Assembly: GCA_048938445.1 (NCBI GenBank)
Contig: JBHLME010000138.1
Span: 1 to 11,495 of the forward strand
Source: Promethearchaeota archaeon
Lineage (GTDB): Archaea > Asgardarchaeota > Lokiarchaeia > Sigyniarchaeales > SOKP01
DNA length: 11,495 nucleotides
Direction of reading: 5' to 3'
Positions within the stretch are counted from its first letter, which is position 1, and each line of letters starts with the position of its first letter. The notes under the pieces were generated by a model. The model had not been told where the DNA came from. It searched no databases and worked only from the letters and a program-made list of their open reading frames with translations. Shown one piece after another: positions 1 through 11,495 of the stretch. Both the position numbers and the translations under genes were made by a program.

Positions 1-282
1 GAAAAAAAAATCCTTTTTTGTAATAATTTTAAATTTCATACTTAAAATTGAGGAGGAGCATTAATATAAATATTATTTTTATAAACTACAAATCATAAAA
101 ATATCTCTGATAATATCACAAAATGAAACCAAGAAGTGAGATTTAAAGTCCTAAGTATTCAAATTTATATTTTATAAATATAAAAATACTATTTATTTAC
201 TTACTCTCCCTATCTACGATTAATTTCATTAATTTATAAAGAATAGATTTAATTTCTTTTCTAGTTGTTTTTAGTACAAGAA

Positions 283-294
283 GGAATTTATTAA
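283..294 (+). promoter_or_regulatory. Candidate archaeal BRE/TATA promoter for the tusA-dsrE-iscS-iscU operon
   Basis: Purine-rich AAGGAA followed by TTTATTAA (287-294), about 50 nt upstream of the likely tusA ATG. The AT-rich background makes this weak. Confidence 0.3.
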
Positions 295-342
295 AAAACG
301 CCTTTCTAATAATTCGAAATTTAGAAATCGAGGTTGAATATT

Positions 343-597
343 ATGAGTGATGAAAAAAATAATGATGTTGAAATTGTTGAAGAATTAGACACGAGAGGTT
401 TATTTTGTCCTGAACCTCTTTTTGAAACAAGAAATCTATCAGAAACTCTTGAAGCAGGTCAATGTTTTAGGGTCATTGCTGATGATCCTGCTGCTGATGA
501 AGATTTACATCGATGGGCAAAAAGGACTGATACAGAAGTAGTAGAGTTTAGAAAGGATGGAGATGATTTAATTTTCATATTTAGAAAAAAAAAATAA
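343..597 (+). CDS. tusA: TusA/SirA-family sulfur carrier protein
   Basis: LDTRGLFCPEP matches the TusA CPxP motif (Cys codon 406-408), plus ADDPAA..DL..W. The start is moved from TTG 334 to ATG 343 because GAGGT (330-334) lies 8 nt upstream, giving 84 aa. Confidence 0.93.
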   Translation: MSDEKNNDVEIVEELDTRGLFCPEPLFETRNLSETLEAGQCFRVIADDPAADEDLHRWAKRTDTEVVEFRKDGDDLIFIFRKKK

Positions 598-614
598 AAA
601 TGAGATGATAAAAA

Positions 615-971
615 ATGGCAAAAAAATTATTATATGTACAAACGAGTGATAATCCAGAGCGCCAATATTCTCCATTAGTCTTAGCTCAAACAGCAAAAGC
701 CATGGATCTTGAACCTACAGTATATTACTTGGGAACTGCTCTTAGAATTCTAAAACCAGGTGAAGCGGATAATATTAAGTTAGGGAATTTTCCAACCGTG
801 AAAGAAATGATTGATAAAACATTAAGTATGGGTATTGAAATCTTGGTTTGTGAAGCATCTAAGAGGATGCTAGGATGGGAAAAAGTAGAATTAATTTCAG
901 GTGTTAAAATTGTTGGCGCTGCAACCTTAAATGATTTAGTATTGGAATCAGATGGAACCCTATGGTTTTAA
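615..971 (+). CDS. DsrE/DsrF-like sulfur relay protein (COG2044-type)
   Basis: 118 aa with the pattern KLLYVQTS..PER..P, GIEILVCEAS and GVKIVGAATL. The single Cys79 (849-851) is at the position of the DsrE/TusD active Cys78. Confidence 0.85.
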   Translation: MAKKLLYVQTSDNPERQYSPLVLAQTAKAMDLEPTVYYLGTALRILKPGEADNIKLGNFPTVKEMIDKTLSMGIEILVCEASKRMLGWEKVELISGVKIVGAATLNDLVLESDGTLWF

Positions 972-1005
972 AAAGTAATCTGCATTAATAGAGGTAGTGA
1001 AAAAA

Positions 1006-2196
1006 ATGAGCATGTATTTAGACAATCAGGCAGCAAAACCAATGGATCCTCGAGTATTTGAGGCGATGAAACCGTATTTTATGAAAGAATTTGGTAATCC
1101 CTCATCATTGCATCAATATGGTTTTACAGCTACTAACATTTTGGATGAATCCAGGCAAAAAGTAGCAAATTTCATCAATGCCTCTAGTTCTGATAATATT
1201 ATTTTTACTTCGGGAGCAACTGAATCGAATAATTTAGCAATTATCGGAGGAGCTTTACGTAATATAAAAAAAGGAAATCACATGATCATATCGGAAATTG
1301 AACATATATCAATTTTAAACATTGGTAAGTATTTAGAACGTCAAGGTTTCAAGGTGAGTAGGGTTCCTGTAGATAGATTTGGAATTGTTAATCTCAGTAA
1401 GTTAGAGAGATTAATAAATGATAAAACAGTATTAATATCTATTTCTACAGCAAGTAATGAAATAGGTTCCCTTCAACCCGTAGAAGAAATTGCTAAATTA
1501 GCAAATGAGCATAAGATTTGGTTTCACTCTGATGCTGTTGCCAGTGAAGCTACAATCCCTCTTGACGTACAGAAAGTACCTTTTGATCTATTAACTCTAT
1601 CATCCAATGATATTTATGGACCTAAAGGGGTTGGAGCATTATATCTAAAAAAGGGAATAAGAGTAAATCCTATTCTCATTGGAGGGGGACAAGAGAGTGG
1701 GATGAGATCTGGGTCTGAAAATATGCCAGGTATAGTTGGTTTTGCTAAAGCAGCTGAAATTATGAAAGAAGAAATGAAAAATGATGTTTCAAAAATAAAA
1801 CCTCTTAGAGATAAATTAATACAAGAAATTTTAAAAATACCTAAATCATATCTAAATGGACATCCCGAGAAAAGAACACCAGATAATTTAAATGTTAGGT
1901 TTGATTATATCGAGGGAGAATCATTGCTTTTATCATTGAAAGATGAGAATCTTGCTGTGGCATCAGGTTCGGCTTGTAGTTCAAAGACATTAGAACCCTC
2001 TCATACCTTAATGTCTTGTGGTCTTTTGCATGAAGAAGCACATGGGAGCTTACTATTAACATTAGGAAGATTTACAGAAGAGAAGGATATTGATAAAATC
2101 ATAGAAGTTTTACCCGGAATTGTTAAACGGTTGAGAATTTTATCACCACTTACCCCTTCAGATTTATTAAAACAACTTCAAGAGGAGGAAAATTAA
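1006..2196 (+). CDS. iscS: IscS/NifS-like group I cysteine desulfurase homologue lacking the PLP-binding lysine (probably not an active desulfurase)
   Basis: Motifs YLDN, FGNPSS, FTSGATESNN, EH, NEIG, YGPKGVGAL, GGGQE, RSGSEN and ASGSACSS (Cys codon 1975-1977). The canonical SxHK reads SSND (1600-1611). ATG 1006 with GAGGT at 991-995 is preferred over GTG 997. Confidence 0.93.
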   Translation: MSMYLDNQAAKPMDPRVFEAMKPYFMKEFGNPSSLHQYGFTATNILDESRQKVANFINASSSDNIIFTSGATESNNLAIIGGALRNIKKGNHMIISEIEHISILNIGKYLERQGFKVSRVPVDRFGIVNLSKLERLINDKTVLISISTASNEIGSLQPVEEIAKLANEHKIWFHSDAVASEATIPLDVQKVPFDLLTLSSNDIYGPKGVGALYLKKGIRVNPILIGGGQESGMRSGSENMPGIVGFAKAAEIMKEEMKNDVSKIKPLRDKLIQEILKIPKSYLNGHPEKRTPDNLNVRFDYIEGESLLLSLKDENLAVASGSACSSKTLEPSHTLMSCGLLHEEAHGSLLLTLGRFTEEKDIDKIIEVLPGIVKRLRILSPLTPSDLLKQLQEEEN

Positions 2197-2996
2197 TGAG
2201 TGTACATAAATATACTGAAAAAGTGATGGATCACTTTAGGAATCCAAGAAATGTAGGAACAATTGAGAATCCGGATGGTTATGGGAAAGTTGGAAACCCT
2301 GTTTGTGGAGACTTAATGGAAATGTTTCTTAAAATTGGTAAGAATGAAAATGGAGAAGATTTTATTGAAGATATTAAGTTCAGAACCTTTGGATGTGGTT
2401 CTGCAGTATCTACATCATCAATGGTAACTGAAATGGCTAAAGGGATGACACTTGATGAAGCATATAAGATAACTCGAAGTGATGTTGCCGAAGAATTAGA
2501 TGGGCTTCCGCCAATTAAAATGCATTGCTCGAATTTAGCTGCTGATGCGTTGAAGGCTGCAATAAATAATTATCGTGAAGGTACCAAACCAGAAATTGAA
2601 GTGGTAACTTCTTGTCAACTTGAAGTACGAGTTATTTTAGGAGTAGATGAATTCAAAGGTAAAGGAGTATATACGGAAATCCCTAATTTGGAGGAATTGA
2701 GAGAAAAAAGAGCTCTAGTAGTTGATTCCGGAGATGAATCCTTGGAACTAGCCTTAAAATTGACGGAATATACAGGAAGAGTTATATTAATCACATCAGC
2801 AAAAGAGATACCTGGAACTTCGGATATTGCAAAAAAATTAAAACAATCGGATGTAAAAATTTTACATCAATCAGAACTCAATGAAGTGAAAGGAGAATTA
2901 GACGAAGTAGAAAAAGTTATCATCCATGATTTTGATGAGAATGAGAATTATGAACTATTTGTAGATGCCGTAATAATTTTAGATTATAAAAAATAA
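2196..2996 (+). CDS. iscU: IscU/NifU Fe-S scaffold fused to a C-terminal degenerate thioredoxin-reductase-like (NADPH-binding-type) domain
   Basis: Residues 1-128 contain HFRNPRNVG, GNPVC37GD39, FGC67GSA and LPPIKMH110C111. Residues ~146-263 resemble the TrxB middle domain. The start overlaps the iscS stop (TAATG, 2194-2198), with GAGGAGG at 2182-2188. Confidence 0.92.
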   Translation: MSVHKYTEKVMDHFRNPRNVGTIENPDGYGKVGNPVCGDLMEMFLKIGKNENGEDFIEDIKFRTFGCGSAVSTSSMVTEMAKGMTLDEAYKITRSDVAEELDGLPPIKMHCSNLAADALKAAINNYREGTKPEIEVVTSCQLEVRVILGVDEFKGKGVYTEIPNLEELREKRALVVDSGDESLELALKLTEYTGRVILITSAKEIPGTSDIAKKLKQSDVKILHQSELNEVKGELDEVEKVIIHDFDENENYELFVDAVIILDYKK

Positions 2997-3004
2997 TTTT
3001 TTTT
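2997..3004 (+). terminator. Oligo-T tract, candidate archaeal-type terminator after iscU
   Basis: T8 run immediately after the TAA at 2994-2996. Confidence 0.35.
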
Positions 3005-3114
3005 CATACTATTTTTCTATAAAATTTTTAATAATTTGTAAGTTATGGAGCTTATAACACAAATTTATAACTTATAAAAATTAAATTAAAATCAAATTTT
3101 ATATTAAGAGAAAC

Positions 3115-5493
3115 ATGAAACGAGTAATTATTGTTGGTGGAGTAGCCGGAGGAGCTACTGCTGCTGCAAGATTAAGACGCCTTGAAGAAAATATTGAAAT
3201 TATTGTTCTTGAAAAGGGACTATATGTATCTTTTGCTAATTGTGGTCTTCCTTATTTTGTTGGAAATGTGATTAAAGACCGTGAACAATTAGAATTAATG
3301 ACACCTGAAACTTTTTTCAAACGATTCAATATTGATGTTCGGGTGCAACATGAAGCGATTGAAATTAATAAAGAAAATAAAGAAATTACTGTAAAAAACT
3401 GGAAAATGGACAATGAATACACTTTAAATTATGATTATTTAATTCTTTCTCCAGGAGCATCACCAATGATACCACCATTTAAGGGTCTTGATATGGTTCC
3501 TTCGTTTTCTTTACGAACTATTCCTGATTCGGTTAAAATTAGGGAATTCGCAGAAAAAAATAACGTTAAACACGCTACAATCATAGGCGGAGGATATATA
3601 GGTTTAGAAATGGCTGAAAACTTAAAAGAACGTGGTATTAAAGTAAAAATCATTGAAATGCTTGATCAAGTATTAGCACCCCTTGATAAAGAAATCGCTC
3701 AATTTGTGCACCAAGAACTAATTCTTAATTGTGTTTGTCTTCAATTAGGAGATGCTGTCGATTCTTTTGATTGTGAAAATCAATGTAACTACATCATACC
3801 TAAAAGCGGTAAAAAAATAGAAACAGATATGATTATCATATCAATTGGGGTGCAACCAGAAACAATTTTAGCAAAAGAAGCAAGACTTGATTTAGGTCCT
3901 AAAGGACATATTATAGTTAATGATAAGATGCAAACCTCAGATCCATCTATTTATGCTGTAGGAGATGCCATTCAAATAAAAAATTTCATCACTAATGATT
4001 TTACAGCAATACCTTTAGCGGGCCCAGCAAACAAGCAAGGAAGAATAGCTTCGGATAACATTGCAGGTCGAGATTCTAAATATAAAGGGGTTTTAGGAGC
4101 TTCAGTTCTAAAAGTATTTGATTTGACAATAGCATTTGTAGGTTTAAGTGAGAAACAAATAAAAGAAACTCAAATCAATTATGAAAAGATCTACGTGCAT
4201 CCGAATAATCATGCAGGATATTATCCAGGAGCAATCCCCATTACATTAAAATTATTATTTGAAATACCTAGTGGTAAGGTCTTAGGAGCTCAAGCCGTGG
4301 GAGGTCCCGGTACAGAAAAGCGCATTGATGTTATCTCAACTGTTATTAAATTTGGTGGCACTGTTTTTGATTTAGAGGAATTAGAACTAACTTATGCACC
4401 TCCATATGGATCAGCTAAAGATCCTGTTAACATGGCGGGTTTTGTAGCATCTAATGTCCTCAGAGGAGATCATCCAATTTGGCATTGGAATGAGTTAGAA
4501 GAGATAAAAAAAAATAATAGCATTATTATTGACGTGAGAACACCGGAGGAATATCAAGTGGGTACCATTGAAGGAGCAAAAAACATAAATGATTTGGAAC
4601 TGAGAGATAGAATAAACGAAATCCCAAAAAATAAGCACATATATGTCTTTTGCGAGGTAGGTTTTAGGGGATATTTAGCAGCCCGTTTTCTAATGCAAAA
4701 AGGATATGAGGTGAGAAATTTAAGTGGAGGATATAAACTTTATGAAATAGCGAAAGCTACGACAGAAGAAATTGCAGCTGCTTGCGGACCTTCAGAGGAA
4801 ATTATGGAAGAAATGATTGAAACAAAATCCACGGTCTCGGATGAATTTATAGAAGTTGATGCATGTGGATTATCATGTCCTGGTCCTTTAAATGCAATGA
4901 TCAAAAGTCTCGAGTCATTACCAGAAGGAAAGAAATTGAAAATTTACGCAACAGATCCAGGATTTAAAGCTAGTGTGGAAGCGTATGCGGAACTTAATGA
5001 AGCCATAAAATTACTATCTCTTAAAAAAGAGCAAGGAAAATTAGCTGCAGTTTTAGAAAAGGGTGATATAACTGTAGAAGAAGTAAAAGCTCCAGTGCAA
5101 ATTAAAAAGAAAACTAGAAGTGAATCAAGAGATCCTAATGCTCCTCCTCTCTCAGATATTAGTGCAGAGGAATTACACGAACGAATGAATTCAGAAGATG
5201 CCCCCGCAATATTAATTGATGTACGTTCTCCTCAAGAATATTATAGTCCTTCGGGTCATATAAAGAATACTAAATTAATGCCATTAGGAGATTTAATGCA
5301 TAATCTCGAAGCTATCAACGATTATAAGGATAAGGAAGTAGTAATGATATGCCATAGTGGATCGCGTTCCATGATGGCTTCTCAGCTTTTAGCAAGAGCA
5401 GGATTTAAGGACGTGAGAAATTTAACGGGAGGTATGATGATGTGGCATAGAAAGGGTTATCCTATAGAAGGAGTTCCTAAATATCAGTATTAA
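3115..5493 (+). CDS. FAD-dependent CoA-disulfide/persulfide reductase (CoADR/Npsr/CoAPR family) with C-terminal rhodanese, TusA and second rhodanese domains
   Basis: GGVAGG FAD motif, SFANC43GLPY redox Cys, GGGYIGLE NAD(P)H motif, GDA and YAPPYG. Rhodanese 1: IDVRTPEE...FC513EVGFRG. TusA domain: VDAC584GLSC588PGP...TDPGF. Rhodanese 2: IDVRSPQEY..GHI...IC746HSGSRS...NLTGGM..W. Confidence 0.92.
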   Translation: MKRVIIVGGVAGGATAAARLRRLEENIEIIVLEKGLYVSFANCGLPYFVGNVIKDREQLELMTPETFFKRFNIDVRVQHEAIEINKENKEITVKNWKMDNEYTLNYDYLILSPGASPMIPPFKGLDMVPSFSLRTIPDSVKIREFAEKNNVKHATIIGGGYIGLEMAENLKERGIKVKIIEMLDQVLAPLDKEIAQFVHQELILNCVCLQLGDAVDSFDCENQCNYIIPKSGKKIETDMIIISIGVQPETILAKEARLDLGPKGHIIVNDKMQTSDPSIYAVGDAIQIKNFITNDFTAIPLAGPANKQGRIASDNIAGRDSKYKGVLGASVLKVFDLTIAFVGLSEKQIKETQINYEKIYVHPNNHAGYYPGAIPITLKLLFEIPSGKVLGAQAVGGPGTEKRIDVISTVIKFGGTVFDLEELELTYAPPYGSAKDPVNMAGFVASNVLRGDHPIWHWNELEEIKKNNSIIIDVRTPEEYQVGTIEGAKNINDLELRDRINEIPKNKHIYVFCEVGFRGYLAARFLMQKGYEVRNLSGGYKLYEIAKATTEEIAAACGPSEEIMEEMIETKSTVSDEFIEVDACGLSCPGPLNAMIKSLESLPEGKKLKIYATDPGFKASVEAYAELNEAIKLLSLKKEQGKLAAVLEKGDITVEEVKAPVQIKKKTRSESRDPNAPPLSDISAEELHERMNSEDAPAILIDVRSPQEYYSPSGHIKNTKLMPLGDLMHNLEAINDYKDKEVVMICHSGSRSMMASQLLARAGFKDVRNLTGGMMMWHRKGYPIEGVPKYQY

Positions 5494-5524
5494 TTTTTAT
5501 ATGATATAATTTAAAGAATTATAA

Positions 5525-5533
5525 TTTTTTTTT
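5525..5533 (+). terminator. Oligo-T tract, candidate terminator after the reductase gene
   Basis: T9 run about 30 nt after the stop, in the gap between convergent genes. Confidence 0.3.
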
Positions 5534-5590
5534 AAATTAGATTTATAAGATATTAATATTTTTAAAAAGAGCATGAGGATTAAAAATAAT

Positions 5591-6619
5591 CTATTTATAT
5601 TTTGATTTTTCAATATATTTTAAGAGCTTATTATGATATTTTATTTTTCCAATTTTTCCCTTTTTCAAATATTCTTTTTCTATCTTATATTTTTTTTTGT
5701 AATTATCTTCAATCAATGAATGAGTAAGGATTGCAAGCATCATTGATACTTCAGCAAATAAAGTAAACCATTCAGTACTTGTAATTGTAAGTCCGAATTC
5801 CGAGAAACTTTCAGGAAAATATGGAGAAAGAAAAAATAATAAATAAAATATGCACATAATACATGCTAAGAATGCATGAGATCTTGGAACCTTATTATTT
5901 AGATATGATATTAAACCATAAAGAGAAAAAAAAGTTAAACCCCCTAAAAAGTAAAAAATCGCAGCAATAACATGATAAATCCTTAAATTTTCAGGAAAAA
6001 TACCAACCAAAAAAATACCTAAAGTTAAAGCTACATTTGATAATGCCATTAATTTTATTATTTTTTTTTGATTCACCTTTTTTTTCAATTTTTGAATCTC
6101 AAAAACATGGAAAAATAAGATTATACCACTTGAGATGATCCATCCTGTATTAAATACAATATTTGCGCCATTTGGACCGACTCCTAAATCGCTAATAAAA
6201 TTTTGAAAGATTGAATAATTAGGATTTATATTAAGATATAATATTACAGCTGTTAAAGTTGAAATTATAAATAGAATTATACCTATGAATCCAAAAATAT
6301 CACCAGGAATTTTCTCATAAACCTCCTCAAAGAAATGATCAATTTTTTTATCAATTTTAATCAACCAATCATCAATTTCAATTAATAAATTTTCAAATTT
6401 GGCTAATATAGTTAATTCTTCTTTATCATTAGCTCCACTTTTAGACTTATTATCATAATATTTATTTAATTCCTCCCTATTTTCATTAAAATTTTTGAAA
6501 ATTTGTTTTAATTTAAGAGCATCTTCTTCATTTTTTTCTATAATTGCTTGTCGATATCTTAATTCTTTAATTTTGTTTTCTGATTTATTTATTAATTCAT
6601 TATGTTTGCTTTCAGCCAT
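5591..6619 (-). CDS. DUF998/Frag1-like 6-TM membrane protein with an N-terminal coiled-coil region (paralog 1)
   Basis: About 100 aa of charged helical N-terminus, then six hydrophobic segments. Motifs YSIFQNFISDLG, FN.G, GIFPE..HVIAA..F and EW are typical of DUF998. Confidence 0.72.
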   Translation of the reverse strand: MAESKHNELINKSENKIKELRYRQAIIEKNEEDALKLKQIFKNFNENREELNKYYDNKSKSGANDKEELTILAKFENLLIEIDDWLIKIDKKIDHFFEEVYEKIPGDIFGFIGIILFIISTLTAVILYLNINPNYSIFQNFISDLGVGPNGANIVFNTGWIISSGIILFFHVFEIQKLKKKVNQKKIIKLMALSNVALTLGIFLVGIFPENLRIYHVIAAIFYFLGGLTFFSLYGLISYLNNKVPRSHAFLACIMCIFYLLFFLSPYFPESFSEFGLTITSTEWFTLFAEVSMMLAILTHSLIEDNYKKKYKIEKEYLKKGKIGKIKYHNKLLKYIEKSKYK

Positions 6620-6917
6620 TAATTATCACTTAATATTTCAAAGTCCTATACTTTTTTTAAAATTTATATTTTATTCCTTTAAATTAGAAATTATATATAT
6701 TCGCAATTTTATTTGATATTTGTACTCCACAAGAATATAATACACACACCTACTATAAAGAAGTTATAAAATTTAACTATAGGCATATCATTCTATAATT
6801 TTGAATTTTTTCATATTGAAATGGAAAGGGAAATTTTATTTTATACAATATTCGATTTAAATATAATAAAACATATTTGCTTTTAGCAAGTTAATTATTT
6901 AAAGGCAGGAAAAAGTT

Positions 6918-6950
6918 AATATAGGGATAGAAAAAATATAGGATAGAAAA
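6918..6950. repeat. Two-copy imperfect tandem repeat
   Basis: AATATAGGGATAGAAAA (6918-6934) followed by AATATAGGATAGAAAA (6935-6950). Confidence 0.7.
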
Positions 6951-7068
6951 AAGAATTCTTAGGAGGACACTTAAAATATCCTTTTTAATATTTTTTTAAT
7001 AAAAACTATAAGATTCTATTTTCTTAAAGATATTAATTTTTAAATATAATAATTTGATAATGTAGAAG

Positions 7069-7090
7069 AAAAAATATTGATCTATCAATA
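7069..7090 (-). terminator. Hairpin plus U-tract, candidate terminator of the 7106-8122 gene
   Basis: TATTGAT-CT-ATCAATA inverted repeat (7075-7090) 15 nt past the stop, followed on the minus strand by TTTTTTCTTC. Confidence 0.35.
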
Positions 7091-7105
7091 ATATTTATCC
7101 TTACT

Positions 7106-8122
7106 TTATTTCGAGAGGTTAATTTTAATTTTAGGTTTAATAATTCCAAGATCTCTAATATTTTCTCTTTCTTTTTCAAATTTTCTTAAATTAAGGTCTT
7201 CAGCTATAGAATGTCTCAATATTGTAAGCATCATTAATATTTGAGCGATAAAAGTTAACCATTCTAAACTGGTTATAGTTAACCCTATCTCAGAAAATGA
7301 TTCAGGGTAATATGGAGATATAAAAAAAGCAATATGACATGCATATGTAAAATAAGCGATTATAAAGTGAGTAAATGGAATTTCTTTATATAATACTGCT
7401 AATATCGCATAATATGAAAAGAATCCAAAACTACCTAAAAAGTAAAATTCTACGCCAATGACGTGAAACACAAATAAATGTTCCGAAAAAATTGCGACAA
7501 AGCAGATTCCTAATGAAAAGGAGATATTTGATAATGCCATTAATTTAAATATGTAATTTCTATTAATTTTTTTTTTTAATTTTTTAATTTCATAAATATT
7601 AAAAAATAAAAACATCATGCTTGAAATTATCCATCCAGTATTAAATACAATACTTGCTTGAATTGGACCAATACCTAGATCACTAATCCAATTATTAAAG
7701 ATAGAATATTCGGGATCAATATATAGATACAATGCTAATGCTAAAAATGTTGAAAATGCATAAATCATAATTCCTAAAATTCCAAAAAAATATCCCGGGA
7801 TTTTATCATAAACATTTTCAAAGAATTGATTAATTTTTTCATGAATTTTTTTTTCTTTATCAATCTGTTTAGATTTTAATACCTCAAATCTTGAAAAAAC
7901 AGTTGATGCTTCCATATCATCAATTTTACCTTTAAAATGTTTCACATTATAATCATGTAGACTCTCTCTCTTTTCATGAAGTCCCTTTAACAGAAGTTCA
8001 AGTTTGTTAGTATCTTCTTCAACTTTTTCTATAACTATTTGATGATTGCTAGTTTGTTTAGTGCTATCTTGAGATTTATTCATTAAATTCTTGTTATTAC
8101 TTACAGTCATTTTGTTTATCAC
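7106..8122 (-). CDS. DUF998/Frag1-like 6-TM membrane protein with an N-terminal coiled-coil region (paralog 2)
   Basis: Colinear with paralog 1: FFENVYDKIPG, YSIFNNWISDLGIGP, IVFNTGWIISS, KLMALSN and SPYYPESFSEIGLTITSLEW. The start is uncertain (GTG 8122, ATG 8110 or ATG 8083). Confidence 0.72.
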   Translation of the reverse strand: MINKMTVSNNKNLMNKSQDSTKQTSNHQIVIEKVEEDTNKLELLLKGLHEKRESLHDYNVKHFKGKIDDMEASTVFSRFEVLKSKQIDKEKKIHEKINQFFENVYDKIPGYFFGILGIMIYAFSTFLALALYLYIDPEYSIFNNWISDLGIGPIQASIVFNTGWIISSMMFLFFNIYEIKKLKKKINRNYIFKLMALSNISFSLGICFVAIFSEHLFVFHVIGVEFYFLGSFGFFSYYAILAVLYKEIPFTHFIIAYFTYACHIAFFISPYYPESFSEIGLTITSLEWLTFIAQILMMLTILRHSIAEDLNLRKFEKERENIRDLGIIKPKIKINLSK

Positions 8123-8361
8123 GTTTTATAATCGGTTTCTAAGATTTTATAAATTTGTTGTTATGATTCCATTTGAAATTTATTTCAATATTTTTATGAC
8201 TTAAGCTATCAGGATTTTTAATTATAAAATAATTTTATCTTTCTTAATTTTGAAATAATATTTTAATATATATAAATAGTTATATTTCTTTTTTATTCAA
8301 GTAATTTTTTAATGATCAACAAAATTGTTTTTAACTATTTTATAAAATAATTTTTCCCTTA

Positions 8362-9120
8362 TCAGAAAATGTATGGTATGAGCGCTTTTCTCTTTTTTGG
8401 ATAATCTGAAAATGTTTTTAAATACCATATATGGTTGCTTCTTGCCCGAGGAGTAAGATTTGCAAAAGTCCATATTGCAAAAATTAATCCTGGGAGTGAC
8501 CAGGTCATTATTGCCCAGCCAAACCATTCTGTTATCTCACCTAAATAGCTAGGACAACTTACATATTCAAACATCCCCCCATAAGGGATTTTAAAACAAG
8601 TCTCACCAGGTTTTCGTAATTTACGTATAATACGATCAGAAACTAGATGTATAATGAAACCATGAAAAAATAATATGATTCCTATAATAAATGCAGGATT
8701 CAACAACCAACTTGTTTCATAACCTCCAGATAGTGTATTTATCCATCTTCCTTGGAGAAATACATTTATCGAATTGAATATCATCCCAGAAATCACTATA
8801 GACAGTGGCATTGGATTATTACCTCTCATCAATTTCGGAAAAATGAAAGTTCGATAGCTATAATGCATTAAAAATAACGTGGAAAACAAAATTATTACTG
8901 GATAGAAATGATATTTGCCTATAATATAAAGGATTATATATAAAATGATAGCGGGTGATTCCATTAATACCCAACCTGTTTTATCATTGATTGTTTTACC
9001 TGAAGTTTTCATAAAGTGCTGACCATACCCTGCTGTTACTTTAAATAACGAGAAAAAGATAATAATTGCAGGAATAAGTATGAGAATCATTAAACAATTG
9101 AAATAGAATATCTCTTCCAT
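8362..9120 (-). CDS. 3-oxo-5-alpha-steroid 4-dehydrogenase (steroid 5-alpha-reductase, SRD5A1/2/DET2-like), paralog A
   Basis: AGYG, GWVLME54SP, HY87SYR, SD..IR.LRKPGE..FKIP.GG.FEYVSCP.YLGEI.EW.GWA, RA..H.WY and C-terminal YPKKRKALIPYIF. Confidence 0.92.
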   Translation of the reverse strand: MEEIFYFNCLMILILIPAIIIFFSLFKVTAGYGQHFMKTSGKTINDKTGWVLMESPAIILYIILYIIGKYHFYPVIILFSTLFLMHYSYRTFIFPKLMRGNNPMPLSIVISGMIFNSINVFLQGRWINTLSGGYETSWLLNPAFIIGIILFFHGFIIHLVSDRIIRKLRKPGETCFKIPYGGMFEYVSCPSYLGEITEWFGWAIMTWSLPGLIFAIWTFANLTPRARSNHIWYLKTFSDYPKKRKALIPYIF

Positions 9121-9384
9121 TTTTTATAGCACTTAAGTCGTATTAAGGAATATTTATTAAATTTTCGTCTATTTTTTGATTAATACTAATATAATTATAA
9201 TTATTTATTATTACATTTAATCTTAACAAAAAAAGGAATTTTTCATTAAAAAGATGAAAAATTTATGTGATAATATTAGTTGTTTTTTTTATTCTAATTT
9301 ATTATCATAAGTTTTATAGATAGGCTGATATATTGTTATTTAATAGTGAATTCAATTTTTAAAAACATTTTAAAAGGTGAAAAC

Positions 9385-9975
9385 ATGAAAGAAACTCCTA
9401 AAAAGTTATTTACAGCCTATGTGGGGGAATCCCAAGCTAGAAATCGCTATACTTTCTGGGCTAAAATTGCTAAAAAAGAAGGTTATGCTCTAATTTCAAA
9501 CGTCTTTTTAGAAACTGCGGATCAAGAATTACAGCATGGAACATGGTTTTATACAATGCTTCAACAATTTAAAAAAGAAGAGTCTTTCGATGAAATGAAG
9601 GTTTTACCCGACGCAGAATTTCATACAACATTCGGAAACACCATTGAAAATTTAACATCTGCAATCGCAGGAGAAGACATGGAATGGAAAACGCTTTATC
9701 CCGATATTGCTGATACAGCAGATAAAGAAGGATATCCAGATATTGCTACTAGAGTAAGAGCAATTATAAAAGCAGAAAAACATCATTCCGAGAGATATGG
9801 AAAACTCCTAAAATTGGTTGGAGATGACGCATTCTTCAAAAGAGGGAAAAAAATCGTATGGGTTTGCATGGAATGTGGATATGAGGTCGAAATGGACGAA
9901 ATACCAAAAAATTGGAAATGCCCTTCCTGTGACCATCCTAGAGCAAATTTTCGAAAGAAATGCGAAGAATTCTAA
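9385..9975 (+). CDS. rbr: Rubrerythrin
   Basis: AYVGESQARNRY, ETADQELQHG, AIAGE..E...LYP and AEKHH di-iron motifs, plus a C-terminal rubredoxin-like CMEC...CPSC. ATG 9385 has AGGTGA (9375-9380) upstream and is preferred over GTG 9346, giving 196 aa. Confidence 0.95.
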   Translation: MKETPKKLFTAYVGESQARNRYTFWAKIAKKEGYALISNVFLETADQELQHGTWFYTMLQQFKKEESFDEMKVLPDAEFHTTFGNTIENLTSAIAGEDMEWKTLYPDIADTADKEGYPDIATRVRAIIKAEKHHSERYGKLLKLVGDDAFFKRGKKIVWVCMECGYEVEMDEIPKNWKCPSCDHPRANFRKKCEEF

Positions 9976-10154
9976 TAATTTTATTAATTTAAATATATTT
10001 TCTTTATTTTTTATCTAGAAACCTTAAAATAAGCAATTCTCATAGATTTTTTTACTTCAATTTAAAAAAATTAAAATTTAAGCATATTAATTCAATTCCT
10101 TGAATAAAAAAGATATGACATCTCTATAGATTGATTTCAATATTTTAACCATTA

Positions 10155-10913
10155 TTAGAAAATAAAAGGAATTAGTGCTTTTCGGTCTTTTGGATAATTA
10201 GAAAATGTCTTTAGGTACCATTTATGATTACTTCTTGCTCGAGGGGCAAGATTGGCGAAAGTCCATATTGCAAAAACCAATCCAGGAAGTGACCAAGTCA
10301 TGATTGCCCACCCAAACCATTCTGTTATTTCGCCAAGATAACTAGGACAACTCACGAATTCAAACAACCCTCCACGAGGGATTTTAAAACCTGTCTCACC
10401 AGTTTTCCGTAAATGCCTTATGATTCGATCTGATGTATAGTGAGTAAAAAAACCCATAAAAAATATTATTATCCCTACAAAGAATATAGGAGATAATAAC
10501 CAACTTATTTCATAACCACCTGATAAAGTATTTATCCACCTTCCTTGAAGGTATGCATTTGCTGTATTGAATAACATCCCCAATATGATAATCGATAATG
10601 GCATCTGATGCTTTCCTCTGATTAATATTGGAAAAATGAACGTTCGATAACTATAATGAAATAAAAATAACGTGGAAAATAAGATCGTTACTGGTTTGAA
10701 ATGATAATCTCCTATAATGTAAAGAATTAAATAAAAAATTACAACAGGAAATTCCATTATTATCCAGCCAGCTTTGTCATTGATAGATTTCCCCCATTTT
10801 CTTGTAGTATGTTGACCATAACCTGCTGGTATTTTAAGTAGCGTTATAAAGACTACTATTGCAATTACAATCATGATTATCATAAACAAGTTGAAGAATA
10901 AAATCTCATCCAT
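10155..10913 (-). CDS. 3-oxo-5-alpha-steroid 4-dehydrogenase (steroid 5-alpha-reductase-like), paralog B
   Basis: Same motifs as paralog A and the same length (252 aa). A manual ungapped count gives about 182/252 (72%) identity. Ends YPKDRKALIPFIF. Confidence 0.92.
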   Translation of the reverse strand: MDEILFFNLFMIIMIVIAIVVFITLLKIPAGYGQHTTRKWGKSINDKAGWIIMEFPVVIFYLILYIIGDYHFKPVTILFSTLFLFHYSYRTFIFPILIRGKHQMPLSIIILGMLFNTANAYLQGRWINTLSGGYEISWLLSPIFFVGIIIFFMGFFTHYTSDRIIRHLRKTGETGFKIPRGGLFEFVSCPSYLGEITEWFGWAIMTWSLPGLVFAIWTFANLAPRARSNHKWYLKTFSNYPKDRKALIPFIF

Positions 10914-11163
10914 TTTTTAGTGCGGATTAGTTGTAGTTTCACATATAGATTCTATAAGAACATTGATAATTTATACTTTTATCAATTTATTTGATTAATC
11001 TTAAGAAATTTCAATAGATTCAATATATACTCTTAGAATCGGAATTTATTAATTTAAACTTACAAATAAAAATGTCTAAAGAGGTTTTAATTTAAAAGAA
11101 CAATTCTTAAATATCATCGCGTTAATTTACACTCAACAAATTCAAGTTATTTGAGTGTTAAAA

Positions 11164-11495
11164 ATGAAACAAAAAGAAATTTATAAATGTAATGTCTGCG
11201 GAAAGATCATTGAGATTTTGAATCCTGGCGCTCCTGAAACCATTTGTTGTGAACAACCAATGCAATTGATGGAAGAACAAACTGCAGATTGGAAAGGAGA
11301 AAAACATGTTCCTAAAATTTCAATTGATGGAAATAATGTAATGGTTGATATTGGTATTTCAATGGGCACTCCACATCCCATGACCGAAGAACATTGGATA
11401 ATGTGGATTGAACTCTTATGTAAGGGTAATTGTTATAAACGTAAGTTTTTAAATCCTGGTGACGAGCCAAAAGCAACTTTTGTTGTCGCCGATAC
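11164..11495 (+). CDS. dfx: Desulfoferrodoxin (2Fe superoxide reductase), 3'-truncated by the window edge; not in the ORF track
   Basis: Manual translation gives MKQKEIYKCNVCGKIIEILNPGAPETICCEQPMQLMEEQTADWKGEKHVPKI...PHPMTEEHWIMWIEL...FLNPGDEPKATF. This has the desulforedoxin CxxC...CC centre and the EKHVP / HPM.EEH SOR centre. Confidence 0.95.
   Translation, partial: MKQKEIYKCNVCGKIIEILNPGAPETICCEQPMQLMEEQTADWKGEKHVPKISIDGNNVMVDIGISMGTPHPMTEEHWIMWIELLCKGNCYKRKFLNPGDEPKATFVVAD

Follow-up and report, generated by a model that had tools for sequence, protein, structure and literature searches.

Where does an IscS that lacks the catalytic pyridoxal phosphate residues find the sulfur for the clusters assembled with its partner IscU? 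PMC8918507 leaves the matter open for the A. fulgidus pair, with free sulfide put forward as a hypothesis. The same question is raised by a locus in the window, that is, the whole stretch of 11,495 nucleotides analyzed here from contig JBHLME010000138.1 of a Promethearchaeota archaeon. Between positions 343 and 5493, the + strand carries five co-oriented genes, all present where the initial annotation had placed them: tusA, a dsrE3-like gene, a lysine-less iscS, an iscU fusion, and a gene for a CoADR-Rhd-TusA-Rhd flavoprotein. The first four form one tight operon, with a gap of 17 bases between tusA and dsrE and of about 25 to 34 bases between dsrE and iscS, and the coupling of iscU to the end of iscS that had been claimed is visible as TAATG at 2194 to 2198, in which the two genes' stop and start codons share one base. 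This gene arrangement is not due to chance and recurs in dozens of genomes.

The two genes at the 5' end encode sulfur carriers. The tusA gene (343 to 597; PF01206, 65.5 bits versus a cut-off of 28.6) gives a protein of 84 amino acids from the ATG at 343, or of 87 from a TTG further upstream at 334, with the active-site Cys25 in GLFCPEP and an ADDPAA motif; Gly22, Cys25, Pro26, Pro28, and DDP were invariant among 38 cassette TusA sequences. The dsrE3-like gene (615 to 971, 118 amino acids; PF02635, 50.4 bits, and PF13686) has its Cys79 within VCEAS, a residue that all 34 aligned homologues share. Its family profile matched the solved DsrE/DsrF-like protein 3mc3 (E value, 2.8e-21) with the cysteine aligned, and the cassette DsrE is closest to this DsrE3-type, carrier-type protein. 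PMC11094781 describes DsrE3, TusA, and rhodanese proteins as binding polysulfide-derived sulfur, which they pass among one another with no strictly fixed direction.

The iscS gene (997 to 2196; PF00266, 259.5 bits) probably starts at 1006, where the database copy begins, giving 396 amino acids. Its best solved match was A. fulgidus IscS2 (4eb5; E value, 3e-145), with an identical SSNDIYGPKG. The absence of catalytic residues described initially was evident, as SSND occupies residues 202 to 205 where S-x-H-K (SGHK) is expected and the Gln after HxDA is replaced by Ala, and so was the retention of the loop cysteine, Cys327 in SGSAC. The likeness to the A. fulgidus enzyme that had been drawn also holds; that protein is reported to contain PMP and to be without desulfurase activity (PMC8918507; PMC7585200). 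Ser202, Asn204, and the loop Gly-Ser-Ala-Cys327 were invariant in 40 of 40 IscS sequences and Asp205 nearly so, a pattern in the replaced residues and the loop that points to purifying selection and not decay. The nearest 120 IscS clusters at 90% identity had either SSND (109) or SSNE (11), and in a FastTree phylogeny of 290 IscS homologues, the lysine-less sequences formed a single pure clade (98 sequences; support, 89).

The iscU gene (2196 to 2996) encodes a scaffold domain (NifU_N, residues 5 to 129) followed, after a variable linker, by a degenerate TrxR/FNR-type NAD(P)H-binding domain at residues 147 to 261 or so. The IscU ligands Cys37, Asp39, Cys67, His110, and Cys111 are invariant, and LPPIK is retained. 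In the AlphaFold model of the fusion (mean pLDDT, 85.1), the C-terminal domain resembled 2zbw and 3f8d by Foldseek, with an rmsd of 1.7 to 1.8 over about 120 columns. It contains no Cys pair on reading of its sequence, and we take DSGDES to occupy the place of the GxGxxA of TrxR. This remnant, with its nucleotide and redox motifs lost, is probably a docking module.

To what extent is the lysine-less IscS linked to the carriers elsewhere? Among loci with readable upstream DNA, TusA was directly upstream in 72 of 75: all 20 of the Asgard family to which the window belongs, 14 of 16 from other Asgard families (34/36 for Asgard overall), and 38 of 39 metagenome loci, the last set being limited to loci with 900 or more bases of sequence before the gene. 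DsrE was found at 10/20, 12/16, and 29/39 loci of these sets, respectively, so that about one-third were without it. At 61 lysine-bearing IscS genes, phmmer detected no same-strand adjacent TusA or DsrE, and a Pfam search of 113 small ORFs lying no more than 1.5 kb away gave no DsrE or rhodanese and one TusA, on the opposite strand (L063). Thus, the enrichment of SSND-type over SxHK-type genes beside tusA that had been put as a question was clear (72/75 versus 1/61, the one being on the opposite strand), and the association is conserved in dozens of genomes beyond the window. The loci span GC contents from 0.30 to 0.72; named 90%-cluster mates include Methanothrix soehngenii, Methanoculleus, Bathyarchaeota, and Actinomycetota. 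Between phyla, all other neighbors change, but the gene order tusA-(dsrE)-iscS-iscU stays the same. Since nearly all lysine-less genes fall in one clade, these counts are not independent and reflect the retention of one ancient arrangement. The isc1 locus of M. acetivorans has the same layout, with MA0810 (SirA-like), MA0809 (DrsE superfamily), MA0808 (IscS1, without the Lys), and MA0807 (IscU1) as given in PMC7585200; in the literature searched, the cassette was described only next to this iscS1, under the label "genes of unknown function."

The fifth gene (3115 to 5493, 792 amino acids) behaves differently. Matches to 3icr (E value, 7.7e-187), 3nta, 8a56, and 6pfz cover only residues 1 to 548, comprising a CoADR/Npsr-type core (residues 1 to 445; Cys43) and a first rhodanese (461 to 543; Cys513); a TusA part (579 to 649; Cys588 in CPGP) and a second rhodanese (about 679 to 785; Cys746) follow. 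All 112 full-length homologues have the four cysteines. Npsr reduces persulfide; for that of A. fulgidus, PMC7969121 proposes a protective role. The 118-base gap in front of the gene (2997 to 3114, + strand) begins with a T8 run adjoining the IscU stop codon, followed by AT-rich TATA-like boxes and an inverted repeat, TAAGTTAT...ATAACTTA; judged from these letters, it probably combines a terminator with a promoter for the CoADR gene alone, and the T8 run and the boxes suggest that this gene is probably a separate transcription unit. The initial annotation had treated the flavoprotein as an integral member of the system, but the gene was found within 9 kb at 15/20 loci of the window's own family, it was seen at 0/16 loci of other Asgard families, and the full fusion was present at just 3/53 metagenome loci. 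Its distance from the cassette ranged between 0.1 and 2.5 kb, and an HdrD-like gene in the opposite orientation was often located in between. It is a lineage-specific operon neighbor in one Asgard family.

Further downstream are a rubrerythrin gene (9346 to 9975, + strand; NF045767, 207.8 bits versus a cut-off of 200), which in relatives directly follows the CoADR gene and in the window is shifted by ca. 3.8 kb by inserted genes, and a desulfoferrodoxin gene truncated by the contig end (11155 to 11495, + strand; PF01880 and PF06397; TIGR00320, E value of 2.4e-37), a conserved neighbor 3' of rubrerythrin in relatives. One or both were within 9 kb of the cassette at 15/20 loci of the window's family versus 0/25 canonical Asgard loci. 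In the metagenomes, where matches were counted by regular expression among 54 lysine-less genes (two of them artifacts), rubrerythrin appeared at 8 and desulfoferrodoxin at 7 lysine-less loci versus 0/36 lysine-type genes, and four loci (L123, L130, L133, and L140) had the order Rbr-TusA-DsrE-IscS-IscU-Dfx. OsmC-like genes are also found near the cassette in some relatives.

The reading that we favor, with a probability of about 0.5, is that tusA, the dsrE3-like gene, the lysine-less iscS, and iscU constitute one Fe-S assembly unit fed with sulfane sulfur by TusA/DsrE. Our inferences here concern the transfer from TusA/DsrE to the IscS-IscU pair and its direction, the ultimate origin of the sulfur, and what the flavoprotein does. 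The lysine-less IscS would be unable to draw sulfur from cysteine and would form a scaffold complex with IscU as in A. fulgidus, its loop cysteine serving as a cluster ligand. Most likely, DsrE and TusA would capture sulfane sulfur as persulfide or thiosulfonate, perhaps from polysulfide, thiosulfate, low-molecular-weight persulfides, or another enzyme, and this sulfur would be passed on to the loop Cys327 and/or the IscU cysteines, reduced, and built into the cluster. The CoADR fusion, rubrerythrin, and desulfoferrodoxin that adjoin the operon in the window's family would probably hold sulfane sulfur and oxygen species in check, or reduce them, in the same conditions, without being obligatory. 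Against this reading, free sulfide as the donor would leave the carriers unnecessary.

A somewhat unlikely variant keeps the same cassette and flow, with the sulfur coming from cysteine through an active desulfurase elsewhere (the canonical IscS or a SufS-like enzyme) that persulfidates TusA, the cassette being a second scaffold. The window's genome contains a canonical IscS (SGHK, with the loop Cys) and a plain IscU at C135:31010-32656 as well as one SufB-like gene, so that the cassette is not the sole Fe-S route and cysteine may still supply sulfur; the label "cysteine-independent" originally given to the system is therefore not sustained. The family most similar to the canonical paralogue was found in 119 of 134 genomes of the window's Asgard family, at a cut-off (E value of ≤1e-120) loose enough to include the lysine-less gene as a cross-match in some cases. 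In another Asgard family, five genomes had 8 to 13 Aminotran_5 (class V) matches apiece, several outscoring the lysine-less IscS, and in G165 (locus L053), the canonical and lysine-less genes are 3.4 kb apart. Given the canonical pair and the other class V matches, an active desulfurase could load TusA, and in E. coli, the acceptance of sulfur from IscS by TusA is established (PMC13066941). However, the canonical IscS adjoins its own IscU, a same-strand TusA was present at 0/25 canonical Asgard loci, and the cassette also occurs in methanogens, for which PMC7585200 discusses a sulfide donor in place of cysteine.

We consider it unlikely that the IscS-IscU pair uses free sulfide, with TusA and DsrE buffering or removing sulfane sulfur or serving thiolated cofactors or tRNA and IscS being only a docking platform. 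Sulfide is what has been proposed for the A. fulgidus pair, and according to PMC13066941, MIS and SMS systems can use it. For DsrE4 proteins, detoxification of reactive sulfur has been proposed (PMC11094781), and three lysine-less IscS genes (L093, L109, and the Thermoplasmatales locus L026) had no detectable TusA or DsrE nearby. Such a division of labor is at odds with the near-universal linkage and the gene order kept across phyla while other neighbors change, with a DsrE closest to carrier-type 3mc3, and with the cassette itself, in which no tRNA-thiolation or cofactor genes were seen at the Asgard and metagenome loci surveyed.

Less probable still is an oxidative and sulfur-stress island made up of the cassette, the CoADR fusion, rubrerythrin, desulfoferrodoxin, and sometimes the HdrD-like and OsmC-like genes, in which IscS-IscU would repair or remake clusters. 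Oxygen exposure would turn sulfide into sulfane sulfur and damage clusters, and the island would detoxify both, similar in function to stress-induced SUF and to the CstR-type reactive-sulfur operons of Firmicutes. The rubrerythrin and desulfoferrodoxin counts and flanking positions, the OsmC-like genes, and the protective role proposed for A. fulgidus Npsr are in its favor, but most cassette loci outside one Asgard family are without these genes: rubrerythrin, desulfoferrodoxin, or CoADR was near the cassette at 1/16 loci of other Asgard families, and ca. 45 of 53 metagenome loci had none of them. Nor was a shared regulatory motif established; the 9-mer TAACTTATA, related to sequence in the gap before the CoADR gene and found upstream of 7/19 CoADR and 5/8 HdrD-like genes, is weak evidence in AT-rich DNA. 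The island is compatible with the sulfane-fed assembly unit and not a strict alternative to it. Finally, a decaying pseudoenzyme with neighbors kept by chance or neutral synteny, for which the single-clade origin and nonindependent counts could be cited, is scarcely credible against an IscS whose copy in the window shares 59 to 66% identity with those from other Asgard families, and which has invariant replaced residues and no stop codons, and against a four-gene order kept in Asgard, methanogens, Bathyarchaeota, and Actinomycetota with differing flanks.

The conserved link to the carriers suggests where lysine-less, "dead-enzyme" IscS systems get their sulfur.

The window is the entire contig C84 (11,495 bases, ca. 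30% G+C) of a genome of 4.63 Mb in 256 contigs. The genome is that of an Asgard archaeon, given that its nearest relatives among MAGs bear the names Promethearchaeota, Thorarchaeota, and Hermodarchaeota. The five co-oriented genes described in the initial annotation all lie on the + strand where it had placed them: tusA (positions 343 to 597), a dsrE-like gene (615 to 971), an iscS homologue (997 to 2196), an iscU fusion (2196 to 2996; NifU_N plus a second domain), and a gene for a flavoprotein of 792 amino acids (3115 to 5493) that combines a CoADR core, a rhodanese, a TusA, and a second rhodanese domain (CoADR-Rhd-TusA-Rhd). The spacing among the first four genes is 17 and ca. 25 to 34 bases, with the IscS stop and the IscU start overlapping in TAATG. 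Since the 118-base gap 3' of iscU opens with eight T and contains TATA-like boxes, we infer that genes 1 to 4 form one operon (here, the cassette) and that the flavoprotein gene is a separate unit. In one DNA sequencing run (X1), which may be the source sample, a single contig spans positions 2959 to 7542; three other DNA runs gave short contig pieces only. The X1 contigs also carry an extra A behind position 2194 (depth of 317 of 395, versus ca. 19), probably from related strains whose IscS stop and IscU start are 3 bases apart, as in loci L010-L023.

The IscS homologue (here, IscS*) belongs to the type I IscS/NifS family (PF00266, 259.5 bits), with scores of 467 bits for TIGR03402 and 418 bits for TIGR02006, both under the equivalog cutoffs. 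Its best solved match is IscS2 of Archaeoglobus fulgidus (4eb5, 4eb7, and 4hvk; E value of 3e-145 over residues 7 to 385). Residue alignment to 4eb5 and extraction of the column placed an Asp at the position of the Schiff-base Lys, and the stretch SSNDIYGPKG, where active enzymes carry S-x-H-K, is identical in both proteins, as is the loop motif SACSS. The sole difference between 4r5f and 4eb5 in the aligned stretch is a Lys at this Asp position. The flexible-loop cysteine is kept (SGSAC, Cys327), and among the lysine-less sequences as a whole, it was found in 104 of 106 rows. Ser202, Asn204, and Cys327 were invariant in 40/40 sequences of the large clade, with Asp205 nearly so. This pattern marks IscS* as a conserved protein that has taken on another role and not as a decaying gene.

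All of the nearest 120 clusters at 90% identity carried SSND (109) or SSNE (11), while among the nearest 150 representatives at 50% identity, the lysine was kept in 134 and missing in 16. A FastTree phylogeny of 290 IscS homologues (loci plus representatives, without the A. fulgidus sequence itself) recovered one pure lysine-less clade of 98 sequences, including that of the window, with a support of 89. Separate lysine losses elsewhere in the tree amounted to one small clade of four and four singletons. IscS* can be described as a putative A. fulgidus-type inactive desulfurase paralogue, inactivity being known only for the A. fulgidus protein. The latter has PMP bound and is without desulfurase activity according to a 2022 review (PMC8918507), a description also given in another paper (PMC7585200), and in the crystal, the IscS cysteine is a ligand of the [2Fe-2S] cluster on IscU (PMC8918507). 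The same review treats the way in which the A. fulgidus IscS-IscU pair builds clusters without desulfurase activity as unknown, an open question for which sulfide is hypothesized as the source. As for Asgard IscS, nothing was found on it in PMC6857552.

In order to survey the gene neighborhoods, we used ±9 kb around the IscS genes of Asgard genomes and 80 metagenome loci found with an SSND-type protein alignment. For annotation of the loci, domains of the window served as phmmer queries, and lysine-less genes were counted when they had at least 900 bases of upstream DNA. A tusA gene was found directly upstream on the same strand in 20/20 loci of the window's own Asgard family (f1), 14/16 loci of other Asgard families, and 38/39 metagenome loci, and a dsrE gene was found in 10/20, 12/16, and 29/39, respectively. 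The exceptions among lysine-less loci were L084, with DsrE only, L093, and L109, and a Thermoplasmatales locus (L026, carrying SSSD) was without TusA and DsrE. At 61 lysine-bearing IscS genes (25 Asgard and 36 metagenomic), phmmer detected no adjacent same-strand TusA or DsrE. As a guard against weak phmmer queries, the 113 small ORFs located no farther than 1.5 kb from these genes were also searched with Pfam, which detected one TusA, on the opposite strand of L063, and no DsrE or rhodanese. Bacterial lysine-bearing control loci had IscR, IscA, and HscB as neighbors instead. The enrichment of tusA and dsrE beside SSND-type genes relative to lysine-bearing ones, for which the initial annotation had suggested such a survey, was thus borne out (counts as listed versus 0/61 on the same strand).

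The lysine-less loci ranged in G+C content from 0.30 to 0.72, and four of them have cluster mates with the names Methanothrix soehngenii, Methanoculleus, Bathyarchaeota, and Actinomycetota, so that the association of the carriers with IscS* spans groups named Asgard, methanogens, Bathyarchaeota, and Actinomycetota. Some of the Asgard loci are the same records twice (e.g., L013 and L034). Given that nearly all lysine-less genes share one origin, the linkage counts reflect the long retention of one arrangement and not many independent events. We conclude that the four genes of the cassette constitute a functional unit that has been conserved.

Several loci showed variations around this arrangement. 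Four high-GC metagenome loci (L129, L143, L144, and L122; G+C of 0.68 to 0.72) had the complete cassette (tusA-dsrE-iscS*-iscU::TrxR-like) with an IscS that nests among Asgard sequences in the tree; one of them, L144, has cluster mates with the name Actinomycetota bacterium. By the topology of the FastTree phylogeny, a transfer between domains may have occurred. In two Asgard loci, L053 (G165:C9) and L090 (G004:C1), a lysine-bearing IscS (SGHK and SIHK, respectively) was located 1 to 4 kb from the lysine-less cassette, in L090 directly behind IscS* in place of iscU. The opposite-strand TusA of L063 (Pfam E value of 1e-17, missed by the phmmer query) lies beside a canonical Asgard IscS-IscU pair, where the features at 8182 to 8454 (+) and 10347 to 10667 (-) are this divergent TusA and a ThiS-family gene. 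Such a setting may connect the active enzyme with thiocarboxylate chemistry or thiolation. Finally, a gene for a B12-binding corrinoid protein (PF02310 plus PF02607) was directly upstream of tusA in 12/20 loci of the window's family (e.g., L012:5898-6533 and L013:5866-6501), and the orthologue in the window genome is found on C83 (38287 to 38919), away from the contig ends.

TusA (motif GLFCPEP) scored 65.5 bits for PF01206 against a cutoff of 28.6, and Cys25-Pro26-x-Pro28 was invariant in 38/38 sequences; its 42.7 bits for the NCBIfam equivalog NF001423 were under the cutoff of 78. In the case of the dsrE-like product (PF02635; Cys79), a profile search against the PDB gave 3mc3 as the closest structure (E value of 2.8e-21), with the carrier Cys aligned. 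By family and nearest solved relative, we assign it as a putative DsrE3-type carrier, for which a trimer and sulfur binding are predicted. PMC11094781 describes 3mc3 as an archaeal DsrE3A-type trimer from S. solfataricus and reports that the DsrE3 proteins studied are homotrimers that bind sulfane or thiosulfonate sulfur for transfer to TusA. In the same paper, polysulfide sulfur is accepted by DsrE3, TusA, and rhodanese, and its exchange among them has no strict direction. The window holds the only DsrE and the only rhodanese domains of the genome (phmmer, E value of 1e-4, queried with the domains of the window). A complex prediction for IscS* (40-row alignment) with TusA (38-row alignment) gave a score of 0.00 (mark of 0.32), a value that counts neither for nor against binding.

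The scaffold protein is an IscU (PF01592, 155.9 bits; TIGR03419, 194.2 bits versus a cutoff of 187.9) with LPPIK present and the ligand set Cys37, Asp39, Cys67, His110, and Cys111 invariant in 33/33 sequences. Its residues 6 to 130 match 4eb5_C, a chain of 153 amino acids, with an E value of 1.3e-46. With 266 amino acids, the window IscU is not the single-domain form (125 to 155 amino acids) and carries a C-terminal fold of the TrxR/FNR NAD(P)H-domain type. The predicted model of this second domain (mean pLDDT of 85.1) resembles 2zbw and 3f8d (root mean square deviation of 1.7 to 1.8 over ca. 120 columns), with no Cys pair and with DSGDES at the position of the GxGxxA motif of TrxR. We read this domain as a probable docking remnant of an NAD(P)H domain. 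The IscU::TrxR-like fusion characterizes a single subclade within the lysine-less clade, the remaining subclades having a plain IscU of ca. 125 amino acids. The linker Cys149 of the fusion, considered as an extra ligand or acceptor, is not general, being missing in several Asgard families.

The flavoprotein is a different matter. The initial annotation had counted it as the integral fifth member of the system, but it was within 9 kb of the cassette in 15/20 loci of the window's family and in 0/16 of other Asgard families, so that this part of the proposal is not supported in that form. Among 53 metagenome cassettes, the full CoADR fusion was near three (L118, L121, and L125, all f1-like by tree position), and a plain CoADR was near L103; the architecture itself occurs mostly in proteins named as Asgard. 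Residues 1 to 548 match 3icr, 3nta, 8a56, and 6pfz with E values from 7.7e-187 (3icr, over residues 2 to 544) to 2.9e-105, with the Pfam domains PF07992, PF02852, and PF00581 and a single-Cys core of the pyridine nucleotide-disulfide oxidoreductase type plus a C-terminal rhodanese with its active Cys. The TusA-Rhd tail (residues ca. 572 to 792) was covered by no solved chain in the PDB comparison. All equivalog scores were under the cutoffs (TIGR03385, 527.4/578.8; NF007123, 403/458; NF010037, 390.9/394). Cys43, Cys208, Cys513, Cys557, Cys588, and Cys746 were invariant in 112/112 full-length homologues; of the extra invariant cysteines, Cys208 is in the NAD domain and Cys557 (AAACG) is in the linker before the TusA domain, where it could be a further relay station. 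We regard the protein as a predicted persulfide reductase of the CoADR-RHD/Npsr/CoAPR type, the activity being known for homologues only. For A. fulgidus Npsr, PMC7969121 reports NADH-dependent reduction of persulfide and polysulfide and proposes a protective role.

The distance from iscU to the CoADR gene varied from 0.1 to 2.5 kb among loci. In the majority of relatives, this interval holds an HdrD/GlpC-like gene, frequently in opposite orientation, plus an OsmC-like gene in some cases. The HdrD/GlpC-like protein (377 amino acids; Fer4_8 plus two CCG domains; e.g., L012:9000-10133, - strand) was found at this place in 7/20 loci of the window's family. It is missing there in the window, with an orthologue of 65% identity at C214 (30448 to 31563) and 28 matches to the family in the window genome. 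Upstream of the CoADR gene, an inverted repeat (TAAGTTAT ... ATAACTTA) occupies positions 3038 to 3085 and could be an operator or merely a local promoter consensus. A related 9-mer, TAACTTATA, occurred upstream of 7/19 CoADR and 5/8 HdrD-like genes, and the similar ACTTATAA-type 9-mers occurred upstream of rubrerythrin (Rbr) genes in relatives (8/14). A search for a common motif upstream of tusA, CoADR, rbr, and the desulfoferrodoxin (Dfx) gene returned only recurrent AT-rich 9-mers, and since these are indistinguishable from promoter boxes, we do not claim a regulatory motif.

In relatives, genes for Rbr and then Dfx directly follow the flavoprotein gene. In the window, ca. 3.8 kb are interposed, comprising two DUF998 genes and one steroid-5-alpha-reductase-like gene. 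The DUF998 genes (5591 to 6619 and 7106 to 8122, both - strand) are paralogues in tandem, with 48% identity across 334 aligned residues, and each product has an extended, charged N-terminal region and a membrane domain of the DUF998 type (PF06197; 31.5 bits, slightly above the cutoff of 30, and 17.7 bits, under it); relatives have nothing between CoADR and rubrerythrin at this place. The steroid-5-alpha-reductase-family genes (8362 to 9120 and 10155 to 10913, both - strand; PF02544, 176 and 178 bits) form a pair with 72% identity that flanks the rubrerythrin gene. The pair is a duplication, in an Asgard archaeon, within a eukaryote-like family of polyprenol/steroid reductases. A second arrangement, Rbr-TusA-DsrE-IscS*-IscU-Dfx, was found in metagenome loci L123, L130, L133, and L140, and because Rbr and Dfx flank the cassette there as well, it hints at a shared oxidative-stress context. 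Together, the flavoprotein, Rbr, and Dfx are family-specific neighbors that suggest a link to sulfane sulfur and oxygen stress.

In order to put the cassette into perspective, we compared it with known systems. One of the closest is the A. fulgidus IscS2-IscU pair (E values of 3e-145 for IscS* and 1.3e-46 for IscU, with the same SSND stretch), although the window IscU carries an extra TrxR-like domain of ca. 120 residues and the window pair shares its operon with tusA and dsrE, A. fulgidus having been compared by the proteins alone. By published descriptions, the isc1 cluster of Methanosarcina acetivorans has the same gene types: PMC7585200 lists MA0810 (SirA-like), MA0809 (DrsE superfamily), MA0808 (IscS1, without the PLP lysine), and MA0807 (IscU1, enlarged to 24.2 kDa), and in this paper, the extra genes are "of unknown function" and isc1 itself is not studied. 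The MIS system (MisS-MisU) is also an IscS/IscU-type pair of anaerobic archaea with no adjacent IscA, HscAB, Fdx, or IscR; a 2026 review (PMC13066941) states that it "does not contain additional components" and describes its electron donors as unknown, while in the lysine-less branch, two sulfur carriers are constant companions. The similarity of the DsrE-like protein to 3mc3 recalls the TusA-DsrE3 pairs of sulfur oxidizers (sHdr systems; DsrE3A/TusA of Metallosphaera cuprina), whose DsrE3 proteins transfer sulfur from polysulfide or tetrathionate to TusA according to PMC11094781. However, the cassette is without the sHdr, LbpA, or Dsr oxidation machinery, its partner is an Fe-S scaffold, and the HdrD/GlpC-like CCG protein is a neighbor in some relatives only. 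The CoADR-RHD/Npsr/CoAPR enzymes (3icr, CoADR-RHD of Bacillus anthracis; 3nta, Npsr of Shewanella; 8a56, CoAPR of Enterococcus faecalis; 6pfz, Npsr of A. fulgidus) align end to end with flavoprotein residues 1 to 548, with Cys43 and Cys513 present, but the window protein has an added TusA and second rhodanese domain. Escherichia coli IscS-TusA-TusBCD likewise brings together IscS, TusA, and a DsrE/TusD-family protein; there, sulfur leaves an active IscS, on which the TusA and IscU sites compete (PMC13066941), whereas the window IscS is without the lysine and is accompanied by one DsrE-like gene and not by TusBCD. TusE/DsrC, MnmA, and further relay genes were absent from the cassette and from those of its relatives.

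The initial annotation had also presented the system as a candidate for cysteine independence. For the organism, this cannot be claimed, because a canonical IscS (SGHK, with the loop Cys) and a plain IscU are encoded in the same genome (C135:31010-32656), along with one SufB-like gene, and because class V aminotransferases occur in other Asgard archaea. Specifically, five genomes of another Asgard family in which the lysine-less gene is the only IscS-type gene had 8 to 13 Aminotran_5 matches each and are therefore probably not free of cysteine desulfurases. An active desulfurase could therefore be the loader of TusA. Delivery of sulfur by TusA and DsrE to a scaffold composed of the dead IscS and IscU is the best explanation of the data, and we give it even odds (a probability of ca. 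0.5).

A literature search, subscription papers lying outside its scope, found no paper that links or interprets TusA/DsrE beside a lysine-less IscS and none on CoADR, rhodanese, TusA, and persulfide together. Since the two carriers constantly precede the lysine-less IscS, they provide a specific and testable candidate for the sulfur route that has been missing. Experiments are feasible with existing material, given that the cassette occurs in M. acetivorans, for which an iscSU2 deletion strain was made (PMC7585200), and that the A. fulgidus pair has been crystallized. The interest of the cassette is that a stated open question becomes directly testable.

A wider interpretation, which we put forward tentatively and consider rather doubtful, is that the lysine-less clade with TusA and DsrE3 represents an undescribed, ancient mode of sulfur supply for Fe-S clusters. 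Sulfane sulfur from polysulfide, thiosulfate, or persulfides would enter the relay and pass from DsrE to TusA, to the loop Cys of IscS*, and to IscU, with no cleavage of the cysteine C-S bond. Such a relay would occur in anaerobic archaea as well as in some bacteria, and in Lokiarchaeia-type Asgard archaea, its dedicated partner would be an NAD(P)H persulfide reductase that contains its own Rhd-TusA-Rhd relay. This reductase would give two electrons per sulfur; in the classical ISC system, electrons are supplied by ferredoxin. If true, the relay would answer the questions of the sulfur source and of the electron donor for both MIS and the Archaeoglobus pair.

Follow-up and report, generated by a model that had tools for sequence, protein, structure and literature searches.

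The gene at positions 1006-2196 of the window, i.e. of the whole analysed stretch of 11,495 nucleotides, encodes an IscS homologue in which the Schiff-base lysine of cysteine desulfurases is replaced by aspartate. The protein, here called IscS*, is very probably an inactive, A. fulgidus-type partner of IscU. Its gene lies between those of two sulfur carriers, TusA and DsrE, and that of IscU, and on balance we lean slightly towards reading it as a non-catalytic IscS that would work with IscU and take its sulfur from TusA/DsrE, not from cysteine. The features concerned are the following.

343-597, + strand: TusA sulfur carrier (Pfam PF01206, E 4e-18), with its Cys in GLFCPEP
615-971, + strand: DsrE-family sulfur carrier, 118 aa (Pfam PF02635/PF13686, E ~3e-13), with Cys79 in VCEAS
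1006-2196, + strand: lysine-less IscS, IscS2 type (A. fulgidus); 396 aa when read from ATG 1006, the probable start, while the ORF list has GTG 997
1540-1542, + strand: GCC, Ala in place of Gln183 (translation, alignments)
1609-1611, + strand: GAT, the Asp that replaces the Lys forming the Schiff base with PLP (K206 in E. coli, D199 in A. fulgidus; translation, alignments)
1975-1977, + strand: TGT, the Cys of the mobile loop, which is kept (C328 in E. coli, C321 in A. fulgidus; SGSAC motif)
2053-2055, + strand: CTA, Leu where canonical IscS has Arg354, which binds the substrate (translation, alignments)
2196-2996, + strand: IscU scaffold (Pfam NifU_N, E 7e-46) with a degenerate domain of the thioredoxin-reductase NADPH type
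3115-5493, + strand: 792-aa flavoprotein resembling CoA-disulfide/persulfide reductases and carrying a fused rhodanese-TusA-rhodanese part (Pfam Pyr_redox_2, Rhodanese in two stretches, TusA)
9346-9975, + strand: rubrerythrin (Pfam), a recurrent neighbour of the cassette
11155-11493, + strand: desulfoferrodoxin of the superoxide reductase type (Pfam), a recurrent neighbour, running off the end of the window

Active-site residues and conservation of the lysine-less IscS

The translation of 997-2196 contains LTLSSNDIYGPKG, HSDAVASEA, AHGSLLLTLGR and ASGSACSS. The motif at the active site is SSND, i.e. the Schiff-base Lys of S-x-H-K (E. coli K206) is missing, and the codon directly before that of the Asp is AAT (Asn, 1606-1608). 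Opposite the changed positions, human NFS1, aligned together with A. fulgidus IscS2, has 'isghkiygpkg', 'daaqavg' and 'ahssirfgigr', and the genome's own canonical IscS paralogue, at 51% identity, has SGHK, DAVQ and GSIRITMG. Lys occupies the column of the window's Asp in 134 of 150 aligned cluster representatives. The residue signature of the window protein is HNDASNDSCL. The initial annotation had reported three substitutions (Schiff-base Lys to Asp, Gln183 to Ala, Arg354 to Leu), and on each of them the codons and three alignments agree with it; the alignment that it had proposed as a check for a Lys at the K206-equivalent position returned Asp. The roles of Gln183 and Arg354 are known for the E. 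coli enzyme.

The same annotation was right that the SGSAC Cys and the IscS fold are intact. The match to Pfam PF00266 is full-length (259.5 bits against a cut-off of 21.5, residues 6-367 of 399) and places the protein in the class V aminotransferases of fold type I. Its numbering from GTG 997 needs a correction that leaves the residues and coordinates standing. Since most of the 120 closest homologues have a length of 396-397 aa and an identical homologue begins MSMYLD, the start is probably ATG 1006, and the Asp would then be residue 202.

The curated NCBIfam equivalog models tested do not accept the window protein, which scores under every cut-off: 466.9 against 530.75 for TIGR03402 (NifS), 418.5 against 643.2 for TIGR02006 (IscS) and 415.1 against 548 for NF010611. 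The canonical paralogue reaches 528.6 with TIGR03402, i.e. it is 2 bits under that cut-off. The best PDB match of the window protein is the A. fulgidus IscS (4eb5/4eb7/4hvk, E 3e-145, full length). Chain 4eb5_A carries the same Asp, Ala and Leu substitutions, with SSND, DATA and GTLLLTLGR at the matching places, and 4r5f is the A. fulgidus chain with a Lys at the position of the Asp. The assignment to the A. fulgidus kind thereby agrees with the initial annotation and, judged by sequence, the window gene adds to the known inactive IscS of the IscS2 type.

A single miscalled base is no explanation for the Asp, because the change from Lys (AAA or AAG) to Asp (GAT) takes two base changes. A sequencing run of a different study gave contig pieces that are identical to the window over 996-1576 and 1624-1971, and another piece agrees over 1918-2068. 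No variants were listed at 1606-1611, and the independent pieces listed stop short of spanning 1609-1611. Short high-depth contigs at about 2140-2210 show differences and an extra A behind 2194; they are taken to be conserved iscS-iscU junctions of other organisms.

The variability at the Lys position was assessed among the 120 nearest homologues, of which 119 have an acidic residue there (108 Asp, 11 Glu; SSN[D/E]). The ratio dN/dS was 0.063-0.121 in four of five pairs, at a dS of about 1.5 that is close to saturation; for the fifth pair (L023) dS could not be estimated. Both results favour the view of the initial annotation that the substitutions are selected and are not a product of decay or error. 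T72, H100, D176, S199 and C324 are invariant in an alignment of 22 lysine-less sequences (alignment A4), i.e. the loop Cys is found in 22/22. Across the representatives the loss of the Lys co-varies with the loss of Gln183 and Arg354.

A phylogeny of the SSND group, also proposed in the initial annotation, placed the query in a clade that consists entirely of lysine-less sequences (16 of 149 tips, support 0.988). In a larger tree the corresponding clade has 33 of 235 tips and a support of 0.991. In other members of the lysine-less clade the Lys is replaced by Ser, Ala or Pro. A. fulgidus IscS2, which is not a tip in the tree, is assigned to this clade only by its E value of 3e-145 to the query. 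In a survey of Asgard genomes IscS matches were found in 341 of 400 genomes, and in 126 of the 134 of the query's family, matches being counted whatever their residue at the Lys position.

The homologues are publicly named 'cysteine desulfurase (family protein)', which is the miscall that the initial annotation had predicted. The lysine-less IscS is in this respect an annotation trap, given the name of an enzyme for whose chemistry the residues are gone. With such a name, Asgard metabolic reconstructions would credit two cysteine desulfurases where one exists. The clade-wide extent of the substitutions, the TusA/DsrE neighbours and the canonical IscS of the genome are absent from the initial annotation.

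The gene neighbourhood

In the window the order of the genes is tusA, dsrE, iscS*, iscU. The TusA ORF is listed from TTG 334; its relatives align from residue 4, which corresponds to ATG 343. The Cys-Pro motif of TusA is conserved (alignment A5), and a TusA orthologue is found immediately upstream of the lysine-less IscS in Asgard loci. With a local HMM, TusA was detected within 3 kb of the IscS gene at 30 of 33 lysine-less loci and at none of 68 lysine-containing loci. Two of the three lysine-less loci without TusA (L024, L084) have no upstream DNA; L025, labelled Thermoplasmatales and with sequence on both sides, has IscU and neither TusA nor DsrE within 3 kb.

A relaxed TusA search of the lysine-containing loci gave a best E of 1.7, with the CPxP motif absent. 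Pfam confirmed all 16 TusA proteins submitted. Next to the lysine-containing IscS genes there are 153 small ORFs, and a Pfam scan of 150 of them found no TusA; of the remaining ones, two of L112 were omitted and one was scanned separately with Pfam. ORFs longer than 125 aa at the lysine-containing loci were checked for TusA and DsrE with the local HMMs only. A Pfam tally that covered 150 of the 508 ORFs around these genes, the first ones in the list, and was read from the 25 commonest families, leaves room for at most two TusA proteins. The genome of 4.6 Mb has only 7 TusA matches, which makes a chance adjacency in the window unlikely.

We note that the lysine-less loci mostly belong to one clade, so 30 of 33 does not stand for 30 independent events, and the number of independent lineages is at most about three. 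Two lysine-less loci outside the main clade, L069 and L088, have both TusA and DsrE.

DsrE is less widespread. It was found at 11 of the 33 lysine-less loci, and among the close Asgard loci only in the window and at L023; as most of these close relatives lack it, the cassette can do without it. Where it does occur beside lysine-less IscS genes its Cys79 is invariant (11 of 11 proteins, alignment A6). A DsrE gene (L050:7980-8300) also lies 1.8 kb from the lysine-containing IscS gene of L050, on a contig that carries a partial lysine-less IscS as well. The local HMM missed this gene (E 0.049, as against 2.6e-9 with Pfam), so the DsrE count of the lysine-containing loci is 1 of 68 and not 0 of 68.

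IscU is present at 31 of the 33 lysine-less loci (18/18 close Asgard, 13/15 more distant). In the window the start of iscU (2196) overlaps the stop of iscS*. The domains of the fusion were delimited by sequence matches together with a structure model and Foldseek: an IscU domain in residues 1-130 with all cluster ligands, and an extra domain at about residues 145-266. The PDB sequence matches are 7c8m and 4eb5_C for the N-terminal part and 2zbw_A for residues 149-262 (E 7.5e-8). The extra domain has 'VVDSGDES' and 'YTEIPN' (alignment A3), which we take, with no thioredoxin-reductase sequence in the alignment, to sit where thioredoxin reductases have the glycine-rich dinucleotide loop and the redox Cys pair, respectively. 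Cys140 of the fusion is invariant in the same alignment.

The 792-aa flavoprotein fusion downstream scores 527 bits with TIGR03385, under the cut-off of 578.8. Proteins of this type are encoded within 6 kb at 16 of 18 close Asgard loci as against 1 of 15 more distant lysine-less loci, i.e. the fusion is a lineage-specific accessory neighbour. IscA and an Rrf2-type regulator, which are present beside lysine-containing relatives, were not found within 3 kb of the lysine-less IscS at the Pfam-scanned loci.

The remaining sulfur genes of the genome include a SufB-like gene, a gene for SepCysS and a canonical IscS-IscU pair. The last of these answers a further check proposed in the initial annotation, namely whether a canonical IscS is encoded elsewhere. 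As this pair is also present, the lysine-less pair is not the sole route and can be specialised. A literature search found no paper on a TusA link of lysine-less IscS, nor on a TusA-(DsrE)-IscS*-IscU cassette. A predicted complex of IscS* (A4) with TusA (A5), run without controls, had a score of 0.00, which we read as evidence neither of binding nor of its absence.

Proposed role and alternative explanations

PLP-dependent removal of sulfur from cysteine would not be expected of IscS*, in which the Schiff-base Lys, Gln183 and Arg354 are gone. What is kept is the fold, the equivalents of His104, Asp180, Thr76 and Ser203, and the mobile-loop Cys. The retained pocket would suit a PMP or PLP held non-covalently, as reported for the A. 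fulgidus protein. Inactivity, PMP binding and ligation of the cluster by the Cys come from the A. fulgidus literature (PMC8918507, PMC7585200, PMC13066941); the initial annotation's statement that A. fulgidus IscS has no desulfurase activity is backed by PMC8918507 and PMC7585200. One characterised homologue, matching at E 3e-145, stands behind the reading of the window protein as inactive.

IscS* would, as a dimer, be the partner of the IscU encoded beside it, and its loop Cys would accept persulfide sulfur and/or complete the ligands of the nascent [2Fe-2S] cluster as the fourth. The sulfur source would be the co-encoded TusA and DsrE, not cysteine, and the flow would run from TusA-SSH, with DsrE, to the loop Cys of IscS* and on to IscU. 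In this lineage the neighbouring fusion of CoA-persulfide reductase, rhodanese, TusA and rhodanese may load or reduce the persulfide. We infer all of these sulfur-transfer steps as well as their direction, and consider the proposition that the sulfur of IscS* comes through TusA/DsrE to be evenly balanced. Adjacency gives no direction of flow; TusA could equally draw sulfur from IscS* or serve another pathway.

In its most general form, the proposal is that TusA, DsrE, lysine-less IscS and IscU make up a distinct, cysteine-independent route of Fe-S assembly that leads from the carriers through the loop Cys to IscU, and that in Asgard archaea it is fed by the NAD(P)H-linked CoA-persulfide reductase-rhodanese-TusA fusion. 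We put this forward tentatively, as possible and somewhat short of probable. If true, such a route would fit organisms with SepCysS, which are able to make cysteine on tRNA. PMC8918507 poses the question how clusters are assembled on the A. fulgidus IscS-IscU pair without a desulfurase function. The TusA/DsrE neighbours hint at the sulfur source of such systems, and their pairing with IscS* yields a concrete hypothesis on this question that can be tested at the bench.

The best surviving alternative, which we nevertheless consider rather unlikely, is that IscS* merely holds IscU and lends it a Cys ligand. The source of sulfur would then be free sulfide from an anoxic, sulfidic habitat, and TusA/DsrE would be there for tRNA thiolation, molybdenum cofactor synthesis or persulfide buffering. 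For A. fulgidus IscS this is the published proposal, with a Cys ligand and with free sulfide as the source (as cited in PMC8918507; also PMC7585200), and it needs no carrier. A sequencing-run search found the best DNA holders of the stretch to be sediment metagenomes, which suits such a habitat, and the dispensability of DsrE in most close relatives and the lysine-less IscS and IscU of L025, which occur without TusA, point the same way. However, free sulfide leaves unexplained why TusA should accompany 30 of 33 lysine-less and none of 68 lysine-containing genes, two lineages outside the main clade included, and why the loop Cys and the cysteines of the carriers should be conserved jointly.

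It is also conceivable, though improbable, that the cassette is one for Fe-S repair or sulfur salvage in oxygen stress, expressed together with rubrerythrin and desulfoferrodoxin, the canonical pair of the genome being the housekeeping system. Within 6 kb, rubrerythrin is encoded at 11 and desulfoferrodoxin at 7 of the 18 close Asgard loci, each at 3 of 15 distant lysine-less loci (L049, L051, L085) and neither at any of the 68 lysine-containing loci; L051 also has a glutaredoxin and a ferredoxin-thioredoxin-reductase subunit. On the other hand, the stress genes are missing from most distant lysine-less loci, those of the window lie 6-9 kb away and partly behind genes on the opposite strand, and there is no RNA among the sequencing runs listed for the stretch. 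This explanation specifies when the cassette would act and not how, and it is compatible with a supply of sulfur from TusA/DsrE.

Slightly less probable still is that the lysine-less IscS remains an enzyme, using non-covalent PMP or PLP and an Asp or Glu in place of the Lys to convert some sulfur or selenium compound in a different way, or to desulfurate slowly. PMP-dependent enzymes without the Lys exist, the His104, Asp180, Thr76 and Ser203 equivalents are invariant in the lysine-less clade, and the nearest homologues have an acidic replacement (Asp in 108, Glu in 11). But Arg354, which binds the substrate carboxylate, and Gln183 were lost along with the Lys, and the Ser, Ala or Pro of some clade members argues against a catalytic acid. 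The crystals of the A. fulgidus protein can be read both ways: according to PMC8918507 it was crystallised with PMP, yet it does not desulfurate cysteine, and PMP was bound by its D199K variant as well.

That the substitutions stem from pseudogene decay or from a fault of assembly or sequencing has next to no probability: nothing was found in its favour, although the window comes from a metagenome-assembled genome with 8% contamination, and it is contradicted by an intact ORF of 396 aa, by the same residues in 119 of 120 homologues from many assemblies, by a dN/dS of about 0.06-0.12, by the two base changes needed for Lys to Asp and by the identity of another study's contigs over the neighbouring stretches.

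Comparison with known systems

The nearest known system is A. fulgidus IscS2 with IscU (4HVK for IscS alone, 4EB5/4EB7 with IscU D35A, 4R5F for the Lys variant), which has the same three substitutions, a retained loop Cys and IscU next door. The A. fulgidus IscS is described in the literature as inactive and PMP-bound, with a Cys that is a ligand to the [2Fe-2S] cluster (PMC8918507, PMC13066941); in the complex the loop Cys is the fourth ligand (PMC13066941, PMC7585200). The window system differs in being from an Asgard archaeon, in having an IscU with an extra degenerate NADPH-type domain and in the canonical IscS that its genome also encodes. The TusA/DsrE neighbours are documented for the window system, the comparison with A. 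fulgidus being confined to IscS and IscU themselves.

A second parallel is Methanosarcina acetivorans, whose IscS1 (isc1 cluster) is reported in PMC7585200 to be without the catalytic Lys and is suggested there to be A. fulgidus-like. It occurs beside an active IscS2-IscU2, just as there are two pairs in the Asgard genome. According to the same paper IscS1 formed inclusion bodies and is uncharacterised, and it is compared here by its description and not by alignment.

The E. coli IscS-TusA complex (PDB 3LVJ) is made up of the same two families, and a persulfide is passed between the loop Cys of IscS and the Cys of TusA. There an IscS that has its Lys and is active draws the persulfide sulfur from cysteine and hands it to TusA, i.e. 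in the direction opposite to the flow proposed for the Asgard system. As the Asgard lysine-less IscS would be unable to make a persulfide, the flow would have to run from TusA to IscS.

Carriers encoded beside a machine that uses their sulfur are also found in the sHdr sulfur oxidisers, where, according to PMC11094781, TusA, DsrE and rhodanese carriers with conserved cysteines occur in this position. The acceptor of those carriers is a dissimilatory complex resembling heterodisulfide reductase, whereas that of the Asgard cassette would be an Fe-S assembly pair. The MIS system of archaea (MisS-MisU) is, like the window pair, a two-gene combination of an IscS-like and an IscU-like protein, for which PMC13066941 describes an ability to use sulfide. 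MisS is described there as a cysteine desulfurase, whereas the subgroup of the window is without the catalytic residues and has TusA/DsrE in addition.

Catalytic positions of the lysine-less IscS

The window (G+C content 29.5%) is contig C84 of a 4.6 Mb genome in 256 contigs, which is 96.5% complete with 8.2% contamination. IscS*, i.e. the IscS/NifS-type protein of the window that lacks the PLP Schiff-base lysine (K206 in E. coli), is encoded in an open reading frame (997-2196) that translates without a stop and contains LTLSSNDIYGPKG, HSDAVASEA, AHGSLLLTLGR and ASGSACSS. Judging from the sequence, the true start is likely ATG 1006, because most of the closest homologues have 396-397 aa and the homologue identical to the window protein begins with MSMYLD.

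Codons of IscS* at catalytic positions (translation at the Lys position; codon check throughout)
1540-1542 (+): GCC, Ala at the Gln183 position
1609-1611 (+): GAT, Asp at the Lys position
1975-1977 (+): TGT, loop Cys
2053-2055 (+): CTA, Leu at the Arg354 position

The three substitutions and the retained SGSAC, reported in the initial annotation, were borne out by the translation and the codon check. In a PDB search the alignment of IscS* with A. fulgidus IscS2 (4eb5/4eb7/4hvk, E 3e-145) spanned the whole protein, and the A. fulgidus chain has SSND, DATA and GTLLLTLGR at the matching positions; Asp, Ala and Leu are thus common to both proteins. Human NFS1 has SGHK, DAAQ and SSIRFGIGR in the same search, and the second IscS of the genome (contig C135), 51% identical to IscS*, has SGHK, DAVQ and GSIRITMG. 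In other words, Asp stands at the K206-equivalent position in IscS* and its A. fulgidus counterpart, and Lys in NFS1 and the paralogue. Entry 4r5f is the A. fulgidus chain again, but with Lys at the Asp position. As aligned, the substituted positions correspond to catalytic residues.

According to PMC8918507, the IscS of A. fulgidus is a paralogue that lacks activity and has Asp199, in agreement with the initial annotation, and PMP is bound to it; the D199K variant also holds PMP. The paper poses [2Fe-2S] assembly without a desulfurase function as an open question. The window gene is therefore another member of an already known kind. M. acetivorans IscS1 likewise has no Lys and occurs alongside an active IscS2, according to PMC7585200.

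Selection and phylogeny

Of the 120 homologues nearest to IscS* (71-100% identity), 119 have an acidic residue after SSN (108 Asp, 11 Glu); the remaining one gave no match to the search pattern. The names on the nearest homologues are Promethearchaeota and Thor-, Hermod-, Hod-, Heimdall- and Odinarchaeota, which makes the source an Asgard archaeon. Pairwise dN/dS was 0.06-0.12 against four relatives, rough values with dS near saturation at ~1.5; for a fifth pair dS could not be estimated. Across 22 aligned lysine-less sequences the loop Cys was invariant, as were the residues equivalent to Thr76, His104, Asp180 and Ser203. IscS* is under selection and is not decaying, as had been proposed from the sequence alone.

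Among representatives of 50%-identity clusters the Lys column held Lys in 134 of 150 sequences and another residue in 16. Loss of Lys is accompanied by loss of Gln183 and Arg354. Almost all sequences with Lys are Q...K...R, whereas those without it have A or some other residue at position 183, and L, V, Q or E at position 354. FastTree placed the query in an exclusively lysine-less clade, both in a first tree (16 of 149 tips, support 0.988) and in a second one that excluded 13 near-identical Asgard loci and ORFs below 330 aa (33 of 235 tips, support 0.991). Most members of the clade have Asp or Glu at the Lys position, and a few have Ser, Ala or Pro. The shared substitutions, the conservation and the clade together support the interpretation as a selected A. 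fulgidus-type IscS; that it would not be a desulfurase is taken from the homologue.

Gene neighbourhood and the link with TusA

Genes of the window and one gene of its relatives (Pfam unless stated)
343-597 (+): TusA
615-971 (+): DsrE
1006-2196 (+): IscS* (translation and Pfam)
2196-2996 (+): IscU with a C-terminal extension
2196-2996 (+), residues ~145-266: conserved extra IscU domain, thioredoxin-reductase NADPH-domain fold (sequence match, model)
3115-5493 (+): 792-aa fusion of a CoA-disulfide-reductase-like flavoprotein, rhodanese, TusA and rhodanese
5591-6619 and 7106-8122 (-): paralogous pair, ~340 aa each, charged N-terminal half and DUF998-like membrane half (Pfam for 5591-6619 only)
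8362-9120 and 10155-10913 (-): paralogous pair of membrane proteins, 252 aa each, steroid 5-alpha-reductase family PF02544, on either side of a rubrerythrin gene
L011 8000-9133 (-), L013 7875-9008 (-), L023 2714-3850 (+): 377-aa CCG/4Fe-4S protein of Asgard relatives

The loci come from metagenome contigs, which were scanned with aligned lysine-less sequences, and every IscS in L009-L112 was typed by the residue at the Lys column. By this typing 33 loci were lysine-less, 18 of them close Asgard and 15 more distant, and 68 were lysine-containing; the two sets had flanking DNA to a similar extent. TusA genes were called with an HMM of TusA proteins verified by Pfam, and one lay within 3 kb in 30/33 lysine-less loci versus 0/68 lysine-containing loci. 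Two of the three exceptions (L024, L084) start inside iscS, and the third (L025, labelled Thermoplasmatales) has an upstream HTH regulator instead. A relaxed search over the lysine-containing loci turned up no G..CP.P motif, the best E-value being 1.7. Pfam confirmed TusA in 16/16 candidates submitted. It assigned none of the 150 small ORFs scanned next to lysine-containing IscS genes to TusA; these ORFs included IscA (9), the NifU C-terminal domain (3), ThiS (2), IscU and others; 150 further neighbours of these genes included IscU, MnmA, Rrf2 regulators and ThiI. The whole query genome has only 7 TusA matches.

DsrE was present in 11/33 lysine-less versus 1/68 lysine-containing loci, and the latter locus, L050, also has a partial lysine-less IscS. 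The active-site cysteines of TusA and DsrE are conserved in the alignments. The TusA link is more than one inherited gene order, since two lysine-less loci outside the main clade (L069, L088) both have TusA and DsrE; the independent lineages are few, about three. In the literature searched, which mostly excludes subscription journals, we found no publication of this link.

On the L050 contig the lysine-containing IscS (4998-6167) is followed 4.4 kb on by the start of a lysine-less IscS-like gene (10521-11146), so both types can be neighbours; the contig also has genes for DsrE (7980-8300) and for a CoADR-like protein. In three distant loci (L049, L051, L085) TusA-DsrE-IscS*-IscU cassettes with a short IscU are set among rubrerythrin, ferritin-like, desulfoferrodoxin, glutaredoxin and ferredoxin-thioredoxin-reductase genes, a setting that hints at a connection with oxygen stress.

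The order TusA, IscS*, long IscU and reductase fusion (0.2-3.5 kb on) is kept in the 15 Asgard loci with enough sequence, often followed by rubrerythrin and desulfoferrodoxin; DsrE is limited there to the window and L023. In 3/3 Pfam-scanned Asgard relatives, iscU and the reductase fusion are separated by the gene of the 377-aa HdrD/GlpC-like protein, which combines two CCG domains with a 4Fe-4S dicluster domain. The window has no such gene, and the fusion there begins 118 bases past IscU.

A possible sulfur relay to IscU

In IscU, residues 1-130 resemble archaeal IscU proteins, among them the partner in the A. fulgidus complex (chain 4eb5_C), and have the three Cys, the Asp and the His. For residues 149-262 the match is to the NADPH domain found in enzymes of the thioredoxin-reductase type (2zbw_A, E 7.5e-8), and Foldseek with a structure model (pLDDT 75) confirmed both folds. 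In the alignment the extra domain has 'DSGDES' and 'TEIP', presumably at the places of the glycine-rich loop and redox Cys pair of thioredoxin reductases, both of which we take it to lack. The linker cysteine C140 is invariant in 9/9 long IscU proteins. The long form occurs in the Asgard loci and in L038, L044, L047 and L048, the short form in the other lysine-less loci.

Our somewhat favoured reading is that IscS* is an inactive partner of IscU fed with persulfide by TusA and DsrE. The loop Cys of IscS* would take persulfide sulfur from TusA, with the help of DsrE, and would hand it to the IscU cluster or co-ligate that cluster. In the A. fulgidus complex, an IscS Cys is the fourth cluster ligand, as stated in PMC13066941 and PMC7585200. 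Anatomy, conservation and linkage are observed, the inactivity is presumed from the A. fulgidus homologue, and the sulfur transfers are what we infer. The main rival, the published scaffold model with sulfide as the only source, seems to us rather unlikely; sulfide was suggested for A. fulgidus IscS by its authors, as cited in PMC8918507. The value of the finding lies mainly in the testable hypothesis of a sulfur relay.

The reductase fusion may be a lineage-specific feeder of this relay, being near the gene in 16/18 close but only 1/15 distant lysine-less loci. It resembles an NAD(P)H-dependent persulfide reductase equipped with carrier domains of its own; against the CoADR equivalog model it scored 527 bits, under the 578.8-bit cut-off. 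By eye each domain has a Cys motif (SFANCG, CEVGFRG, CPGP, CHSGSRS), which we take to resemble the active sites of the families.

One of 8 class V matches in the genome is the canonical IscS on C135, the existence of which the initial annotation had left to be checked, followed by a 127-aa IscU; two others examined are an aminotransferase and SepCysS. One SufB-like gene is also encoded, so by gene content the lysine-less cassette exists in this organism next to a normal desulfurase route and a SUF-like scaffold. SepCysS, the enzyme of tRNA-dependent cysteine synthesis (C80; L005 1297-2523, -), scored 499.8 bits, above the cut-off. For an organism able to make Cys on tRNA, an iron-sulfur route sparing free cysteine may be an advantage. 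Beside the canonical iscS-iscU pair, a masked stretch, read as X, interrupts an ORF (L001 3182-4108, -).

Beyond the reductase fusion, the minus strand encodes the two DUF998-type proteins, of which only 5591-6619 reaches Pfam (E 1.7e-7), and the two steroid-5-alpha-reductase-like proteins; rubrerythrin and desulfoferrodoxin genes lie farther along the window. The steroid 5-alpha-reductase family is unusual in an archaeon, and here it is duplicated.

Follow-up and report, generated by a model that had tools for sequence, protein, structure and literature searches.

What is the role of a domain that has kept the fold of a nucleotide-binding reductase module and lost its binding motifs, when it is joined to a scaffold protein for iron-sulfur clusters? 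This question is raised by a gene in an 11,495-nt stretch of DNA from a Promethearchaeota archaeon (hereafter, the window). The gene, here termed iscU*, occupies positions 2196-2996 of the plus strand and encodes a 266-aa protein composed of an IscU domain, a linker, and a relic NAD(P)H-type domain. The start codon (ATG) overlaps with the stop of iscS, and the reading frame has no internal stops. An earlier note on this DNA had described a fusion of IscU to an NADPH-type domain of the thioredoxin reductase (TrxR) family, and both the Pfam/TIGRFAM matches and the predicted fold agree with that description.

The IscU domain (residues 5-129; positions 2208-2582, plus strand) matches Pfam NifU_N with an E-value of 7e-46 and scores above the cut-off of TIGR03419. 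Cys37, Asp39, Cys67, His110, and Cys111 are all invariant among 55 aligned fusions, and a structure comparison with chain C of 4eb5 gave a Z score of 22.4 and an rmsd of 1.0 at 65% identity. The protein thus combines what characterizes an IscU/MisU scaffold, that is, a NifU_N domain with the Cys/Asp/His ligands next to an IscS homologue. Judged by its ligand residues, the IscU domain is an intact scaffold with a putative function in cluster assembly and transfer. In three-domain NifU proteins, an IscU domain is likewise extended at its C-terminus, and one of the added parts has been proposed as a ferredoxin replacement (PMC13066941, in part). iscU*, however, lacks both the central [2Fe-2S] domain and the Nfu domain, and the NifU model TIGR02000 aligned to residues 5-128 only and remained below its cut-off. 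The architecture is therefore not that of classical NifU, as had been noted. The linker (residues 130-145; positions 2583-2630, plus strand) appears flexible, with pLDDT values below 50 at residues 133-144. It contains Cys140 (positions 2613-2615), to which attention had been drawn before. All 121 near relatives examined carry this residue; among the distant relatives, a linker cysteine of any kind occurs in only 13 of 21.

The relic domain (residues 146-262; positions 2631-2981, plus strand) was characterized by its fold, its motifs, a predicted interface, and its dN/dS. Residues 147-261 match TIGR01292 (TrxR) with an E-value of 2e-11, but only at positions 117-232 of 300, which correspond to the middle domain, and the score of 43 bits is to be compared with a cut-off of 343. 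In the AlphaFold model of the protein (mean pLDDT of 82), two well-folded domains are connected by the low-confidence linker. Residues 145-265 superimpose on the middle domains of TrxR, AhpF, and FNR with Z scores of 17.8-18.8 and rmsd values of 1.6-2.0. The best two PDB sequence matches were 2zbw and 5xhu, and the former aligned with an rmsd of 1.6 across 121 columns. The C-terminal region thus has a TrxR-family middle-domain fold rather than an unrelated one. A search of the ESM Atlas returned generic Pyr_redox clusters only. Whereas the fold is that of the TrxB/AhpF middle domain, the sequence reads DSGDES in place of GGGxxA and TSA in place of HRR, and both a CxxC motif and an FAD domain are missing.

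The fusion is a regular feature of the lineage. The best 120 protein-search matches to iscU* are 256-270 aa long and show 76-91% identity at 96-100% query coverage; those with a name belong to Promethearchaeota or Lokiarchaeota. A contig from X1, a sequencing run that possibly represents the source sample, covers positions 2426-2988 with zero differences. An assembly artefact or a one-off fusion was ruled out by the near-full-length relatives, the many genomes, and this contig, and the fusion is not unique to the assembly. A profile of the relic domain was then run on 301 genomes of the phylum, with E <1e-39 taken as a strong match. Strong matches occurred in the window's genome and in 64 of the other 68 genomes of the same family, in 5/7, 1/1, and 1/1 genomes of three related families, and in 69 of the 76 genomes of family f9, which includes a genome with the label Thorarchaeota. 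Family f24 yielded one strong match in 21 genomes, on a 2.5-kb contig that encodes a protein 82% identical to that of the window and may have been mis-binned. At the same threshold, the remaining families among the 301 genomes gave no match. The relic domain is conserved across two classes. Among 1.84 billion representatives searched, the top matches were more short fusions or fragments, with no taxon recorded; a look-up of ten short-form representatives gave none either. One short fusion bears the NCBI label of a bacterial genus; its genome was placed in the window's class, and the label was rejected as a sign of a range beyond Asgard archaea. A plasmid collection gave no match.

The gene order provides a first hint at the partner of iscU*. 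In the window, the conserved cluster starts with tusA, encoding a sulfur-carrier protein (positions 343-597, plus strand; Pfam TusA, E 4e-18), followed by a gene for a dsrE-family sulfur carrier (positions 615-971, plus strand; Pfam DsrE, E 3e-13) and iscS (positions 1006-2196, plus strand). The order tusA-(dsrE)-iscS-iscU* recurs: among 16 wide short-fusion loci, 13 show a tusA motif and 10 a dsrE motif. A promoter/terminator scan with a bacterial model yielded hits at chance level only. The IscS is of the Archaeoglobus type. It carries Asp202 instead of the PLP lysine (codon at positions 1609-1611) and retains the loop cysteine Cys324 (positions 1975-1977), the two features of the Archaeoglobus-type pair. 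The best PDB match is 4eb5 (E 3e-145), which has the same Asp motif, while 4r5f has Lys. Asp or Glu occupies the PLP site at all 41 short-fusion loci readable there (45 examined), and both D202 and C324 are present in 14 of 14 diverse IscS partners.

The minimal MIS-type pair IscS2-IscU of Archaeoglobus fulgidus (4eb5, 4eb7, 4hvk; D199K variant 4r5f) has the same PLP-site Asp and loop Cys. Its IscU chain (138 residues in 4eb5), in contrast, has no C-terminal domain. According to portions of two publications (PMC7585200, PMC8918507), A. fulgidus IscS has no desulfurase activity and donates a cysteine ligand to the cluster. By analogy, the IscS of the window is presumably desulfurase-dead. The earlier note had overlooked that this IscS lacks its PLP lysine and would therefore not be expected to form a persulfide from cysteine, which leaves the suggested persulfide reduction unsupported. 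The window's genome also carries a canonical Lys-bearing IscS-IscU pair, a SufB-type gene, and two TrxRs with CxxC, so the cell does not depend on the tusA-iscU* cluster for cysteine desulfuration. Four further IscU-like genes were seen in this genome (G000, contigs C134, C135, C211, and C214). One of them adjoins the canonical Lys-bearing IscS, and another clusters, as judged by eye, with Mrp/NBP35-like and NifB/NifX-like genes.

These surroundings lend some plausibility to the view that the relic is a functionless leftover, kept because it folds harmlessly: in other archaea, a plain IscU follows a Lys-less IscS, and the canonical IscS-IscU pair and the SufB-type gene are at hand in the same cell. 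Selection argues otherwise. In 11 of 11 comparisons with close orthologues, the relic domain showed a dN of 0.07-0.11 with dS >1.5 or saturated, and for the IscU domain of the same orthologues the dN was 0.03-0.07. By this measure, the relic domain is under purifying selection. Charged residues within it are invariant, and it has been kept throughout most of two distant families (64/68 and 69/76 genomes, see above). We thus regard a mere leftover as highly improbable. As a related observation, locus L068 (positions 1649-3861, family f5) has the order tusA-dsrE-iscS-plain iscU, and its IscS has Ser, not Asp, at the position of the PLP lysine.

The descent of the domain can be traced through longer proteins. 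Family f21, labelled Jordarchaeia/Freyarchaeota, has a 448-aa protein in which IscU is fused to a whole flavoprotein, encoded behind tusA and an Asp-type iscS. A second whole fusion of 443-444 aa is abundant, and its named members are mostly Ca. Methanoperedens. These loci have the order dsrE-iscS-iscU+flavoprotein (21 loci, a dsrE motif in 13). The IscS PLP site is Asp or Glu at 2/2 Jordarchaeia loci, and it is Asp at all 11 Methanoperedens-type sites read. The whole fusions share this context, a Lys-less iscS with tusA or dsrE, and the conserved R172, K221, E239, and D257 columns with the short form, but differ from it by having kept both FAD halves. At one of the four Jordarchaeia loci read (L044, positions 1459-2802), the fusion reads as two frames, through a true split or an error of assembly, with a 129-aa IscU and a 304-aa flavoprotein, and 304-aa records similar to the latter occur in the same sequence cluster. 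Longer forms of 467-2000 aa, above the size of the 443-448-aa fusions, were sought with the relic domain alone, and none was found among 958 candidates.

Along this series, the nucleotide-binding motifs fade. Stand-alone relatives have GxG in 24/24 and HR in 23/24 proteins, Methanoperedens-type fusions in 81/83 and 46/83, and Jordarchaeia fusions in 9/9 and 0/9, the last with their FAD motifs kept. Among 145 short forms, the first Gly of GxG, HR, CxxC, and the FAD motif are each found in none. The C-terminal FAD motif is present in 82 of 83 Methanoperedens-type proteins. A strict FAD-motif pattern counts only two of the 83, but the examples inspected differ from it by one letter, and both FAD halves are present in the long fusions. 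CxxC is absent from all of the Methanoperedens-type (0/83), Jordarchaeia (0/9), and other long fusions (0/4) as well as from the stand-alone relatives (0/24). Absence of CxxC is also what defines TrxR-like FNRs (PMC10294844, in the section concerned). Because the nearest whole enzymes and the TrxR-like FNR matches have no CxxC, the parent of the relic domain was most likely a CxxC-less, FNR-like flavoreductase and not TrxB, and CxxC was probably never present in this lineage. Descent from a true CxxC-bearing TrxB, as implied by the earlier note, is thus not supported by the nearest whole enzymes. Of the motif losses listed there, those of GGGxxA and HRR stand, while CxxC was probably not lost, since the nearest intact enzymes do not have it either. 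With TrxR-like FNRs the relic shares a TrxR fold without CxxC, although it comprises the middle domain only, has no FAD domain, GGGxxA, or HRR, and is fused to a scaffold. The difference from TrxB extends to CxxC, the FAD domain, and the NADPH motifs alike.

The trees were less uniform. The short forms constitute a single group with a support of 100 in both a 42-row and a 100-row tree. In the LG+G4 tree of 42 rows, a branch with a support of 95/90 has all short and long fusions on the same side, but a single group of short forms and CxxC enzymes was not rejected by an AU test (p 0.37). In the mixture-model quick tree of 100 rows, the short forms stand away from the long fusions, without a definite place among the CxxC-less enzymes. 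A weak tree of the IscU domain placed them with Jordarchaeia and three plain IscU rows (73/93), with the Methanoperedens-type proteins apart. In trees with FNR-like representatives, which include no characterized FNR sequence, the relic was unplaced or grouped with long fusions, and its nearest whole enzymes were an archaeal CxxC-less subfamily and not the FNR-like rows. One of the two trees favours a single origin of all fusions. Such an origin, with the short form arising by loss of both FAD halves, would be the simplest reading of architecture, gene order, and shared residues. The sister of the short forms in the 42-row tree (90/85) is P0327, a long fusion of 441 aa whose nucleotide site has partly decayed and which is possibly an intermediate.

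Does the relic still bind a pyridine nucleotide, as part of a split reductase or a nucleotide sensor that works with a separate FAD-only protein? The fold is intact, G179, S182, and T200 are conserved at 0.90-0.97, and the Jordarchaeia enzymes show that HR can be missing while the FAD motifs are kept. On the other hand, the first Gly and HR are missing from every short form, as given above, and a search of the window's genome (96.5% complete) with the Jordarchaeia flavoprotein revealed no protein with the FAD halves but without the middle domain. A whole stand-alone relative, which is unlinked, is present in one Thorarchaeota genome, and two Lokiarchaeia genomes tested contain none closer than 33-34%. 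A split reductase or sensor is very unlikely on these grounds.

A different function is suggested by complex prediction with two IscS chains (residues 3-381), the IscU domain (residues 5-128), and the relic domain (residues 146-262) supplied as separate chains, in which the relic was scored. It is predicted to dock on the upstream IscS with an ipSAE of 0.68 (median of three runs), compared with 0.00 for the best of three controls, including one in which IscS was replaced. The contacts agreed to 100% between runs, and the partner pLDDT was at least 88. Among solved complexes, 116 of 157 attained the mark applied, as did 2 of 215 mismatched pairs; for the present prediction, these figures are only a rough guide. 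The score expresses the confidence of the model itself and comes from a single job, which differs in kind from the calibration set. Searches of the PDB by sequence and structure revealed no solved structure in which an IscS binds a domain of this type, which makes it less likely that the model reproduced a known complex. The predicted site on IscS has two halves: residues 121-136 (positions 1366-1413, plus strand; contacts 121, 123-124, 132, and 135-136) and residues 336-342, just after the Cys324 loop (positions 2011-2031, plus strand; contacts 336-339 and 341-342). The relic contributes residues 170-172, 194-195, 221, 235-239, and 252-257. The former nucleotide residues 177-182 and 200-203 are outside the interface.

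Conservation points in the same direction. Among 29 diverse short fusions, the 13 interface positions scored (of 14) have a mean conservation of 0.84, compared with 0.57 at 105 others (permutation p 0.0001), although the test is not independent, since its sequences overlap with the alignment fed to the complex prediction. The old nucleotide face is mostly variable in the same proteins. R172, K221, and E239 are conserved at 0.97-1.0 in short, Jordarchaeia, and Methanoperedens-type fusions, and the same columns reach only 0.25-0.54 in stand-alone relatives. That these residues are fixed in long fusions but not in stand-alone proteins suggests that the IscS-facing side already anchored the whole enzyme. 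The IscS side of the interface is barely more conserved than the rest of the protein (0.83 vs 0.77), and K132 also occurs in Lys-less IscS proteins next to a plain IscU (3/3). A. fulgidus IscS has Gly, Phe, and Gln in place of D123, K132, and R135. With the motifs gone and docking the most likely role, the earlier proposal of a non-catalytic docking module gains support; the partner predicted here is IscS.

The earlier note had instead suggested thioredoxin or the neighbouring flavoprotein as a possible partner, to be recruited by the relic for the delivery of electrons. The flavoprotein is encoded downstream (positions 3115-5493, plus strand) as a fusion of a CoA-disulfide/persulfide reductase with rhodanese, TusA, and rhodanese domains; it is 792 aa long, and solved relatives span only its first ~545 residues. 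It resembles CoA-disulfide and persulfide reductases and, within the window's family, lies next to iscU* at 15 of 29 short loci. The genome also has the two CxxC TrxRs mentioned above. However, the reductase is a neighbour in only one of the 16 wide loci, which belongs to the window's family, and in none from other families, whereas the relic spans two classes. It is thus a neighbour in the window's family alone and no fixed part of the cluster. Moreover, the relic lineage has no CxxC, and the most conserved face of the relic is occupied by IscS in the model. Recruitment of either protein is quite unlikely. One TrxR of the genome (L002, positions 1483-2406; G000:C161) has CxxC and degenerate NADPH motifs, with neither GGGxxA nor HRR, as in the ferredoxin-dependent flavin thioredoxin reductases.

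A frataxin- or IscX-like accessory function is another candidate. According to this idea, an acidic hairpin of the relic would have a regulatory effect on assembly and would bind either iron or the basic IscS patch. The relic has a net charge of about -12 in near and -10 in distant relatives, compared with -2 in the Methanoperedens-type and -4 in stand-alone domains; the hairpin (residues 244-251) has 6.5-6.9 acidic residues of 14, with E248 invariant; and K216 and R219 are retained by 13 of 14 partner IscS proteins. The equivalent patch of E. coli IscS binds acidic Fdx and CyaY (PMC3750173, in part). Yet the predicted interface names none of the IscS residues 215-219 and none of the hairpin, so a ferredoxin/frataxin-style docking of the hairpin on the arginine patch, considered as a candidate, is absent from the predicted complex. 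In the whole enzymes of Jordarchaeia, the hairpin is equally acidic (7.9 of 14). The basic patch may instead serve TusA, which also binds there in E. coli (an excerpt of PMC11302665). With the numbering offset, the predicted docking site would correspond approximately to E. coli IscS 125-140 and 340-346, and E. coli E334/R340 and D346/E347 mutants still bind ferredoxin (PMC3750173, same part). A frataxin-like function as the main role is unlikely, but it could come on top of the docking on IscS.

Based on the fusion, its conservation, the motif loss, the gene order, and the intact forms, all read from the sequences, together with the predicted complex, we consider it probable, though far from certain, that the relic serves as a non-catalytic clamp, by which IscU is kept on a desulfurase-dead IscS. 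A whole CxxC-less, FNR-like flavoreductase would once have been fused to IscU and would then have lost both halves of its FAD domain and the nucleotide-binding residues, with the middle domain kept. The relic would dock on the Lys-less IscS, close to both the Cys324 loop and the site of IscU, and the tethered scaffold would thus be held in place while a [2Fe-2S] cluster forms at the IscS-IscU interface. As suggested by the Archaeoglobus literature, IscS would provide a cysteine ligand and no sulfur; the gene order suggests that sulfur may come as sulfide or via TusA/DsrE. In the intact fusions, the same face would anchor the reductase on IscS, with the flavin supplying electrons. Further observations argue against the clamp. 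A plain IscU works with the Lys-less IscS in Archaeoglobus, so the clamp is not essential, and the invariant E248 of the acidic hairpin lies outside the named contacts and is left unexplained.

The iscU* system is a real, conserved, and newly found variant of the MIS/Archaeoglobus-type IscS-IscU machinery. Our literature search retrieved no description of the short or the whole fusion, in line with the earlier note, although the supplements of the MIS-defining study of Garcia et al. and of the Archaeoglobus papers could list them. MIS was defined in that phylogenomic study (as cited in PMC13066941, in part). According to passages of the same 2026 review, the electron donors of minimal MIS and SMS systems are unclear, and how Archaeoglobus IscS-IscU builds clusters without desulfurase activity is listed as open elsewhere (PMC8918507, in part). 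A wider reading, which we put forward tentatively and judge somewhat more likely to be wrong than right, is that these are minimal archaeal Fe-S machines with their own donor. An IscU-flavoreductase would be anchored on a dead IscS via the back face of its NAD(P)H domain, and the anchoring site would not be the ferredoxin/frataxin patch; sulfur would come from TusA/DsrE. The enzyme would be intact in Methanoperedens, its nucleotide site partly lost in Jordarchaeia, and only the anchor left in Lokiarchaeia and Thorarchaeia, where it would form a new accessory domain. If true, an electron donor would be named for MIS-type systems, and an enzyme domain would have turned into an assembly clamp. 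The intact IscU-flavoprotein fusion is a single-chain, assayable candidate for such a donor, and the short Asgard form lacks the flavin half by natural deletion, while its predicted interface is mapped and can be mutated. The locus also illustrates which Fe-S machinery Asgard archaea carry beyond canonical IscS-IscU and SufB.

Elsewhere in the window, two similar-looking membrane proteins are encoded on the minus strand (positions 5591-6619 and 7106-8122), the first of which matches DUF998. Positions 8362-9120 and 10155-10913 encode two 252-aa steroid 5-alpha-reductase-like paralogues, the second putatively so, with a rubrerythrin gene (positions 9346-9975) between them. A desulfoferrodoxin gene starts at position 11155.
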